A stretch of 32,000 nt of DNA. Origin: Candidatus Heimdallarchaeota archaeon B3_Heim (GTDB taxonomy: Archaea > Asgardarchaeota > Heimdallarchaeia > Hodarchaeales > Hodarchaeaceae). The stretch lies in assembly GCA_003144275.1 (NCBI GenBank), contig NJBF01000009.1, positions 7,653-39,652 on the forward strand. The letters are read 5' to 3'. The notes under the pieces were generated by a model. The model was given only the letters and a program-made list of their open reading frames with translations. It did no database searches and had not been told where the DNA came from. Numbering within the stretch: position 1 is the stretch's first letter; each line of letters opens with the position of its first letter. Shown here in pieces: positions 1 to 32,000 of the stretch. The translations under genes and the position numbers were made by a program.

Positions 1-525
1 GAGGCACTTCTAACAGATTCTGAACTTTCTCTTTTTCTCAAGATTCTGACAATCTCACTTGAGCGATATATAAAAATGATCGAACGACGAGAGAAACAAC
101 GAATAGAGCAAAGAGAACAATATCTGAAATTAATTCTTGAACCTACTAAATACGAAGGTTTAGATGAAGCATTATGGAAAGAAATCGTTTTTATAATCGA
201 ATCACATGGAATAGAATTACTACAAGGAAAAAATTGGTTTACTTTCAGCTTTCCAGATGAATTAAGAGCTTTTATAACAAATAAAGATGTATTGACCAAA
301 TTTGCTGATCTAAGAACGCTTGAAAAAGAACTGGAAGAAATTGATAAAGAATTACAAAAAAAATCATCTTTTAATGAGGCATCTAATCTTATCAATGATC
401 TTGAAAATACAAAAAATTCTCTAGCTGAATCTAAAGGGAAGATTCCAAAGCTTAAATTAGAGATTCAGCAATTAATTGAATCAATCAATGAAGAGAAGCA
501 GAATCTTTTCCAAACACTTAATTAG
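1..525 (+). CDS. C-terminal part of a hypothetical protein ending in a coiled coil (5'-truncated by the window edge)
   Basis: The frame of ORF 76..525 is open back to base 1 (EALLTDSELSLFLKILTISLERYIK-M...). The C-terminus is heptad-rich (LRTLEKELEEIDKELQKK...LEIQQLIESINEE). Confidence 0.75.
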   Translation, partial: EALLTDSELSLFLKILTISLERYIKMIERREKQRIEQREQYLKLILEPTKYEGLDEALWKEIVFIIESHGIELLQGKNWFTFSFPDELRAFITNKDVLTKFADLRTLEKELEEIDKELQKKSSFNEASNLINDLENTKNSLAESKGKIPKLKLEIQQLIESINEEKQNLFQTLN

Positions 526-1298
526 AGAGTCTCCAAAATTTCAATTAACACTTCTGCAGCTGTTGCTTTTCTAACTCTTTGATTGCTCAGGTCCATTATT
601 TTTTGATTAGCTTCTGATAGCGTTTGCCCTTCAATTTCAGAGCGAACTTTTAAACTTTCAACCTTTGTCTCTAAAACCCTAGTTTCTTTTTGAAGGTCAA
701 CTAGCCAACGTCTAACCTTTCTTTCTTCCGTGGCTTTTTTGCGCTGTGTGGTAGCTAATTCAGATGAGTATTCATCTTTTAAGGAATCATAAACTGCTCT
801 CGATACATCCCCAGCTCTATTTTTATCTTCAATTTTTTCTAAACGCGCGAGCCATTTTTTCTCTGCTTCTCGGAGTGTTTCTATTTCCAAAAGTTCCGGT
901 TTAAGGGTATCTTTCTCCTTTTGTAGGGAATTTATTTTTTCTTGAAGCTTCGCCGTTTGAGAAGTTGATTGTGCATCATCAATTAACCCAATTTCAAGCT
1001 TCTTCCCAAGTTCATCAACATCTTTTAAGAGAGATTTCATTTCGTTATTGATTTGCTTCTTTCTTTTTCTAGCGTACAAAGAATCTACAACAGCACTGGG
1101 GATTTTTTCAATTACATCTTCATGTACGGAGCGAATGGGTTCAGGAGAGGGTGTGTGAACTCTTTCCACACTTCTTGCTACTGGAGGAGTAGTTGTTTCA
1201 TCTTGTCCTCTTCGAATAGGACTTCCACAGAAGCGGCAAAATCGGGCCGTTATACTGATTTCTTTACCGCAATTCACACAATAAGTTGTTTGTGACAT
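522..1298 (-). CDS. Zinc-ribbon protein with a long CdvA-like/SHOCT-like coiled coil
   Basis: N-terminal CVNC-x10-CRFC zinc ribbon, then a Pro/Thr linker, then a coiled coil with L..L......G.(I/V)....Y..L..EY-type motifs (LEKIEDKNRAGDVSRAVYDSLKDEY). Confidence 0.7.
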   Translation of the reverse strand: MSQTTYCVNCGKEISITARFCRFCGSPIRRGQDETTTPPVARSVERVHTPSPEPIRSVHEDVIEKIPSAVVDSLYARKRKKQINNEMKSLLKDVDELGKKLEIGLIDDAQSTSQTAKLQEKINSLQKEKDTLKPELLEIETLREAEKKWLARLEKIEDKNRAGDVSRAVYDSLKDEYSSELATTQRKKATEERKVRRWLVDLQKETRVLETKVESLKVRSEIEGQTLSEANQKIMDLSNQRVRKATAAEVLIEILETL

Positions 1299-1496
1299 TT
1301 TATGATCCTTCTAATAGTTTAATTAGTACTTCCTGATCGAGGTTTTTAAAACCTCTATATCGGTGTTTAAAATTGAGTGCGTTCAATTTCTTTTAGAGAA
1401 AAAGGAAGTATTTTCATCTATTAATGAAATTAAGCGATCTAACAAATTAAATGGCAGTATAAAAGAAGCACTGTTAGTGAATAAAGAACAGTAGAG

Positions 1497-1571
1497 TGGA
1501 CCGGACGGGATTTGAACCCGTGACCTCCTGATTGCCAACCAGGCGCAACTACCAGGCTGTGCCACCGGCCC
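1497..1571 (-). tRNA. tRNA-Ala(GGC), no encoded CCA, no intron
   Basis: Reverse complement is GGGCCGGTGGCACAGCCTGGTAGTTGCGCCTGGTTGGCAATCAGGAGGTCACGGGTTCAAATCCCGTCCGGTCCA. Acceptor stem GGGCCGG/CCGGTCC has the G3:U70 Ala determinant, the anticodon loop is TT-GGC-AA and the T-loop is GGTTCAAATCC. Confidence 0.97.
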
Positions 1572-1811
1572 ATGATGATTTCACGGCATCATACGTTGAC
1601 ACTCCTACGAATTTTATCTCTTTTCACGAATAGTTTCGAATAATTCCCCATATGGATTTTACCTTGTGTAACGACACCTTTCCTGCAAAATGCATTTTTA
1701 TTTGGTTGCATATTTAGCTTTGGATGATATGTTCAAACTAGTGAAAAGATGTGTTATGCAAACAATTTTGGGGAAAAACAAATTAAAAAAGTAAGAATAC
1801 AACTGAACTGA

Positions 1812-1826
1812 AGACATCTGATGTCT
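1812..1826. promoter_or_regulatory. Perfect 7-1-7 palindrome, candidate transcription-factor operator upstream of the oxidoreductase operon
   Basis: AGACATC-T-GATGTCT, about 45 nt upstream of a TATA-like TTATAAA at 1870-1876. Confidence 0.4.
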
Positions 1827-1861
1827 ATCGCTATCTTTTAAAAAACTTTCAGATTTATTGT

Positions 1862-1876
1862 CATAAAAATTATAAA
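1862..1876 (+). promoter_or_regulatory. Putative BRE/TATA promoter of the por operon
   Basis: cataaaaaTTATAAA lies about 26-30 nt upstream of the ATG at 1902. Confidence 0.4.
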
Positions 1877-1901
1877 CAACTTCTTTACGAGGAATTCTGA
1901 A

Positions 1902-2468
1902 ATGATGACGGAAATTCGGATTGTATCACGAGGAGGTCAGGGTGGCGTTACTGGTGCTAAAATGTTAGCCTATGCAGGCCATCTTGATGGGAAATTTGTG
2001 CAAGCTATACCGAAATATGGGGCTGAGAGAAAGGGAGCGCCAATATTTGCCGATGTGAGAATTTCTGATGAACATGTAAAAACTCATGCCCCTGTTATAA
2101 CAGAGAATACTCATAGTTGGATTGTATTAGAACCTTCGTTAGTTCAAACCATACCTCTGAAAAAGCTTTCCCCTGGTACCTTGATTATAGTCAATTCTCA
2201 AGCGTTTCCTGAATCCCTAAAAAGCGATGAAAAATTAAAGATAGGAAAAGTTGATGCCGTTAAAATAGCGCGTGAATGTGGTTTGATAAAATCCGGTACT
2301 GAAATGGTTAGCACAACAATGTTGGGAGCTTGGGTGAAAGCTACTAGTTTAGTTAGCTTAGATTCCTTAAAAGAAGCAGTAAAACATCAGTTTGGGGAAG
2401 GAGCATTGACCGATGCAAACATTCGATCAATTGAACTTGCTTTTTCACAATTTGAATTTAAAGAATGA
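1902..2468 (+). CDS. porG: 2-oxoacid (pyruvate/ketoisovalerate):ferredoxin oxidoreductase gamma subunit
   Basis: Motifs EIRIVSRGGQGGVT, P.YGAERKGAP and N-terminal/C-terminal similarity to POR gamma; first gene of a gamma-delta-alpha-beta operon. Confidence 0.93.
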   Translation: MMTEIRIVSRGGQGGVTGAKMLAYAGHLDGKFVQAIPKYGAERKGAPIFADVRISDEHVKTHAPVITENTHSWIVLEPSLVQTIPLKKLSPGTLIIVNSQAFPESLKSDEKLKIGKVDAVKIARECGLIKSGTEMVSTTMLGAWVKATSLVSLDSLKEAVKHQFGEGALTDANIRSIELAFSQFEFKE

Positions 2469-2480
2469 AGGGTGTTTATT

Positions 2481-2768
2481 ATGAATGAAGATATAGAACT
2501 TAAAGATCCAGTTCTACCCCTTGGAAGACCTACACTTGGTTCTGCAGGCGAAACAGGGGATTGGAGAACATATAGACCGAAATTTATTGAGGAAAACTGT
2601 ATTAAGTGTTATAAATGCTGGTTATCATGCCCAGAGGGCACTATCCGTGTTGATGCGCATGGAGAATACCCATATATAGATTATGTCTATTGCAAGGGCT
2701 GTGGTGTTTGTGTTCATGTTTGTCCAGGAAGGAAAAAGCAGAAAGCCTTGGAAATGATTCCCGAATAG
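2481..2768 (+). CDS. porD: 2-oxoacid:ferredoxin oxidoreductase delta subunit (2x[4Fe-4S])
   Basis: TGDWRTYRP plus CIKCYKCWLSCP and CKGCGVCVHVCP. The ATG at 2481 follows a GGGTG SD-like motif and is preferred to the GTG at 2472. Confidence 0.93.
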   Translation: MNEDIELKDPVLPLGRPTLGSAGETGDWRTYRPKFIEENCIKCYKCWLSCPEGTIRVDAHGEYPYIDYVYCKGCGVCVHVCPGRKKQKALEMIPE

Positions 2769-2779
2769 AAGTGAAAGAG

Positions 2780-3928
2780 ATGGTACAATCACTAGAAAAC
2801 CCCCAAACAAAGCTAATGACGGGTGCTGAAGCTGTAGCGACAGCTGCAAAACTTTCGCGACCCCAAGTCATAGCAGCATATCCTATTACTCCACAGACAA
2901 AAATTGTAGAGACATTATCAGGAATGGTTGCCCGTGGAGAGATGGATACAGAATATATCAACGTGGAAAGTGAACACAGTGCTATGGGTGCCGTAATTGG
3001 TGCATCGCTGGCTGGGACACGGACTTTTACAGCCACTAGTTCACATGGTCTTCTGTATATGGGAGAATTAGTCTGGTGGGCCGGAATGACAAGAATACCT
3101 GTTGTCATGCCTGTAGTCAATCGTTCTCTAAATCCTTGGAACATATGGCCAGATCATCAAGATGCAATGACCTTTCGAGATGCAGGGTGGATACAATTCT
3201 ACGCAAAAAATAATCAAGAGGTTTTAGATCTCACGATTTGTGCATTTAAAATTGCAGAGCATCATAAAATCTGGATGCCTGTTATGGTATGTTTAGATGG
3301 CTTTATCTTAAGTCATACTTCAGCACAAGTAGAAGTCCCATCCCAAAAAAAGGTTGATAATTTTCTTCCTCCTTTTGAACCGTTAGCTATGTTAGATCCC
3401 GATAACCCTTTCGCTCATGGTTCATTAACTGATTCAGAAGGAATCTGGGAACAACGAATGTCCCTAATTGATGGCTTTAACAATGCACATGTTCTCATAC
3501 CTCAGATTTTCACTGAGTACACTGAGAAGATAGGAAGACTTGGAAATTATCTGATAGAAGTAACAGGTGACATTGAACATGCAGAATGTGCGGTCATAGC
3601 ATTAGGTACTTTGGGAGAAGAAGCAGAGCAAACTGTAGAATATTTATTGGAAAAAAATATCAAAGCTGTAGTTTTAAGGCCTAGAGTGTTTCGACCATTC
3701 CCTAAAAAGGAATTAATAGTGCTCATAAACAAAGTTCCTCGATTACTAGTTATAGACCGTGCAGTTTCATTTGGAAACGCTGGACAATTAGCTATTGAAA
3801 TCCAAGCAGAATTATTCGCTCATAAAGTCGAGGTAAAATTTCACCAAAAGATAATGGGTTTAGGAGGGATGGATGTCAACTACGTGGATATCGCAACGGA
3901 GATTGAAAGAGTACTTAAGGAGGATTAA
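2780..3928 (+). CDS. porA: 2-oxoacid:ferredoxin oxidoreductase alpha subunit
   Basis: GAEAVA, AYPITPQT, ESEHSA, TATSSHGLLYM and DGFILSHT motifs. The ATG at 2780 is the likely start; the ORF-track start at 2690 overlaps the delta gene. Confidence 0.94.
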   Translation: MVQSLENPQTKLMTGAEAVATAAKLSRPQVIAAYPITPQTKIVETLSGMVARGEMDTEYINVESEHSAMGAVIGASLAGTRTFTATSSHGLLYMGELVWWAGMTRIPVVMPVVNRSLNPWNIWPDHQDAMTFRDAGWIQFYAKNNQEVLDLTICAFKIAEHHKIWMPVMVCLDGFILSHTSAQVEVPSQKKVDNFLPPFEPLAMLDPDNPFAHGSLTDSEGIWEQRMSLIDGFNNAHVLIPQIFTEYTEKIGRLGNYLIEVTGDIEHAECAVIALGTLGEEAEQTVEYLLEKNIKAVVLRPRVFRPFPKKELIVLINKVPRLLVIDRAVSFGNAGQLAIEIQAELFAHKVEVKFHQKIMGLGGMDVNYVDIATEIERVLKED

Positions 3929-3931
3929 TTT

Positions 3932-4819
3932 ATGAAAGCAAAAATCACAGAAATGATGGAACGACCTAATGTCTTATTAAGAGGGAATTTTGCGTGTGCT
4001 GGATGTGGACTTTCCATCGCTTATCGAACTTCAATATCAGCATTGGATCGTCCCATTGTAGTTATTCCTGCGTGTTGTTCTTCTGTAATCCAAAGCCTTC
4101 ATCCCAATGTTGCTTTTAATGTACCTACGCTAAATATTGCCTTTGCAGCGCATGCCTCTGCAGCTTCAGGAATTGCTCGGGCTAAAAAAATGAGAGGTGA
4201 GGAGGTAACAACGGTTGTTTGGTCAGGGGATGGCGGTACATATGATATTGGACTGGCGACATGGTCAGGGGCTGCAGAAAGGAATGAAAACATCATTCAT
4301 TTTTGCTATGATAATAATTTTTATTCGAATACAGGAGCTCAACGGAGTGGAGCAACCCCTCGTGGAGCGGTGACTACTACTACTCCTGAAGGCAAAAAGG
4401 AAAAACGAAAAAGTATCACGCGCATCATGGCAGCACATGATATTCCATATATAGCTACTGCCTCAATTGGTTATCCAAGAGACTTGTATGCCAAAGTAAA
4501 AAAGGCATCAACAATTGAGGGATATAGGTTTATTTTAATCGATGCCCCTTGTCCAACAGGATGGCTCTCCGATCCTGCAATCACCCCAGAATTAGGGGAA
4601 TTAGCAGTAAAGACGGGGTATTTCCCACTTTATGAGATCGAGAATGGAAATCTTATTTTCAGTAGAAAAGGAGAAAAATATCGAGATCCAGAAAATCGAG
4701 TACCTCTAGAGGAATATTTGAGTAAACAAAATCGTTTTAAGAAAATGACTCCCTCTCAGATTGTAGAAGTGAAGAAAGATATTCAACATGAATGGGATCA
4801 GCTGGTACGGTTAGAGTAG
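3932..4819 (+). CDS. porB: 2-oxoacid:ferredoxin oxidoreductase beta subunit (TPP-binding)
   Basis: ACAGCG, the GDGG...YDNN TPP motif, NTGAQRS and PCPTGW. Substrate (pyruvate vs branched-chain) cannot be fixed from motifs. Confidence 0.94.
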   Translation: MKAKITEMMERPNVLLRGNFACAGCGLSIAYRTSISALDRPIVVIPACCSSVIQSLHPNVAFNVPTLNIAFAAHASAASGIARAKKMRGEEVTTVVWSGDGGTYDIGLATWSGAAERNENIIHFCYDNNFYSNTGAQRSGATPRGAVTTTTPEGKKEKRKSITRIMAAHDIPYIATASIGYPRDLYAKVKKASTIEGYRFILIDAPCPTGWLSDPAITPELGELAVKTGYFPLYEIENGNLIFSRKGEKYRDPENRVPLEEYLSKQNRFKKMTPSQIVEVKKDIQHEWDQLVRLE

Positions 4820-4827
4820 GCGAGGAA

Positions 4828-4870
4828 TCTTCTTTCCATCTTTTTTCAATACTTTTTCCTTCTTTTGAGT
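4828..4870 (+). terminator. Oligo-T tract, putative archaeal terminator of the por operon
   Basis: tcttctttccatcttttttcaatactttttccttcttttg starts about 10 nt after the stop codon. Confidence 0.4.
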
Positions 4871-5080
4871 AGAATTGTTAAAGCATTTCCAATATTAACT
4901 GTCTTCTTTGTCCCACTTTTTAACAAGAAAGTCTAACAAATCAAGAACAGGAACGAGTTACAAGTATGACATTAGAGCAGACAAAGTTGCTTACTGACGA
5001 TTTACAGTATGAATGGGGATATATTATCAAAATTAGAATAATTTAATTCATTGATATCTTTCAATTTCAGCTTTTTTGCA

Positions 5081-6691
5081 TTATAAGGGTTTTCCCATAT
5101 AAGGGCCAATTTGTTTAAACCCCAACTTACGATAATAGTCACGTACACCAAGACCTGATGTTACTAGGATTTTTCGATAGTCCCGATCACGTGCGATTTC
5201 TTCTGCCTTTGTAATTAGCTTTGCCCCAAGTCCCCGATGTTGCCACTCTAGATTTTTTGGTTCTTGACCAATTCCTACTAATTGACCATAAACATGAAGC
5301 TCTCGGATAATCACTGCAGATTGATCTTTAATTTCAGGGCGATAAGATGCACTTGATGGTTCCCTGACTCGTAAAAATCCAAATAAAGTCTTTTTATCTT
5401 CAGTATCAAAGGATATAAAATGTTCTATACCACCAGACGCTGGATATTCAAAAGTGTGTAACTTTCTTTCCTTTTCTGACCATGACTGATCCTTCCGAAG
5501 AATCTGATGTCCGATTTCTCTACATCGGATACAGGAACATACCCCTCCCTTGTTTCTAAGATGTTTATCTGCTAGTTCTCGGAGATTCCCATAACGCACT
5601 CCATCCGTGATTAAATAAGCAGGGATATCCCTTTGTACTCGTTGAATACGAACAAATTCGGGTGTGATTTCTTTAATTTTGGATATTACTTCAACCACTT
5701 TGTCTGAATCGTATGGTACGTATTCTTTTTTCTGCCATAAATTGAATAATTGAGTATTTTGAAGTACTAATGTGGGATAGATTTTTACAGCATCTGGAAC
5801 ATAGCGAGGATCTGTGTACATAGTTTTAAACATCTGTACGTCTTCTTCAGGAGTCTGGAATAGGTTAGGCATTAGATGTAAAGTGACTTTTAGACCTCCG
5901 TCCCGAGCAAAGCGAATTGCTCTTTCTACATCTTGAATTGTATGATGACGTTGCACGTGTTTTAAGACATCATCCGATAAGGTTTGTACTCCGATCTCGA
6001 CCCACGTTCCCCCTAATTCTAGAATTCTATTTACATGAGTTTTTTTACAATAATCAGGGCGGGTTTCGAAGGTTATCCCGACATTACGTCTGAGACTTCG
6101 GTCAGAATAATCCTTGGCCATCTGTAATGATGAAGATGATTCGCCAGTTATTCCATCAAGAGATTCTCTTATATAATTCTCTTGATATTCTTCTGGGTTA
6201 GCTAAGAAGGTACCTCCCATAATTACTAAGTGAACTTTATCAAGTGGATGTCCAATTGCTCTAAGCTGATTTAATCTAGCTGTAACTTGCTTTTTTGGAT
6301 CGAAATCATTCTCAATACCGCGCATTGCCGCTGGTTCTCTTCCCGTGTAAGATTTAGGGGCTCCTGGAACATCAGGACAATAGATACATTTACCCGGGCA
6401 AGGTGACGGTTTTGTCATTAGAGCTACAACAGCAATACCACTTATAGTTCTAACTTTACGTACACGCAAAAAAATTCGTAAAGATTCTTTATCGGAATTC
6501 GTCAAAATATCAGTCGATTCAACAAATTCTATAATTTCTGAATTTCGAACGAATCTATCTAAATTGTATTCTTTTGCTATTTTCCTCTTTAAACTTTCTA
6601 GCTTGGAATGCTTTAGCCCAGGATCATTCACGAGAGCGACTACAATAGCTTCAAGAGCTTGATACAATTTATCGGTTAAATTTTGAGCCAT
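5081..6691 (-). CDS. elp3: Elp3 tRNA U34 carboxymethyltransferase (radical SAM + KAT domain)
   Basis: RTISGIAVVALM, CPGKCIYCP, PKSYTGREPA, GGTF, ETRPD, R.QRDIP, RELHVYG and QHRGLG. Confidence 0.96.
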   Translation of the reverse strand: MAQNLTDKLYQALEAIVVALVNDPGLKHSKLESLKRKIAKEYNLDRFVRNSEIIEFVESTDILTNSDKESLRIFLRVRKVRTISGIAVVALMTKPSPCPGKCIYCPDVPGAPKSYTGREPAAMRGIENDFDPKKQVTARLNQLRAIGHPLDKVHLVIMGGTFLANPEEYQENYIRESLDGITGESSSSLQMAKDYSDRSLRRNVGITFETRPDYCKKTHVNRILELGGTWVEIGVQTLSDDVLKHVQRHHTIQDVERAIRFARDGGLKVTLHLMPNLFQTPEEDVQMFKTMYTDPRYVPDAVKIYPTLVLQNTQLFNLWQKKEYVPYDSDKVVEVISKIKEITPEFVRIQRVQRDIPAYLITDGVRYGNLRELADKHLRNKGGVCSCIRCREIGHQILRKDQSWSEKERKLHTFEYPASGGIEHFISFDTEDKKTLFGFLRVREPSSASYRPEIKDQSAVIIRELHVYGQLVGIGQEPKNLEWQHRGLGAKLITKAEEIARDRDYRKILVTSGLGVRDYYRKLGFKQIGPYMGKPL

Positions 6692-6712
6692 TTGATAGAT
6701 TCCCGATCAACC

Positions 6713-7750
6713 TTAGCGTGAAAACACTGCAAGTGAGAGTAGTATCGCTATAATTAAAAGAAGAGTGTGCACCAGTAATAATAGTTGTACATTCCTTTTT
6801 TCAGTAAGTTTAAAATAGTAAGGAAGGATCCAATATGCCGTGTAAGGACAAGGTGCCACAATATTATTATCTTCATCTATTGTAGCAATCTTTTTTGTTT
6901 GTTGAGTTTTTAGGTATAAGATGAATAATGCAAAATTGATGAAATGGAGACCGAATGCACCAATTGCTAGTCGATCCATATTTCCGATGATCAGCGCTAC
7001 TATTACCCCTGTTCCTAATGTTAAGGTACCTGTATCTCCTATTAAGATTTTTGCTGGATACCAATTGAACCAAAGTAACACAATAAATCCTCCTAATAAT
7101 GCCGAGGTGAACATTGCAACTACTGGATCATCAACAAGAAAAGAAATAACTAAAATGGCAACCAAGGATATAACCCCATTTCCGACCTCGAGTCCATTAA
7201 AACCTGCCAGCATATTGAAGGAGTTAAAGGCGAAATTAATGGCCAGTGGAATAATAACTAAGCTGTATAAGTTCAAACCACCAAGTGTCAAATCAATGTT
7301 TCCTAATATACCCAAATTAATACTACTATTTCCTACTTTCAACGCCATTAAAGGTAAGGCCGGTAAGAATCCTAATAGAATTTTATCTCTCCATTTTATT
7401 TTGAATACATCATCAAGAAAACCAATTAAACCAGCGATTACTACACTCATCAACCCAGCAAGTAGAGGCACAAATGACTGCTCCTCCGTTGCTTCAGTAA
7501 AAGGGTAAACCTGTAGCTCAGTCATATACGCCCACCCGAAGATAAGAAGTAAAATTGTGATAATGAATGCTATCAGAGGCGCTAAACCGCCAGCTTCTGT
7601 AATTATGGGAGTATCTTTTTTGTGTGCATCAACAGTTGTTATACCTCGTTTGAGAGAAACATCTTTTACCCAAGGTACAAGAAATCTCGTTATTACTGCT
7701 GAAATTAGGAATGCAAATACTGTAGTAGGAATAATTACGGCGGATAGCAT
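6713..7750 (-). CDS. aglH: UDP-GlcNAc:dolichyl-phosphate GlcNAc-1-phosphotransferase (GPT/AglH, glycosyltransferase family 4)
   Basis: Multi-pass membrane protein with DAHK, EAGG, GFLDD, NSFNMLAGFNGLEVG and FNWYPAKILIGDTG; the AGxNG and NWYP signatures are of the GPT type. Confidence 0.85.
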   Translation of the reverse strand: MLSAVIIPTTVFAFLISAVITRFLVPWVKDVSLKRGITTVDAHKKDTPIITEAGGLAPLIAFIITILLLIFGWAYMTELQVYPFTEATEEQSFVPLLAGLMSVVIAGLIGFLDDVFKIKWRDKILLGFLPALPLMALKVGNSSINLGILGNIDLTLGGLNLYSLVIIPLAINFAFNSFNMLAGFNGLEVGNGVISLVAILVISFLVDDPVVAMFTSALLGGFIVLLWFNWYPAKILIGDTGTLTLGTGVIVALIIGNMDRLAIGAFGLHFINFALFILYLKTQQTKKIATIDEDNNIVAPCPYTAYWILPYYFKLTEKRNVQLLLLVHTLLLIIAILLSLAVFSR

Positions 7751-7883
7751 AATCTAACACTTTTTAATGCTCTAATATGTCCATTCTTCCAGAGAGAAGA
7801 ATTGATTAAAAGATTTTAACTAGCTGTTTTGTACGAATCTATTTCATCAATATGTTTGAAATCGAACAAAAGAGGCTCTAACC

Positions 7884-8900
7884 GTGAAATGTATTATACC
7901 TGCAGCAGGTAAAGGGATTCGACTCCGACCACATACTCTAAATAAACCAAAAGCATTATTACCGTTAGGTAACAAACCTATAATTGCCCATATTGTAGAT
8001 AAGATACTGGAAGCCAATATTTCGGATATCATAATCATAGTAGGTTTTGAGAAAGAAAAATTGAAAAATTTTCTTCTTACAAATTATTCAGACAAGTGTA
8101 ATTTAACCTTTATTGAACAAAGAGAAAGAAGGGGACTTGGACATGCAATTTACTTAGCATCAAAATATTTAGACGGAGAACCGACAATAATCACTTTGGG
8201 TGATTCTCTCTATGAGAACTCATATATTTCTATGTTGCAGGAGTATGATAAATGTAATACTTGGGATGGGTTATTAACAGTTAGAGAGGTTTCTAACCCC
8301 CACTCATATGGTGTTGTAGTTACTGACCCGCATTCATCCATTATAAAATCTATGATCGAAAAACCTCAAGATCCTATCTCTAATAAAGCAATTACAGGAG
8401 TATATATTATCCGAAATACAAAAGCTCTTGAGGATAATTTGAAAGATATCGTTGAAACTAATTTTACTGGAGCCGGAGGAGAAATACAATTGACTGATGC
8501 GTTACAAAAGATGATAGAAAAGGGATTCACCTTAGGAGTGATTGATTCTGGGGAATGGTTCGATTGTGGGAATAAAGAATCATTATTAGAAGGAAATCGA
8601 TTTGTCCTGTCCTCTCTACAAATATCTGAAATAAAAAGTGAAATTATCAACAGCAGTATTATTCATCCTGTAGTCATTGAAGCTGGTTGTTCCATCAGCA
8701 ATTCGATAATTGGACCAAATGTAAGTATTGCCCAAGAGACTACAGTTACAAGGGGAATAATATCCTCTTCCATAATTGGCTCGGGGTCAATAATAAAAAA
8801 TGTGAATATTAAAAATTCTATTATCGGGAATGAGGTATCAGTAGAAGGAGAATTACACGATTTAAATATCGGAGATAACAAAGAGATTCAGATTTCATAA
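7884..8900 (+). CDS. Sugar-1-phosphate nucleotidyltransferase (glucose-1-P thymidylyltransferase long-form type) with C-terminal left-handed beta-helix
   Basis: IPAAGKGIRLRP.T...PK.L, Q....GLGHA, EKP, GEIQLTDA and WFDCG; hexapeptide repeats at the C-terminus. GTG start. Confidence 0.9.
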   Translation: MKCIIPAAGKGIRLRPHTLNKPKALLPLGNKPIIAHIVDKILEANISDIIIIVGFEKEKLKNFLLTNYSDKCNLTFIEQRERRGLGHAIYLASKYLDGEPTIITLGDSLYENSYISMLQEYDKCNTWDGLLTVREVSNPHSYGVVVTDPHSSIIKSMIEKPQDPISNKAITGVYIIRNTKALEDNLKDIVETNFTGAGGEIQLTDALQKMIEKGFTLGVIDSGEWFDCGNKESLLEGNRFVLSSLQISEIKSEIINSSIIHPVVIEAGCSISNSIIGPNVSIAQETTVTRGIISSSIIGSGSIIKNVNIKNSIIGNEVSVEGELHDLNIGDNKEIQIS

Positions 8901-8913
8901 GGAATTCACAGCC

Positions 8914-9213
8914 ATGACAAATAAAACGATAAAAGATTTCCAACAGATGATGAAAGAGCTCTATCTTGATCGTGACCAACAACGGGGGGTAGAAAAAAGT
9001 CTATTATGGCTACAAACAGAACAAGGTGAGCTAATAGACGCATATCTCAAAGAAGACACCTCGACAATGATTGAAGAAGTTGCCGACATATTTGCTTGGC
9101 TTTGTTCAGTATGCAATCTATTTAAAATTGATCTCGAAACTGCTGCGTGGCGTAAATATCCCGATAAATGTCCTAAGTGTATGAAATCTCCCTGTAATTG
9201 TTTAGCAAAATAA
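8914..9213 (+). CDS. MazG-like nucleotide pyrophosphohydrolase with C-terminal Cys cluster
   Basis: TEQGEL...EEVADIFAWL acidic motif and a CPKC...PCNC tail. Confidence 0.85.
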   Translation: MTNKTIKDFQQMMKELYLDRDQQRGVEKSLLWLQTEQGELIDAYLKEDTSTMIEEVADIFAWLCSVCNLFKIDLETAAWRKYPDKCPKCMKSPCNCLAK

Positions 9214-9239
9214 AAAATTTATTTTAGCGTTTTTCGTGT

Positions 9240-9968
9240 TCATTGCTCGTATACATTCTTTTTCCTGTCATATTCAATACGCGTCATTACCTGCCTTGCA
9301 GGTGAGCCCATCATCACAGCTTCTTTAGGAACGTTTTTTGTAACGATAGATCCTGCCGTTATAACCGAATTCTCACCAATGACAATTCCAGGAAGAATAA
9401 CTGCCGCAATACCAATAACTGCACCATCTTTTACGTGTGTTTCAATTAATCGACTACTCACTGGGTATAGATCATTTGTAAAGCGAACTCCCGGACCTAG
9501 AAAAACTTCATCGCCTAATCTTATCTTAGGCGGAATGAAATTGTTTGATTGAATTCGTGCGTTCTTTCCTATGACGACATCTCCATCTATAATTGTCCCA
9601 CTACCAATGATGCTCCCCAATCCAATTTTGCACTTCTCACGAATCACCACATTTGTACCAGTTTCGACATGGTCTGCTAATTCTGTTCCCTCATAAATCG
9701 TTGTAAAAGCTCTAATATGATTTTTTTTTCCAAGAATCGTGCCAGATGATTTTTTATCATAATGTATGTCTAAATTAGATATGCTTTCCCTTTTTAACAT
9801 AATTTCTTTAGTTTTCGAACGAATAGGATAACCAATGATGACCGATGGATCAATTATTGAATTTTCACCTATTGTTGACGCACCATAAATAAAACTAGCA
9901 TTTGATACGTATGGTGAGTGTATTTTTGCACTTTTAGAAAGGAAATTGGAAACTTCCATTATAAACAT
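9240..9968 (-). CDS. Hexapeptide-repeat (LbH) N-acetyltransferase
   Basis: Repeated [IV]GxxxxIG units, FLGPGVRFTND and a GSPAR C-terminal motif. Confidence 0.88.
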   Translation of the reverse strand: MFIMEVSNFLSKSAKIHSPYVSNASFIYGASTIGENSIIDPSVIIGYPIRSKTKEIMLKRESISNLDIHYDKKSSGTILGKKNHIRAFTTIYEGTELADHVETGTNVVIREKCKIGLGSIIGSGTIIDGDVVIGKNARIQSNNFIPPKIRLGDEVFLGPGVRFTNDLYPVSSRLIETHVKDGAVIGIAAVILPGIVIGENSVITAGSIVTKNVPKEAVMMGSPARQVMTRIEYDRKKNVYEQ

Positions 9969-9973
9969 CTCAA

Positions 9974-10225
9974 TTATTGCTCAAGATTTGTTGATATAAC
10001 TGGGGATTTTGTATCCTCTTCCTCTTTTATTTCGGGAGGTAAAAAGAAATAAGTAATAAGAGTTAAAATGAAAATAATAAGCAAAATAATTAACGGAAAA
10101 ACACCATCAAATGGTATAAATGGAACTAGTGGTCCAAGAATTATAACCATAAATCCAATAATCATGGATGATATAACGGCCACAAGAACTCCTCGAAGGA
10201 GATTAAATAATGAATTTTCAACCAT
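9974..10225 (-). CDS. Small two-TM membrane protein
   Basis: Two hydrophobic segments followed by an acidic tail. The ATG at 10225 is preferred to the TTG at 10249. It sits in the same-strand run after nadC. Confidence 0.6.
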   Translation of the reverse strand: MVENSLFNLLRGVLVAVISSMIIGFMVIILGPLVPFIPFDGVFPLIILLIIFILTLITYFFLPPEIKEEEDTKSPVISTNLEQ

Positions 10226-10251
10226 TGTATGCACCGACTTTAGCAACAAAC

Positions 10252-11151
10252 CTATGTTTGAATTTTTAACGAGAAATCTAAAGATCTTACTGAATGAGTC
10301 AAAGCACCAATTGAAATTATATCTATTCCTTTTATCAAGTATTTCTCGATATTTTCTGGTTTTATTCCTCCACTGATCTCAATAAGTGGTTTCCTCTCAG
10401 TAATCCGATCATTCATAAAGGAAATTGCGTGTTGAATTTCTTCAGGAGTAAAATTATCAAGCATAATAACATCAGGATGTAAATTTAGCACACTTTTAAA
10501 TTCTTCAAGTGTTTCTACTTCGATATCAATTTTTTTACTGAATGATGATAGTTGTTGATATTTTGAAAGAATATCTGCAATTGATTCTCCCTCAAAAATC
10601 GCTAAGTGATTTTCTTTTATTAAAATTTCATCAGAGAGACTCCAACGATGTGTGTCACCACCACCAACTTTAACTGCATATTTTTCGAAATATCTGAAGC
10701 CAGGAGTTGTTTTACGGGTTGATGCAATTCTTAAGGACGCATCAGAGGTTGTTATCATGTTTACTAGTCGTTTAGTTTGTGTAGTAATACCCGATAGACG
10801 CATAATAATATTTAATATTGTTCGTTCAACCATGAGTATTATTTTACTACTTCCTCCAATAGTAAGAATGATATCCTTCTGAACTACCTGATCTCCGTCG
10901 TGTTTAATTATTTTTACTTCTAAACCAACTGCTTCTAGCAGAATACGCGCGAATTCAAGGCCACAGACATATCCTTGTTCCTTAGCAGTAAGATTGGCTT
11001 GGACGATTCTATCTGGTGTTATATCAGAAGTAATATCCCCAAATTCAAGATCTTCTTGGAGAAATTGCAGTAATTTTTTTTCTAGTAATTTAGGAGGAAG
11101 ATACGCCAAGTTTTTCACCTTTATGAAGTGGATTAGTGCTTTAAATTTCAA
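10252..11151 (-). CDS. nadC: Nicotinate-nucleotide diphosphorylase (quinolinate phosphoribosyltransferase)
   Basis: EDL..GDIT, TRKTTPG, GGG..HR, IKENH, EVE, MLDNF, SGGI and ISIGALTHS. The true start may be the TTG at 11109 (after GGTGA). Confidence 0.96.
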   Translation of the reverse strand: MKFKALIHFIKVKNLAYLPPKLLEKKLLQFLQEDLEFGDITSDITPDRIVQANLTAKEQGYVCGLEFARILLEAVGLEVKIIKHDGDQVVQKDIILTIGGSSKIILMVERTILNIIMRLSGITTQTKRLVNMITTSDASLRIASTRKTTPGFRYFEKYAVKVGGGDTHRWSLSDEILIKENHLAIFEGESIADILSKYQQLSSFSKKIDIEVETLEEFKSVLNLHPDVIMLDNFTPEEIQHAISFMNDRITERKPLIEISGGIKPENIEKYLIKGIDIISIGALTHSVRSLDFSLKIQT

Positions 11152-11229
11152 AAAGGGCTTCTGAATTAACTAAGATATAAATTTTCGATTGATATGTTTT
11201 CTAACATTCACGAGAAATATCAATTGAAG

Positions 11230-11588
11230 CATAATCATTTTTGTCCGACAAGGCAATATTTCTCGTATTCGCAGCCCTCTCTCTCACAATCTTAAAAGGC
11301 CTCCCTCCCTTACTTCTTCAACCCCGAGGTGATGACAAAAAAATATACATAATTCTTAGGTCATATTCCCTTGTAACTACGTTAGACGAGTTACCCGTCA
11401 AAGGCAAGAGAAGAATGGCCCAATCTGGTGGAAATTCTGAAGTGTTTGGGAAATCGCAAGAAGATCTGATTCAAGTAATCCCAATGGATAGCATACATTC
11501 TCTTGTTGCTAACCTGCCGGATAGCGGATGTGTGACTCATCCAGTCCAGAACTATTCTCTAAATAGTTGTCTGACAAATTTAGTCATG
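11230..11588 (+). mobile_element. 359-bp non-autonomous miniature relative (MITE-like, copy A) of the TnpB element at 27158-28568
   Basis: Left end 11230-11251 is 18/22 identical to 27158-27179. Right end 11567-11588 is 20/22 identical to 28547-28568. Internal 11370-11405 is 30/36 identical to tnpB 27904-27939, and 11516-11546 is 29/31 identical to 28488-28518. Confidence 0.85.
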
Positions 11589-11689
11589 AGCTTGTTATCA
11601 TTGAAGGAGAAAGGATGATAAACTTTTTATTTAGAGAATTTTCACGAAAATACCAAAGAAATACCAATTTCTAAGCTCGAGGATTTAAA

Positions 11690-12376
11690 TTGAAAGTTTC
11701 CTGTTTAATATCAGGAGGGAAAGACTCAGTTTTTGCATTATGGTGTGCCCTTCACCAATTTGAGGTTATTTCGCTTATAAATATTCAAGCGAGAACCTCT
11801 GATAGCTTTCTTTTTCACTTCCCGAACACCCAGTACGTATCCTTAATTGCAGAAATGTTGAGCTTACCACTCCTTACAGTAAAAACTACTTCCTCTAATG
11901 TGAATGAAGAGACATCAATGTTAAAACAAATATTCATTGATTCTGAAGCAGAAGCCATAATTACTGGAGGTATTAGATCAGAATTTCAAAGATACAAGTT
12001 CAATTATGCGGCTTTACAAGCAAATGTGAAGTGTTTTAATCCACTTTGGCGTCTTTCACCTAGGACTCTTATGGATGAACTACTAACAAACCATTTCCAT
12101 ATCATTCTTGTTTCTGTTTCCGCTATGGGTTTCGGGAAACACCTCTTAGGCAAGAAGCTAACGCCTGAGAAATTAAATGTGCTTAGGGCCTCAAATGAGG
12201 TTTCAGAATTAGCGACGACAGGAGAAGGAGGAGAATATGAATCATTTGTATTGGATGCCCCATTCTTTCCCTCCCGTATTATTGTGGATAAAGCCAAAGT
12301 ACATTGGAACGAATTCAGGGAGGAAGGGTACTTCGAGATAATTAAAGCATATTTGGAACTTAAAAGACCTAGATGA
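11690..12376 (+). CDS. dph6: Diphthine--ammonia ligase (PP-loop ATPase)
   Basis: SGGKDS, FHFPN, GGIRSEFQ, PLW and GEGGEYESFVLDAPFF. TTG start. Confidence 0.92.
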   Translation: MKVSCLISGGKDSVFALWCALHQFEVISLINIQARTSDSFLFHFPNTQYVSLIAEMLSLPLLTVKTTSSNVNEETSMLKQIFIDSEAEAIITGGIRSEFQRYKFNYAALQANVKCFNPLWRLSPRTLMDELLTNHFHIILVSVSAMGFGKHLLGKKLTPEKLNVLRASNEVSELATTGEGGEYESFVLDAPFFPSRIIVDKAKVHWNEFREEGYFEIIKAYLELKRPR

Positions 12377-12379
12377 TAA

Positions 12380-13243
12380 CTACAGTGGTTCATAGGTTAC
12401 CGATAGGCTTTCTATTGCTAAAATGCTTCCATTATCATCATCAGACAATGTAACAAAAATTAAATAAGGTTCTCCGGGATTAGTCAATTCGGATGAATTC
12501 AATTGGAAAAGATCCTCCTGAAAAGTGGTTGATTCGAACCCTTCCAATGTAAAGATATGTGAACTTCTGTTAATACTATTCAGTATGAAGAATAATCCGC
12601 TTGAGGAAGCTACAGAAAAATCTAACCGCAAATTCATATCCATACTTCCATTATTACTCAAAGAAAAGTTCATCGTTAGCCCTTCCTGACCAAAAGTTTG
12701 TGAGGGATTTAATGAAACCAGAGTAGTTGGTCCATAGGTGTCTCCAATGGTTAATACATCAGAGCTGAATGTTTTTGCGGATCTAGAGCTTGTTTTTCCT
12801 TGCGGAAACACAGTAACTTCAATAAAAATTGTGTCATTCCCAGGAATTAATTCATTCTGATCGATCGTGTTATCGCATGTGAGAGAAATTGTTTCAATGG
12901 CTAAACCTGGCAAGAGTATTTTCGATTGATCCATATACCAACCTGGAATTGGGGTTTTATCGAAATAAAGAAGTGAAAATGCATCAGCAGATATTTCAAC
13001 GTTTGTTCTTTCGGTATTCTGCAAAGTTATATCAAATCTATCAACTTTGATATCACTATCAGTGGTTTCAAAAGAAGAGATGGCTATAACTTCAACACCT
13101 AAAGGATCAGGAGTATTAATGGTACCAAACATCACTAAGGCGACTCCTAATCCAGCAACTACTACAAGTCCAATTAAAAGAACAGTGGCAATTACAGGAC
13201 TAATTCCTCTTTTTGTTTTTTTAGTAATAAGCCAATTCTTCAT
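12380..13243 (-). CDS. Archaeal type IV pilin-like protein (class III signal peptide) with beta-rich extracellular domains
   Basis: KKTKRG|ISPVIATVLLIGLVVVAG prepilin-peptidase motif and hydrophobic helix. The ATG at 13243 is preferred. Confidence 0.85.
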   Translation of the reverse strand: MKNWLITKKTKRGISPVIATVLLIGLVVVAGLGVALVMFGTINTPDPLGVEVIAISSFETTDSDIKVDRFDITLQNTERTNVEISADAFSLLYFDKTPIPGWYMDQSKILLPGLAIETISLTCDNTIDQNELIPGNDTIFIEVTVFPQGKTSSRSAKTFSSDVLTIGDTYGPTTLVSLNPSQTFGQEGLTMNFSLSNNGSMDMNLRLDFSVASSSGLFFILNSINRSSHIFTLEGFESTTFQEDLFQLNSSELTNPGEPYLIFVTLSDDDNGSILAIESLSVTYEPL

Positions 13244-13500
13244 AATTTCACATCTCACATCTTTTCTTAACTAGGGGTGATATTTACACAGAGGGAGAAA
13301 TTAGTAAAGGTAATTCAACGAAATTGAAAATCAATCGTATTATGATCTTTGTCCAAGTCTTCTCTTTTTTATCTTTCCTAACAAACATAAATCCTGATTC
13401 TGATTTTTCTCCATCAATTTCCGTAAGTTCATTTTTTAGGCTGTTATTGCTGGAATAATTTTATAATTCGCTCATTTTCCTTATCGATAGTAAAATAATT

Positions 13501-13610
13501 GAACCGGAACATCAACAAAGTTATCAGCGCAAAGCTTTTCTGCTAAGCCGGACGGTAATCAGCTTCATCGCAACGGGAAGGCCTCTGCTGACCGATACAT
13601 TAGCAGTCTT
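13501..13610. ncRNA. Candidate structured non-coding RNA/DNA island (unassigned)
   Basis: 54/110 G+C (49%) in an otherwise AT-rich spacer, several hairpins, and no start-containing ORF of useful length. Confidence 0.3.
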
Positions 13611-13636
13611 TATTGAAAAGATCCTCTAGTCTTGTT

Positions 13637-15475
13637 TTACCATCGTGAAAAACCAATTCCACAAGTTTCCGATATAAGTAACAAGAATAAAGCAATTTCC
13701 TCCATTTCTTGATTTGATTCTGATGCAACAAACGCAACTCCTTCTCCCTGATATAATGGTTGCAGAATCATTGATAGTATTGCATCTAACGTTTTACCCA
13801 GAGTCCACAAAGCTTCTGTTTCAATTTGCTCACGAATTTCTTTTTCATAAATGAAAGTTTTAAATTTTGATGGAATTTTTTCCTTAATAAAATCACGATT
13901 GGGAGGAATTACCAAAATGGCTCCTTCTCTTGGTATGTTAAATCTTGAAGAAAGTGTTTTAATATTCAGTTCTACTTGAGTAAGGTATTCTACGATGCTT
14001 AGCCATAATATTCCCCGTAGAGCAATTTTTTCATTTTCAGAAGAAACCCCTAAAGACACTGAACGTTCGTTGATTTCTAGGCTTCCTTCAAGCCTTGTTG
14101 CTAAGTCTTTTAACGAATCATGTATGCTTTCGAGTCTTGGTCCATATGTAGAGATATGATATTCAAAGCGATCACGCTTGCGGAACAAACTAACTGTAAT
14201 GTTTGATTCACTAGAAGGTACAACACTTGTTGGTGAGAGTTCAAGGGCCATGGGTGATGTATCTAGAACTACTGGAATGTCAGCGAAATTGTACTGTAAA
14301 CCGCTCTCTCTGGTTTTCTGTAGTTTTGCTTTAAGTCCGGGACTTAAGGCTTCTGTCGTTATGGAGCGTTTAATAACAGGTTTAACTATCGGTTGTTTTG
14401 TTGGAATTGCATCTGGCTCAGCATCTAGTTCAATAATAGGTGGTGGTGTGGTTTCTTCAATCGATGGAGTACCAATTAATGAGGATTGTGTCTGTAACTC
14501 ATCTTTTCCAACAACTAGTTCTTGAAGTTCGGGAAGTTCCGTAGTTTCTATTTCTCTTGATGGAGGAGTAAATTCTCGCATTTTATACATAACTGGAGCT
14601 GACATTGTTACTACAATGTCTTTTCCAGGTTGTATTACTGTTGAAAGTAATACATTGTTTCTGAGATAATTATCCTCACTTGAGGGAAACAGTGCCATGG
14701 ATTGAGCTATCTCTCGGGCATCCTCATTATCAATGAATTTTCTCATTTTTGCTGTATTGGTGTTCTCACCAAAAATTCTGCTAAGGACGTCATAAACATG
14801 CTCTCCTGCGTTTGCAGAAAAATACTGTTTGAGAGGTGATTCCAAACCGAAAATCAATATATTATCATTTTCCTCAACTCCAGGTATAGGAGTAAATGAC
14901 AGAACTCGCGAAGTCTTGGAAGCATCTATAATGGATAAAAGATCGCTTGTGTCATTTGGGTCTATGAAAACCAGTCTGGATACGACACTCTCAACCCCAT
15001 ATCTCAGATCATGAGCAAAAGCTGTAAGTAATACCAAAGCAGAAAGCATGCCATCTGGTGTTCGAGGAATGACATATATAGAATTTGCAGGAGATGTCAA
15101 TAATTGATAAAAGGTATCTAGATGTCTATTTTGAGCATCTAAGATATTTCCTTCCAGAAATTGTTCCACCAATTTTAATACAATTCCCATAGTAGGTACT
15201 ACTTGACGAGCACTTTTCTCTATAGGGATCAGCACAATTGCTACAAGATCGTCAATTCTTCTTACCTGTGGGAATAAAAATACCATCCGATGATTGGCAA
15301 ATCTAATAAAGTGAATTCTTTCTCCTCCCATAATCTTCTGTGAAAAAAGAGTGAGAACTTGGGTAACAGTTGCACTGATTTTTGAGTGTTGAGATAAAAG
15401 ACCTTTACCTGAGCTAAAAATTACTCTATTTTGGTGAACGACAAGGAGATCGGTAGAATCCATTCTTGTATCCAT
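13637..15475 (-). CDS. Hypothetical protein with N-terminal longin-like domain (possible DENN-like module), P/E/T-rich linker and unknown C-terminal alpha/beta domains
   Basis: The first ~105 aa follow a beta-beta-alpha-beta-beta-beta-alpha pattern (LLVVH..RVIFS / KISATV..LFSQKIMG / IHFIRF / RMVFL / LVAIVL / helix). The fold call is inference. Confidence 0.6.
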   Translation of the reverse strand: MDTRMDSTDLLVVHQNRVIFSSGKGLLSQHSKISATVTQVLTLFSQKIMGGERIHFIRFANHRMVFLFPQVRRIDDLVAIVLIPIEKSARQVVPTMGIVLKLVEQFLEGNILDAQNRHLDTFYQLLTSPANSIYVIPRTPDGMLSALVLLTAFAHDLRYGVESVVSRLVFIDPNDTSDLLSIIDASKTSRVLSFTPIPGVEENDNILIFGLESPLKQYFSANAGEHVYDVLSRIFGENTNTAKMRKFIDNEDAREIAQSMALFPSSEDNYLRNNVLLSTVIQPGKDIVVTMSAPVMYKMREFTPPSREIETTELPELQELVVGKDELQTQSSLIGTPSIEETTPPPIIELDAEPDAIPTKQPIVKPVIKRSITTEALSPGLKAKLQKTRESGLQYNFADIPVVLDTSPMALELSPTSVVPSSESNITVSLFRKRDRFEYHISTYGPRLESIHDSLKDLATRLEGSLEINERSVSLGVSSENEKIALRGILWLSIVEYLTQVELNIKTLSSRFNIPREGAILVIPPNRDFIKEKIPSKFKTFIYEKEIREQIETEALWTLGKTLDAILSMILQPLYQGEGVAFVASESNQEMEEIALFLLLISETCGIGFSRW

Positions 15476-15517
15476 GGTAATTCATTGGAATATTCTATAA
15501 GTTTGCTTATTAAGGTT

Positions 15518-16147
15518 TCAGGATCTAAAATTTGTAAGCTTAAAATCACCTTTTCGTAGGATTATTGGCTCATCAGGGGACGTTATATCAATAATAGTTG
15601 AAGGTGATCTTTGTGGTAAAATACCTTGATCAATCCACAAATCTACGCCTCTTGTTGAAAGATCATTAAATACTTCAGAAAAATTTATACTTGGTTCGTG
15701 ACCTGAGGTATTTGCTGAAGTACCGACAATTGGAGCCTCTATATTTCGTATAATACTTAGTAGGATATCATGTGCTGGTACACGACATGCAATTGTATTG
15801 TTACCAGATGTGTTTAAGTATGGAGATAGTTTTTTCAGGCCAGACATTTTCCAATCTACAATAAACGTAATTGGAGCAGGCCAAATTTCTCTAAGACTAT
15901 TGATGACGCTGCCAGGAGCCTCTATAAATTGAGATATCATATCTAAGGTCATTAATACACTTAATGGTTTTTCAAGAGACCTTTTCTTGATTTTAAAGAT
16001 CTTCTGTACATTTTTGTTATTTTGTTTTGTAGCAATAGTTCCTAATCCATAAACTGTATCAGTAGGAAATACAGCAATATCCCCTCTCCTCATTAATAAG
16101 GCAGCTTTACTTACTATTTCAGGATCACTTGTATCAAGAATTATCAA
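15518..16147 (-). CDS. tsaC: L-threonylcarbamoyladenylate synthase, single-domain TsaC/YrdC type
   Basis: FPTDTVYGL, KKR...KPLSV, WP.PIT, and TSANTSG. At 209 aa it has no SUA5 C-terminal domain. Confidence 0.93.
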   Translation of the reverse strand: MIILDTSDPEIVSKAALLMRRGDIAVFPTDTVYGLGTIATKQNNKNVQKIFKIKKRSLEKPLSVLMTLDMISQFIEAPGSVINSLREIWPAPITFIVDWKMSGLKKLSPYLNTSGNNTIACRVPAHDILLSIIRNIEAPIVGTSANTSGHEPSINFSEVFNDLSTRGVDLWIDQGILPQRSPSTIIDITSPDEPIILRKGDFKLTNFRS

Positions 16148-16223
16148 GAGAATTCCTCTCTTAAAATTTTCATATGAGGAATTTAAAAATTCGTACTGAT
16201 AATTAGCAATATTTATCTTTCAG

Positions 16224-16976
16224 TTATTGTTGTTGTTTCATCATATGGATAATGATTTCTCTTACGAGGCTTTCTACAGGTTTTATCACGCGATTTACAC
16301 TTGTAGGTCTATATTCTTTTTTCAACCTACCATTTTCATCCACTATTTTACTCCGATCACTACTGGAAAGGAGTTGTTTCAAATCGTCACGAGCATTCAG
16401 GCATGAAACTTCAATAATTCTGACTGCTGCATCTCTTAAACTAGTCACCGCACCAGATTCACTCAACAATTTTCCCACTTCAAAAGAAGAAATGCGTTGC
16501 ACGATGGGGAGGTCCATTTTATTTAGCATAATATGATATGGAAGAGAACCACTTGCTAGTTTATCACCAACAAGGTCATTAATTTCCCGAAGTGCAAATT
16601 TATTTTCCTCCCATCTAGATTTTTCAGAATCAACAACACAAATTAATCCATGGGCTCCTCTTAAGACAACTTTCCTCTGTCCTGAGTGACGTTCCTGACC
16701 AGGCACAGTAAATAAATGATATTTTAAAATAGGGAGACCTGCGCTCGTTTTACCAATTCCAAAAATACCCTGATCAAAGAAAAGAGTACGTCCTGTTGGA
16801 TCTTCCAATTTTAAGAATTTATAAACATTTTCTGGATCTTCAAGGCTTTTTAACACCTTTGTTATTGTTAAAGCTGTGGTTTTCCCAGCCAGAGTAGGTC
16901 CCCAAAATACTATTTTAACTACAGGGACTCCTTGGTGATCTCTTTTTATGGTTTCAAAGGTTGATTGTGCCTGCAT
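16224..16976 (-). CDS. MglA-like small GTPase
   Basis: KIVFWGPTLAGKTT, GRTLFFD, HLFTVPGQ, RKVVLRGAHGLICVVDS and NKMD, which are the signatures of the MglA family. The ATG at 16976 is preferred. Confidence 0.85.
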   Translation of the reverse strand: MQAQSTFETIKRDHQGVPVVKIVFWGPTLAGKTTALTITKVLKSLEDPENVYKFLKLEDPTGRTLFFDQGIFGIGKTSAGLPILKYHLFTVPGQERHSGQRKVVLRGAHGLICVVDSEKSRWEENKFALREINDLVGDKLASGSLPYHIMLNKMDLPIVQRISSFEVGKLLSESGAVTSLRDAAVRIIEVSCLNARDDLKQLLSSSDRSKIVDENGRLKKEYRPTSVNRVIKPVESLVREIIIHMMKQQQ

Positions 16977-17036
16977 GATAAACACCTTGTAATGGATAGG
17001 GATGGACGCGTGTGTATGCAAAAGAGCTTTTTCAAA

Positions 17037-17600
17037 TTATTTTGATATGTTATCTTTCTCTATAACTTGTTTTGCTAAGCTATGGAAAATTTCAGTAATT
17101 TCAGAACCCCCCTCTTTTGCTGAGGTTTCATAATATGACATATTTAGTGCATCAGCAACTTTTCGGGCATCTTTTTCAGATACTACTCTTTCATCAACGA
17201 GATCGTTTTTATTTCCAGCTAAAGCAATGGGAACAGTTGGTGGGATGTACTTAGTAAATTCAGTTAACCAAGTCGGAATCGCCTCAAAAGACTTTTTATC
17301 AGTAAGTGCAAACATAATTAAGCAAGCTGTAGCTCCTCGGTAATAGCTCGGTCTTAATTTGCCAAAGAACTCCTGTCCAGCAGTGTCTACTAAGATTAAT
17401 TTAACTTGACTGTTATTAACCTCAATCTTCTTTGTTGTAATGTCAACACCTAGCGTTGGTAAATAATTGGTTTCGAATTTGTTCTCTGCAAATCTACGGA
17501 TGAGGGATGTTTTTCCTACACTCCCAGATCCAATTGCACAAATTTTGAGTAAGTATTCATTAGTATTTGTCAAAGATGAAACTCCTATTAATACTGTCAT
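17037..17600 (-). CDS. Rab-like small GTPase (no C-terminal prenylation Cys)
   Basis: GSGSVGKTS, PTLGVD, DTAGQE, YYRGA, NKND and ETSAK. Confidence 0.92.
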   Translation of the reverse strand: MTVLIGVSSLTNTNEYLLKICAIGSGSVGKTSLIRRFAENKFETNYLPTLGVDITTKKIEVNNSQVKLILVDTAGQEFFGKLRPSYYRGATACLIMFALTDKKSFEAIPTWLTEFTKYIPPTVPIALAGNKNDLVDERVVSEKDARKVADALNMSYYETSAKEGGSEITEIFHSLAKQVIEKDNISK

Positions 17601-18526
17601 AAACCCATTTTTGAAAGATCTTGTAGTGATTGTCGCATATCGTCAATAAATTCGTCTCGTTCGGAACGTGTTTTTTCCCTCAACATATCAACAAAGAGAA
17701 CCTGTCCATTTTCAATATACAGACGAACCTCATAGTGAGCAGCGGGGAATATACCCGAAGGTAAATCATCCATCGGTTCTAATTTTACAACATCCTTAGA
17801 AAAGAGCTGCAAATGCTCTTTAATGACCGAAAATACGGTATTTCCAATAATAACAATTTCTCTTGTCAAATGTGAAGGAATCGTTAATTCTTTTAATTTT
17901 TCAGCTACAACACTAAGGGGAGTGGAGGTCGTTGCATCGACTTGACGAGTAACAACAACTTCTGTTTCCTTCACTACTCTAGGTTTTGAAACAGGCGAAG
18001 GTGCACTACTCGGCCTGGGTGTGGGAGCAGCTGAGGGCGCTGGAGTAGATTGTACTGTAGGTGCTGGTTTTGGAGCGCGTACTGAAGCTTGTGCTGGAGT
18101 AGGACGTGCTTTTGGTACGGCAGTTGGAGCAGGACGAGGAGTTGAAACAGTAGTTTGAGAAGGAGCAGTTGTGGGACGTGATACAACCTGAGATTCAGCT
18201 TTATCTGCGTCTGAAGAACTGACTATTGATGGTATTTCGCCAAAGATAGCAAGAAAATCCTTCCCCTCTATTCCAGGGTCGAGGCTATCAATACGGTAAA
18301 CCATTCCATATTGTTCTTGTCGCATCTGTTGTGCAGCCTTGGCAGAAATAAACTTTCTTCTCACAGGGGCCTCTTCTCCCTTCCAAATAAAAATCTTTCT
18401 TAACCCTTCATCTACAATAATATAAACTGCATTATTTTGTAGTCCTCCAAGGGAAGACACATCACAATGAGTTAGAGTTCCATCGTCGTTTACTGTAAAC
18501 TTTTTAATTTGGTCAGAGTTGCTCAC
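17597..18526 (-). CDS. Gelsolin-like domain protein with Pro/Ala/Thr-rich linker and uncharacterised C-terminal domain
   Basis: VYIIVDEGLRKIFIWKGEEAPVRRKFISAKAAQQMR matches the gelsolin-repeat core (D....I(F/Y).W.G......K..A...A). It is followed by a ~70-aa PRP/PTP-rich linker. Its stop overlaps the Rab start (ATGA). Confidence 0.75.
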   Translation of the reverse strand: MSNSDQIKKFTVNDDGTLTHCDVSSLGGLQNNAVYIIVDEGLRKIFIWKGEEAPVRRKFISAKAAQQMRQEQYGMVYRIDSLDPGIEGKDFLAIFGEIPSIVSSSDADKAESQVVSRPTTAPSQTTVSTPRPAPTAVPKARPTPAQASVRAPKPAPTVQSTPAPSAAPTPRPSSAPSPVSKPRVVKETEVVVTRQVDATTSTPLSVVAEKLKELTIPSHLTREIVIIGNTVFSVIKEHLQLFSKDVVKLEPMDDLPSGIFPAAHYEVRLYIENGQVLFVDMLREKTRSERDEFIDDMRQSLQDLSKMGL

Positions 18527-18748
18527 AGGTTATCATCACACAGTTCCAAGTGTAAAATCCTGAGTATTTGGTGATTTTCGCGGATTTTCTATATGTAAAT
18601 GATATCACTACCACTTTTTAAAATCCACTTAATATAATGACTCATAAAAGGTTATGACATTCTTTCATAAATTTCTTTCTTTTTAACAAACATATCCTTT
18701 TAGATATATTTTTTGTTTAGTAGGGATTTTGTTTTTAATTGTATAAAA

Positions 18749-19564
18749 ATGAAAATTGATAATTGGATTGAGAGAGGATTAAATTCTTTAAGCTCAGGTG
18801 ATTTTTTTGATGGGATGCAACTGATGGAAGGAGCGATAAGACGAGTTTTTAGATCAGATCATCCTGATACAGCTTTAAGAATATTTAAAAGCACTAGTGA
18901 GATTCTAATCGCAGAAGGACTCGAAGATTTATATTGCCAATTCATAATAGGGACCATTCCTCTTTTCAAAAAGAAACTCGGGAATATTGAATGGTTTGCA
19001 CTTCTCCCTGAAATATTGGTCATTTTAAGAGAAAATAAAGTACTTTTATGCATTCCCAAGTTTATTAATAAAATGATTTTGGAAACGAAAATTGCTCAAG
19101 AGGATTTTATTCAAACAATGATTTTTGATGTTGCTAAAGGAAAATATTCCAAGAATATTGTCGCGGATCTGCACTATTATCATGCAGGATTGTTCGTTTC
19201 AAAACAGGACTATGTAAAGTGCTTTGATATTCTGAAAGAGTGGAATGACTTAATAGTTTCTTCTCCACGTGTATTAACATATTTAACTTTAGCTGAGTTA
19301 AATGCCTATGAAATTGAAGGTTGCGGTAAGTATCTAGAACTAGCCAAATCTCTCTCTGATACTTCTCCGTATATTGAACTAGCGAATCACCTTTACAAAT
19401 CCGTTGAGGCAGGTAATTATGATCTCTACTCATCAATTATTGGTGAATATGCTGACATAGTCAACGCTAAGCATGATGCATTACTCAAAGGTTTATGTGA
19501 TGGAATTTCCGATTTCTTAAAACCAAAAGGGAATAAAGGACTTTTCTCATTATTTGGAGGTTGA
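18749..19564 (+). CDS. Alpha-helical repeat protein resembling eukaryotic Get4/TRC35
   Basis: Three colinear motifs (S..GDFFD..Q......R, LH...A......QDY, P......L...V..G......I...Y) and a C-terminal LFSLFGG correspond to Get4 motifs recalled from memory. The ATG at 18749 is preferred. The CDS is confident; the family call is moderate. Confidence 0.65.
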   Translation: MKIDNWIERGLNSLSSGDFFDGMQLMEGAIRRVFRSDHPDTALRIFKSTSEILIAEGLEDLYCQFIIGTIPLFKKKLGNIEWFALLPEILVILRENKVLLCIPKFINKMILETKIAQEDFIQTMIFDVAKGKYSKNIVADLHYYHAGLFVSKQDYVKCFDILKEWNDLIVSSPRVLTYLTLAELNAYEIEGCGKYLELAKSLSDTSPYIELANHLYKSVEAGNYDLYSSIIGEYADIVNAKHDALLKGLCDGISDFLKPKGNKGLFSLFGG

Positions 19565-20074
19565 AATTACCTCAATTATCTTTCTAACGGCTTCTATTCC
19601 CGTTTCAGCATGATAAATTTGTTCTGAAACAGGAGGGTGTTGTAATGATCCCCGCTCGCCGATTTCCTGACTCCACCCAGGGATTGATGTAATACAAACT
19701 ATTGGACGATCGTAAAGAGCTGCATATGCTAATTCTGAAAGAGTACCGATATTTCCTCCACAAGCAATGACCCCCTCTGATGCGAGAGCAACGATAGAAT
19801 TTCGTCCCCAATGTAAAAAAGTAGGAATTCTTACAGTTAAATAAGGAGATACTTCTTCATCTTCCACTCCTGCGGGAAGTATTCCAATCGATATACCCTT
19901 AGCATCGTATGCTCCTTTTGTAGCTGCTAACATTACTCCTCCTCTTCCACCACATATCAAAATCGAGCCAGAGTGTGCAATTTCTTGACCAATTTCATAA
20001 GCAATCTTGTATTGTAAGTCTGATCGTATCTGTGAATCCCCAATAACTCCAATTTGCATTTTTCTCTTATTCAT
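19550..20074 (-). CDS. TIGR00725/LOG-family Rossmann-fold nucleotide-binding protein
   Basis: IGVIG, CGGRGGVM.A...GA, GILP, RN.IVA, and GG..GTLSELAYA. The start is ATG 20074 or 20089. Confidence 0.88.
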   Translation of the reverse strand: MNKRKMQIGVIGDSQIRSDLQYKIAYEIGQEIAHSGSILICGGRGGVMLAATKGAYDAKGISIGILPAGVEDEEVSPYLTVRIPTFLHWGRNSIVALASEGVIACGGNIGTLSELAYAALYDRPIVCITSIPGWSQEIGERGSLQHPPVSEQIYHAETGIEAVRKIIEVISTSK

Positions 20075-20636
20075 CCGACTCACTTTCATTAAAATAGGTC
20101 TTTTTTCCTTCTACTGAGGGTTTAATTTTTCTCTTAGAATTCGGAAAATTTATTTCTAACGAGTTTGGAATTAATTTCTCAAGAAATATAGCTAAGGAAC
20201 CAACTTCAGAGTGTGGTTGATTTGTAATGGCAACATTCCAATCTGCATAATAAAATACCTTTGCAGGCACTTTTTCTCCTCCTACAATTACTAGAAGTTG
20301 TTTTAATGCTTCTCTAGAAGATCTAAACATTTTAAATTGTTCATTAGATTGAAAATTTTGTATGTTTTCGCCATACATTGTGAGATGTATGATTTTTCCC
20401 TTTTTCTGTTTCCAATCCTCTAAGAATTGAGGCCAATCTTCATAAGGGAGAAATTCAATTGAAAAATCTCCTCCCCACTCCGACACTACTTTAGAAACTG
20501 ATTTAATAATGTTTTCATCAGTTTCCCCCGCAATCCGAATACCTACTGATCCAAAAGCACGAGCTACTAAGGCCAAATGAGTAGTAACTCGTTTATCACG
20601 AAAAATACGATGACCAAGTCGAAACACTGTTACCAA
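20067..20636 (-). CDS. trm56: tRNA (cytidine(56)-2'-O)-methyltransferase (SPOUT)
   Basis: RLGHR..RDKRVTTH..LVARAFG, HLTMYG, VGGEKVP and NQPHSEV. Confidence 0.95.
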   Translation of the reverse strand: MVTVFRLGHRIFRDKRVTTHLALVARAFGSVGIRIAGETDENIIKSVSKVVSEWGGDFSIEFLPYEDWPQFLEDWKQKKGKIIHLTMYGENIQNFQSNEQFKMFRSSREALKQLLVIVGGEKVPAKVFYYADWNVAITNQPHSEVGSLAIFLEKLIPNSLEINFPNSKRKIKPSVEGKKTYFNESESDE

Positions 20637-20659
20637 GTAGTGTTCACTCTTTTTACAAA

Positions 20660-21217
20660 TTATTTCTTTAGGTGGTTACGTATCGTATGAGCAAGAGTAG
20701 TAAATGATTCATCAACGTTTTCACCAGTTTTTGCTGAAGTTTCAAGATAGGGAACTTTAAATCTTATATCATACTGACCCTTAATTTCCTCAATATAAGC
20801 TTGGACGTCTTCTGGTGTGACAGGATCATCAACCTCATTACGAAGATCCACCTTATTTCCTAAAATGGTTATTGGCATTATTCCTCTTCCTGAATTGCGA
20901 TAGAGTTCTTCTATCCAAGAAGACAGATTCGTAAAGGAATCACGTCTAGTAATATCAAAGACTAGAAGTCCACCATGCGACCCTTTATAATATAATTCTC
21001 GAACACTATTAAAACGAGGTTGTCCAGCCAAATCCCAAATTTGGAACTTAACGCTTTTTTTTCCTTCTTCAGTAGAGATTTGGGTCTTCTTAACAGCAAA
21101 ATCTGCGCCAATGGTCATCACATAACCACTCGAGAATTGTTTCCCAAGATATCGTTCACGTAATGCTGTTTTTCCGACTGCACCATCGCCTAATAGACAA
21201 ACTTTCATCAATAACAA
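20660..21217 (-). CDS. Rab-like small GTPase (no C-terminal prenylation Cys)
   Basis: GDGAVGKT, TIGADF, KFQIWDLAGQPRF, YYKGS, LVFDIT, NKVD and ETSAK. TTG start after GGAG. Confidence 0.93.
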   Translation of the reverse strand: MLLMKVCLLGDGAVGKTALRERYLGKQFSSGYVMTIGADFAVKKTQISTEEGKKSVKFQIWDLAGQPRFNSVRELYYKGSHGGLLVFDITRRDSFTNLSSWIEELYRNSGRGIMPITILGNKVDLRNEVDDPVTPEDVQAYIEEIKGQYDIRFKVPYLETSAKTGENVDESFTTLAHTIRNHLKK

Positions 21218-21455
21218 TTTATAGGCTCCTATCTGCGAAATAATAGATTAAATCTGAATGGATATTGGGTATGAGATGAAGAACTAGATATAATTAGGCC
21301 ATAAATAACCATTTTTTTAAAGAATTCGATATCCAATATCAATGGAATTAGCGGTGGAATTTCGTAGAATTGCATTATATTGGTTAACTAAATTAATGAT
21401 TCATAAATTTCTGATTGTTTGGATCAAGAATTATAAGCGTTTCTGGAATCACTCC

Positions 21456-21675
21456 CTCGTAACTGCGTTAGACGAGTTACCAGTCAAAAGCGAAGGGGGT
21501 AAAGCCAGTGGTTTTTGAAAATCGAGAAATCAAGCAAGAATGCCACTCCTATAGTAACAAGAAGTCCCTCGAAAACTAATTCTTCAGTCGAATTGGTTTT
21601 TTCCGGAATAGCAGACCCGTGACTCATCCTGTCCAGAACGAGGTTTTGTTGCTTTGTATGACAAATATAGTCATG
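21456..21675 (+). mobile_element. Second miniature TnpB-element relative (copy B); right end intact, left end not recognisable
   Basis: 21456-21491 is 32/36 identical to copy A and 28/36 to tnpB. It carries GTGACTCATCCTGTCCAGAAC at 21619, and its right end 21654-21675 is 19/22 identical to 28547-28568. Confidence 0.75.
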
Positions 21676-22001
21676 AATAGATGAATACTTCTTTCTATAC
21701 AATAATAGAAACGCAGAGAAGAGATTTTTGATTTGAAAAAGCAAGTCATTGATTTTTCTTATTAGTAAAGATAATCCTGTAATAGTCGATTCTAGTTGAA
21801 TACAAAAATAAAAAAGGTTTTGATTTTATTTTCTATTTACTTCATTACTATGTCTAAAAGAAAATAGGTTGAGAATCACTTTTAACATTCCGATAGAGAT
21901 TATTGATCACTCTCCTACAAATGTGTATTATAATACAGTTACAAGCTTTATAGTTCATGATTCTCATAATATACAGATATTGAGTAAGATAGGTAATAAT
22001 T

Positions 22002-24293
22002 ATGGTCGGGTTGAAAATTTCATCATCTGAGTTGAAAGATATCATCGACATCCTCGGATTATCTGAGGATGAACAGGGTGTTGTATATATAAACTTGCTA
22101 TCATTGGGTATGGCAACTCTAGGGCAGTTAAGTCTTGTCTCTGGCGTCGATTTCATCCAAACTCAAGAGACTTTGAATGTACTCATAGGTAGTAACTTGG
22201 TGAAACGCATTCCTGGGAAAGTTGGACGCTATATAGCTCTTCAACCCTTCTTAAAAGCATTTTTTCTATCTTATGACCCATTAACTCTCATTAATGTCAG
22301 GAAAGAATCAAAGGACGCTTTTGAAAAGAATACAGAATTCCTTCAAAATAATTTTAACCAAACAAGTGAGAAATTTAGAGAACATACTTCATCCTTAACC
22401 CAAGATTTTTCAGAAAACCTTGAACCAATAACTGAAGGTTTTTTGACGATCTCAACTGACCAAAGAAATCTTGTCACGTCAATTAATGAGGCTATACAAT
22501 TGGATATTCAATTTGTAAAAGATCAGATACAAACTATCATCGAAAAAGCCTCGGAATTGTACAACCAAATCAATGATGAAAATATTGAAGAAATCGAAAA
22601 GCTTCCTGAGTTATTTAATAATATCCCAACAATAAAGAACCAGCTCCAGAATGTTCAACAACAGATTTCCTCTAGTTTTGAGGAAATACGAGCAGGACAG
22701 GTCGAGAAAGCTGATGTGATTAACAAGGCTTTTGGGGAGGGAATTAAACGACATATGAACGAAAATCATCGTATCATAGAAAATTTTAATACTAACCTAG
22801 CCAAGAATCGTGAAAGTATTGAAGAATTTACGTATGAGACTAAGAACAAGCTAGAATTAATTAGGAATAATGCGAAGGCTACTCAACCCAAATTTCAAGA
22901 ATTCCGTTCTAGTTATAATGATATTGAAGAGAATCTTCAAACCTTGTTCTCATCAATCCCCCTTAAATTAAACAACATAGAAAATGTGATTTCAGACCTA
23001 ATATCAGAAATAAAAAATCGAAAAATGTTTAGAGGAAAAGAAGAGTTTATTGATCAACTGAAATTAGTACAAGAAGAGAAATTAGCTATCTCTCAACTTA
23101 TTTCCTCTTCTATGGGTAAAGCTGATCTATTAAATAAACTTAATCAAGATTTGGCTGAAATCGAGGATAAAATTGTAAATGCTACGGATGTGGGTGTTGA
23201 CTCAACAATTAGTGTGTTTGAAGAAAGAAGAAAATTGTTTCGAGAGCAATTAAATAACATAGAAAACGAATTTAACCTTAATTTAGGCAAAGAAGTTAAT
23301 GATTCTTTGTTAACCATAAAACAGGGACTTAATGATCAAATAATGACTTTAAAAATTGATTCAGACAACTTATTCAGAAGATTAACACAGGAACTAAAAT
23401 CAGAATTAGAAAATTCTACGAAAATATTTTCAGAGGTAATCTTGAATTCTATTAACGAGTTCAAACAAAATTTCAAAGTGAATCTTGAAGCAAGTAAGAC
23501 TAAAGTTATCGAAGAGAGTGAACTAGTCCAAAAAATTGCAAATATCGGTGAATTAAGCAATCAGGTAAAAATGAATCTCAACAACGCCTCTAAGAATATA
23601 ATAGATCTTGATACGTCATTAAATTCATATTTTTCAGGGTTAACGAATTTTACTTCCAACTATGCTGATGAACAGCTCAATACGTTCGTTTCCAACTTGA
23701 ATGAGTCAAAAATGAGAATTGATGAATTTCTTGAGCAGACAGAGAGACAACTCGAACACGAAGTCTCTGCGTTGATCTTTACTATCAAGGAAATGAAACA
23801 GAAACTGAGCAAAGTAACAAACGTGATGAGTTCTGTTGAATTAAGTGAACTAGATCCATCATTATTGGACACCGATCTTGTGATTGGAGAACCAGTTATT
23901 ATTTTGCTCCTTCGAGACTTAACTGTAAGGACAAAATCGTCTCTAACTATACTTATGCCTCGTCCTGAATTACAAACTTTAATAGCTGCCTCTAAATTGC
24001 CGTTTAAGACTCGTGTAACTATTATTGGGGATTTCCTTAAAGTACCTAAAACCACTCTAAAAAAAGTTACATCTTCCTCCAATATTCGCTTAAAACAACT
24101 TGATGGTATTGAATTTTGGGGGTGTATTCGAGATGCAGAAGAACTTCTGATTTGCCCTGAACCAAAAAATCCAGAAAAAGAAGAATTAGTTGGAGTAATC
24201 ACAACAAATGGAAATCTAGTTGACTTATTCACACAAGAAATTATTACCTATACTACTAGAAGCAGGGAAATTCTCCCTTCTGATTTAGAATAA
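22002..24293 (+). CDS. TrmB-like HTH protein with a very long central coiled coil and C-terminal TrmB/PLD-like domain
   Basis: N-terminal LGLSEDEQGVVYINLL..G..T..QLS winged-HTH pattern, about 550 aa of helical heptads, and a C-terminal alpha/beta domain (IRDAEELLICP). Confidence 0.75.
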   Translation: MVGLKISSSELKDIIDILGLSEDEQGVVYINLLSLGMATLGQLSLVSGVDFIQTQETLNVLIGSNLVKRIPGKVGRYIALQPFLKAFFLSYDPLTLINVRKESKDAFEKNTEFLQNNFNQTSEKFREHTSSLTQDFSENLEPITEGFLTISTDQRNLVTSINEAIQLDIQFVKDQIQTIIEKASELYNQINDENIEEIEKLPELFNNIPTIKNQLQNVQQQISSSFEEIRAGQVEKADVINKAFGEGIKRHMNENHRIIENFNTNLAKNRESIEEFTYETKNKLELIRNNAKATQPKFQEFRSSYNDIEENLQTLFSSIPLKLNNIENVISDLISEIKNRKMFRGKEEFIDQLKLVQEEKLAISQLISSSMGKADLLNKLNQDLAEIEDKIVNATDVGVDSTISVFEERRKLFREQLNNIENEFNLNLGKEVNDSLLTIKQGLNDQIMTLKIDSDNLFRRLTQELKSELENSTKIFSEVILNSINEFKQNFKVNLEASKTKVIEESELVQKIANIGELSNQVKMNLNNASKNIIDLDTSLNSYFSGLTNFTSNYADEQLNTFVSNLNESKMRIDEFLEQTERQLEHEVSALIFTIKEMKQKLSKVTNVMSSVELSELDPSLLDTDLVIGEPVIILLLRDLTVRTKSSLTILMPRPELQTLIAASKLPFKTRVTIIGDFLKVPKTTLKKVTSSSNIRLKQLDGIEFWGCIRDAEELLICPEPKNPEKEELVGVITTNGNLVDLFTQEIITYTTRSREILPSDLE

Positions 24294-24350
24294 GATCTGT
24301 TGCTAAGATGATCTATAAGAGTCTGTCAGGATTTTATGTTCATAACCGAA

Positions 24351-25109
24351 CTAGGATCCGCTTTTTGATTTTTCTAGGGCGGATTTTATGGATTCATCAT
24401 CTTCAGCAACTCTTTCTGTCGAAAAAATAGTTATTTCACCGTTTTGGACCTCAAACTCAATGCGTCCCTTGGAATATTCAACAGTAAAAGTACTTTTCTG
24501 TCTTCTGAGATATACATCGCCGTATTCGCTTAAAGCGACAATAAAACTTCCCGCAATGTTCTCTGTTGGCAGATCTACCATTTCTGTCCTGGGTACTTTT
24601 GTTTGTTCAGACTCTTTGGAAATCGGTAATTCTTCAGGTTTCTCCATCTCCATTACGACTTGAGCAATTTGTGGTTGTTGTTGCTCTGTTGGTTCATGAA
24701 TCAAGAAAGTGGTAACATAATCGAGCTCGGAAGGAATTGTAGGACGCTTAACTTGACTTTTCTTTTCTTTTTTCTGAGCGGGGAATTCGCTGAGTGTATA
24801 TTTATGACCTTCCTGCAACAGAATATCAGGTATCTCATCTGATTTGATTATTTCAACCTTAAATCCTCCCCCGATTCTTAAGCTTGTATTAGGTAACGTA
24901 AAACCACTTTTTGCTATAGATTGAACTCGTCGTTCAATAATTTTTTTACTAATCAAAGATAGTTCTTTGGGAATGGTAACAGATATCGATTCTGCACCTT
25001 CATCAATTCTAAGAACTGCTTCATCAGATGTGGGCTCATTCTTTTTGTCTAGGAAAACAAATCCATCTGTTGTCCAGACACAGGTAACAACTATGTCCTT
25101 GGTGCTCAT
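24351..25109 (-). CDS. Hypothetical protein; N-terminal domain may be a degenerate gelsolin-like fold
   Basis: VLRIDEGAESISVTIPKELSLISKKIIERRVQSI parallels the gelsolin core of 17597-18526 but lacks the W.G motif. It has a P/E/Q-rich linker and a small C-terminal alpha/beta domain. Confidence 0.6.
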   Translation of the reverse strand: MSTKDIVVTCVWTTDGFVFLDKKNEPTSDEAVLRIDEGAESISVTIPKELSLISKKIIERRVQSIAKSGFTLPNTSLRIGGGFKVEIIKSDEIPDILLQEGHKYTLSEFPAQKKEKKSQVKRPTIPSELDYVTTFLIHEPTEQQQPQIAQVVMEMEKPEELPISKESEQTKVPRTEMVDLPTENIAGSFIVALSEYGDVYLRRQKSTFTVEYSKGRIEFEVQNGEITIFSTERVAEDDESIKSALEKSKSGS

Positions 25110-25121
25110 AAATCGTCCCTC

Positions 25122-25940
25122 TCAATCTTCGTCTTCGTCACGAAGAATTTTTAACGCCTCCCGAAGAGAGAGTGAAAGCATATCGTCTTCCTCATTGGTT
25201 TTTTCTCCGATCTCATCTTTTGTTAGAAGCATGTCACTTAGCGAGGGAGAAGGATCAGCAGGGGGTGATGTTTCGAGTCCACTGGCTTGTAGTGCTTCAT
25301 CCAAAGCTGATAGTTTATCAGAAGGTTCGACTGCTGGGATCGCAGTGGGTGTTGGCGTTGGTTGTATGGGTTTGGGTGCAGGCACTGGTTCTGAAAATAC
25401 TGGTTGAGGTTGTGTTATTTCTGGAATGATCGGCTCAGGTATAGATGGGCTAACTGGCTCTGGTGTTGGAGTGGGGATAACTGCCGAAGTGTGTTCAGGA
25501 GTACTAAGCATATCTTCCAATGGATTGACTGGTTCTGCAACTGGCTGAGCTGCTTGAACGGGCGCATCACCTACAAAATCTTCTAAGGGGTTAACGGCCA
25601 CTTGTATCCCGACTTTCGCAGCAAGATTAGATTTAGTACCTGATAGGAATACCAGATATTTTGGGATATTATTCAATTCTGACCATTTCTTTACTGATAA
25701 TTTAGCCATATCTCGAACCCCTTCCCAATATTTAGGAGGTTTTCCTTCCTGATCAACAGGTATTGATATTCCTAATCTTTGACCGAGAGAAGAACTGATT
25801 TTAGATTCGGCTTTGGTTTGAATTTGAGCTAGAAAATCATTCATATTATGTATTTTCTGCGTAGAATGAAGGTGACTTGCAATTTGAAGAACTAAATCTA
25901 AGGATTCTATAGCGGCTTCAATATATACTTTATCGATCAT
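25122..25940 (-). CDS. Hypothetical protein: helical N-domain, Pro-rich disordered region, C-terminal amphipathic helix with acidic tail
   Basis: Long ORF in an operon-like arrangement with 24351-25109; contains VNPLED twice and ends LSLSLREALKILRDEDED. Confidence 0.75.
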   Translation of the reverse strand: MIDKVYIEAAIESLDLVLQIASHLHSTQKIHNMNDFLAQIQTKAESKISSSLGQRLGISIPVDQEGKPPKYWEGVRDMAKLSVKKWSELNNIPKYLVFLSGTKSNLAAKVGIQVAVNPLEDFVGDAPVQAAQPVAEPVNPLEDMLSTPEHTSAVIPTPTPEPVSPSIPEPIIPEITQPQPVFSEPVPAPKPIQPTPTPTAIPAVEPSDKLSALDEALQASGLETSPPADPSPSLSDMLLTKDEIGEKTNEEDDMLSLSLREALKILRDEDED

Positions 25941-26155
25941 TTTTATTCATTTTCCTTGTGTCATTTGCACATTCGACAATACATTTACTGATCCATACAT
26001 TATTGTTTCTAATCATTTAGTACATGAAATTCCTATTTAAAAAAGTAATTTTTTCCCGAAGTATTATGTAAAACCATAAATTTCATTTTATTCTGCAAAA
26101 ACATACGATAAATTTATTTTTTTAATATTTGCAACCATGTACTTTGAAAGAAGTT

Positions 26156-26863
26156 CTAATGATCATCCACATATTCCTTAACTTCTGTAAAATCTCGTGC
26201 ATCAATCCGATCAGGTAGATCATTACCCCAAGAACATCGAAGATCGATTTGAATATCCGTTTGCACTCCATATATCGGGATAGTTCCAAGATTCCTCATT
26301 CGGGAGATTAAAGCAATAGTAACAACATCGCCTACCTCAACATTATATTCTTCTGCAACTTCCATCGTATAATCAAATGCCGCTTCAAGGTTTTCGCCTG
26401 TTGATATAATATCTTCAACAAATAGAATTGAAACATTTTCATCCGTATAATCAGCAAACTTTTCTTCAAAGGCGGGATCATGGTAGTCTTCAAAGATAAT
26501 TTCATCTTCAAAATCGCGAGCCTCTGTTTTGGGTTTGAAATATGTCCAGACAAAATCATCTATCTTATTTTCGATTAAATCGATTAACTGGAACCCTCCT
26601 CGAGCAACGTAGATTACTATCCATCTCTTTTTTTCAAATTTTGGATAAAGCAGTTTCCAATCTTGTTCAGCCCAATTTGCTAAATCATTAAACGGTAAGA
26701 TTTGGGCTCCTTCATCAGGGGGGTAAGGGCCTGAGTCGTAAATATATAATATTAGAGCTTTTTCCAACCCCTCCAATATCTCTTTGTAAGCCTTTTTTGC
26801 TGAAGGGTCCTTCTTAAGAATATCTGGGATTTCAACTTCCTTTTTGCTGAGGAAAAAAACCAA
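26156..26863 (-). CDS. Type I phosphoribosyltransferase-family protein, highly acidic
   Basis: VARGG and the PRPP-binding loop ILFVEDIISTGENL. TTG start 7 nt after GGAGG. Confidence 0.8.
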   Translation of the reverse strand: MVFFLSKKEVEIPDILKKDPSAKKAYKEILEGLEKALILYIYDSGPYPPDEGAQILPFNDLANWAEQDWKLLYPKFEKKRWIVIYVARGGFQLIDLIENKIDDFVWTYFKPKTEARDFEDEIIFEDYHDPAFEEKFADYTDENVSILFVEDIISTGENLEAAFDYTMEVAEEYNVEVGDVVTIALISRMRNLGTIPIYGVQTDIQIDLRCSWGNDLPDRIDARDFTEVKEYVDDH

Positions 26864-27157
26864 GCATAAGCCTCCGAATTTTTTCTCTATCTCTTTAATG
26901 TATATTTTGATTGAGGAATCGTGATTAATTCATATTAGAAATTCAATAGAAACGTTTTTTCAATCAAGTAACGAAAAAATGGTTCGATTCTTTTAAATCT
27001 GTGCAAATCATAGAAGTTCATTTTTAACTTCCCTCAATGAATTCGTAAAAAGAGAGGAATTACTAATTTAAATTAGCGGTTCAATGGGTTACATATTTAA
27101 AATTCGTTCTATTTAGAAGAGAGAGAGTTGACACTATTTTAAAATGTAATTTGAATA

Positions 27158-28568
27158 CATGATCAAATTTGTCGGACAAGTAAAAAAATTGAGGTTGAAA
27201 AAAGGCAAGTCATTTTCGTTTTCGGGGACCTCTCTCTGGTACAAGGTTAAATACAAGAAAAACAGTCCAATAAATGGGAATGCGAGCCAAAAAACAGACA
27301 CACCCACAACTGACAATAAGAATCCAAATGAAATCAAAGCCCATTTTTGTGGATTTGTGTACACGAGCCAAAAACTTGTATAATAGAGCTACCTACCAGG
27401 TGCGACAAGAATTTTTTGCCACAGGAAACTGGTTGCAGTATACAACTCTTTATCATCAACTAAAGCATGAACCAGTCTATTTGGCACTAAAAGAAATCTC
27501 TGATAGCTATCTCCCTCAACAAGTCCTCCGCCAGGTGGAACAAACCTGGAGAAGTTATTTTAATGCAATGAAAGTCTGGAAAAAAGAACCCAGTAAGTTT
27601 CTTGGTCAGCCTCGTCTTCCAGGCTATAAAGCAAAAAATGGCCTTCATGTGCTTAGCTTTCCACGACCCCGTGTCCGAATCCGAGGAACAGAGGTATTAT
27701 TTGCACGGAATTTAATGGCTCGTGGATTTCCCTCGTTTCCAGTGGGAAATCTCCCTGTTTCTAGAAAAACCTGTACGGGTGCTAGATTAGTGCCGTTTTA
27801 TGATCGATTTGTGGTTGAAATTCTGTATGAAACCGAAGTAAAGTCGTTATCCTCATTTAAAGAATCACCTAGAGCTATTGGTATAGATCTTGGGATTACT
27901 AACCTCGTAGCTACGTCAGACGGCTTACTCGTCAAAGGCGGGGTGGTAAAAACCGTCAATCAATGGTACAACAAGCAATTAGCCTATTTTAAATCACTCG
28001 CAAAAAAACACAATCAACAACATAATACACGTCGAATGCAACGGATGCATCGTGTCCGCGCAAATAAGATCAGTGATTATTTCCATCAAACCTCTCGAAC
28101 AATTATTAATCACTGTTTACAGAAAAATATTCACACCCTTGTTGTTGGCTATAATTCCTTTTGGAAACAGCATTGTAATTTGGGAAAACGAACAAACCAA
28201 TCATTCGTCCAAATACCCTTTTTTAAATTACTTCATATGCTTGAATATAAAGCTAAATTAGTGGGTATATCCGTTATTCGTGTCTCAGAAGCATATACTT
28301 CTCAACAGTGTAGTGATTGTGGTATAATTGATAAATGTAACCGAAGATCGCGAGGATTGTACCATTGTCGTTCCTGTGGCCTTCGTCTTAACGCCGATCA
28401 CAATGCCGCCATTAATATTCTTCAGCGTTCATCTCTTGATAAACAAGTAGTCCCTTCGGTCAGTTCAAGCTCTATTTGTTCTGATCAGCCGGATAGGGGA
28501 TGTGTGACTCATCCTGTCGTGACTCAAAAAGTTTAGTATTCTTTTTTTGTCCGACAAATCTAGTCATG
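27158..28568 (+). mobile_element. 1411-bp solo-TnpB insertion element (IS200/IS605 superfamily, IS1341-like organisation; no tnpA)
   Basis: A single tnpB ORF bounded by 23-bp imperfect inverted ends: 27157-27179 versus the reverse complement of 28547-28569, 20/23 identical. Boundaries are supported by where homology to copies A and B stops. Confidence 0.85.
27274..28536 (+). CDS. tnpB: TnpB RNA-guided endonuclease with rearranged RuvC-II site
   Basis: N-terminal OrfB HTH (KNLYN...), RuvC-I AIGIDLG, VVGYN..WKQ in place of the canonical E, alternative E in RVSEAYTS, CSDC/CRSC zinc finger and RuvC-III NADHNAAINI. Confidence 0.96.
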   Translation: MGMRAKKQTHPQLTIRIQMKSKPIFVDLCTRAKNLYNRATYQVRQEFFATGNWLQYTTLYHQLKHEPVYLALKEISDSYLPQQVLRQVEQTWRSYFNAMKVWKKEPSKFLGQPRLPGYKAKNGLHVLSFPRPRVRIRGTEVLFARNLMARGFPSFPVGNLPVSRKTCTGARLVPFYDRFVVEILYETEVKSLSSFKESPRAIGIDLGITNLVATSDGLLVKGGVVKTVNQWYNKQLAYFKSLAKKHNQQHNTRRMQRMHRVRANKISDYFHQTSRTIINHCLQKNIHTLVVGYNSFWKQHCNLGKRTNQSFVQIPFFKLLHMLEYKAKLVGISVIRVSEAYTSQQCSDCGIIDKCNRRSRGLYHCRSCGLRLNADHNAAINILQRSSLDKQVVPSVSSSSICSDQPDRGCVTHPVVTQKV

Positions 28569-28840
28569 TTCTAAACTACTGATATAAAATTTGTTGTGTG
28601 TAGTTATTTGAATCAGAAGAAAGTTGTATCGTTATTTACACTATATGAATAGTAAGAAAAAGTGATTTAACAAAAAATACGTGAACTTATTTAGAAAGAG
28701 ACACTTACAAAATTCAGAAGCATTAATAATATGGATTTTACCCCTTTTAGCTAGAAACTTATCGGTTTTCATTTCAATTAAATCAATTCTATAAGAAGAA
28801 TATTTAAGCCTTCACAGATCTAGAGAGGAGAAATACTAAT

Positions 28841-30193
28841 ATGTCGTTTGTTAACGAGCTTTTTGAACGTTTAAGTAAATCTAATACTGCTAACGATGTC
28901 CAAACTGCACTAGCATCTCTAAATGAAATACAGGATCTAATCGAACGGACTAAAGCTGCTCGAGAAACAGTCCAACTTATTCAATCGTATGGACAGGAAT
29001 TGGTTGGAAAGGGACAATTCAAAAATGCTGCCAACCAGTTTTATTCAGGCTCTCAAGTTGTTAAAAACTTTTTAAATGACCCAAATCTTGAAAATCAGTG
29101 TTTAATTTTGTCCGCACAGGCATTAGCGAATGCTTCTCAAGAGCATATTACATGGGATGATTTGATAGGGGGTGCAGCGTGTATGACAATATCTTCATTA
29201 TTAAGAATTATAACCGGAGATTGGAATGTTAATAGTCACCTTGACGATTTTATTAAAGCTAATGACTTTTCAAATAATCAAGCGGCAACCGCTTGCCTTT
29301 ACATTCCCTATAATCTGGTTACAGCGGTCAATAGGTCAAATCCTAACCCAGAATTGCTTCAACAGGCTTCAGACTTCACAGAACAATATTTGATGACTGC
29401 AAAACCCGCATCAATGTTTGTAGATGGAATAAAGAGAGCTCTTGACTTAACACGTCAAGTTTTAATGGATACAACGAAATTTCCCTCAATCAAAGCGAAA
29501 TTCAATTATAAAACTGATGTTATTTTCGGGGAGAAATTTACTTTCTCTGTTCAACTCGAAAATATTGGTGAAGGTATTGCCAATAATGTGATAGCTACAA
29601 TCAAAATTCCTTCCAACCTTACTATAGTGTCGGGCCAAAATCAGATTTCTAGTGACCAATTACAGCCTGGTACCCTTTCTGAAGGACAATTTACGCTTAT
29701 ATGTCCATCAGGGGAAGGAAATGAGGAGATCTCTATTGAAATACCTGTTTTCGCTGAATTTACTGATATTCTCGGTAATAAGAATTCTCTCTCCCTTGGA
29801 ATGGCAATATTTCCTATCAGATCCGAGAAAAAAGGTGATAAATTAACGAGTCAGCTAACTATCTTGAAAAAGAATCTTCGAGAGGCAGTTACCCCCTTTG
29901 AATCCACTGAGAATTTCGAGGTGAGACCAATAGTTCAGGGCATGATCTCTATCATTGATAATCTTGCCACATCTACAGAGAGTAGAATTTCGAAAGGCGA
30001 TTTTAAAACAGCAGAAGCGGAGTTAGAGCAACTAAACCAAATTCAAACATTTTTTGGGCCACTCACGAGATTTCTCTCCTCATATCAAGATCGTGGTTTG
30101 GAAATTGTCAAAAGTCTAAAAGAAATTCATGAGCAAAGTCAAGAGTTAGTAAAATCGATTGAACAAATAGAGAACCGACTCCAATCAAGTTAG
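28841..30193 (+). CDS. Hypothetical cytosolic protein: alpha-helical (TPR/SNAP-like) N-domain, Ig/CARDB-like beta-sandwich and C-terminal helical bundle
   Basis: No signal peptide. Helical repeats (GQFKNAANQFY...), then FTFSVQLENIGEGIANNV...IPSNLTIVSG, a typical CARDB/DUF11-like strand pattern. Confidence 0.7.
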   Translation: MSFVNELFERLSKSNTANDVQTALASLNEIQDLIERTKAARETVQLIQSYGQELVGKGQFKNAANQFYSGSQVVKNFLNDPNLENQCLILSAQALANASQEHITWDDLIGGAACMTISSLLRIITGDWNVNSHLDDFIKANDFSNNQAATACLYIPYNLVTAVNRSNPNPELLQQASDFTEQYLMTAKPASMFVDGIKRALDLTRQVLMDTTKFPSIKAKFNYKTDVIFGEKFTFSVQLENIGEGIANNVIATIKIPSNLTIVSGQNQISSDQLQPGTLSEGQFTLICPSGEGNEEISIEIPVFAEFTDILGNKNSLSLGMAIFPIRSEKKGDKLTSQLTILKKNLREAVTPFESTENFEVRPIVQGMISIIDNLATSTESRISKGDFKTAEAELEQLNQIQTFFGPLTRFLSSYQDRGLEIVKSLKEIHEQSQELVKSIEQIENRLQSS

Positions 30194-30197
30194 CAGC

Positions 30198-31463
30198 TCA
30201 AATTAAAAATCCTCTAAAGAAGCTGAGGCATACTTGCGGTGTCAATTTTAACCCCTTGGTAATTACTTTCGGTTGCAAGGCATAACGTAATAATCCAGAG
30301 CCATGTAAATCGATATCAGTAGATTTCATACTATTATCAATTTGTGTTGTCTTGGCGATTCTAATCAAGTCATTCCAAACATTATCTGGTAAATATGAAA
30401 TTGCTCTACGCAGATATTTCATAATACTGAGTTCAGGTTCAAAACACGATTTCCACTGTTTTTGATACTCTCTGCATCCCTGAAGAGGTGTAAAATCCTT
30501 CGATATTATTTTACTAGCATATTTTCCAGCTAACCGGCCGCAATAACCTCCAATATTTACTCCTCCGCCTGTAGTTGCCTTTGATTGTCCTGCAGCATCT
30601 CCAACAAGCATGAATTGCTCTAAGAAGGTTTTTTTAACGGGTCCAGATGCAGGTACAAACCCCCCATATGAATTAACTGGCTTTGCTTTCTTAGTACGCA
30701 TTTTGATAACCGAATGCTTATGCAAGAACTTTTCCAAATATAACCGAGTTTTACCAGAGTGTACTGGACTAACTGCAATTCCAATACGTGCAGACTCTTC
30801 ATTAAGGGGGATAAACCAACCGAAAAATCCTGGTGCAACATTATTTCCAAAAAATAATTCTGAACAATCGGGCTCAAAATCAACTAATCCCTTCATTTCG
30901 TACTGAATCGCAGGGAAAAGCCAATTCTGATTCGGTCTATACAAACCGACTGAATGTGCTAGTCTTGCTTTTGATCCCTCTGCAGATATTAGGATATCAC
31001 AGAAAATTTTCTTTGTGTTTTTCCCCTGCCTTATTAAGAGCTTCCATTTATTTCGATCGAAGTTAATCTCTTTTACATGATGGTTTGTATATATGCTAGC
31101 TCCTGCTCTTTCAGAACTCATTGCTAAATACTGATCAAGAGACTTCCGATTGAGAACAACCAGAGAATCATTTTTTCTGTCAATTTGAAAAGAATTTCCA
31201 TTTGGGGCTACGAATCGTGCTCGTTTAATTTCATTAACCATGATCTTCTTTTGAATAATATTACGATTTACCCCTAAATTGAGTAACCCTTCTAAAGCGA
31301 TTAATCCAGAACAGTGAGTTGGACTTCCAACCTGTTTATGTTCTTCAAAAATAGCTATTGATAAGTCTGAATTATTTACTGAGGCCTGTCGACCAGCTAA
31401 AGATCCTGAGGGTCCTGCACCTATGATTGCTATATCAATTTTTTTCTGTTCCCTCAATACCAT
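30198..31463 (-). CDS. Geranylgeranyl reductase family FAD oxidoreductase (digeranylgeranylglycerophospholipid reductase-like)
   Basis: IIGAGPSG, P..CSG, APGFFGWFIP and VGDAAGQ.K.TTGGG. Confidence 0.9.
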   Translation of the reverse strand: MVLREQKKIDIAIIGAGPSGSLAGRQASVNNSDLSIAIFEEHKQVGSPTHCSGLIALEGLLNLGVNRNIIQKKIMVNEIKRARFVAPNGNSFQIDRKNDSLVVLNRKSLDQYLAMSSERAGASIYTNHHVKEINFDRNKWKLLIRQGKNTKKIFCDILISAEGSKARLAHSVGLYRPNQNWLFPAIQYEMKGLVDFEPDCSELFFGNNVAPGFFGWFIPLNEESARIGIAVSPVHSGKTRLYLEKFLHKHSVIKMRTKKAKPVNSYGGFVPASGPVKKTFLEQFMLVGDAAGQSKATTGGGVNIGGYCGRLAGKYASKIISKDFTPLQGCREYQKQWKSCFEPELSIMKYLRRAISYLPDNVWNDLIRIAKTTQIDNSMKSTDIDLHGSGLLRYALQPKVITKGLKLTPQVCLSFFRGFLI

Positions 31464-31481
31464 CCAAGAACAACCATATTT

Positions 31482-31535
31482 AGAAAATAAAAAGAAAAAA
31501 GGAAGAAGTGAACCGTAAAGGGTTGAGCTACGGTT
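31482..31535 (-). terminator. Hairpin plus oligo-T tract after the last ORF
   Basis: AACCGTA (31511-31517) and TACGGTT (31529-31535) form an inverted repeat, followed on the minus strand by cttcttccttttttctttttattttct. Confidence 0.45.
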
Positions 31536-31538
31536 TCT

Positions 31539-32000
31539 TTAGAAGAGCCTCTTAACCTTTCTTTCAATTAGGAAAACTGTCTGAACTGATATTTCTGATG
31601 TAAAACGATCAGATTCTTCTGGTAAATCGCCAATTGAGGAAAAAGGACTCATAATCATGGATCCTGCGCCACCAGTTTGAGTGGTGTACGTAAAGTCCAA
31701 TATTCTGCTATTATAGGTCGAATCGCCATAATAGAAGATACCTCTCGTTCTATCTTGGTTCCATTGTGAAGTATATTCTCGTTCAGTGTAATACCAGACA
31801 GTCCATTGACCAGCCACAAGCTCCTCAGCACCTAATTGTTCTGTTACAAACTCTACAGGCCCATAAGTAGTTGCCCCTATTTGCATATATACACGGATGA
31901 CCACTGAATCTGTAGAATCAAGGGGATAATTTAACGCTAAGGTCCAATATCCAGGTTGAAGGCCACTGCCATCAGAAGTTCTATAAACCTCTGCAGCGTG
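31539..32000 (-). CDS. C-terminal beta-rich domain of a hypothetical (possibly surface) protein, 5'-truncated by the window edge
   Basis: The frame of ORF 31539..31904 is open to base 32000 (HAAEVYRTSDGSGLQPGYWTLALNYPLDSTDS-VVIRVY...). It is T/Y/W/G/S-rich. Confidence 0.7.
   Translation of the reverse strand, partial: HAAEVYRTSDGSGLQPGYWTLALNYPLDSTDSVVIRVYMQIGATTYGPVEFVTEQLGAEELVAGQWTVWYYTEREYTSQWNQDRTRGIFYYGDSTYNSRILDFTYTTQTGGAGSMIMSPFSSIGDLPEESDRFTSEISVQTVFLIERKVKRLF

Follow-up and report, generated by a model that had tools for sequence, protein, structure and literature searches.

A 359-bp block at positions 11230-11588 of the window, the whole stretch of 32,000 nucleotides analysed here from Candidatus Heimdallarchaeota archaeon B3_Heim, belongs to a dispersed family of DNA elements with sharp ends, does not encode a protein, and is inserted at a CATG-type site in the spacer between nadC and a dph6-like gene. 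With a probability of roughly 85%, the block derives by internal deletion from a 1.4-kb tnpB-only insertion sequence, is non-autonomous, and has kept an omegaRNA-type scaffold. Sequence comparison indicates that the members of this family, referred to here as minis, retain exactly the two stretches of tnpB that are constrained as nucleic acid, namely a short piece of the RuvC-I coding region (island 1) and the 3' scaffold.

Boundaries and Genomic Context

The window lies on contig C8 of an assembly of 3.95 Mb with 36% G+C and 94% completeness. The block, designated copy A, sits in a divergent promoter spacer, flanked by nadC on the minus strand (10252-11151) and a gene of the diphthamide synthase family, dph6-like, on the plus strand (11690-12376). 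When the tnpB element of the window was compared with the window by BLASTN, four plus-strand, colinear matches fell inside 11230-11588. These correspond to a left-end interior segment (11250-11284 versus 27202-27237, 78% identity), a RuvC-I fragment (11369-11405 versus 27903-27939, 84% identity, E 2e-5), the tnpB tail (11503-11546 versus 28476-28518, 86% identity, E 4e-8), and the right end (11567-11588 versus 28547-28568, 91% identity). The matches confirm a preliminary description of the block, and recounting by eye reproduced the end identities given there, 18/22 on the left and 20/22 on the right. Aligned with full-length elements, the block lacks most of the nuclease gene, as described earlier.

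The proposed boundaries are exact. In 24 genomic copies aligned with their flanks, homology halts at 11230 and 11588, and the flanks are mutually unrelated. The consensus of these copies starts with CATGATCAwwTTTGTCnGACAA and ends with TTGTCTGACAAATTTAGTCATG. Both ends are therefore 22-bp inverted repeats, CATGATCAwwTTTGTCnGACAA and, reverse-complemented, CATGACTAAATTTGTCAGACAA. Because one terminal tetranucleotide, either CATA at 11230-11233 or CATG at 11585-11588, is derived from the target, the inserted DNA amounts to 355 bp.

Copies, Subfamilies, and Full-Length Relatives

A BLASTN search of the genome with the block returned 25 matches, among them at least 18 full-length minis of 354-367 bp as well as truncated copies. 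The copy count that the preliminary description had called for thus reveals a dispersed, multi-copy family with sharp ends and about 25 protein-less members. At least four subfamilies can be distinguished. Identity to copy A is 84-88% for A-type and C23-type copies, 79% for the D type, and 60-70% for the seven most divergent B-group copies. The D-type copies occupy five different loci and are 97.5-100% identical, whereas the closest sequence in the sister genome (G001 and G014, which are one genome and also the source of locus L001) reaches only 79% identity to them. At the sequence level, this shows that the D subfamily moved after the split from the sister species.

The window holds a second mini at 21436-21675 on the plus strand. 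It is a 5'-truncated B-subfamily copy that lacks a left end but retains island 1 and the right end, and its identity to positions 124-362 of B-type copies is 82-84%. A spurious 86-codon ORF on the minus strand (21484-21744) overlies it. Elsewhere in the genome, on contig C88, one mini is nested within a tnpB remnant.

Five intact 1.4-kb tnpB-only elements share the ends of the minis and are about 70% identical among themselves; the presence of intact tnpB genes of the same family in the same genome agrees with a MITE-like origin. One of the five is the element at 27158-28568 of the window (plus strand), whose tnpB spans 27274-28536. Its product matches OrfB_IS605 (PF01385, 3e-22) and Cas12f1-like_TNB (PF07282, 3e-23) in Pfam as well as solved TnpB and Cas12f chains, and its GIDLG, EAYTSQ, and NADHNAAINI motifs and zinc ribbon are all intact. 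The block had been described as a miniature of this particular element. Family membership is borne out, and direct parentage is not. The 3' 117 nt of copy A are 90% identical to the tnpB element on contig C61 and to two contig-end copies, compared with 86% over 44 nt only for the element of the window. In the latter, a 15-nt insertion (GTGACTCAAAAAGTTTAGTATTC...) replaces a covarying right-end hairpin (28500-28546) that is present in all minis and in the four other full-length copies. Because the C61 element is closer and the right end of the window's element has diverged and lacks this hairpin, the latter is a relative of copy A rather than its parent. Any omegaRNA made from the element of the window may be changed or impaired.

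Relics of 33 bp consisting of ends only were also observed, three in this genome (C8:64499-64531, outside the window; C35:1462-1494; C50:11147-11179) and one on a metagenome contig (L123:1114-1146). In each, the left and right ends are fused on the common palindrome TTGTCnGACAA. By analogy, these relics fit the repeat-mediated core deletion described for the PATEs of Haloquadratum. A second TnpB family (about 430 aa, eight copies) is accompanied just downstream by a repeat of about 150 bp that is 87-96% identical between sites (L108:1039-1217, C62:15029-15179, C24:63-242, C64:750-897, and C61:21533-21684), and this repeat is probably the right end plus omegaRNA of that family.

Anatomy of the Mini

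All features of copy A described here lie on the plus strand. The left terminal inverted repeat, CATAATCATTTTTGTCCGACAA (11230-11251), is conserved in all full-length copies and includes the subterminal palindrome TTGTCCGACAA (11241-11251). A palindrome of this kind, TTGTCnGACAA, lies inside each 22-bp end and has arms of 5 bp around a single nucleotide. A CT-rich tract followed by a TATA-like box, CTTAAAAGG (11291-11299), occupies 11276-11299 and aligns with the regions upstream of tnpB; the counterparts in the five full-length elements read CTCTCTCT..CTTATAAGAG, GTTAAATA, and GTTATAAA. From this alignment, the box of the mini would be the tnpB promoter, kept from the upstream region. Farther downstream, GAGGTGATG (11326-11334) reads in the alignments as what is left of the ribosome-binding site and start codon of tnpB, and the first deletion breakpoint follows it directly.

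Island 1 (11373-11405) is a 33-nt piece of the RuvC-I region of tnpB that contains the hairpin GTAACT.CGT...ACGAGTTAC and is near-invariant in 35 mini copies from two species. A stretch of about 65 nt separates it from the 3' segment of the tnpB element, of which the minis keep about 116-130 nt. In copy A, the omegaRNA-like scaffold corresponds to the last ~116 nt of a tnpB element (11473-11588) and is composed of a scaffold hairpin domain (11478-11524), an invariant core, CCGGATAGCGGATGTGTGACTCATCC (11517-11542), and a right-end hairpin (11550-11568). The right terminal inverted repeat (11567-11588) completes the element; its palindrome occupies 11567-11577, and it finishes in CATG (11585-11588). 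By analogy with the omegaRNAs of IS200/IS605 TnpBs (PMC10055086, PMC10691335), the guide of the predicted omegaRNA would be read from the flank 3' of the right end, at 11589-11608.

Coding Capacity

Copy A contains an open frame of 125 codons (11241-11618), and both tnpB fragments lie in it. The mini might accordingly encode a small protein in which TnpB fragments are fused (..SLVTTLDELPVKG....PDSGCVTHPVQN..), and the frame is indeed open in several other A-type and C23-type copies. However, it is interrupted by three to four stops in the young D subfamily and by one to three stops in the seven divergent B-group copies. The retained Shine-Dalgarno and ATG are out of frame with the ORF and lead to a stop after six codons, Pfam gave no match, and conservation acts at the nucleotide level, synonymous positions included. 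A protein-coding mini-gene is rejected on account of the stop codons in other subfamilies, and its probability is very small. The lack of a conserved ORF is instead what a MITE-like derivative would show, and the ORF at 11241-11618 should not be annotated as a gene.

Evidence for an RNA Scaffold

The preliminary description had proposed that the region expected to encode the omegaRNA is still present in copy A. This expectation is upheld by a 116-nt block that is homologous to tnpB 3' ends in the sense orientation, runs to the right-end boundary, and shows covariation. RNAalifold, applied to an alignment of 35 distinct copies, predicted that island 1 forms a hairpin, that a long-range helix (GTGACT/AGTCAT) links the invariant core to the extreme end of the element, and that this helix encloses a covarying hairpin whose stems take forms such as ACTATT/AATAGT, ACTCTT/AAGAGT, and CGCGG/CTGCG, among others. 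When pairs were counted for a specified structure, 97% of cells were paired, and this share dropped to 27-50% when the partner was slid by one to three columns. Covariation is confined to a single helix, the right-end hairpin, where five pairs have changes on both sides (59 cells) and none of 500 shuffles reached the covariation score. The other three helices are invariant and therefore neither support nor contradict the fold. Many sequences contain G-U pairs that would be A-C on the opposite strand, which assigns the fold to the sense strand of tnpB.

The upstream hairpin of the scaffold (domain 1) was not aligned in columns by MAFFT. Folds of single sequences yielded the same two-domain architecture in most copies, with stem sequences that differ by subfamily: AGCAACAA/TTGTTGCT in the A type, GAAAAC.AATTCA/TGAATT.GGTTTT in the B type, and GAAAGCTA.../...TAGTTTTT in the C type. 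The folding energy of copy A as a single sequence was no better than that of shuffles (z -1.3 sense, -0.8 antisense), and Rfam gave no match for the mini at E values up to 1.

Intact tnpB genes provide a separate view of the same regions. A codon alignment of the five tnpB paralogues gave the fraction of amino-acid-invariant codons that are also synonymously identical. Most of the gene has values of about 0-0.5, and no part before the 3' tail exceeds 0.6 apart from island 1 (IDLGITNLVATSDGLLVKGG), where the fraction reaches 0.83-0.90. Over the codons of PDRGCVTHPV, which make up the scaffold core, it is 1.0, and this frozen 3' stretch is where the omegaRNA is expected. The hairpin of island 1 is more perfect in the minis than in the genes (GAGTTAC versus GGCTTAC). 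Pairing of island 1 with the scaffold core (GAGTTAC/GTGACTC) or with the right-end palindrome (GTTAGAC/GTCTGAC) is possible on paper; both were rejected, as the few variants break these pairings rather than compensate for them.

These data also bear on whether the block is an inert relic, that is, a tnpB element decayed through deletions whose copies spread or persist without omegaRNA function, and in which the conserved parts are cis-acting sites that a transposase reads as DNA and not as RNA. The ends and subterminal palindromes are the most conserved parts of the minis, relics that retain nothing but the ends exist at three loci in this genome and on one metagenome contig, and terminal-only forms in Haloquadratum may be mobilised (PMC3119063). 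The invariance of most scaffold helices and the unremarkable stability of single sequences point the same way. A relic of this kind is nevertheless improbable. The covarying hairpins stay paired by means of G-U, which would leave A-C mismatches on the other strand, and the synonymous positions of the 3' core are frozen in intact tnpB genes, precisely where the omegaRNA is expected. In addition, the segment running from island 1 to the right end measures 214-217 nt in the 35 distinct copies from two species, a length fixed within 3 nt across subfamilies that are only 68% identical.

Insertion Sites, Target, and Distribution

The presence or absence of minis at orthologous sites distinguishes this genome from its relatives, including at the nadC-dph6 locus itself. 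Comparison with orthologous nadC-dph6 spacers had been suggested as a check on the block, and an empty site was found: the spacer of Hodarchaeota MAG YT2_065 (L002) lacks the element. There the sequence reads ...ttgattgaagCATagaatcgtaatcattgagg, whereas the window reads caattgaag, then the block from CATAATCA to TAGTCATG, then agcttgttatcattgaagg. Judged by the relatives of its dph6-like protein, the genome falls among Asgard archaea of the Heimdall/Hodarchaeota type. The closest of these relatives is a 'Candidatus Heimdallarchaeota' MAG (L001, in the sister genome), with 94% protein identity. Its nadC-dph6 flanks are 94.5% identical to those of the window, and the same site, at the same CATG, holds a B-type copy in the opposite orientation that is 68.6% identical to copy A.

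The sister genome contains dozens of mini copies, and 19 of these loci were compared with the present genome. Eight insertions of the sister genome are empty here, six of them with exactly one CATG and two deviating (CACG and CTT). At the L116/C49 locus, the two genomes differ by an indel and the empty side lacks CATG. In the reverse comparison, the sister lacks one insertion that is present here and has CAT and then c at the site; the L002 site at nadC-dph6 reads CATA. One exact CATG is found in 7 of the 11 empty sites that could be read, which indicates that the element lands at CATG. Beyond the CATG, the target context shows A/T richness only.

Filled sites have CATG at both junctions and empty sites have it once. 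This pattern could arise from a 4-bp duplication, from IS605-like insertion 3' of CATG, or from conservative recombination at CATG. In copy A, the left tetranucleotide (11230-11233, plus strand) is CATA, like the L002 empty site (gaagCATAgaatc), and the right one is CATG, which favours a left tetranucleotide derived from the target. The left-side CATA is therefore probably target site rather than element DNA.

Several further observations concern the insertion sites. The 5 nt beside the nadC-dph6 site differ among the three genomes: agctt in the window (11589-11593), ttttt at L001:2403-2407, and gaatc at about 2383-2387 of L002. Similar scrambling of 5-8 nt is seen at the filled and empty pairs C67:12462 versus G014:C59, L118 versus C23, and L116 versus C49, and these tracts may be footprints of excision and re-insertion. 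One mini of the sister genome (L114:647-1006) lies inside a long repeat-rich ORF, which has 539 codons in the present genome (G000), where the CATG is intact at C11:81040-81060; insertions are thus not confined to spacers.

Within the genus, the mini family was detected in some but not all genomes, and the 12 genomes examined from other genera of the class gave no match. The location of the block in a divergent promoter spacer could suggest an ordinary conserved regulatory region of nadC and dph6 that resembles a tnpB element by chance. However, the block is absent from the L002 spacer, is replaced by another subfamily in L001, and has about 25 copies in unrelated contexts, so that the likelihood of this explanation is close to nil. 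Taken together, the multiple copies, sharp ends, 22-bp inverted ends, and presence or absence between relatives sustain the reading of the block as a MITE-like derivative.

The Search for a Mobilising Enzyme

Mobilisation in trans, as originally proposed, finds support in its first part only. Mobility itself is evident from the insertion polymorphism and the burst of D-type copies. A transposase that would act in trans was not found in this genome. Neither a Y1 (HUH) TnpA (PF01797) nor a Cas1 (PF01867) was matched in this 94%-complete assembly. Of 18 genomes from the genus, 2 encode a Y1 TnpA, which lies next to a TnpB of another clade (27% identity). An IS607-type serine-recombinase TnpA was likewise not found in the genome, where the single PF00239 match is a resolvase of 183 aa with a C-terminal HTH_7 that adjoins a reverse transcriptase on contig C2. 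This locus (L082; G000:C2, 185-7439 of a 7.7-kb contig) comprises a 1593-codon ORF, an RVT_1 reverse transcriptase, and the small HTH_7 resolvase. It may be a retroelement or a diversity-generating cassette and seems unrelated to the minis.

A longer element with the same ends was also sought. In five genomes, the sole lengths enclosed by pairs of the family's inverted ends are 33 bp, about 360 bp, and about 1.4 kb. When metagenomes were scanned for the left-end pattern, the result was four short contigs with nothing beyond minis, one isolated end, and a relic of 33 bp. A 2.6-kb interval between two ends (C8:61897-64531) was rejected as a mobiliser, as it contains an M48 peptidase rather than a transposase. 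As candidate mobilisers, Y1 TnpA, Cas1, an IS607-type TnpA, and a longer same-ended element were all dismissed; none was found in the genome, in four relatives, or in the metagenome scan.

How the Minis May Work

On the model of an omegaRNA-type derivative, transcription of the mini would start at the promoter kept from tnpB and pass through the scaffold into the flank, giving an omegaRNA whose guide would be the ~16-20 nt after 11588. TnpB from intact members of the family would load this omegaRNA in trans. Upon excision of the mini, TnpB would cut the vacated site, and recombination would then restore the copy. A trans-supplied enzyme that recognises the inverted ends would move the mini to new CATG sites. 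Because the right end also terminates in CATG, a plain CATG TAM would cause the occupied site to be cut, and any TAM must extend beyond CATG.

A more radical and rather unlikely proposal dispenses with a dedicated transposase: the tnpB-only elements with inverted ends, and the minis, would spread to new CATG sites through the action of TnpB or a host enzyme on these ends and the GTCnGAC palindromes, and island 1 would be a cis-acting part or a second RNA module. If true, such transposase-free spread would speak to the long-standing question of how IS1341-type elements proliferate without TnpA. Asgard archaea are the archaeal lineage nearest to eukaryotes, and the eukaryotic relatives of TnpB, the Fanzors, also occur in transposons with inverted ends.

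Relation to Known Elements

Elements of this kind are already known, and the mini family is a further member of the PATE-like and standalone-omegaRNA elements. The PATEs of Haloquadratum arise by deletion from IS605/IS1341-type elements, ends-only forms of 52 bp result from deletion between two near-terminal palindromes, and strain-specific insertions occur without an intact TnpA (PMC3119063). PATE-like elements encode omegaRNAs for TnpB made elsewhere (PMC10055086). The minis resemble these deleted IS605/IS1341-type elements of haloarchaea and Geobacillus (PMC3119063, PMC10055086) in several ways. Both are protein-less and keep both ends plus part of the 3' coding region of tnpB, both have near-terminal palindromes of the same sequence at the two ends and a target of 4-5 nt, and both form ends-only versions by deletion between the palindromes, of 52 bp in PATEs and 33 bp here. 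Both also show strain-specific insertions despite the absence of an intact TnpA, and PATEs often carry an omegaRNA that is used in trans. In contrast, the absence of terminal inverted repeats is part of the definition of PATEs, whereas the present family has 22-bp inverted ends, and its palindrome arms (5 bp around a 1-nt centre) are too short for a hairpin of the TnpA type. The family further differs from PATEs in that both ends finish in the palindromic target CATG, in its Asgard host, and in the extra module represented by island 1.

Standalone omegaRNAs of OMEGA systems are described as mobilised and functional in trans (Altae-Tran 2021, as summarised in PMC10691335). As far as that summary goes, they resemble the minis in lacking both effector and transposase in genomes that contain effector-bearing loci. 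According to the same summary, they were shown to work in trans with compatible effectors. Relative to the standalone omegaRNAs summarised there, the minis also keep the promoter and start region of tnpB and an internal gene fragment.

TnpB elements whose ends are symmetrical have been described from branches associated with DDE transposases, and Asgard archaea are reported to have TnpBs linked to aCas1 (PMC10691335). In the DDE/IS630-associated and solo TnpBs of that report, inverted repeats surround tnpB and its 3' end lies at most 250 bp from the end of the transposon, as in the present family. Here, however, every copy lacks a DDE transposase, inside it or nearby, TA is not duplicated, and the target is CATG. 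Conservative recombination of the IS607 type at a short common core would leave one CATG in the empty site and one at each junction, and a palindromic core would allow either orientation, but an IS607-type TnpA is missing here. The casposon-like aCas1-TnpB elements of Asgard archaea rely on a Cas1-family integrase, and this genome has no PF01867 match. With regard to IS200/IS605, the TnpB with its OrfB_IS605 domain and zinc ribbon is present, whereas the genome has no Y1 TnpA and the asymmetric ends without inverted repeats that are typical of these elements are replaced by 22-bp inverted repeats. The family therefore works like a PATE or a standalone omegaRNA but departs from IS200/IS605 in two traits, the inverted repeats and the missing Y1 TnpA.

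Implications

The minis confirm the existence of predicted guide-RNA-only offshoots of TnpB transposons in Asgard archaea of the Hodarchaeales type. They map two nucleotide-level functional islands within tnpB, and the ~25 natural variants of the scaffold could be used to define the minimal omegaRNA of this TnpB clade. The family also constitutes a well-defined natural data set in which the ends are exact, the target is CATG, the subfamilies are dated, and two sister species offer filled sites paired with empty ones. Its recent mobility without a recognisable transposase brings to an Asgard archaeon a problem already raised for the IS1341 and PATE elements of haloarchaea.

Follow-up and report, generated by a model that had tools for sequence, protein, structure and literature searches.

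Copies A and B, two loci in the window (the whole 32,000-nt stretch of DNA analysed here), are members of a family of non-autonomous mini-transposons descended from a 1.4-kb tnpB-only element, and these minis carry a 32-nt block that caps a stem of about 16 pairs, which folds from the plus strand and covaries. The pattern of silent sites in full-length tnpB genes indicates that the block is an older element overlapping the coding sequence, which was retained in the minis and then freed from coding constraint. On balance we favour the view that it is an old cis-acting RNA module, overlapping tnpB codons and improved after its release from coding, which probably serves as an accessory 5′ domain of the omegaRNA precursor. 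The loci are of a known kind, namely PATE-like elements and standalone omegaRNAs, and since guide-RNA-only mini-transposons have already been described they are in themselves ordinary. What is unusual is that silent sites are frozen in seven species and that an island has been kept while its surroundings were deleted.

A family of mini-transposons descended from a tnpB element

The features of the window are as follows:

11230..11588, plus strand: copy A, a complete 359-bp A-type mini-transposon (genome BLAST, alignment of ~25 copies, unrelated flanks)
11230..11251, plus strand: left terminal repeat of A, CATAATCA..TTGTCCGACAA, mirroring the right end and kept in 47 full copies
11291..11299, plus strand: TATA-like box CTTAAAAGG of A (conservation profile), homologous to the CTTATAAGAG box upstream of tnpB
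11326..11335, plus strand: GAGGTGATGA, relic of the tnpB Shine-Dalgarno and start codon (comparison with tnpB left ends)
11373..11404, plus strand: 32-nt block of A, made up of hairpin X and an invariant tail
11373..11394, plus strand: hairpin X of A, GTAACT-A-CGT-TAG-ACG-AGTTAC, within the 32-nt block
11395..11404, plus strand: invariant tail CCGTCAAAGG of A, within the 32-nt block
11472..11588, plus strand: omegaRNA scaffold and right end of A, CAAGTAATCCC ... GTGACTCATCC ... TTGTCTGACAAATTTAGTCATG, homologous to the 3′ 117 nt of tnpB elements
21459..21490, plus strand: block of copy B, a B-type mini
21558..21675, plus strand: omegaRNA scaffold and right end of B (sequence comparison)
27158..28568, plus strand: full-size 1411-bp tnpB-only element, with the same mirrored ends as the minis
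27274..28536, plus strand: tnpB gene, 420 aa, with matches to Pfam OrfB_IS605 and the Cas12f1-like TNB and with TnpB and Cas12f as PDB relatives
27907..27938, plus strand: block in tnpB, codons about 212-222 (V-A-T-S-D-G-L-L-V-K-G), just after the RuvC-I aspartate
28444..28568, plus strand: omegaRNA scaffold over the tnpB 3′ end and right end (second synonymous-constraint peak, 0.89-0.93; alignment and fold)

Genome BLAST combined with a motif scan located 31 copies of the block in the genome, six of them in tnpB genes and 25 in short elements, and alignment with flanks included showed the short elements to be discrete units of 355-368 bp with unrelated flanks. These minis, 24-25 copies in number, are spread over 20 contigs in unrelated flanking DNA. 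Read in order, copy A consists of the left end, the promoter/start relic, the stem-block domain, a linker, the omegaRNA scaffold and the right end, and segment mapping against the 1.42-kb tnpB element traces it to element positions 1-28, about 65-115, 762-820 and 1303-1424. Left and right ends alike are homologous to their counterparts in the full element, mini positions 1-28 and about 243-361 matching element positions 1-28 and 1303-1424. The minis thus keep both ends, the promoter/start region, an internal island of 36-53 nt and the 117-nt omegaRNA scaffold; the island is homologous to the RuvC-I region and the 32-nt block is its core. Mirrored repeats, based on an 11-nt palindrome, form their ends, and CATG stands at either junction (left CATGATCA..TTGTC-N-GACAA, right TTGTCTGACAAATTTAGTCATG). 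Homology among copies stops on one side at the left terminal repeat (11230 in A) and on the other at ...GTCATG, the transposon right end. Copy B has no recognisable left end, and therefore appears to be decayed or truncated upstream of about 21440.

The TATA-like box of A is presumed to be the promoter of the mini transcript, and the guide of copy A would be the flank from 11589 onward. The Shine-Dalgarno/ATG relic is highly conserved, yet no conserved open reading frame follows it. The original prediction had described A and B as stand-alone RNA loci, and they are indeed gene-less, with an omegaRNA scaffold and a guide that would come from the flank, but they are more exactly internally deleted mini-transposons of a family with both ends. 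It had also placed an omegaRNA over the tnpB 3′ end, with the guide taken from flanking DNA; a constraint peak at codons 396-420 and the stop of homology at GTCATG bear this out.

Scaffold-core loci in the genome number 35, comprising 24 minis, five full elements and six remnants or contig edges, and none of the 35 is a multi-copy derivative that lacks the island. The distance from island to scaffold core is 152-153 nt in 24 of 24 minis and 591 nt in the five full elements. Measured from the start of GTAACT to GTGACTCATCC, the spacing is 156-160 nt across 47 full mini copies; in the window, copy A has 159 nt (11373 to 11532) and copy B has 160 nt (21459 to 21619), and in tnpB it is 597 nt from the start of the block (27907 to 28504). 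The 1-nt difference between A and B is as predicted, although the predicted values of 135 and 136 nt were taken from another reference point. In A the segment with homology to the tnpB 3′ scaffold follows 68 nt downstream of the block. Minis are present in five other species of the same Hodarchaeales genus, and among the 48 distinct mini copies of the six species the 32-nt block hardly varies. The flanks of the block are only ~65-75% identical between subfamilies and species, while the block stays at about 97%. The block pattern was found in eight of 400 genomes of the phylum, all of one genus, with 0 matches for a reversed control pattern; a metagenome scan added one further locus only, and a scan of genome collections returned only Hodarchaeota/Heimdallarchaeota MAGs. 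The conservation of the block and its spacing go far beyond chance.

It is useful to set these loci beside known systems. Standalone omegaRNAs act in trans (Altae-Tran et al. 2021, according to the summary in PMC10691335), and the PATE-like elements of Geobacillus stearothermophilus carry omegaRNAs (Meers et al., PMC10055086). Like them, the minis are gene-less, multi-copy and equipped with both ends of a tnpB-bearing IS, and they keep the scaffold, with a guide from the flank and TnpB presumably supplied in trans. They differ in carrying the RuvC-I island, a feature not mentioned in the descriptions of PATE-like elements and standalone omegaRNAs that we found. Further, the ends of the minis are mirrored and inverted-repeat-like, unlike the asymmetric hairpins of IS200/IS605 PATEs, and PATEs in the strict sense go with a Y1 TnpA of IS200/IS605 type, whereas Y1_Tnp (PF01797) has no match in the 94%-complete genome assembly. 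IS607 elements are described as having no terminal inverted repeats (PMC6188088); here the ends are mirrored, and no serine-recombinase TnpA with an N-terminal MerR-like DNA-binding domain was found in the genome. With neither a Y1 TnpA nor an IS607-type TnpA in the assembly, a cognate transposase was not found there. The only Resolvase-domain gene of the genome encodes a Hin-type recombinase beside a reverse transcriptase, and this single serine recombinase/resolvase was rejected as the cognate transposase because it is unrelated. Symmetrical ends around tnpB and an Asgard host are shared with the inverted-terminal-repeat TnpB elements that have DDE (IS630-type) transposases and with the Asgard aCas1-linked TnpBs (Altae-Tran et al. 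2023, PMC10691335).

Silent sites and inherited changes in the block

Direct reading of the window, comparing the 36-mers at 11370-11405 (A), 21456-21491 (B) and 27904-27939 (tnpB), confirmed the original prediction that five common substitutions (G>A, C>T, G>A, C>G and T>C) set A and B apart from the tnpB of the window. Through three of the five, GTAGCT...GCTTAC becomes GTAACT...AGTTAC around CGT-TAG-ACG; S-D-G (TCA GAC GGC) becomes L-D-E, so that the perfecting of the stem and the breaking of the protein consensus were both correctly called. The stem change is new in A and B only in part. GTAACT is present in five of the six tnpB copies of the genome, which share about 70% nucleotide identity among themselves, and in 12 of 18 close tnpB genes; it is therefore the usual tnpB state, and the window's tnpB, with GTAGCT and the Ala variant, falls in a minority class. 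AGTTAC, which needs a Gly to Glu change, occurs in none of the 18 aligned tnpB genes and in none of 20 distinct tnpB-type blocks. The C-to-G change falls in a Gly codon with a free third base (GGC, GGG and GGA in the 18 genes, GGT in one further copy), and TCA to TTA and CTC to CCC are, again, mini-specific. Going by their distribution in tnpB, the three stem-perfecting changes divide into one that was inherited, one that varies within tnpB and one that is new. Simple inheritance from a tnpB already carrying both arms thus accounts for GTAACT, and fails for the AGTTAC arm as this is absent from tnpB. The consistently different versions of the block held by tnpB and by the minis also argue that there has been no gene conversion between them.

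The age of the block is best judged from silent sites. In a codon alignment of 18 tnpB genes of at least 55% amino-acid identity from seven species, read in 12-codon windows, synonymous-codon identity reaches 0.93 at codons 211-222 against a background of 0.50 (sd 0.07, max 0.69), a z of 6.1. This equals the value at the omegaRNA-overlapping 3′ end (0.89-0.93, with its peak at codons 396-420). The codons CTC, GTA, ACG, TCA, CTC, GTC, AAA, GGC and GGG are each fixed in at least 17 of the 18 genes, and at the adjacent four-fold sites Gly207 and Val224 all four codons are used. Exceptions within codons 211-223 are the Ala/Thr site, single-gene variants at 214, 216 and 220, the third base of Gly217 and three Leu218 variants. 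The third base of Gly217 is the one freely varying silent site and it faces C5 of the hairpin, which means that what tnpB conserves is the primary sequence and not the hairpin. The block region of tnpB is likewise no more stable than synonymous-codon shuffles of it (z -0.4 to -0.9, with -1.3 for the omegaRNA region). Fixation of silent sites amid free four-fold sites argues for a nucleotide-level function that is older than the minis. The derivation of the block from RuvC-I codons was correctly predicted, the block matching codons just after the RuvC-I aspartate, but the idea that a hairpin was exapted from those codons has the direction wrong, since the silent-site constraint is already there in tnpB (0.93 against 0.50). 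The hairpin is an inherited module lying over coding sequence, more than a chance palindrome and not a new invention.

A second tnpB family of the same genus, at 35-45% identity, shows no more than a slight rise in silent-site identity at the corresponding place (0.73 against 0.56), and its minis in this genome are simple deletion products that join left end to right end and carry no island. It follows that the stem-block module is specific to the first family and is not generally needed.

Folding of the stem-block domain and the scaffold

In the minis the block is enclosed by a stem, P1, which in the two copies of the window lies as follows:

11359..11420, plus strand: stem P1 of A, GGTCAT..TTCCCTTG with CAAGAGAA..ATGGCC, enclosing the block (RNAfold, in nearly all copies)
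21443..21508, plus strand: stem P1 of B, CTGG..CTCCCTCG with CGAAGGGGG..CCAG, together with the block (fold and pair counts)

The A-type stem pairs GGUCAU..UUCCCUUG with CAAGAGAA..AUGACC, the B-type stem pairs CUGG..CUCCCUCG with CGAGGGAG..CCAG, and one divergent mini forms a perfect 12-bp stem of different sequence. Across the mini alignment P1 has 16 pairs, 11 of them changed on both sides. Its covariation is 0.186, compared with 0.135 in shuffles (0 of 500 reach the observed value) and 0.06-0.10 in slid controls, and 85% of its cells are paired, compared with 31-43% when the partners are slid. Outside two fixed columns G-U pairs outnumber A-C pairs by 57 to 16, from which we infer that the folding strand is the plus strand, the sense of tnpB and of the omegaRNA. 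Local folds of stem plus hairpin in the minis range from -16 to -30 kcal/mol. Hairpin X itself is a different matter, as its eight pairs are invariant and covariation is therefore uninformative either way; the same is true of an alternative small hairpin, GACG/CGUC, proposed by RNAalifold. Single changes in hairpin X do occur in divergent copies and are a mix of wobble-preserving and disruptive ones. The earlier suggestion of selection on RNA structure and length accordingly holds for P1, which covaries, and for the tightly kept spacing and length, but does not extend to hairpin X, which gives no covariation.

The scaffold was folded from 52 3′ segments of minis and tnpB elements, giving a consensus of 25 pairs of which 13 have compensatory changes. 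It includes an invariant GUGACU : AGUCAU pairing, and AGUCAU is the last stretch before the transposon end, next to the guide. The block helix GUAACU/AGUUAC is a near copy of this scaffold helix and their strands could cross-pair, a likeness that makes mimicry or competition possible. For the window as a whole only a tRNA reaches the gathering score in Rfam 15, and for copy A and the tnpB element the hits, none with an E value under 0.24, fall far below gathering score.

In its overall layout the scaffold resembles that of ISDra2, where nucleotides -5 to -3 and a segment further upstream are brought together in a pseudoknot (Nakagawa et al. 2023, PMC10097598) and a longer omegaRNA precursor of about 230 nt has a 5′ half that is disordered and dispensable for cleavage (PMC10097598). 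Both systems have a scaffold of about 116-130 nt that extends over the tnpB 3′ end, and in both a helix ties the nucleotides immediately before the guide to sequence further upstream; the stem-block domain begins 229 nt before the right end, much as the ~230-nt precursor would have it. The two differ in that there is no sequence similarity and no Rfam match, and in that the 5′ domain of the minis is their best conserved part outside the scaffold core.

Several known motifs were considered for the stem-block domain and set aside. A box C/D k-turn (GUGAUGA with an upstream CUGA) would have a 1-nt bulge only and a geometry that, by eye, does not fit, and a relic of the tnpB Shine-Dalgarno and ATG accounts better for this sequence. 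Nor does the domain, by eye, look like a bulge-helix-bulge splice motif or an H/ACA guide RNA, and a permissive Rfam scan of copy A gave no ribozyme or H/ACA family.

Possible functions of the stem-block domain

In the mechanism that we favour, the block would be an old cis-acting element of the transposon transcript, sharing its bases with codons in tnpB. On loss of the coding constraint in the minis, two changes (GGC to GAG) would have completed the local hairpin. The retained promoter would then give a mini RNA of roughly 300 nt, consisting of a leader, the stem-block domain, the linker, the omegaRNA scaffold and a flank-read guide, and TnpB made from full-size copies would use this RNA in trans. 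The stem-block domain would be an accessory 5′ module, most likely a binding or folding element for maturation, stability or loading of the omegaRNA, and GUAACU/AGUUAC could mimic or compete with the guide-proximal GUGACU/AGUCAU. An accessory RNA role is suggested by conservation, by the covariation of P1, by the strand asymmetry and by the position downstream of the retained promoter. Against it, hairpin X shows no covariation and several divergent copies carry single changes which break it. Two comparisons also count against it, the 5′ half of the ISDra2 omegaRNA being dispensable and the minis of the second family doing without the island.

The block could instead act at the level of DNA, as an internal binding site for a transposase or host protein, perhaps a degenerate third terminal repeat, needed in cis for mobilisation. 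Such a site would be expected in all proliferating minis, where the block is indeed found, and would be kept in primary sequence at paired and unpaired positions alike, as is the case. The centre of the tnpB block, CGTCAGACG, moreover has the GTC-N-GAC core of both terminal palindromes (TTGTC-N-GACAA), CGTAACTA-C-GTCAGAC, set by eye against the reverse-complemented right end, agrees with it at 15 of 19 aligned bases if a single gap of 4 nt is allowed, and the block and the left terminal repeat rank as the two best complements to the right end. Yet the minis all have GTTAGAC or GTGAGAC, so that the core is broken where it would matter, and a double-stranded DNA site does not predict a flanking stem that covaries with plus-strand G-U pairs; both observations weaken this reading. 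Its spacing is unlike that of real ends, the likeness to the terminal repeats is within chance over 1.4 kb, and the genome offers no Y1 TnpA and a sole serine recombinase that is a Hin-type resolvase beside a reverse transcriptase. We consider a DNA-level role unlikely. A quite unlikely alternative within RNA is that the block regulates the scaffold by pairing with the GUGACU loop, the right-end palindrome and the terminal AGUCAUG, keeping the guide RNA inactive in the way proposed for AmaTnpB, with the mini hairpin tuning or neutralising this effect. AGUUAC can pair with the GUGACU loop and GUAACU with the terminal AGUCAU. Of about 390 windows along each mRNA, one overlapping the block is the best scaffold complement in 10 of 17 full tnpB mRNAs (-30 to -34 kcal/mol against -16 +/- 4), and in the minis the block ranks top in 20 of 47 copies and is where mean duplex energy has its minimum. 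These ranks come from related copies and are not independent, and much of the tnpB signal stems from a G-rich sequence downstream of the block that A-type minis lack. Duplexes of the block only are not robustly above dinucleotide shuffles (p 0.012-0.57), the local stem and hairpin of the minis (-16 to -30 kcal/mol) should win over long-range pairing, and as both partners are invariant there is no covariation between them. There is a precedent, for this reading and for the accessory module alike, in AmaTnpB, where an internal region of the tnpB mRNA modulates the RNP and is inhibitory (Nety et al. 2023, PMC10278001). The block resembles that region as a segment of tnpB coding sequence beside a RuvC motif, with possible complementarity to the scaffold, and would likewise imply a second function at the RNA level. 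It differs in that the AmaTnpB region adjoins RuvC-II and is known from an in vitro assay, whereas the block adjoins RuvC-I and is known from silent sites and retention in minis, its complementarity to the scaffold being statistically weak.

That the block has no function of its own seems improbable to us. It would then be a relic of a founder mini, conserved through recent spread, gene conversion, mutational bias or codon preference, and the same diagnostic substitutions in all minis do point to a single origin, in line with a hairpin X that does not covary and a tnpB folding energy that is not significant. Recent spread would not be expected to leave flanks diverged to about 65-75% identity around a block that is about 97% identical, nor would bias or codon preference in an AT-rich genome be expected to hold CTC, GTA, ACG, TCA, CTC, GTC, GGC and GGG invariant amid free four-fold sites. 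The different versions kept by tnpB and minis speak against conversion, and an island kept between two deletions is not expected by chance. Finally, the minis might encode a small protein in the tnpB frame and conserve the block as coding sequence. In the A1 subfamily this frame is open over nearly the whole element (in the window as a 125-codon ORF at 11241-11618), and the Shine-Dalgarno/ATG relic is conserved. In the multi-copy B-type and C67-type subfamilies, on the other hand, the frame is interrupted by several stops, including one within the block. In addition, the long ORF and the conserved ATG are in different frames, conservation of the block extends to each of the three codon positions and Pfam gives no match. 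On account of the stops in multi-copy subfamilies we rejected this reading as very improbable and judge the open frame of A1 to be a relic.

To return to the accessory RNA module, the block would be a second non-coding element of the transposon besides the omegaRNA scaffold, 32 nt long, 600 nt upstream and within codons of the catalytic domain. If it controls guide maturation or nuclease loading, it would offer a new handle on TnpB regulation and would reveal how guides without a nuclease gene of their own vie for one supplied by other loci. Caution would also be called for when TnpB genes are codon-optimised for genome editing, as has been noted before with AmaTnpB. A bolder version has the stem-block as an undescribed OMEGA regulatory module common to the nuclease mRNA and its dependent minis, with a helix that would mimic the guide-proximal pseudoknot; we think this unlikely. 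Were it true, the mimicry could serve to bring TnpB to the precursor or to switch the scaffold from an active to an inactive fold and back, and a Fanzor-like TnpB, belonging to the lineage of archaea nearest to eukaryotes, would have had its coding sequence moulded by selection at the RNA level. The nuclease itself has a rearranged catalytic glutamate, typical of Fanzor-related TnpBs, and its host is a Hodarchaeales archaeon.

The RuvC-II glutamate of the window TnpB

Glycine occupies the position of the canonical RuvC-II glutamate in the window tnpB (27274-28536) and in all of its close tnpB copies, and at this site the TnpB residues VVGYN stand opposite MEDL of Cas12f in the alignment. A glutamate is located instead six residues ahead of the first CxxC (SEAYTSQQCSDC). 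A "rearranged RuvC-II glutamate" pattern, given as a regular expression, has been used as a criterion defining Fanzor-related TnpBs (PMC10711439). The combination of glycine at the canonical site and glutamate before the CxxC fits this pattern. The feature is carried here by an Asgard TnpB.

Conserved and variable sequence in the mini-transposons

The following features were located in the window, where copy A is one of the gene-less mini-transposons (minis) derived from the tnpB-only element.

11326-11335: GAGGTGATGA, the tnpB Shine-Dalgarno and ATG, found at the equivalent position in all minis
11373-11378 with 11389-11394: helix GUAACU/AGUUAC of the conserved 32-nt block
11532-11537 with 11582-11587: guide-proximal helix GUGACU/AGUCAU of the omegaRNA scaffold
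11230-11251 and 11566-11588: terminal regions of copy A
27158-27180 and 28546-28568: terminal regions of the tnpB element

Although the minis are gene-less, GAGGTGATGA ranks among their best conserved motifs. The 14-codon ORF after it terminates, in several subfamilies, at the UAA within GUAACU, the start of the block. The block helix closely resembles the guide-proximal helix of the scaffold, and the four strands of the two helices could exchange partners.

In the A1 subfamily the tnpB frame is open over nearly the entire element, comprising 125 codons in copy A (window 11241-11618), and the same frame is also open in at least seven further copies; in other mini subfamilies it carries stops. 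So long an open frame is unexpected for AT-rich DNA. The frame may have persisted as a relic; alternatively, its openness may mean that in-frame insertion into host genes is tolerated.

At the element termini, the centre base of the right-end palindrome is nearly always U/T (TTGTCTGACAA) and that of the left-end palindrome is mostly C. The window tnpB element departs from both: its left-end centre is G and its right-end centre is C.

Related and unrelated loci elsewhere in the genome

Further loci were found on contigs of the source assembly (G000).

C57:96043-96189: "super-mini", 146 bp
C54:20198-20637, C64:459-895 and C68:1445-1792: minis of a second tnpB family, ~450 bp
C2:5532-7731 (locus L089): Hin-type serine recombinase, 183 aa, with a neighbouring reverse-transcriptase-like gene

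Of an A-type element the super-mini retains only terminal sequence, ~94 nt on the left and 52 nt on the right, and it is single-copy, which is consistent with spread requiring both the scaffold and the island, the internal tnpB-derived piece containing the block. The second tnpB family is distantly related, with elements of ~1.65 kb in at least seven copies, and its minis consist of left and right ends joined by a single deletion, without an internal island. At L089 the recombinase gene is convergent with a gene encoding a reverse-transcriptase-like protein (416 aa) that has a YADD motif, the two genes lying 8 bp apart; the recombinase is unrelated to the TnpB elements.

Follow-up and report, generated by a model that had tools for sequence, protein, structure and literature searches.

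Asgard cells, including those of a cultured Hodarchaeales strain, crawl using actin-filled protrusions, and the spatial control of their actin is described as an open matter (PMC13716822). Among the gelsolins of these archaea, 1DGelX of Thorarchaeota was found by Akil et al. 2020 (PMC7444086) to promote actin nucleation, to sever filaments and to sequester actin, independently of calcium. B35_GelX of L. ossiferum is discussed among the gelsolins enriched in Lokiactin co-IP (bioRxiv 10.1101/2025.11.30.690169; PMC13716822). A link of GTP-bound MglA to MreB, a homologue of actin, is described for Myxococcus (PMC4508894), and roadblock dimers are known to serve as GAP/GEF platforms (PMC10933270). 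Most eukaryote-signature genes of Asgard archaea lie outside functional operons (PMC10933270; bioRxiv 10.1101/2020.10.19.343400), and the layout of genes is described as a difficult basis for pairing any of the dozens of Asgard GTPases with a regulator or effector (PMC10933270). One described arrangement, the Asgard roadblock-Rab-DENN operon (bioRxiv 10.1101/2020.10.19.343400), resembles the locus presented here as a conserved neighbourhood in which roadblock and Rab-like GTPase genes occur together, but it contains a DENN protein and no gelsolin. Our locus is best read as the version, in Hodarchaeales, of an ancient association of GelX with small-GTPase signalling in Asgard archaea. In an incomplete coverage of the literature, no paper was found that links gelX with a roadblock, Rab-like or MglA-like gene in Asgard archaea. 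Such neighbours, which are present here, are also unmentioned for 1DGelX and B35_GelX in the accessible parts of the respective reports (PMC7444086; bioRxiv 10.1101/2025.11.30.690169; PMC13716822).

Organization of the gelX locus

The window, which is the whole stretch of 32,000 nucleotides that was analysed, lies within contig C8 of a 3.95-Mb genome that is 94% complete and very probably belongs to the genus Hodarchaeum of the Hodarchaeales. The ORFs for gelX, the Rab-like and the MglA-like protein are intact, uninterrupted and co-directional on the minus strand, so that an earlier note, which had described three genes on the same strand, was right in this respect. The following features were defined:

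17597..18526, minus strand: gelX, a gelsolin of the GelX/1DGelX type, 309 aa, GTG start (ORF and profile matches)
18233..18508, minus strand: gelsolin-homology domain, aa ~7-98 of GelX (profile and alignment)
17918..18229, minus strand: linker rich in Pro/Ala/Ser/Thr, aa ~100-203 of GelX (composition)
17600..17917, minus strand: domain X, aa 204-309 of GelX (conservation and predicted structure)
17582..17586, minus strand: AGGAG, Shine-Dalgarno-like site 8 nt 5' of TTG 17573 (sequence)
17037..17573, minus strand: Rab-like GTPase, 178 aa (Pfam Ras and PDB matches)
16224..16976, minus strand: MglA-like GTPase, 250 aa (matches to MglA structures)
15518..16147, minus strand: tsaC/Sua5, threonylcarbamoyl-AMP synthase, co-directional (family match)
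13637..15475, minus strand: gene for a 612-aa protein (ORF and predicted structure)

The overlap of four nucleotides (ATGA) between gelX and rab, which had been noted before, is present as sequence, but only in the genome of the window and in its nearest relative. In other congeners, rab starts with a codon in register with TTG 17573, about 16-28 nt past the gelsolin stop codon and often preceded by GGAG. Since these starts align to TTG 17573, this codon is likely the true start, leaving a gap of 23 nt, and the overlap is probably an artefact of ORF calling. For mglA, ATG 16976 is preceded by a Shine-Dalgarno-like site (AGGTG) and yields a protein whose length agrees with the 250 aa of the congeners; TTG 17021 was rejected as the start because of this length. 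With ATG 16976, the distance from rab to mglA is exactly 60 nt, in keeping with the 60 nt or less given earlier. The run continues, as had also been stated, to tsaC and a further gene, and with TTG 17573 as the rab start the gaps between gelX, rab, mglA, tsaC and the 612-aa gene are 23, 60, 76, and 42 nt.

The coupling that the earlier note called tight holds as far as short gaps (23 and 60 nt) are concerned, but not as an unusual feature. Among same-strand gaps of the host genome, 38% are 25 nt or less and 52% are 60 nt or less, and the gap sizes in the trio are therefore ordinary. Together with the Shine-Dalgarno-like sites, the short gaps are only consistent with a putative operon. A scan for sigma-70 promoters and terminators, using a model ill-suited to archaea, gave counts at chance level.

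The host genome harbors six genes with a gelsolin domain, three that are clearly MglA-like, and about 46 that encode small GTPases. Its one canonical actin gene is located on a different contig. From about 46 GTPases in about 3,480 genes, the chance that one of six gelsolins has a GTPase directly downstream is about 8%. For two GTPases in a row it is about 0.1%, if genes are assumed to be independent; small GTPases cluster in this genome, with four adjacent pairs.

Protein families encoded at the locus

All parts of the locus belong to known families. Profile and PDB matches confirmed for all three proteins the assignments made before, to gelsolin, Rab and MglA. The gelsolin domain of GelX matches Thor 2DGel3 (E 5e-8), and the profile of the GelX family matches Loki 2DGel and ProGel (E 2e-17); PF00626 is matched by 38 of 62 family members (E<=0.05). 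The DWG motif (D39/W48/G50) is retained, K58 and F59, both in the long helix, do not vary among the 62 family members, and R56 and R69 hardly do. Position 57, which we take to be the type II calcium ligand of gelsolin, is Arg in GelX of the window, Glu in Thor 2DGels, and acidic in none of the 62 members. Judged from its sequence, the gelsolin domain of GelX has no acidic residue at this calcium position.

Compared by architecture, GelX corresponds to Thor 1DGelX and B35_GelX: one gelsolin domain is connected by a long linker to domain X at the C-terminus, the DWG motif is present, and the acidic type II residue is absent. Across Asgard classes, GelX proteins share such a linker and the conserved domain X that follows it. 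For a family member of ~300 aa from another class, the best PDB match is ProGel (E 1e-14), which agrees with the similarity of 1DGelX to ProGel reported before (PMC7444086) and is only an indirect sign of orthology to the characterised protein of Thor SMTZ1-83.

The linker contains 19% Pro, but without consecutive prolines; the longest run is one here and one to two in congeners. It is also the least conserved part of GelX, with 30-45% identity in distant congeners. The proposal that the Pro-rich linker recruits profilin is thereby left without its usual motif and was abandoned. Heimdall profilin binds a VASP polyproline peptide weakly, at 0.3-3.3 mM (PMC8410842).

Of 251 Asgard genomes, 215 contain domain X, in most cases as a single match. 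Structure prediction (pLDDT 81) yielded a helix, four strands including a long hairpin, and a terminal helix, suggesting a folded, beta-rich domain that is near-universal in Asgard archaea. In the 1DGelX and B35_GelX papers, X is instead a predicted coiled coil or disordered. Foldseek searches with the model gave no match at E<=0.001, and the best VIA hit reached Z 3.2. In the Atlas, only Asgard clusters matched with a TM above 0.5. The lack of a fold match does not prove a new fold. The locus draws attention to domain X as a near-universal Asgard domain that is folded according to the model and for which no solved relative was found.

The Rab-like protein matches Pfam Ras with E 6e-51, and its best PDB matches are all Rabs. 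It contains GSGSVGKT (G1), Thr40 in switch I, DTAGQ with Gln67, NKND, and SAK. Of the RabF motifs, YYRGA is exact and the others are partly matched. The full set of G1-G5 motifs, the catalytic Gln and YYRGA are shared with eukaryotic Rabs and Asgard Thor-Rab (PMC10933270). Unlike eukaryotic Rabs, the protein lacks a hypervariable tail and C-terminal prenylation cysteines; no cysteine was present within the last 12 residues of the protein or of its counterpart in any congener examined.

The MglA-like protein matches MglA structures with E 2e-18, far above any other GTPase. Its motifs are GPTLAGKTT, RTLFFD with Arg63 in switch I, TVPGQ, NKMD, and SCL, and by sequence both GTPases retain every catalytic motif. 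The switch-I Arg in RTLFFD, the NKxD motif and Thr replacing the Asp of G3 (TVPGQ) are also found in MglA of Myxococcus and Thermus (PDB 6hjh, 3t12; PMC4508894; PMC13408092). In contrast to these systems, no MglB is adjacent, the genes nearby encode a gelsolin and a Rab-like protein, and an insert of ~35 aa follows G5, which is absent from classic MglA and marks an Asgard subfamily. In distant congeners the MglA-like protein is 86% identical, compared to 36-60% for most neighbour genes. No stand-alone roadblock gene that could encode a cognate MglB was detected at the locus in 19 congeners, and the nearest candidates are unlinked. A separate classic MglA gene, flanked by two roadblock genes, is located on contig C57 of the host genome.

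Among the genomes searched, the 612-aa protein is restricted to Hodarchaeales. Its model, with a pTM of 0.46 and from an alignment of 19 rows, has an N-terminal roadblock/longin-like domain, followed by DHH/RecJ-like domains, of which the first motif seems to have degenerated, and ends in a small fold resembling kinases. The N-terminal domain matches LAMTOR4/5 (Z 6.6, rmsd 2.9, 70 aligned) and Mon1-Ccz1. No DENN entry was among the fold matches listed, and an Atlas search gave no match. Since the gene stays near the trio in G022, a genome of the sister family, its product is a candidate for a GTPase platform.

Conservation of gene order among Asgard genomes

A synteny survey had been suggested as a check of the earlier note. 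Within the genus, 19 of 21 congeners have the order gelX-rab-mglA-tsaC. Of the other two, one has a contig that stops behind gelX, and the other, a genome that is 70% complete, does not contain the locus. However, at these loci 108 of 140 neighbour pairs (77%), flanking genes included, are conserved within the genus. Because the flanks are conserved as well, synteny at this level carries little weight and was not taken as strong evidence.

Beyond the genus, gelX followed by rab is kept in both genomes of the sister family, G022 and G023, with 41-53% identity of GelX. The order in G022 is roadblock-gelX-rab-mglA-subtilase-612-aa gene, that is, with a further roadblock gene directly upstream of gelX, and tsaC and all flanks are replaced. 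In G023, gelX and rab are followed by unrelated genes, and mglA is on another contig. In G105, a genome of another class, rab follows gelX after about 26 nt, while the MglA orthologue is convergent and 325 nt further on. Contamination of this contig with Hodarchaeum DNA was rejected, since the remaining genes on it share 26-43% identity with G000 or lack a match. In the background, 14 of 41 neighbour pairs (34%) are retained in the sister family and six of 29 (21%) in G105, much of this being ribosomal-protein and dnaK operons. From these values, the chance of the observed retention of gelX-rab across families, based on three genomes, is about 0.07. In phylogenetic trees, the linked Rabs fall in one clade (support 92/96), which also holds five G000 paralogues, and the linked MglAs form one clade (support 93). 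In five further families, and likewise in two more genomes from the class of G105, the MglA orthologues are located away from gelX and rab.

The synteny claim is thus upheld for gelX and Rab, across two families and another class, but not for the junction of Rab and MglA, which is broken in G023 and inverted in G105. The gelX-rab pair is old and, in our reading, the core of the locus, and mglA is a looser member. The tsaC gene is likely a passenger: it occupies its position only within the genus and is missing from the cluster of the sister family. It was consequently dropped as a functional member, although it had been included before.

The gelX gene is near-universal in Asgard archaea, and outside Hodarchaeales a different partner prevailed. 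Of 38 gelX loci sampled in other Asgard classes, 27 have a member of one roadblock family directly downstream on the same strand, and in one more locus this gene is convergent. The same order was found in eight loci from three other families of the class of the window. The loci surveyed are a sample in which related genomes are not independent, and the roadblock pair spans many families. The gelX-linked roadblock family matches PF03259 and the Asgard roadblock structures 9jue and 7f8m. In Hodarchaeum, its orthologue is not linked to gelX (C21:19946-20380, and 1.1 Mb away in the single-contig congener G009), and it is 98-100% identical across the congeners checked. The position after gelX is therefore taken by a roadblock gene in most lineages and by a GTPase gene in Hodarchaeales, and both are parts of small-GTPase switches. 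On the upstream side, several lineages usually carry the metabolic gene Nnr next to gelX, and it is equally persistent, showing that passengers can last long, which tempers the reading of the roadblock pairing.

Possible control of GelX by small GTPases

The Thor protein of the same architecture severs actin (PMC7444086), and GelX would do so by its gelsolin domain as well. Without a calcium switch, as its sequence suggests, it would need another, spatial control, and the GTPase/roadblock switch linked to it would be the foremost candidate. Most likely, GelX would be recruited or released locally by the GTP/GDP cycle of the Rab-like GTPase, the MglA-like GTPase, or both. The conserved roadblock dimer, now encoded elsewhere, could act as a GAP/GEF platform of the MglB type, domain X may be a docking site, and actin turnover in protrusions would in this way be controlled in space. 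That GelX is a calcium-independent severer sharing one pathway with GTPase/roadblock signalling appears to us an even bet. Going further, GelX, roadblock and a Rab-like or MglA-like GTPase may be physically joined as a switch, with the loading of GTP toggling severing through domain X; this is a tentative proposal that we consider rather unlikely. In a complex prediction, domain X and two Hodarchaeum roadblock copies reached ipSAE values of 0.09 and 0.03 against a mark of 0.32, and this result counts neither way. For the shared pathway, it was counted that the trio and the 612-aa gene outlast tsaC and all flanks in G022, together with the retention of gelX-rab beyond the genus, the roadblock pairing in other lineages, the high conservation of the roadblock and MglA-like proteins, the non-acidic position 57, and the precedents of Thor 1DGelX and Myxococcus MglA. 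Counted against it were the labile adjacency of Rab and MglA (lost in G023, inverted in G105), the high background synteny within the genus, the three genomes on which the comparison across families is based, the persistence of Nnr, the distance of the roadblock gene from gelX in G009, and the rarity of functional operons among Asgard eukaryote-signature genes.

The arrangement could also reflect mere inertia of gene order, the trio having been joined in the ancestor of Hodarchaeales and co-transcribed, with GTPases that serve traffic or nutrient signalling and do not regulate GelX. Background synteny that is high throughout the genus, a repertoire of about 46 GTPases in each genome, ordinary gap sizes, the labile MglA link, and the unrelated tsaC and Nnr genes that persist beside gelX would all be expected in this case. 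It accounts less well for a downstream partner that is roadblock in most classes and Rab-like in Hodarchaeales, both belonging to GTPase switches, and for gelX-rab outlasting tsaC and all flanks. Inertia is regarded as possible, if somewhat unlikely. By analogy to Myxococcus, on which the 'polarity or protrusion control' suggested for the locus in the earlier note also draws, the MglA-like GTPase might instead bind actin directly and mark the protrusion end, with GelX and the Rab-like protein acting in parallel and not binding each other. Besides the precedent of MglA and MreB (PMC4508894), which by analogy would tie the MglA-like protein to an actin-family system, the intact MglA motifs, the 86% conservation and the lineage-specific insert fit this scheme. 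In two other families, MglA-family genes adjoin an ALP_N/MreB-like actin-like gene or are three genes away from it. However, that gene has no match in the host genome, MglB is missing from the locus while the separate classic MglA is flanked by two roadblock genes, and the GTPase named as enriched in the Lokiactin co-IP is an Arf and not an MglA (PMC13716822). Direct action of MglA on actin is considered improbable.

Still less probable, and indeed very doubtful, is that the gelsolin domain itself activates GTP hydrolysis by the Rab-like protein encoded next to it, with actin binding being secondary. The analogy is to Sec23, whose gelsolin domain gives a catalytic residue to Sar1 (PMC11914678); gelX is directly upstream of the Rab-like gene, and R56 and R69 are nearly invariant. 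The nearest matches of the domain, however, are the actin-binding proteins ProGel and 2DGel, and Sec23 was not retrieved at E<=1. The position taken as the arginine finger of Sec23, before the last helix, corresponds to Asp, Glu or Thr in GelX, not to Arg. Moreover, Thor 1DGelX acts on actin (PMC7444086). Shared GelX and GTPase/roadblock signalling remains our preferred reading. It offers a lead, testable but unproven and resting on gene order, that GTPase control of actin is older than eukaryotes. The locus also names the proteins to be tested jointly: GelX, one Rab-like and one MglA-like GTPase, and one highly conserved roadblock protein.

Further genes related to Rab or actin were encountered in the gelX neighbourhoods of other lineages. 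A Rab-fusion gene is located two genes upstream of gelX and its roadblock partner in two families. As a separate observation, an actin-related gene was found four genes downstream of gelX in five loci of another family.

Rab-like paralogues and genes flanking gelX

The gelsolin gene gelX (window 17597-18526, minus strand) has a divergent neighbour, and in every congener (other genome of the genus) examined, the two genes have a common upstream region. Further Rab-like GTPases are encoded in the window and elsewhere in its genome.

18713-19564, divergent from gelX: helical-repeat gene
20660-21217, about 2 kb upstream of gelX: second Rab-like GTPase, first gene of a run that also contains trm56 and a SLOG gene
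27274-28536: TnpB/IS605 OrfB gene
Contig C11, 30881-31588: Rab-like paralogue
Contig C79, 11097-11609: Rab-like paralogue
Contig C9, 3913-4428: Rab-like paralogue

The second Rab-like GTPase, which shows 75-80% identity in distant congeners, falls in a different Rab clade from the GTPase adjacent to gelX. The three paralogues on C11, C79, and C9 group with the gelX-adjacent Rab and are nested within its clade on longer branches, which suggests that they were duplicated recently and diverged fast.

Domain X and gelX loci in other Asgard lineages

In most classes, the long hairpin of domain X, the C-terminal domain of the gelX product (17600-17917), carries a hydrophobic tip with a Lys after it. 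This hairpin, a possible membrane- or partner-binding element, is deleted in the examined members of three further families within the window's class.

In most other Asgard lineages, one roadblock family is located directly downstream of gelX. The window's genome contains an orthologue of this roadblock gene, which is not linked to gelX.

Contig C21, 19946-20380 (locus L191, 5947-6381), minus strand: roadblock orthologue

Among the congeners checked, its product is 98-100% identical over 144 aa, which far exceeds the approximately 50% usual for neighbouring genes.

At five loci (L159, L161-L163, and L166), gelX and the roadblock gene are preceded by nnr and followed, in this order, by genes for a vWA protein and an AbrB/ACT-like protein, an unknown gene, and an actin-related gene that matches Pfam Actin with E = 2e-44. 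At L139, L140, L151, and L152, the gelX-roadblock pair has, two genes upstream, a gene for a Rab-like GTPase with a long fused C-terminal region; at L151 this region is an M20 peptidase.

The 612-aa protein and actin-like genes

The 612-aa protein (13637-15475, minus strand), encoded in the same gene run as gelX, appears to be a fusion of a roadblock/longin domain with a degenerate DHH/RecJ-Cdc45-like fold. Three congeners also encode a protein paralogous to its N-terminal half. The gene downstream of the 612-aa gene is found in some congeners only.

12380-13258, same strand as the 612-aa gene: type IV pilin-like gene

An archaeal actin-like gene (ALP_N/MreB-like_C), without a match in the window's genome, is located near MglA-family genes at loci L134-L137 and L125/L126. 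In one family, it lies three genes upstream of an MglA orthologue; in a single genus of a second family, it is directly downstream of an MglA paralogue.

What the first reader, a model, noticed from the sequence alone, without database searches (positions are those of the whole stretch)
18749..19564. Candidate archaeal homologue of eukaryotic Get4/TRC35 (tail-anchored protein targeting)
Seen in sequence and compared with human GET4 recalled from memory (to be verified). (1) LNSLSSGDFFDGMQLMEGAIRRV...ALRIFKS...LIAEG vs [24 protein letters not shown]...ARELMYS...FFSHG. (2) A gap-free ADLHYYHAGLFVSKQDY vs PRLHQLLALTLWKEQNY. (3) PYIELANHLYKSVEAGNYDLYSSIIGEY vs [28 protein letters not shown]. (4) A C-terminal GLFSLFGG vs GLLGNLLTSLMG. 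Order, spacing and length (~270 aa) agree. Known: Get4 bridges Sgt2/Get5 (Bag6/Ubl4A) to the Get3 ATPase and is generally treated as eukaryote-specific, whereas Get3/ArsA-like and Get1-like proteins occur in archaea. Inference: part of the GET pre-targeting complex may predate eukaryotes. The gene is divergent from the gelsolin-Rab-MglA operon. I cannot tell whether this has already been catalogued.
Basis: partly seen in the sequence, partly recalled or inferred. Interest (0 to 1): 0.85.

Follow-up and report, generated by a model that had tools for sequence, protein, structure and literature searches.

The report
Archaeal Get4-like partner of Get3
A small helical protein of Hodarchaeales, close archaeal relatives of eukaryotes, is very probably a distant relative of eukaryotic Get4, so one step of the pathway that delivers tail-anchored membrane proteins may be older than eukaryotes.

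Summary
The ORF is real: window 18749-19564 (+), 271 aa, one copy in 21/21 same-genus genomes.

By itself it matches no Pfam family and no PDB sequence. Its AlphaFold model (pLDDT 91) is a 14-helix solenoid that fits SNAP/Sec17 and Get4/TRC35 equally well.

Further tests favour Get4:
- Language-model features retrieve GET4 clusters first in three queries; SNAP scores lower.
- Profile-profile alignment with metazoan Get4 is collinear. P falls from 0.047 to 0.00026 as archaeal diversity is added.
- The N-domain signal is in register (P 0.001); cross-domain controls are not (P 0.11-0.5).
- Two very divergent Asgard relatives found here are homologous to the family (E 1.5e-8 and P 7e-9). Each hits Pfam GET4, below threshold, in the C-terminal domain (E 0.0016 and 0.015). 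Neither hits SNAP.
- The genome encodes a CXXC Get3. A predicted Get3 dimer complex scores 0.62 against 0.00 for controls. It docks the family's most conserved N-terminal motif where yeast Get4 binds.

No Get5, Sgt2 or Get1 was detected, and binding is predicted only. I found no published report.

The parts
18749..19564 (+). Get4-like gene (271 aa plus stop); protein P0001
   Evidence: ORF and translation. 31 full-length relatives at 35-88% identity. One copy in 21/21 same-genus genomes. AlphaFold model pLDDT 91, 14-15 helices.
18749..19144 (+). N-terminal domain (residues 1-132, helices 1-7), the proposed Get3-docking domain
   Evidence: hhalign against the Get4 N-domain: P 0.001, 87 columns, in register; against the Get4 C-domain: P 0.5. 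In the fold search of this domain alone, yeast, human and C. thermophilum Get4 rank 4, 6 and 7 of 48,161 chains (Z 10.1, 9.9, 9.9; 130 residues aligned from the N-terminus).
18764..18844 (+). Most conserved N-terminal block (residues 6-32; W6, G10, F20, D21, G22, Q24, G28, R32). It aligns with the Get4 motif GDYYEAHQ...R.
   Evidence: Invariant columns of the family. They align with invariant metazoan Get4 positions Y42, E43, A44, Q46, T50, R54. Residues 2, 5, 6, 9, 19-21, 23-25, 27, 28, 31 and 35 form the predicted interface with Get3.
19145..19519 (+). C-terminal domain (residues 133-257, helices 8-14), including the invariant block YLTLAELNAYE (178-188)
   Evidence: Language-model features of this part alone put GET4 clusters first (0.90, 186 of 256 features). 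In the divergent relatives G063p and G023p this same domain hits Pfam GET4 positions 131-233 and 123-238 of 257. hhalign of this domain alone against metazoan Get4 is not significant (P 0.11).
19520..19561 (+). Conserved, predicted-disordered C-terminal tail KPKxxKGLFSLFGG (residues 258-271)
   Evidence: pLDDT is below 50 for residues 261-271, yet K258, K260, S267, L268, F269 and G270 are nearly invariant. Similar Gly/hydrophobic tails occur in G023p (SGGLFPLF), G063p (GFPGFPGMPFGGGV) and metazoan Get4 (GGLLGNLL). Function unknown.
18527..18748 (.). AT-rich divergent intergenic region shared with the gelsolin-like/small-GTPase operon
   Evidence: Sequence read directly. The divergent arrangement is kept in every relative with enough flank, including the member at 27% identity.

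Best explanation
The gene encodes a very divergent archaeal homologue of eukaryotic Get4/TRC35. It is a 14-helix alpha-solenoid with an N-terminal and a C-terminal half.

Proposed mechanism:
- The conserved face of helices 1, 2 and 4 docks on the closed, ATP-bound dimer of the organism's own CXXC-type Get3 ATPase.
- It anchors on helices alpha10/alpha11 of one protomer, the acidic patch that is DELYED in yeast. It also reaches the loop after switch I of the other protomer.
- By analogy with yeast Get4, this would hold Get3 in a state ready to take up cargo and delay ATP hydrolysis until a tail-anchored protein is loaded.
- The C-terminal half and the conserved disordered tail would recruit an upstream factor that is not yet identified.

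Shown here: the gene and family are real, the fold, the remote sequence relation to Get4, and the presence of Get3.
Predicted only: the docking on Get3.
Inferred by analogy: ATPase regulation, cargo hand-off, and an upstream partner.
For: 1. Intermediate sequences.
- A 284-aa protein of another Asgard lineage (G063p, L057:4601-5452:-) matches the family over its full length: hhalign probability 95.5%, E 1.5e-8, 235 columns.
- On its own, G063p hits Pfam GET4 PF04190 (E 0.0016, 18.6 bits, residues 133-260 against profile positions 131-233 of 257) and does not hit SNAP.
- G063p also matches a metazoan Get4 profile at its N-terminus (probability 67%, P 5.1e-5, residues 3-57 against 25-79). This is the same register as the window's family.
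- A second divergent relative, from the sister family of the same order (G023p, L067:2342-3211:-), matches the family at P 7.3e-9 over 253 columns. It hits Pfam GET4 at E 0.015 (residues 171-281 against profile positions 123-238).

2. Family profile against metazoan Get4.
- P improves as archaeal diversity is added: 0.047, 0.006, 0.0012, 0.00026. The alignment always spans about 231-244 collinear columns.
- No shuffled or reversed control reached the real score.
- N-domain against N-domain gives P 0.001. The cross-domain pairs give 0.5 and 0.11.
- Conserved columns of the two families coincide: rho 0.173, reached by 1.8% of circular shifts.

3. Language-model features.
- GET4 clusters come first for P0001 (0.94, 218 of 256 features, 32 of 100 hits).
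- They also come first for a member only 27% identical (0.92, 211 features) and for the C-terminal half alone (0.90, 186 features).
- SNAP scores 0.76-0.87.

4. Fold.
- TRC35/Get4 is among the best whole-protein matches: Foldseek E 5e-4, VIA Z 11.8.
- For the N-domain, all three Get4 representatives rank in the top 7.

5. Partner.
- The genome encodes a Get3 with P-loop, CXXC (C262/C265) and KDLYDE motifs.
- The predicted complex of two Get3, two ATP, one Zn and this protein scores ipSAE 0.62 (runs 0.65, 0.62, 0.52). The best of 3 controls scores 0.00. The mark was reached by 58 of 80 solved complexes and 2 of 110 mismatched pairs. The runs share at least 43% of their contacts, and the partner's pLDDT is at least 82.
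- Contacts on Get3 are residues 227-241 and 278-284 of one copy and 51, 55-57 of the other. By alignment from memory with yeast Get3 these correspond to yeast residues about 246-260, 301-307 and 63-69.
- Papers list E253, D300, D303, E304, E307 and D308 as Get4 contacts (PMC11594295, which writes D253). They describe Get3 K69 pairing with Get4 D74 to regulate the ATPase (PMC10248533).
Against: - The window's own protein and all 31 close relatives give no Pfam GET4 hit at E <= 10.
- The GET4 model finds nothing in this genome.
- A family profile finds no PDB Get4 chain.
- A metazoan Get4 HMM run against all 4,728 ORFs of the genome ranks this ORF only 275th.
- The GET4 hits of the two divergent relatives are below Pfam's threshold (18.6 and 15.5 bits against 30).
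- For the whole model, SNAP/Sec17 fits at least as well as Get4 (TM 0.46 against 0.33; Z 12.8 against 11.8).
- I could not run a SNAP profile-profile control.
- The complex predictor and the feature search both rest on protein language models, so they are not independent. A pass may reflect likeness to the solved Get3-Get4 complex rather than real binding.
- No Get5_N, SGTA_dimer or Get1/CHD5 was detected.
- The K69-D74 salt bridge does not appear to be kept: Get3 has Q57, and the aligned position in this protein is Q64.
- The gene is not next to Get3. It is always next to small-GTPase and gelsolin-like genes.
Confidence: 0.7

Rival explanations
1. It is a helical-repeat adaptor or regulator for the products of the neighbouring genes (gelsolin-like protein, Ras/Rab-like and Arf/MglA-like GTPases). 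Any likeness to Get4 would be irrelevant to its role.
For: The divergent arrangement with a shared 220-bp promoter region is kept in all five relatives' loci examined, down to 27% protein identity. An earlier scan note (e1-2566037) made the same suggestion. Helical-repeat proteins often bind small GTPases (general knowledge).
Against: The whole 12-kb block, including the unrelated Sua5, Trm56 and SLOG genes, is syntenic in these genomes, so adjacency is not specific. The two divergent relatives G063p and G023p sit in different neighbourhoods. The family's most conserved surface is the one predicted to dock on Get3. No test of binding to the GTPases was possible.
Confidence: 0.12
2. It is an archaeal relative of SNAP/Sec17, working with an AAA+ ATPase (Cdc48/NSF-like) on SNARE-like proteins.
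For: Sec17 and gamma-SNAP are the best whole-protein fold matches: Foldseek E 4e-4, TM 0.46; VIA Z 12.8 (238 aligned, rmsd 7.9) and 11.9 (222 aligned, rmsd 9.9). SNARE-like proteins have been reported in Heimdallarchaeota (bioRxiv 10.1101/810531, listed).
Against: No SNAP (PF14938) hit at E <= 10 in any of the 33 family proteins scanned, whereas two of them hit GET4. SNAP clusters score lower than GET4 in all three feature searches. No SNAP is in the top 50 for the N-domain. Get4, SNAP and HAP40 all appeared among the best matches to this model, so a global fit to SNAP is expected for a Get4 relative.
Confidence: 0.05
3. It is a lineage-specific TPR-like solenoid with no specific kinship to Get4. 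The weak Get4 signals come from shared helical-repeat composition.
For: Every sequence signal is weak or below threshold. Helical repeats give many middling fold matches: designed repeats and eIF3a tie with Get4, and the Atlas shape search returns only generic TPR proteins.
Against: GET4 was the hypothesis fixed beforehand. It comes back from several methods, in both domains and in register. Shuffled, reversed and cross-domain controls fail. The signal grows as archaeal diversity is added.
Confidence: 0.1

Closest known systems
Get4 / TRC35 (Pfam PF04190 GET4, formerly DUF410; structures 3LKU, 2WPV, 3LPZ, 6AU8, 4PWX)
   Same: About 270-330 aa. A 14-helix alpha-solenoid in two halves (bioRxiv 10.1101/154351). 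A conserved N-terminal motif of the form G-D-aromatic-aromatic-acidic-small-x-Q...R. A predicted docking site on Get3 alpha10/alpha11 plus the second protomer. A Gly/hydrophobic C-terminal tail. It co-occurs with a CXXC Get3.
   Different: The sequence is so divergent that the Pfam model misses it; relatives reach only 15-19 bits. It is archaeal. No Get5/Ubl4A, Bag6 or Sgt2 was detected. There is no beta-hairpin between helices 13 and 14 (a loop at 234-243), as in metazoan TRC35. The Get3 K69 - Get4 D74 pair does not appear to be conserved.
alpha/gamma-SNAP, Sec17 (Pfam PF14938)
   Same: The best global fold match, similar length and helix count.
   Different: No sequence or profile signal. 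Lower language-model scores. The N-domain alone does not retrieve SNAP.
PCI-domain lid subunits and TREX-2 scaffolds (Rpn6/Rpn12, Csn12/Thp1, eIF3a)
   Same: The helical-repeat part superposes at Z 9-10.6. The Atlas model of the C-terminal half fits Rpn6-like clusters at TM 0.74.
   Different: There is no winged-helix beta-strand module. No Pfam PCI hit.

Membership tests
Get4/TRC35 (PF04190) | Scores above the Pfam GET4 gathering threshold (30 bits) | tested here: not met
   P0001 and its 30 relatives give no hit at E <= 10, and the model finds nothing in the genome. The divergent relatives G063p and G023p reach 18.6 bits (E 0.0016) and 15.5 bits (E 0.015), in register in the C-terminal domain. 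This is remote homology, not formal Pfam membership.
Get4/TRC35 (PF04190) | [quoted passage not shown] | tested here: met
   AlphaFold model with pLDDT 91 and 14-15 helices. Get4/TRC35 chains are among the top matches for the whole protein: Foldseek E 5e-4; VIA Z 11.8 (207 aligned, rmsd 9.2). They rank 4, 6 and 7 for the N-domain: Z 10.1, 9.9, 9.9; 130 aligned; rmsd 4.6-4.9. These ranks are tied with designed repeats and eIF3a, so the fold alone is not specific.
Get4/TRC35 (PF04190) | Conserved N-terminal residues that bind and regulate Get3 | tested here: inconclusive
   Family-invariant F20, D21, G22, Q24, G28 and R32 align with metazoan-invariant Y42, E43, A44, Q46, T50 and R54. N-domain hhalign gives P 0.001 and, for G063p, P 5.1e-5. 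I could not map these positions onto the experimentally defined yeast Get4 contact residues, because the Gristick 2014 paper is not held.
Get4/TRC35 (PF04190) | Binds the closed ATP-bound Get3 dimer and inhibits its ATPase | not testable with these tools
   Prediction only: ipSAE 0.62 against a best control of 0.00. The mark was reached by 58 of 80 solved complexes and 2 of 110 mismatched pairs. The interface lies on Get3 227-241 and 278-284, plus 51 and 55-57 of the second copy. The pass may reflect likeness to solved Get3-Get4 complexes.
Get4/TRC35 (PF04190) | C-terminal domain binds Get5/Ubl4A or Bag6 and so links to Sgt2/SGTA | tested here: inconclusive
   Get5_N (PF12754) and SGTA_dimer (PF16546) were not found in the genome, which is 94% complete. 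For Get5_N nothing rang in any control genome either, so absence is not shown.
Get4/TRC35 (PF04190) | Co-occurs with a cytosolic Get3/TRC40 carrying the CXXC zinc motif | tested here: met
   Own genome: a 316-aa Get3 scoring 279 bits to PF02374, with C262 and C265. G063 and G023 also have CXXC Get3 proteins.
SNAP/Sec17 (PF14938) | Matches the Pfam SNAP model | tested here: not met
   No hit at E <= 10 in the 31 members, G063p or G023p.
SNAP/Sec17 (PF14938) | SNAP fold (twisted sheet of helical hairpins plus a C-terminal bundle) | tested here: inconclusive
   Best whole-protein fold matches: Z 12.8 (238 aligned, rmsd 7.9) and 11.9 (222 aligned, rmsd 9.9); TM 0.46. Z below about 13 is common for helical repeats.

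The most novel reading that the evidence does not exclude
A working Get4-Get3 module existed in Asgard archaea before eukaryotes arose. In it a Get4-like regulator primes the Get3 ATPase for tail-anchored cargo. The module survives in Hodarchaeales and in at least one other Asgard lineage. The eukaryotic pre-targeting complex was then built by adding Get5/Ubl4A, Sgt2 and Bag6 onto an inherited archaeal core.
Probability: 0.55. Interest if true: 0.8.

Novelty: new variant of a known kind. Interest (0 to 1): 0.72.

Why it matters
Get3 and Oxa1-type insertases are known in archaea. The papers I read describe Get4 only in eukaryotes (for example bioRxiv 10.1101/154351). A full-text search pairing Get4 with Asgard returned no paper, none of the Asgard papers listed for the lineage names mentions Get4, and the held supplements of the Hodarchaeales paper do not mention it either.

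An archaeal Get4 would add protein targeting to the cell-biology toolkit traced back to Asgard archaea. It would give a minimal two-component system (Get3 plus a Get4-like protein, without Get5 or Sgt2) in which to study how Get4 regulates Get3. It would also make the origin of the pre-targeting complex testable with recombinant proteins.

Tried and rejected
Sequence searches that found nothing
- Pfam on P0001 and on all 31 members; phmmer and a family profile against PDB sequences; PF04190 against the genome: no Get4 or SNAP signal.
- A metazoan Get4 HMM with filters off against all 4,728 ORFs of the genome ranks the target 275th (full length) and 135th (N-domain). The top hits are noise.
- Single-sequence hhalign of P0001 against Get4 gives only an off-register local match.

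Fold searches that did not discriminate
- Foldseek with the N-domain alone: nothing at E <= 0.001; Get4 at rank 21.
- The Atlas shape search returns generic bacterial TPR proteins.

C-terminal domain
- hhalign against the Get4 C-domain is not significant and is off register (P 0.11).

Wider orthologues
- I looked for orthologues by synteny around Trm56 in other Heimdallarchaeia. The neighbourhood differs there.
- Further weak profile hits in other Asgard families (E 0.002-0.05) looked like noise. The one examined, in G122, is an unrelated protein.

Co-variation of Get3 with the Get4-like gene
- Within the class, the interface residues are conserved where the gene is present and differ where it was not found.
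- A wider sample shows that acidic xY[DES][DE] motifs on alpha11 are common in Asgard Get3 from genomes where no Get4-like gene was found. The pattern is therefore not specific, and I dropped it as evidence.

Controls and sources I could not obtain
- The primary paper on the Get3-Get4 structure is not held.

Expression
- Sequencing runs hold only small shares of the stretch. One metatranscriptome run has two 151-nt contigs inside the gene, each with 2-4 differences. This is a weak hint of transcription in a close relative and no more.

Method note
- Real Get4 sequences were fetched by baiting the database with a 50-residue Get4 fragment that extends strings quoted in the finding. Only database sequences carrying PF04190 were then used.

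Full report
WHAT IS THERE

Window 18749-19564 (+) is a 271-aa ORF (P0001). Relatives start at the same ATG, not at the upstream TTG.

It is a real, conserved gene:
- The 5.8-billion-protein collection holds 31 full-length relatives at 35-88% identity. Those that carry a source name are labelled hypothetical proteins of Hodarchaeales or Hodarchaeota MAGs.
- An exhaustive search of 1.84 billion representatives finds only 15 clusters.
- A family profile finds one copy in 21 of 21 genomes of the same genus-level group.

The neighbourhood is also conserved. The gene is divergent from a gelsolin-like / Ras-like / Arf-MglA-like / Sua5 operon and convergent with Trm56 and a second Ras-like GTPase. A SLOG gene lies between it and Trm56 in all but the most divergent relative. 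This holds even in a member only 27% identical.

FIRST-PASS TESTS ARE AMBIGUOUS

- Neither P0001 nor any of its 30 relatives hits any Pfam family convincingly, GET4 and SNAP included.
- The GET4 model finds nothing in the genome.
- A family profile finds no PDB sequence.
- The AlphaFold model is confident (pLDDT 91, pTM 0.87) and shows 14-15 helices forming a solenoid with a disordered tail.
- Foldseek puts Sec17/SNAP and TRC35/Get4 together at the top (E 4e-4 to 3e-3).
- The independent aligner gives Sec17 Z 12.8 (238 aligned, rmsd 7.9), gamma-SNAP 11.9 (222 aligned, rmsd 9.9), TRC35 11.8 (207 aligned, rmsd 9.2) and yeast Get4 8.5 (230 aligned, rmsd 9.0). These values are not decisive for helical repeats.

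TESTS THAT SEPARATE GET4 FROM SNAP

(a) Language-model features.
- Features of P0001 retrieve GET4 clusters as the 32 nearest family-bearing hits (0.94, 218 of 256 features). SNAP scores 0.76-0.85.
- A member only 27% identical gives the same order (0.92, 211 features), although its recognition value was low.
- The C-terminal half alone also gives the same order (0.90, 186 features).

(b) Profile-profile comparison with real Get4 sequences.
- I fetched Get4 sequences that carry PF04190 and ran hhalign.
- The alignment is collinear over 231 columns. It pairs GDFFDGMQ...R with GDYYEAHQ...R and VLTYLTL with VLQFLCL.
- P is 0.047 with the first alignments and 0.006 with better ones.
- The real score of 27.4 was not reached by any of 100 block shuffles, any of 100 column shuffles, or the reversed controls.
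- By domain: N against N gives P 0.001 in register; N against C gives 0.5; C against N gives 0.11; C against C gives 0.11.
- Conserved columns of the two families coincide more than 98% of circular shifts do.

(c) N-domain fold.
- The N-domain folded alone places yeast, human and C. thermophilum Get4 at ranks 4, 6 and 7 of 48,161 chains. Each is aligned from its N-terminus over 130 residues.
- No SNAP appears in the top 50.

THE STRONGEST EVIDENCE: INTERMEDIATE SEQUENCES

I searched 201 and then 400 Asgard genomes with the family profile. Two very divergent relatives turned up outside the core group.

G063p (284 aa, from another Asgard lineage):
- It matches the family at hhalign probability 95.5%, E 1.5e-8, over 235 columns.
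- On its own it hits Pfam GET4 at E 0.0016 (18.6 bits). Residues 133-260 match profile positions 131-233 of 257. It has no SNAP hit.
- It matches the metazoan Get4 profile at its N-terminus: probability 67%, P 5.1e-5, residues 3-57 against 25-79. This is the same register as the window's family.

G023p (290 aa, from the sister family of the same order):
- It matches the family at P 7.3e-9 over 253 columns.
- It hits Pfam GET4 at E 0.015 (residues 171-281 against profile positions 123-238).

Adding both to the family profile lowers P against Get4 to 0.00026 (probability 42%, 231 columns).

GET4 was the hypothesis fixed beforehand, out of 24,736 Pfam models. Two sub-threshold hits that are in register carry real weight, even after scanning 33 family proteins.

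THE PARTNER

The genome (94% complete) has three ArsA-family genes. One is a 316-aa Get3 with P-loop, switch motifs, CXXC (C262/C265) and a KDLYDE motif matching yeast DELYED.

A predicted complex of two Get3, two ATP, one Zn and this protein gave these results:
- ipSAE 0.62 (runs 0.65, 0.62, 0.52); the best of three controls was 0.00.
- The mark was reached by 58 of 80 solved complexes and 2 of 110 mismatched pairs.
- The runs share at least 43% of their contacts. The partner's pLDDT is at least 82.
- The counts hold only roughly, because my own alignments and ligands were used.

The interface uses residues 2, 5, 6, 9, 19-21, 23-25, 27, 28, 31, 35, 61 and 64 of this protein, which lie on and around the family's most conserved N-terminal block. 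On Get3 it uses 227-241 and 278-284 of one protomer and 51, 55-57 of the other.

Aligned from memory with yeast Get3, these are about 246-260, 301-307 and 63-69. Papers give E253, D300, D303, E304, E307 and D308 as Get4 contacts (PMC11594295, which writes D253). They give K69 as the residue that pairs with Get4 D74 to regulate the ATPase (PMC10248533).

A pass of this kind shows likeness to the solved complex. It does not show binding, and it is not independent of the language-model feature search.

WHAT IS MISSING OR AGAINST

- Get1/CHD5, SGTA_dimer and Get5_N were not detected. An EMC3/TMCO1-type (DUF106) insertase is present.
- The K69-D74 pair is not kept.
- The gene is never next to Get3.
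- Variation of the Get3 interface residues seemed at first to follow the presence of the gene. A wider sample showed that acidic alpha11 motifs are common in Asgard Get3, so I dropped that argument.
- I could not run a SNAP profile-profile control.

CONCLUSION

The protein is very probably (about 85-90%) a remote homologue of Get4, and probably (about 60%) a Get3 partner that works like Get4. The combined statement is rated 0.7.

I found no paper linking Get4 to Asgard archaea. I re-tested that reading here and extended it with the intermediate sequences.

It is best described as a new, archaeal variant of a known kind. It fails Pfam's membership threshold and lacks the known Get4 partners.

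Noticed in passing
L057:4601-5452 (-), which is G063:C27:37600-38451: A 284-aa protein of another Asgard lineage links the Hodarchaeales family to Pfam GET4 (E 0.0016) and to the metazoan Get4 N-terminus (P 5e-5). No relative of it was found in 60 kin genomes. The MAG has 9% contamination, so the origin of the contig should be checked.
   Followed up: yes
L067:2342-3211 (-), which is G023:C604: A 290-aa divergent member from the sister family of the same order. It ends in SGGLFPLF and has a sub-threshold Pfam GET4 hit (E 0.015). It sits on a 3.4-kb contig whose readable neighbours differ from the Hodarchaeales block.
   Followed up: yes
window 16224-18526 (-): An operon of three genes: a gelsolin-like protein with a long Pro/Ala/Ser/Thr-rich linker (Pfam Gelsolin only E 0.026), a Ras/Rab-like GTPase (E 5.5e-51), and a 265-aa GTPase with weak Arf similarity. 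It is strictly syntenic in all relatives examined.
   Followed up: partly
window 19550-20089 (-) and 20067-21217 (-): A SLOG cluster-4 (LOG-like) gene overlaps the 3' end of the Get4-like gene by 15 nt, convergently. It is followed by aTrm56 and a second Ras-like GTPase. The SLOG gene is missing in the most divergent relative (L011).
   Followed up: partly
L002:1435-3479 (G000 contig C84): Two adjacent ArsA-family paralogues (341 and 332 aa), about 28% identical to the CXCC-less... rather, to the CXXC Get3. The same tandem pair occurs in G001, G046 and G063. Their role is unknown.
   Followed up: no
L036, L040-L042 (Get3 of other Heimdallarchaeia families): These Get3 proteins have lost the acidic xLY[DE][DE] motif on helix alpha11 (for example KQAFPN and ESVFGK). 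Most other Asgard Get3 proteins and eukaryotic Get3 keep it.
   Followed up: partly
window 27274-28536 (+): A TnpB/OrfB_IS605-type gene with a Cas12f1-like TNB domain, marking a mobile element inside the window.
   Followed up: no
window 5081-6691 (-): An Elp3-type radical-SAM/GNAT protein with an ELP3 N-terminal domain.
   Followed up: no
window 13637-15475 (-) and 22002-24293 (+): A 612-aa protein with no Pfam match, and a 763-aa protein with a TrmB-type HTH plus a long helical region. Both are conserved in synteny across relatives.
   Followed up: no

Follow-up and report, generated by a model that had tools for sequence, protein, structure and literature searches.

A solo tnpB element with symmetric ends at CATG sites in a Hodarchaeales archaeon

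We describe a tnpB element from a Hodarchaeales (Asgard) archaeon whose two ends are inverted versions of each other and whose cargo is TnpB and a guide-RNA region and nothing else. It spans 1411 bp from CATG to CATG, positions 27158-28568 of the window, the whole 32,000-nucleotide stretch of DNA that was analysed (Table 1). The locus is a non-autonomous, tnpB-only insertion sequence of IS1341-type gene content with a guide-RNA module, an unusual variant of an element type that is already known and not a new type. Tentatively, at somewhat less than even chances, we favor a model wherein it is moved in trans by a recombinase of double-stranded DNA, most likely an IS607-like serine transposase. 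Cas12 and the eukaryotic Fanzors descend from TnpB elements, and the Hodarchaeales are the archaeal order nearest to eukaryotes.

Table 1. Features of the element and of related copies, in window coordinates
Feature	Position	Strand	Description
Left end	27158..27179	+	CATG 27158-27161, 7-nt linker ATCAAAT, 11-bp palindrome TTGTCGGACAA 27169-27179
Leader from left end to tnpB	27180..27273	+	Conserved CTCTCTCT block; presumed promoter and ribosome-binding region
tnpB	27274..28536	+	420 aa, intact
Predicted omegaRNA scaffold	28444..28568	+	Overlaps the 3' end of tnpB and reaches the right end
Right end	28547..28568	+	Palindrome TTGTCCGACAA 28547-28557, linker ATCTAGT, CATG 28565-28568
Flank, would-be omegaRNA guide	28569..28588	+	Putative, by analogy with characterized TnpB systems; 20-nt length assumed
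Gene-less MITE of the same family	11230..11588	+	359 bp; left end (CATAATCATTT and palindrome), scaffold and right end kept
Decayed 5'-truncated copy	21453..21675	+	Right end only (TTGTATGACAAATATAGTCATG)

The nuclease and its predicted guide RNA

The TnpB is an intact protein of the alternative-glutamate RuvC type, with the D-E-D triad and the TNB domain. It matches the Pfam profiles OrfB_IS605 (PF01385, 3.3e-22) and Cas12f1-like_TNB (PF07282, 3.4e-23) above cut-off, and its RuvC residues are D205, E339 (the alternative glutamate, located six residues ahead of the first CxxC) and D375, together with a C4 zinc finger. These three acidic residues and the four cysteines are invariant or nearly so in 21 relatives. 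RuvC1 reads D-L-G, not DPG (alternative-glutamate RuvC and DPG fingerprint as defined in PMC10711439). In residue comparison only, the glutamate six residues before the zinc finger is a likeness to Fanzor2 and pro-Fanzor proteins, and for some Fanzor2s the host transposon has terminal inverted repeats and target duplications (Yoon et al. 2023, NAR, PMC10711439); the element here differs from them in having D-L-G in place of the DPG fingerprint and in its host, which is an archaeon and not a cyanobacterium or eukaryote.

The TnpB lineage appears to be IS607-linked rather than DDE-linked. Evidence for the IS607 link comes from the alternative glutamate and from the nearest transposase-linked relative, the TnpB of a tnpA(serine)-tnpB element in G013:C54 (38% identity, E = 1e-83). 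With the Y1-linked TnpBs of the genus, identity falls to 27%, and the neighborhoods of TnpBs 41-57% identical to ours are all solo.

The predicted omegaRNA scaffold is kept in all MITE derivatives, with blocks conserved at the DNA level. Its consensus fold shows compensatory changes in the last stem, which occurs at the right end only and has no left-end counterpart, and folding of 28480-28568 with DNA parameters gives z = -2.28. A candidate pseudoknot would pair GUGACU with AGUCAU. A search of the window against Rfam returned only a tRNA and no match for the scaffold. The right end, palindrome and linker alike, lies inside this predicted scaffold, which is what would be expected if the ends were not transposase sites at all, the right end being kept only as guide RNA and the likeness of the left end being fortuitous or due to gene conversion. 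The left end, however, is outside the predicted RNA, and yet the same 22 nt recur in about 30 copies across three genomes. Gene-less derivatives also keep both ends exactly, and insertions and empty sites that are base-exact at both ends contradict this explanation, to which we give hardly any credence.

The ends and the family that they define

Each end consists of CATG, 7 nt and an 11-bp palindrome, TTGTC-N-GACAA (CATG-N7-TTGTCNGACAA), and the two ends are inverted to each other. The 20/23 similarity given in the preliminary description for the left end (27157-27179, ACATGATCAAATTTGTCGGACAA) and the reverse-complemented right end (28547-28569, ACATGACTAGATTTGTCGGACAA) was confirmed, with the qualification that the outermost bases, A at 27157 and T at 28569, are flank; the ends of the element proper are 22-nt inverted sequences, with one palindrome each, that match at 19-20 of 22 positions. 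The mirrored CAT(G/A) reported outside the palindrome holds up as CATG in 27 left-end-type and in 31 of 38 right-end-type ends. The proposal of TTGT/ACAA arms around a variable 3-nt center has to be modified, since the conserved unit is instead the 11-bp palindrome, at which intact copies vary only in the central base; the ATG center listed among the five end copies belongs to the decayed, 5'-truncated copy. That the ends are symmetric, and so differ from textbook IS200/IS605 or IS607 ends, stands.

In the window, TTGTNNNACAA is found five times against 1.04 expected, a count reached in 1 of 100 shuffles, and all five occurrences (11241, 11567, 21654, 27169 and 28547) are at element ends. Across the whole genome, CATGANNANNTTTGTCNGACAA with at most one mismatch has 65 matches, versus 0 for the reversed control. 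The motif TGTCYGA presumably resembles resolvase half-sites, a likeness given no weight in the readings below.

The same ends bound six diverged full-length copies in the genome (67-70% identical at the protein level), some 12 MITEs, each near 360 bp long, and three solo forms of 33 bp. One MITE carries a right-end-type linker at its left end, and one solo form is left-end/left-end. The MITE in the window is 76-89% identical to other MITE subfamilies, and the members of one subfamily are 97.5-100% identical with different flanks at each copy. The guide-RNA-bearing MITEs spawned by the element have thus moved recently. An element without its own transposase must be mobilized in trans, as had been suggested; these near-identical gene-less copies support this, as does the 94-bp gap between left end and tnpB start, which is too short to leave room for a second gene.

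The end motif is carried by 6 of the 22 genomes in the genus and by none of 61 others in the class. A second ORF was sought in family members, and none was found with these ends: pairs of family ends in G000 enclose only tnpB, a MITE body or a host gene. The candidate composite at C8:61897-64531, where a left end and a solo form lie 2.6 kb apart, holds a host M48-like membrane protease and not a transposase. Metagenome contigs scanned for the left end gave five matches, comprising only MITEs, one solo form and doubtful matches.

Target site and empty alleles

Two base-exact empty alleles were found in public marine-sediment contigs (public runs X1 and X3, examined as assembled contigs). Each holds exactly one CATG, where filled sites have two. 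The empty-site joints, 3689 to 4048 and 12460 to 12819, each skip 358/362 bp with five shared letters, and between one of the contigs and the reference there are just 1 + 3 differing letters. A MITE inserted in a tnpB paralogue tells the same, as five intact paralogues have a single tetranucleotide at that site. For the window copy a base-exact empty site was not found, the syntenic intergenic regions of G018, G003 and G013 being too diverged near the insertion. Guide-RNA-only derivatives of the family are still polymorphic in wild populations.

The earlier statement that no target-site duplication is evident is therefore inaccurate, given one CATG in empty and two in filled sites. The CATG is not purely element sequence: its two outer bases are target-derived. 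At the outermost base, left ends can read TATG and right ends CATA, whereas the inner G and C do not change, and the base after the right-end CAT is restricted to G or A. As the outer base is variable, the inner one fixed and only one CATG present when the site is empty, a 4-bp duplication is excluded, and the pattern fits a central AT that is exchanged or duplicated. At the level of sequence, three mechanisms are indistinguishable here: AT exchange by a serine enzyme, a 2-bp AT duplication of the DDE type and Y1 cleavage after YAT. Insertion at a short motif without duplication, as in the IS1341 group, is also seen here and is compatible with IS607 and with a 2-bp duplication too.

The flanks of the two ends differ. 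Among curated G000 ends the left CATG is preceded by T in 0 of 20, and in an independent test with G013 and G031 in 1 of 20; right ends, read inward from the flank, have T at this position in 19 of 38 (G000) and 9 of 20 (G013 and G031).

The search for a mobilizing enzyme

We searched the three copy-rich genomes, G000, G013 and G031, which are metagenome-assembled and 84-94% complete (G000 94%, G031 84%). Mobile genes are often unassembled in such genomes, so that the absence of an enzyme is weak evidence.

The preliminary description had offered a small HUH-type hairpin end as one possibility, and an ordinary IS200/IS605 element of the IS1341 group would work in this way: a Y1 HUH TnpA supplied in trans would act on single-stranded DNA, inserting 3' of (Y)AT(G), with a right end closing in CAT(G) and the mini-palindromes serving as subterminal hairpins. 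A single CATG in empty sites without further duplication is compatible with peel-and-paste transposition, and the right-end stem with its compensatory changes might form in DNA as well as in RNA. Haloarchaeal IS605-type elements can have near-terminal palindromes identical at both ends, and core deletions reduce them to terminal-only forms of 52 bp (PMC3119063), comparable to our 33-bp solos. The IS1341 group and the haloarchaeal PATEs (Haloquadratum HqIRS, ISHwa23) resemble our family further in being tnpB-only, in their near-terminal palindromes, which are sometimes identical at both ends, in a short specific target without duplication, in gene-less derivatives and in core deletion to tiny terminal-only forms. 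However, no Y1 TnpA (PF01797) is present in the three copy-rich genomes, and the two Y1 genes of the genus are decayed and adjoin the 27%-identical TnpBs. The mini-palindrome is too short for a stable hairpin, forming as single-stranded DNA 4-5 bp at -1 to -2 kcal/mol (z 0.3 to -1.4), no better than shuffles, and no larger hairpin common to both ends was found, which weakens the hairpin proposal. The covarying stem of the right end lacks a left-end counterpart, the linkers are mirrored too, and one left end has a right-end-type linker; constraint on the target extends to both flanks of the insertion point, and a G or A after the right-end CAT is not required by a Y1 mechanism. The condition under which the preliminary description would have been refuted does not hold, since left ends do conserve CATG and the three copy-rich genomes yielded no Y1 TnpA. 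We regard Y1 mobilization as improbable.

Another candidate is a DDE cut-and-paste transposase acting in trans. Such an enzyme would recognize 22-nt terminal inverted repeats, target YATR and duplicate the central AT, the TnpB having been captured by a classical inverted-repeat transposon. IS630, which targets CTAG and duplicates TA, would provide a parallel. A 2-bp duplication agrees with the true inverted ends, the palindromic 4-bp target and the two outer bases that derive from the target. TnpB elements with inverted ends have also been published already (PMC10691335, PMC10711439), so that the earlier claim of an undescribed architecture is not upheld. All six DDE-associated TnpB branches are flanked by inverted terminal repeats, and solo TnpBs carry the ends of their transposase-bearing relatives (Altae-Tran et al. 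2023, PNAS, PMC10691335). These branches (e.g., the IS630-linked DDE-6) are thus like our element in combining a prokaryotic TnpB with symmetric ends, and their solo TnpBs imply mobilization in trans. They differ in that here no DDE partner with these ends was found and no IS630-type DDE_3 gene is present in G000, G013 or G031. The DDE insertion sequences of G000 (four repeat families and one IS3-like rve element) carry unrelated terminal repeats, the contents of the G000 end pairs offer no candidate, and the TnpB lineage points to IS607. A DDE enzyme is, in our estimation, an unlikely source of mobility.

No IS607-type serine TnpA accompanies tnpB within the element, and the searches of G000 and G031 found none; those of G013 (C54 and C56) adjoin TnpBs of other subfamilies. 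The sole resolvase-family gene of G000 has an N-terminal catalytic domain and a C-terminal HTH, as in an ordinary resolvase, and adjoins a reverse transcriptase. Among tyrosine recombinases, a XerA-like gene is present in all five genomes searched and others are scattered, with no correlation with element load. No Cas1 gene was found in the three copy-rich genomes.

The family has moved recently in genomes in which no candidate of the Y1, IS607-type serine, IS630 or Cas1 kinds turned up; the DDE/rve elements that did turn up have unrelated ends, and in the literature searched no family combines symmetric ends with a CATG target. These observations would suit an enzyme whose class has so far no link to TnpB, or has yet to be recognized as a transposase, and that reads the 11-bp palindrome and is encoded elsewhere or on an unassembled extrachromosomal element. 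Nothing positive favors any particular new enzyme, and in genomes this incomplete a missing gene is weak evidence. It is rather unlikely, in our view, that this TnpB family with its relocated RuvC glutamate uses such a class, recombining at CATG. In a weaker version, the family may be a new sub-type of IS607 in which the ends are symmetric and the core is AT.

A tentative model and its nearest relatives

We return to the model that we favor, mobilization by a double-strand recombinase, probably IS607-like, supplied in trans. That the substrate would be double-stranded is inferred from the perfect palindrome, its poor single-stranded hairpin, the right-type linker at a left end and the left/left solo form. 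The recombinase would bind TTGTC-N-GACAA as a dimer, one per end, with strand exchange at the AT in the middle of CATG, which lies 9 bp beyond the palindrome. Because exchange would be at this AT, excision would restore a single CATG, releasing a circle with a palindromic junction of about 40 bp. TnpB, loaded with an RNA ending at the right end and reading into the flank, would then cut the emptied donor sites, causing the element to be copied back. Since T almost never precedes the left CATG, yet the right end itself is T-CATG, we predict that the target-adjacent motif (TAM) is VCATG, by which the element's own right junction would be spared.

In the IS607 family, both junctions carry the same dinucleotide, a single copy of which is present in the donor joint, and the TAM overlaps the target motif; its published members have no terminal inverted repeats, but directly repeated motifs and a GG core (bioRxiv 10.1101/2023.11.20.567912; PMC6188088). 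Our element is like the family (IS607, IS1535, ISC1926 and the Clostridium botulinum IStron) in sharing a short sequence between both junctions, of which the scarless donor joint keeps one copy, and in lacking a long target duplication; tnpB with a predicted guide RNA at the right end, a relocated RuvC glutamate, inverted sequence near the ends and transposase-less copies are further likenesses. It differs in being without a serine TnpA in cis or in the assembly, in exchanging, on our model, at AT within CATG and not at GG, and in having a single palindrome equidistant from both tips in place of asymmetric direct-repeat arrays. The one IS607-type element of the genus that can be delimited, in G013:C54, shows the asymmetric IS607 pattern, with the junction GTGATA. 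These differences, along with the lack of an IS607-type TnpA in two of the three copy-rich genomes, stand against our preferred reading.

Implications

As it stands, the element is a well-characterized variant that establishes no new principle. The family nevertheless offers a clean natural case for the study of co-operation between nuclease and transposase, with ends defined to the base and a palindromic 4-bp target that is present once in the empty site. Its right end must serve a DNA-binding enzyme and a guide RNA alike, and the asymmetry of its flanks makes the predicted TAM testable. Were the enzyme indeed of a new class, this would be a prokaryotic TnpB in a true inverted-repeat transposon, as with Fanzors. 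Knowing the missing enzyme would reveal whether, in Asgard archaea, TnpB has a partnership with an inverted-repeat transposase similar to that of Fanzors.

Ends and distribution of the family

Both ends of the element read, from outside to inside, CATG, a 7-nt A/T-rich linker and an 11-bp palindrome, TTGTC-N-GACAA. The preliminary description reported a 20/23 match between the left end and the reverse-complemented right end, which is correct on direct reading, and five end copies in the window, which are explained by the element together with a gene-less copy and a 5'-truncated copy.

Coordinates of the element, its copies and the solo forms (G000, the window's own genome; C, contig; L, locus)
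Feature	Location	Size	Remarks
tnpB-only element	window 27158-28568	1411 bp	
tnpB, sole gene of element	window 27274-28536	420 aa	Pfam OrfB_IS605 and Cas12f1-like_TNB
Gene-less family copy	window 11230-11588	359 bp	
5'-truncated family copy	window 21453-21675		
Solo form	G000:C8:64499-64531	33 bp	
Solo form	G000:C35:1462-1494	33 bp	
Solo form	G000:C50:11147-11179	33 bp	
Solo form	L152:1114-1146	33 bp	
tRNA gene	window 1497-1571 (-)		sole Rfam match in window

In G000 (3.95 Mb, 103 contigs, 36% G+C, 94% complete), the end motif CATGANNANNTTTGTCNGACAA with at most one mismatch has 65 matches, versus 0 for the reversed control. Pairing of ends gave three solo forms, thirteen gene-less derivatives (MITEs; twelve of 359-365 bp and one of 146 bp) and five full-length elements with both ends (1411-1424 bp). 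At the protein level, identity among the six full-length copies is only 67-70%, yet the ends are present in all six. Within the genus, the motif occurs in 6/22 genomes and is abundant in three (G000, G013 and G031); it was found in 0/61 other genomes of the class. The host is assigned to Candidatus Hodarchaeales (Asgard archaea) by the names of matching proteins at 66-82% identity.

In the solo forms, one palindrome stands between a left and a right linker, with CATG at either tip; one solo is left/left. Their structure resembles the outcome of a core deletion between both palindromes, in which case they would resemble the 52-bp terminal-only PATEs described in Haloquadratum (PMC3119063), but they could equally have arisen by site-specific recombination between palindromes. 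At G000:C82:62600-62640, a MITE right end meets ATCAAATTTGAT... via a common CATG. It looks as if the MITE had inserted at a CATG belonging to a different left end, itself decayed, or as if a joined-ends form had left a relic here. A relative 55% identical (L134:2850-3000 and 4330-4350) has the 10-nt CATAGTCTGT at its left tip and directly after its right end and, in place of the left linker, a stretch that exactly matches the start of the presumed guide.

Empty sites and the CATG target

Three independent comparisons show a single CATG kept in empty sites, so that insertion adds the element's own length minus 4 and leaves CATG on both sides. One MITE (G000:C88:109509-109868) sits within a tnpB paralogue, and its site is one tetranucleotide (CATA, CACA and similar) in five intact paralogues versus CATG...CAGG when filled. 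The site of a second MITE, at C67:12462, reads tttCAT|c in the closest related genome. The decisive comparison is with public marine-sediment contigs, which align to G000:C67 with joints 3689->4048 and 12460->12819, each omitting 358 of a MITE's 362 bp with 5 letters shared at the joint; apart from 1 + 3 letters, one of these contigs matches the reference. Filled alleles in the G000 assembly and empty alleles in contigs of public sediment runs both exist, and five MITEs that are 97.5-100% identical have different flanks at each location; the family has been mobile recently.

The outermost base of the tetranucleotide varies, some left ends having TATG and some right ends CATA, while the inner G on the left and inner C on the right are essentially fixed, indicating that G...C belongs to the element and Y...R comes from the target. 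A 4-bp direct duplication was rejected because it would give two identical tetranucleotide copies, and the copies differ. Judged from these alignments, there are three candidate roles for the central AT: core of a recombination, product of a 2-bp duplication, or component of the motif at which a Y1 enzyme cleaves.

Which enzyme moves the family

That a single-strand Y1 mechanism moves the family is improbable. The sole sequence common to both ends is a perfect palindrome with arms of 4-5 bp, which is no more stable than shuffled sequence when folded as ssDNA (-1 to -2 kcal/mol), and a larger stem with compensatory changes is confined to the right end. The base after the right CAT is restricted to G or A. 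The left end of one MITE carries a linker of the right-end type, which together with the left/left solo form suggests that the ends may be interchangeable. Y1 TnpA was not found in G000, G013 or G031; the only Y1 genes found in the genus's 22 genomes belong to decayed IS605-type pairs (L098, G018:C178; L099, G012:C99), in which a tnpA with an in-frame stop or truncation lies divergent from a 380-aa tnpB.

The protein points towards a serine enzyme similar to that of IS607. In TnpB, the glutamate is E339, six residues ahead of the first CxxC, and G-Y-N occupies the canonical position; a RuvC glutamate relocated in this way is the Ealt arrangement defined by Yoon et al. (PMC10711439). The nearest transposase-linked relative is a tnpA(serine)-tnpB pair on G013:C54 (38% identity over the full length), whereas the genus's Y1-linked TnpBs are only 27% identical. 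IS607 elements share the core logic: the two junctions carry an identical dinucleotide, donor joints are scarless, and the target-adjacent motif (TAM) overlaps the target motif (bioRxiv 10.1101/2023.11.20.567912; PMC6188088 for the core logic), and Chen et al. noted an imperfect inverted repeat near their ends (PMC6188088). However, published descriptions give IS607 a GG core and asymmetric ends that carry direct repeats (bioRxiv 10.1101/2023.11.20.567912; PMC6188088). The family's ends are symmetric and its core would be AT, so it could belong to IS607 at most as a variant that differs in both respects. The asymmetric direct-repeat pattern was confirmed for the IS607-type element of G013:C54, whose exact limits follow from comparison with its empty site in G000:C14 (around 21585). 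That element (L120, G013:C54:5509-8919) is complete at ~1.92 kb, with a serine tnpA of 195 aa and a tnpB of 402 aa; GTGATA is common to both junctions, CATTTGATA-like motifs are repeated in both ends, and the right end includes ATGACTACATTTG, similar to the ends of the window family.

A DDE enzyme producing a 2-bp AT duplication is possible, with a precedent in DDE-linked TnpB branches that have inverted repeats (PMC10691335). The DDE and rve insertion sequences of G000 have terminal repeats unrelated to the family ends, and neither Cas1 nor an IS630-type DDE was found in G000, G013 or G031. G000 has a single gene of the resolvase family, which encodes an ordinary resolvase and adjoins a reverse transcriptase; this locus (L001, G000:C2:5532-7731), with a bacterial-type resolvase/invertase of 183 aa beside a 416-aa reverse-transcriptase-like ORF, is possibly retron-like or involved in defence. 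All TnpB relatives 41-57% identical are solo genes, and a left-end scan of metagenome contigs returned MITEs and one solo form only. The search had the same outcome in all three genomes, but absence of a transposase is weak evidence because these are metagenome-assembled.

Comparison with known elements

Single features have published precedents. IS1341-type elements and PATEs have the same gene content and derivatives (PMC3119063), and DDE-linked TnpBs (PMC10691335) and some Fanzor2 transposons (PMC10711439) likewise have symmetric ends. In the literature searched, no element was found to combine an Ealt TnpB of Hodarchaeales, 22-nt inverted ends based on an 11-bp palindrome, insertion at CATG with central AT, and genomes lacking a transposase. 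G000 itself offers an internal contrast, a second tnpB-only family with asymmetric ends (L116; 1.66 kb; G000:C38:57938-59597 and no fewer than 7 further sites; copies 80-90% identical). The TnpB of this second family shares 24% identity with that of the window element and includes an HTH_OrfB_IS605 domain.

Flanks, guide RNA and MITEs

Despite the palindromic target core, the flanks are asymmetric. T precedes the left CATG in 0/20 curated G000 ends and in 1/20 of an independent G013 and G031 set (binomial P ~0.005 for the latter alone, at 32% T; our calculation). At right ends, read from outside to inside, T is the commonest base (19/38, and 9/20 in G013 and G031). We infer that TnpB may recognize VCATG, with which it would cut emptied donor joints and, since the right end reads ...AGT-CATG, spare the element's own right junction.

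In the consensus fold predicted from the final 150 nt of 14 distinct copies, the palindrome's right half (GACA) and centre pair with an upstream UGUC-AGA in a long stem, enclosing a hairpin AAC-NNNN...NNNN-GUU whose inner pairs are compensatory (A-U in 6 copies, C-G in 6). The preceding hairpin has a loop, GUGACU, complementary to the terminal AGUCAU, so that a pseudoknot next to the guide is possible; both sequences are invariant and hence give no covariation support, and a pseudoknot at the corresponding position is known in other TnpB RNAs (PMC10711439). According to this fold, the right end would have two roles, as element end and as part of the predicted guide RNA. A conserved C-terminal peptide, D-(S/R)-G-C-V-T-H-P-V (window 28493-28524, residues about 407-416), has codons overlapping the predicted guide-RNA hairpin GGATG-TGTGACT-CATCC, which looks like dual coding. 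A block with hairpin potential, GTAACTACGTTAGACGAGTTAC, that derives from RuvC-I coding sequence (window 27901-27939, and 11367-11405 in the window's MITE) is kept in every MITE subfamily, even at 63% identity, and is better conserved than its surroundings, which suggests an RNA role rather than leftover coding sequence. MITEs retain the entire predicted guide-RNA module, which would make them guide-RNA-bearing parasites of the full-length copies.

Follow-up and report, generated by a model that had tools for sequence, protein, structure and literature searches.

A TnpB with a rearranged RuvC-II site on a CATG-targeting mobile element of a Hodarchaeales archaeon, with a candidate omega-RNA at its 3' end

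The stretch of archaeal DNA that we analyzed (32,000 nucleotides; "the window") contains a gene that we read, with a probability of roughly 80%, as a prokaryotic TnpB of the RuvC-II-rearranged kind, which is carried by a 1.4-kb element that targets CATG and has its omega-RNA at its 3' end, and which is not a specific relative of the Fanzors. The gene probably encodes an active TnpB-type RNA-guided DNA endonuclease, and we infer that the protein cleaves DNA. The features on which this reading is based are collected in Table 1.

Table 1. Features of the tnpB element and related loci, in window coordinates.
Feature	Position	Strand	Basis or remark
Whole mobile element, 1411 bp, CATG to CATG	27158..28568	+	Homology borders of six full-length paralogues
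Left end CATGATCAAATTTGTCGGACAA, contains mini-palindrome TTGTCnGACAA	27158..27179	+	Conserved in every full-length and miniature copy
tnpB CDS	27274-28536	+	420 aa, uninterrupted ORF
RuvC-I Asp205 (GIDLG, motif at 203)	27886..27888	+	D-hydrophobic-G type, not DPG
Internal nucleotide block inside the CDS, also in gene-less miniatures	27903..27947	+	Miniature positions 144-180 match full-length ~750-800
Gly292 (LVVGYN at 289), canonical RuvC-II Glu position	28147..28149	+	AsCas12f alignment
Alternative catalytic Glu339, putative (RVSEAYTS at 336; SEAYTSQQC)	28288..28290	+	Conservation and spacing
C4 zinc finger C346, C349 (CSDCG), C365, C368 (CRSCG)	28309..28377	+	Motif positions
RuvC-III Asp375 (NADHN at 373)	28396..28398	+	Motif positions
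Candidate omega-RNA scaffold	28444..28568	+	Overlaps last ~30 tnpB codons and right end
Right end TTGTCCGACAAATCTAGTCATG, roughly the left end inverted	28547..28568	+	Paralogue alignment, end motifs
Predicted guide-encoding flank TTCTAAACTACTGATATAAA	28569..28588	+	Analogy with TnpB systems
Miniature copy within the window	11230-11588		

The window protein matched curated TnpB family models above their cut-offs. NCBIfam NF040570 (guided_TnpB, 'RNA-guided endonuclease TnpB family'), whose cut-off is 100 bits, was matched at 211.4 bits (E 2.4e-62) over model positions 17-389 of 389, and the 420-aa protein matched Pfam OrfB_IS605 (PF01385) at 79 bits and Cas12f1-like_TNB (PF07282) at 82 bits. Its relatives are annotated as TnpB by NCBI, and its look-alikes in the Protein Atlas are generic TnpB clusters only. 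Three paralogues have GTG or GTA as their first codon, while the ATG of Met3 (27280) is conserved; the true start may be this Met3. An AlphaFold2 model built with 137 sequences reached a mean pLDDT of 89.5 and a pTM of 0.85, with disorder limited to residues 1-3 and 390-420, the latter at pLDDT < 50. The top fold matches of the model were AsCas12f, ISDra2 TnpB and ISFba1 TnpB, with mimivirus Fanzor2 (9B0L) in 16th place. ISDra2 TnpB (8EXA/8H1J) and AsCas12f (8J12), the best PDB matches by both structure and sequence, share the WED/REC/RuvC/zinc-finger layout of the window TnpB but have the canonical RuvC-II Glu.

In the active site that we propose, the catalytic triad would consist of D205, E339 and D375, with Gly292 occupying the old glutamate site and E339 assuming its role. 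The phmmer alignment to AsCas12f (8j12) placed 'tlvvgyn' of the query over 'tiqmedl', and because G292 thereby falls opposite the Glu of 'MED', we assign it to the canonical RuvC-II position; no Asp or Glu was found among residues 285-300. E339 lies 47 residues after G292, and six residues separate it from the first CxxC (E339-x6-C346). The alternative Glu of mimivirus Fanzor2, within 'NEYLTTKTCSNCG', has the identical spacing to its CxxC, and we take it to be the E467 whose mutation (E467A) in ApmFanzor2 demonstrated that the alternative Glu is required for cleavage (Jiang et al. 2023, PMC10530073). In the AlphaFold2 model, strand 288-292 ends at G292 and E339 comes after strand 333-337, which is the beta-5 placement reported for rearranged TnpBs (Altae-Tran et al., PMC10691335). 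The protein has the split RuvC triad Asp/Glu/Asp, with the Glu at the alternative position and RuvC-II separated from RuvC-III by a zinc finger, and its sequence satisfies the pattern D{P}G...ExxxxxxCxxC...CxxC...D given in PMC10711439.

These residues are conserved far beyond the window. Among 137 full-length representatives of the 50%-identity clusters nearest to the window TnpB, G292 and D205 were present in every one, E339 in 136 and D375 in 135, and this near-invariance places the pattern of Gly plus alternative Glu far beyond chance. At position 206, 135 of the 137 have L, I, F, M or V and the other 2 have P. An alignment of the 35-member Asgard family shows little or no variation at D205, G292, E339 and D375, and L206 is conserved. 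The zinc finger is gone from ~127 of the 137 nearest representatives, yet it is retained across the Asgard family. A preliminary description of this DNA, made from its letters, had pointed to the change of the canonical Glu to Gly in LVVGYN, to a substitute Glu 47 residues downstream in RVSEAYTS, and to an open frame with the RuvC-I Asp, RuvC-III Asp and zinc finger intact; each of these observations is borne out by the data above.

The same description had supposed an Asgard archaeal host, correctly. The host is a Hodarchaeales MAG in which the neighbors of tnpB are archaeal chromosomal genes, and the nearest proteins, at identities of up to 88%, carry the name Candidatus Hodarchaeales in their sources. 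Among species-representative genomes, the top matches, at 43-68% identity, were all from Heimdall/Hod or Promethearchaeota (Loki) MAGs, and the next tier, at 33-40% identity, comprised other Asgard archaea, Methanoperedens, Thermoplasmata, Clostridia, Ktedonobacteria and cyanobacteria. A 102-row ML tree placed the window TnpB within an Asgard-only clade (SH-aLRT 99) that contains both Heimdall-group and Loki-group members, and tnpB is therefore old within Asgard archaea. A recent transfer from bacteria, which the description had named as a finding that would count against its proposal, was considered and is ruled out by this clade.

The tnpB gene is the sole gene of a 1411-bp element, which lacks a transposase gene and is non-autonomous. 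The genome from which the window comes (94% complete; G000) contains six full-length tnpB paralogues (67-70% identity) together with several fragments, and TnpB is represented in it by two further families. Aligning the six copies gave sharp borders, the left starting with CATGATCAAATTTGTCnGACAA at 27158 and the right stopping with TTGTCnGACAAATnTAGTCATG at 28568, and pairs of left-end and right-end motifs are spaced 1411-1424 bp apart. Both ends carry the hairpin TTGTCnGACAA and terminate in CATG, so that the ends of the transposon are delimited and its target is short and fixed. There are also about 20 miniature derivatives, ~17 of them 359-367 bp long and one of 146 bp, plus three 33-bp 'solo' palindromes. 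The block of the coding sequence that is shared with the gene-less miniatures is also matched by other loci of the genome. Among sequencing runs, only small-share contig sets from marine sediment and cold seeps came up; four runs gave fragmentary contigs and internal-deletion joints resembling the miniatures, and the empty site of the window copy was not found among them.

Comparison with related genomes revealed both filled and empty sites. At the site syntenic to that of the window copy, nine congeneric genomes (G163 and G173 among the relatives) have the flanking genes adjacent and the tnpB element missing. G173 is the closest relative, its DNA being 95-96% identical to that of G000 over another contig, and it provides an empty counterpart to a miniature: where G000 reads ...GGAGC-CATG[mini]CATG-GCTTGAGG..., G173 reads ...GGAGC-CATG-GCTTGAGG..., with flanks that are 96% identical. 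A single CATG in G173, set against the two around the miniature in G000, means that the family inserts at CATG, and the difference between filled and empty means that it has moved since these genomes diverged. The window copy's own site showed no CATG in two relatives; the flanks there are only ~80% identical and include indels, and this site is consequently uninformative on the target. At a second miniature site, the relative has CATC.

Neither the element nor the genome yielded a cognate TnpA of the Y1 or the serine-recombinase type. Y1 TnpA was absent from both the element and G000, IS607 TnpA was not detected above cut-off in G000 or beside close homologues, and a search of the genome for a Cas1-type partner returned none. 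Within the 22 congeneric genomes, Y1 TnpA occurred in two, each time next to a TnpB of another family, and neither copy is intact (one has an internal stop, the other is partial) or carries the hairpin. At the Y1 TnpA loci of two Promethearchaeota genomes, no relative of the window TnpB lay within 1.5 kb. Because solo tnpB elements are common, the missing TnpA does not exclude the protein from the TnpBs. The family has thus been mobile recently in Hodarchaeales, yet a recognizable transposase was not found in 22 related genomes.

This mismatch between recent mobility and the lack of a matching Y1 or IS607 TnpA in the congeneric genomes would fit a different mode of movement, in which the element is moved, and the 4-bp CATG duplicated, by a double-strand transposase (a DDE-type cut-and-paste enzyme or some unknown kind) and not by a Y1 enzyme, with the role of TnpB unchanged. 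The ends also fit this possibility: they are more symmetrical than classical IS605 ends, being inverted-repeat-like with CATGA...TTGTCnGACAA on both sides; the empty site has one CATG where the filled site has two; and TnpBs that are linked to DDE transposases and have symmetrical ends are known (PMC10691335). However, no candidate for such a transposase was found, and a subterminal hairpin with a fixed tetranucleotide target is also compatible with Y1 'peel and paste'. Since CATG is palindromic, the Y1 and cut-and-paste models predict identical junctions. We regard movement by a double-strand transposase as a possibility of some substance that is nevertheless rather unlikely.

The last ~125 bases of the element most likely form the omega-RNA scaffold, as suggested by the conserved blocks, the covarying stem and the overlap with the disordered tail of the protein. 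Across 25 distinct copies, which come from several MAGs, the blocks AAGTAGTCCC and GCCGGATAGnGGATGTGTGACTCATCCTGTC are conserved. In stem A of this region, at least seven different sequences all preserve the pairing; stem B is weaker, being predicted in most copies and not in one of them (L004). The terminal stem of the window copy has diverged from that of its paralogues, and a copy from another MAG (L105) shares the variant. In full-length copies, these 125 bases encode the disordered protein tail (residues 390-420), as expected of an omega-RNA that overlaps its gene. An Rfam search of 27000-28900 gave no meaningful match, its sole hit being a sub-threshold snoRNA that we attribute to chance. 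In TnpB systems, the sequence immediately downstream of the right end serves as the guide (PMC10711439, PMC10530073). By analogy, we infer that the guide is read from 28569 onward; the 3' flanks differ at every copy of the element. CATG would be the TAM.

Together, these features suggest how the element might persist. A 1.4-kb non-autonomous element with an IS200/IS605-like layout would insert at CATG, its 3' ~125 bases would provide the omega-RNA scaffold, and the DNA past its right end would supply the guide. Because the element inserts at CATG, its excision would leave a CATG beside the guide-matching flank; TnpB would find this predicted TAM and cut there, and repair of the cut site from a filled copy would restore the element (homing).

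The loss of the canonical Glu could instead represent inactivation, leaving a TnpB that is catalytically dead or domesticated and binds or regulates under RNA guidance. TnpBs that were inactivated and exapted have been described (PMC10691335), and the lack of an accompanying transposase gene would suit one. We consider this very unlikely. The compensating Glu is conserved in all but one of the 137 representatives together with both Asp residues, ApmFanzor2 and TvTnpB cleave DNA with the same arrangement (PMC10530073), and the gene resides not at a fixed host locus but in an element that has multiple copies, intact ends and polymorphic sites. The tnpB paralogues are under purifying selection, with dN/dS of 0.10-0.17, including pairs whose dS is unsaturated (0.24-0.43), and the catalytic-site residues are kept in all intact paralogues, the exception being DLS for DLG in L004. 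The open frame and the dN/dS values agree with the preliminary description of an intact, RuvC-II-rearranged TnpB, and indicate that it is selectively maintained.

As judged by shared features, the window TnpB appears to belong to the class of nucleases variously termed RIIr-5 (PMC10691335), TnpB2 (PMC10530073) and E-alt with D-hydrophobic-G in RuvC-I (PMC10711439). It has in common with them the Gly site, a Glu six residues before the zinc finger, NADxN in RuvC-III, a length in the range of 380-430 aa and residence on mostly solo tnpB elements. The site with Gly or Pro plus an alternative Glu has been found in large prokaryotic clades, with RIIr-5 'the largest of these groups', and NADxN marks the major clade of 'derived TnpB' (PMC10691335). 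Proteins with E-alt and D-hydrophobic-G form a clade of their own (Yoon et al. 2023, PMC10711439). The TnpB2 class includes a biochemically active archaeal member, TvTnpB from Thermoplasma volcanium GSS1, an RNA-guided, TAM-dependent nuclease without collateral activity (PMC10530073). Compared by description only, TvTnpB is likewise archaeal and has an alternative Glu (E323), and it differs from the window TnpB in being partnered by an IS605 TnpA and in having NTGAC as its TAM, where the window element has no TnpA and a predicted TAM of CATG (PMC10530073). In contrast to most of its nearest bacterial relatives, which have lost the C4 zinc finger, the Asgard-only subclade retains it.

The preliminary description had called the protein a Fanzor-type rearranged TnpB. 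The rearranged RuvC-II stands; the designation as Fanzor-type is not supported, on the evidence of RuvC-I, RuvC-III, the missing IS607 TnpA and the tree. Nor can Gly plus an alternative Glu be used, as was proposed, to mark a relationship to Fanzors. This site was present in all 137 nearest representatives, and 661 clusters match the window TnpB at E<=1e-30; it is instead a hallmark of a very large prokaryotic clade. In Fanzors and their proposed cyanobacterial IS607 ancestors, E-alt is combined with DPG in RuvC-I as a 'molecular fingerprint', and linkage to IS607 TnpA is reported to be specific to Fanzors and pro-Fanzors (PMC10711439). The window TnpB reads GIDLG in place of DPG and has NADHN in RuvC-III, compared with (D/Y/G)RDxN in Fanzor2-like ORFs and in L113, an IS607-linked E-alt TnpB of Ktedonobacter with D-L-G in RuvC-I. 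DPG is not an absolute mark of Fanzors, because three giant-virus Fanzor2-like ORFs read DLG.

For direct comparison, Fanzor2-like ORFs were found by scanning viral contigs for the motif EYLTTKTC, and those recovered from giant-virus contigs (one of 1.26 Mb) have the Gly, E-alt and zinc finger. Mimivirus ApmFz2 (9B0L) and these ORFs share with the window TnpB the Gly, the spacing of the alternative Glu, the C4 zinc finger and the fold, the structural alignment of Fanzor2 with our model giving TM scores of 0.63/0.58 at 14% identity. Unlike the window TnpB, most of the Fanzor2-like ORFs are 490-630 aa long (two are shorter), and the context of Fanzor2 is IS607 or a eukaryotic virus, where that of the window TnpB is an archaeal chromosome. 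A hunt for pro-Fanzors beside the IS607 TnpA genes of four cyanobacteria and Ktedonobacter, and in 151 cyanobacterial genomes with the IS607-linked E-alt TnpB as query, found none; it yielded only canonical-Glu TnpBs and the one E-alt D-L-G protein, L113. When PDB matches were ranked, Fanzor2 was 11th (43 bits) for the window TnpB by sequence and 15th (60 bits, with AsCas12f at 92 bits) for the profile of the Asgard family, and it was not among the hits of a profile of the broader clade. For L113, by contrast, Fanzor2 was the second hit. No Fanzor1 structure was matched at E<=1.

An ML tree of 55 rows, in which the Fanzor and pro-Fanzor lineage is represented by Fanzor2-like ORFs alone, separated all E-alt proteins from the canonical-Glu TnpBs (support 99). 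The Fanzor2-like ORFs formed their own clade (100) on a long stem of 2.87. The Asgard family was nested, apart from them, in a 41-row prokaryotic clade (SH-aLRT 99) to which a Thermoplasmata relative also belongs, and metagenomic sequences that bear the zinc finger branch below the Asgard family. When the Asgard family was constrained to a single clade with the Fanzor2-like ORFs, the tree became worse by 22.9 log-likelihood units, which falls short of formal rejection in the AU test (p = 0.077), with long branches involved; the Asgard family as sister of the Fanzor2-like proteins is disfavored. This tree, of the kind that the preliminary description had suggested as a check, agrees with it in setting the window TnpB apart from canonical-Glu TnpBs, and goes against it in placing the protein apart from the Fanzor2-like clade.

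Several observations could nevertheless be read as making the Asgard family the closest prokaryotic relative, or even the archaeal ancestor, of the Fanzors, inherited at eukaryogenesis: the host is one of the Hodarchaeales, the TnpB family is old within Asgard archaea, Gly and the alternative Glu are identically spaced, the C4 zinc finger is kept as in Fanzor2, some giant-virus Fanzor2-like ORFs have DLG and not DPG, and the AU test of the joint clade gave 0.077. We find this extremely improbable, given branches with support of 99 and 100 between the two groups, the worse constrained tree, the different RuvC-III motifs, a rank for Fanzor2 (9b0l) of 11th to 16th in the sequence, profile and fold comparisons, where Cas12f and ISDra2 TnpB came ahead of it, as against second for L113, the failure to match any Fanzor1 structure, the lack of an IS607 TnpA in the genome, and published trees that derive Fanzors from cyanobacterial IS607 TnpBs (PMC10711439). 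A narrower proposition would have the Asgard-wide TnpB clade with the retained zinc finger as sister to the Fanzor lineage, and it merits hardly any credence; if it were true, the eukaryotic nuclease with the relocated Glu would come from the archaeal host and not from cyanobacterial IS607 elements.

We conclude that the window TnpB groups with prokaryotic TnpBs and is not a specific relative of the Fanzors. The relevance to Fanzor origins that was initially suggested is not supported, and, as the evidence stands, the protein has no bearing on how Fanzors emerged. It adds one Asgard member to a class of TnpBs that was cataloged and tested biochemically in 2023. Its practical value may be modest and would lie in its compact size of 420 aa, the predicted 4-base palindromic TAM CATG and the well-delimited candidate guide-RNA region, for which the many natural miniature guide-RNA elements offer comparison material.

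Genomes sharing 95 to 96% identity are polymorphic for the tnpB element family, and we therefore conclude that this family has moved recently. Its ends resemble inverted repeats, and its target is the palindrome CATG. This recent movement contrasts with our searches of the B3_Heim genome and 21 congeneric genomes, which found no Y1, IS607, or Cas1 transposase able to serve the family. The miniature derivatives (359–367 bp) lack the gene and retain both ends, the 3′ RNA-like region (the candidate omega-RNA scaffold), and an internal hairpin block. Outside the window, derivatives of the element occupy about 20 further loci in the same genome and give more than 40 matches in G173, its closest relative. 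One derivative of 146 bp is also present, as are three 33-bp "solo" palindromes, each consisting of a single hairpin with CATG on either side.

Features of the tnpB element, its derivatives, and related loci
Feature	Location	Remark
Gene-less miniature copy	window 11230-11588	
Right-end remnant	window 21654-21675	
Internal nucleotide block	window 27903-27947	inside the tnpB CDS, codons ~210-225
DNA encoding residues 390-420	window 28441-28536	C-terminal 30 residues
E-alt TnpB (L007), 412 aa	C8:90327-91442	same contig as the window's tnpB; 37% identity to it
H2TH (Fpg/Nei-type) ORF, 173 aa	L105 5267-5788	directly after the L105 element copy; N terminus apparently short

The internal block is retained in the noncoding miniatures as well, where it lies ∼180 to 215 nt from the right end versus ∼620 nt in full copies; an RNA, a promoter, or a transposase site are candidate roles. 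The C-terminal tail of the protein is disordered in the structure model, while its DNA is among the best-conserved parts of the element, which suggests that the constraint there falls on RNA rather than on protein.

A copy of the element in another Hodarchaeales MAG (L105) is 81% identical to the window's copy and may have inserted into or beside the H2TH gene. The B3_Heim genome holds two TnpB families besides that of the window: the alternative-Glu protein L007 and six similar copies of ∼426 aa (L013–L018), which group with canonical-Glu TnpBs in the tree.

Among the Fanzor2-like ORFs that we retrieved from giant-virus contigs, only a 377-aa group (L180) has VDPG in RuvC-I. Because three others with the Gly and the alternative Glu (L182, L198, and L203) have GIDLG or GGDLG instead, the published "DPG fingerprint" of Fanzors (PMC10711439) is not universal among the viral ones.

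Of the 137 closest cluster representatives (P0121–P0268), about 127 no longer have any of the four zinc-finger cysteines, commonly showing S/D ... S/T in their place, and keep the catalytic triad. The C4 finger is retained in the Asgard family and in a few deep-branching metagenomic sequences.
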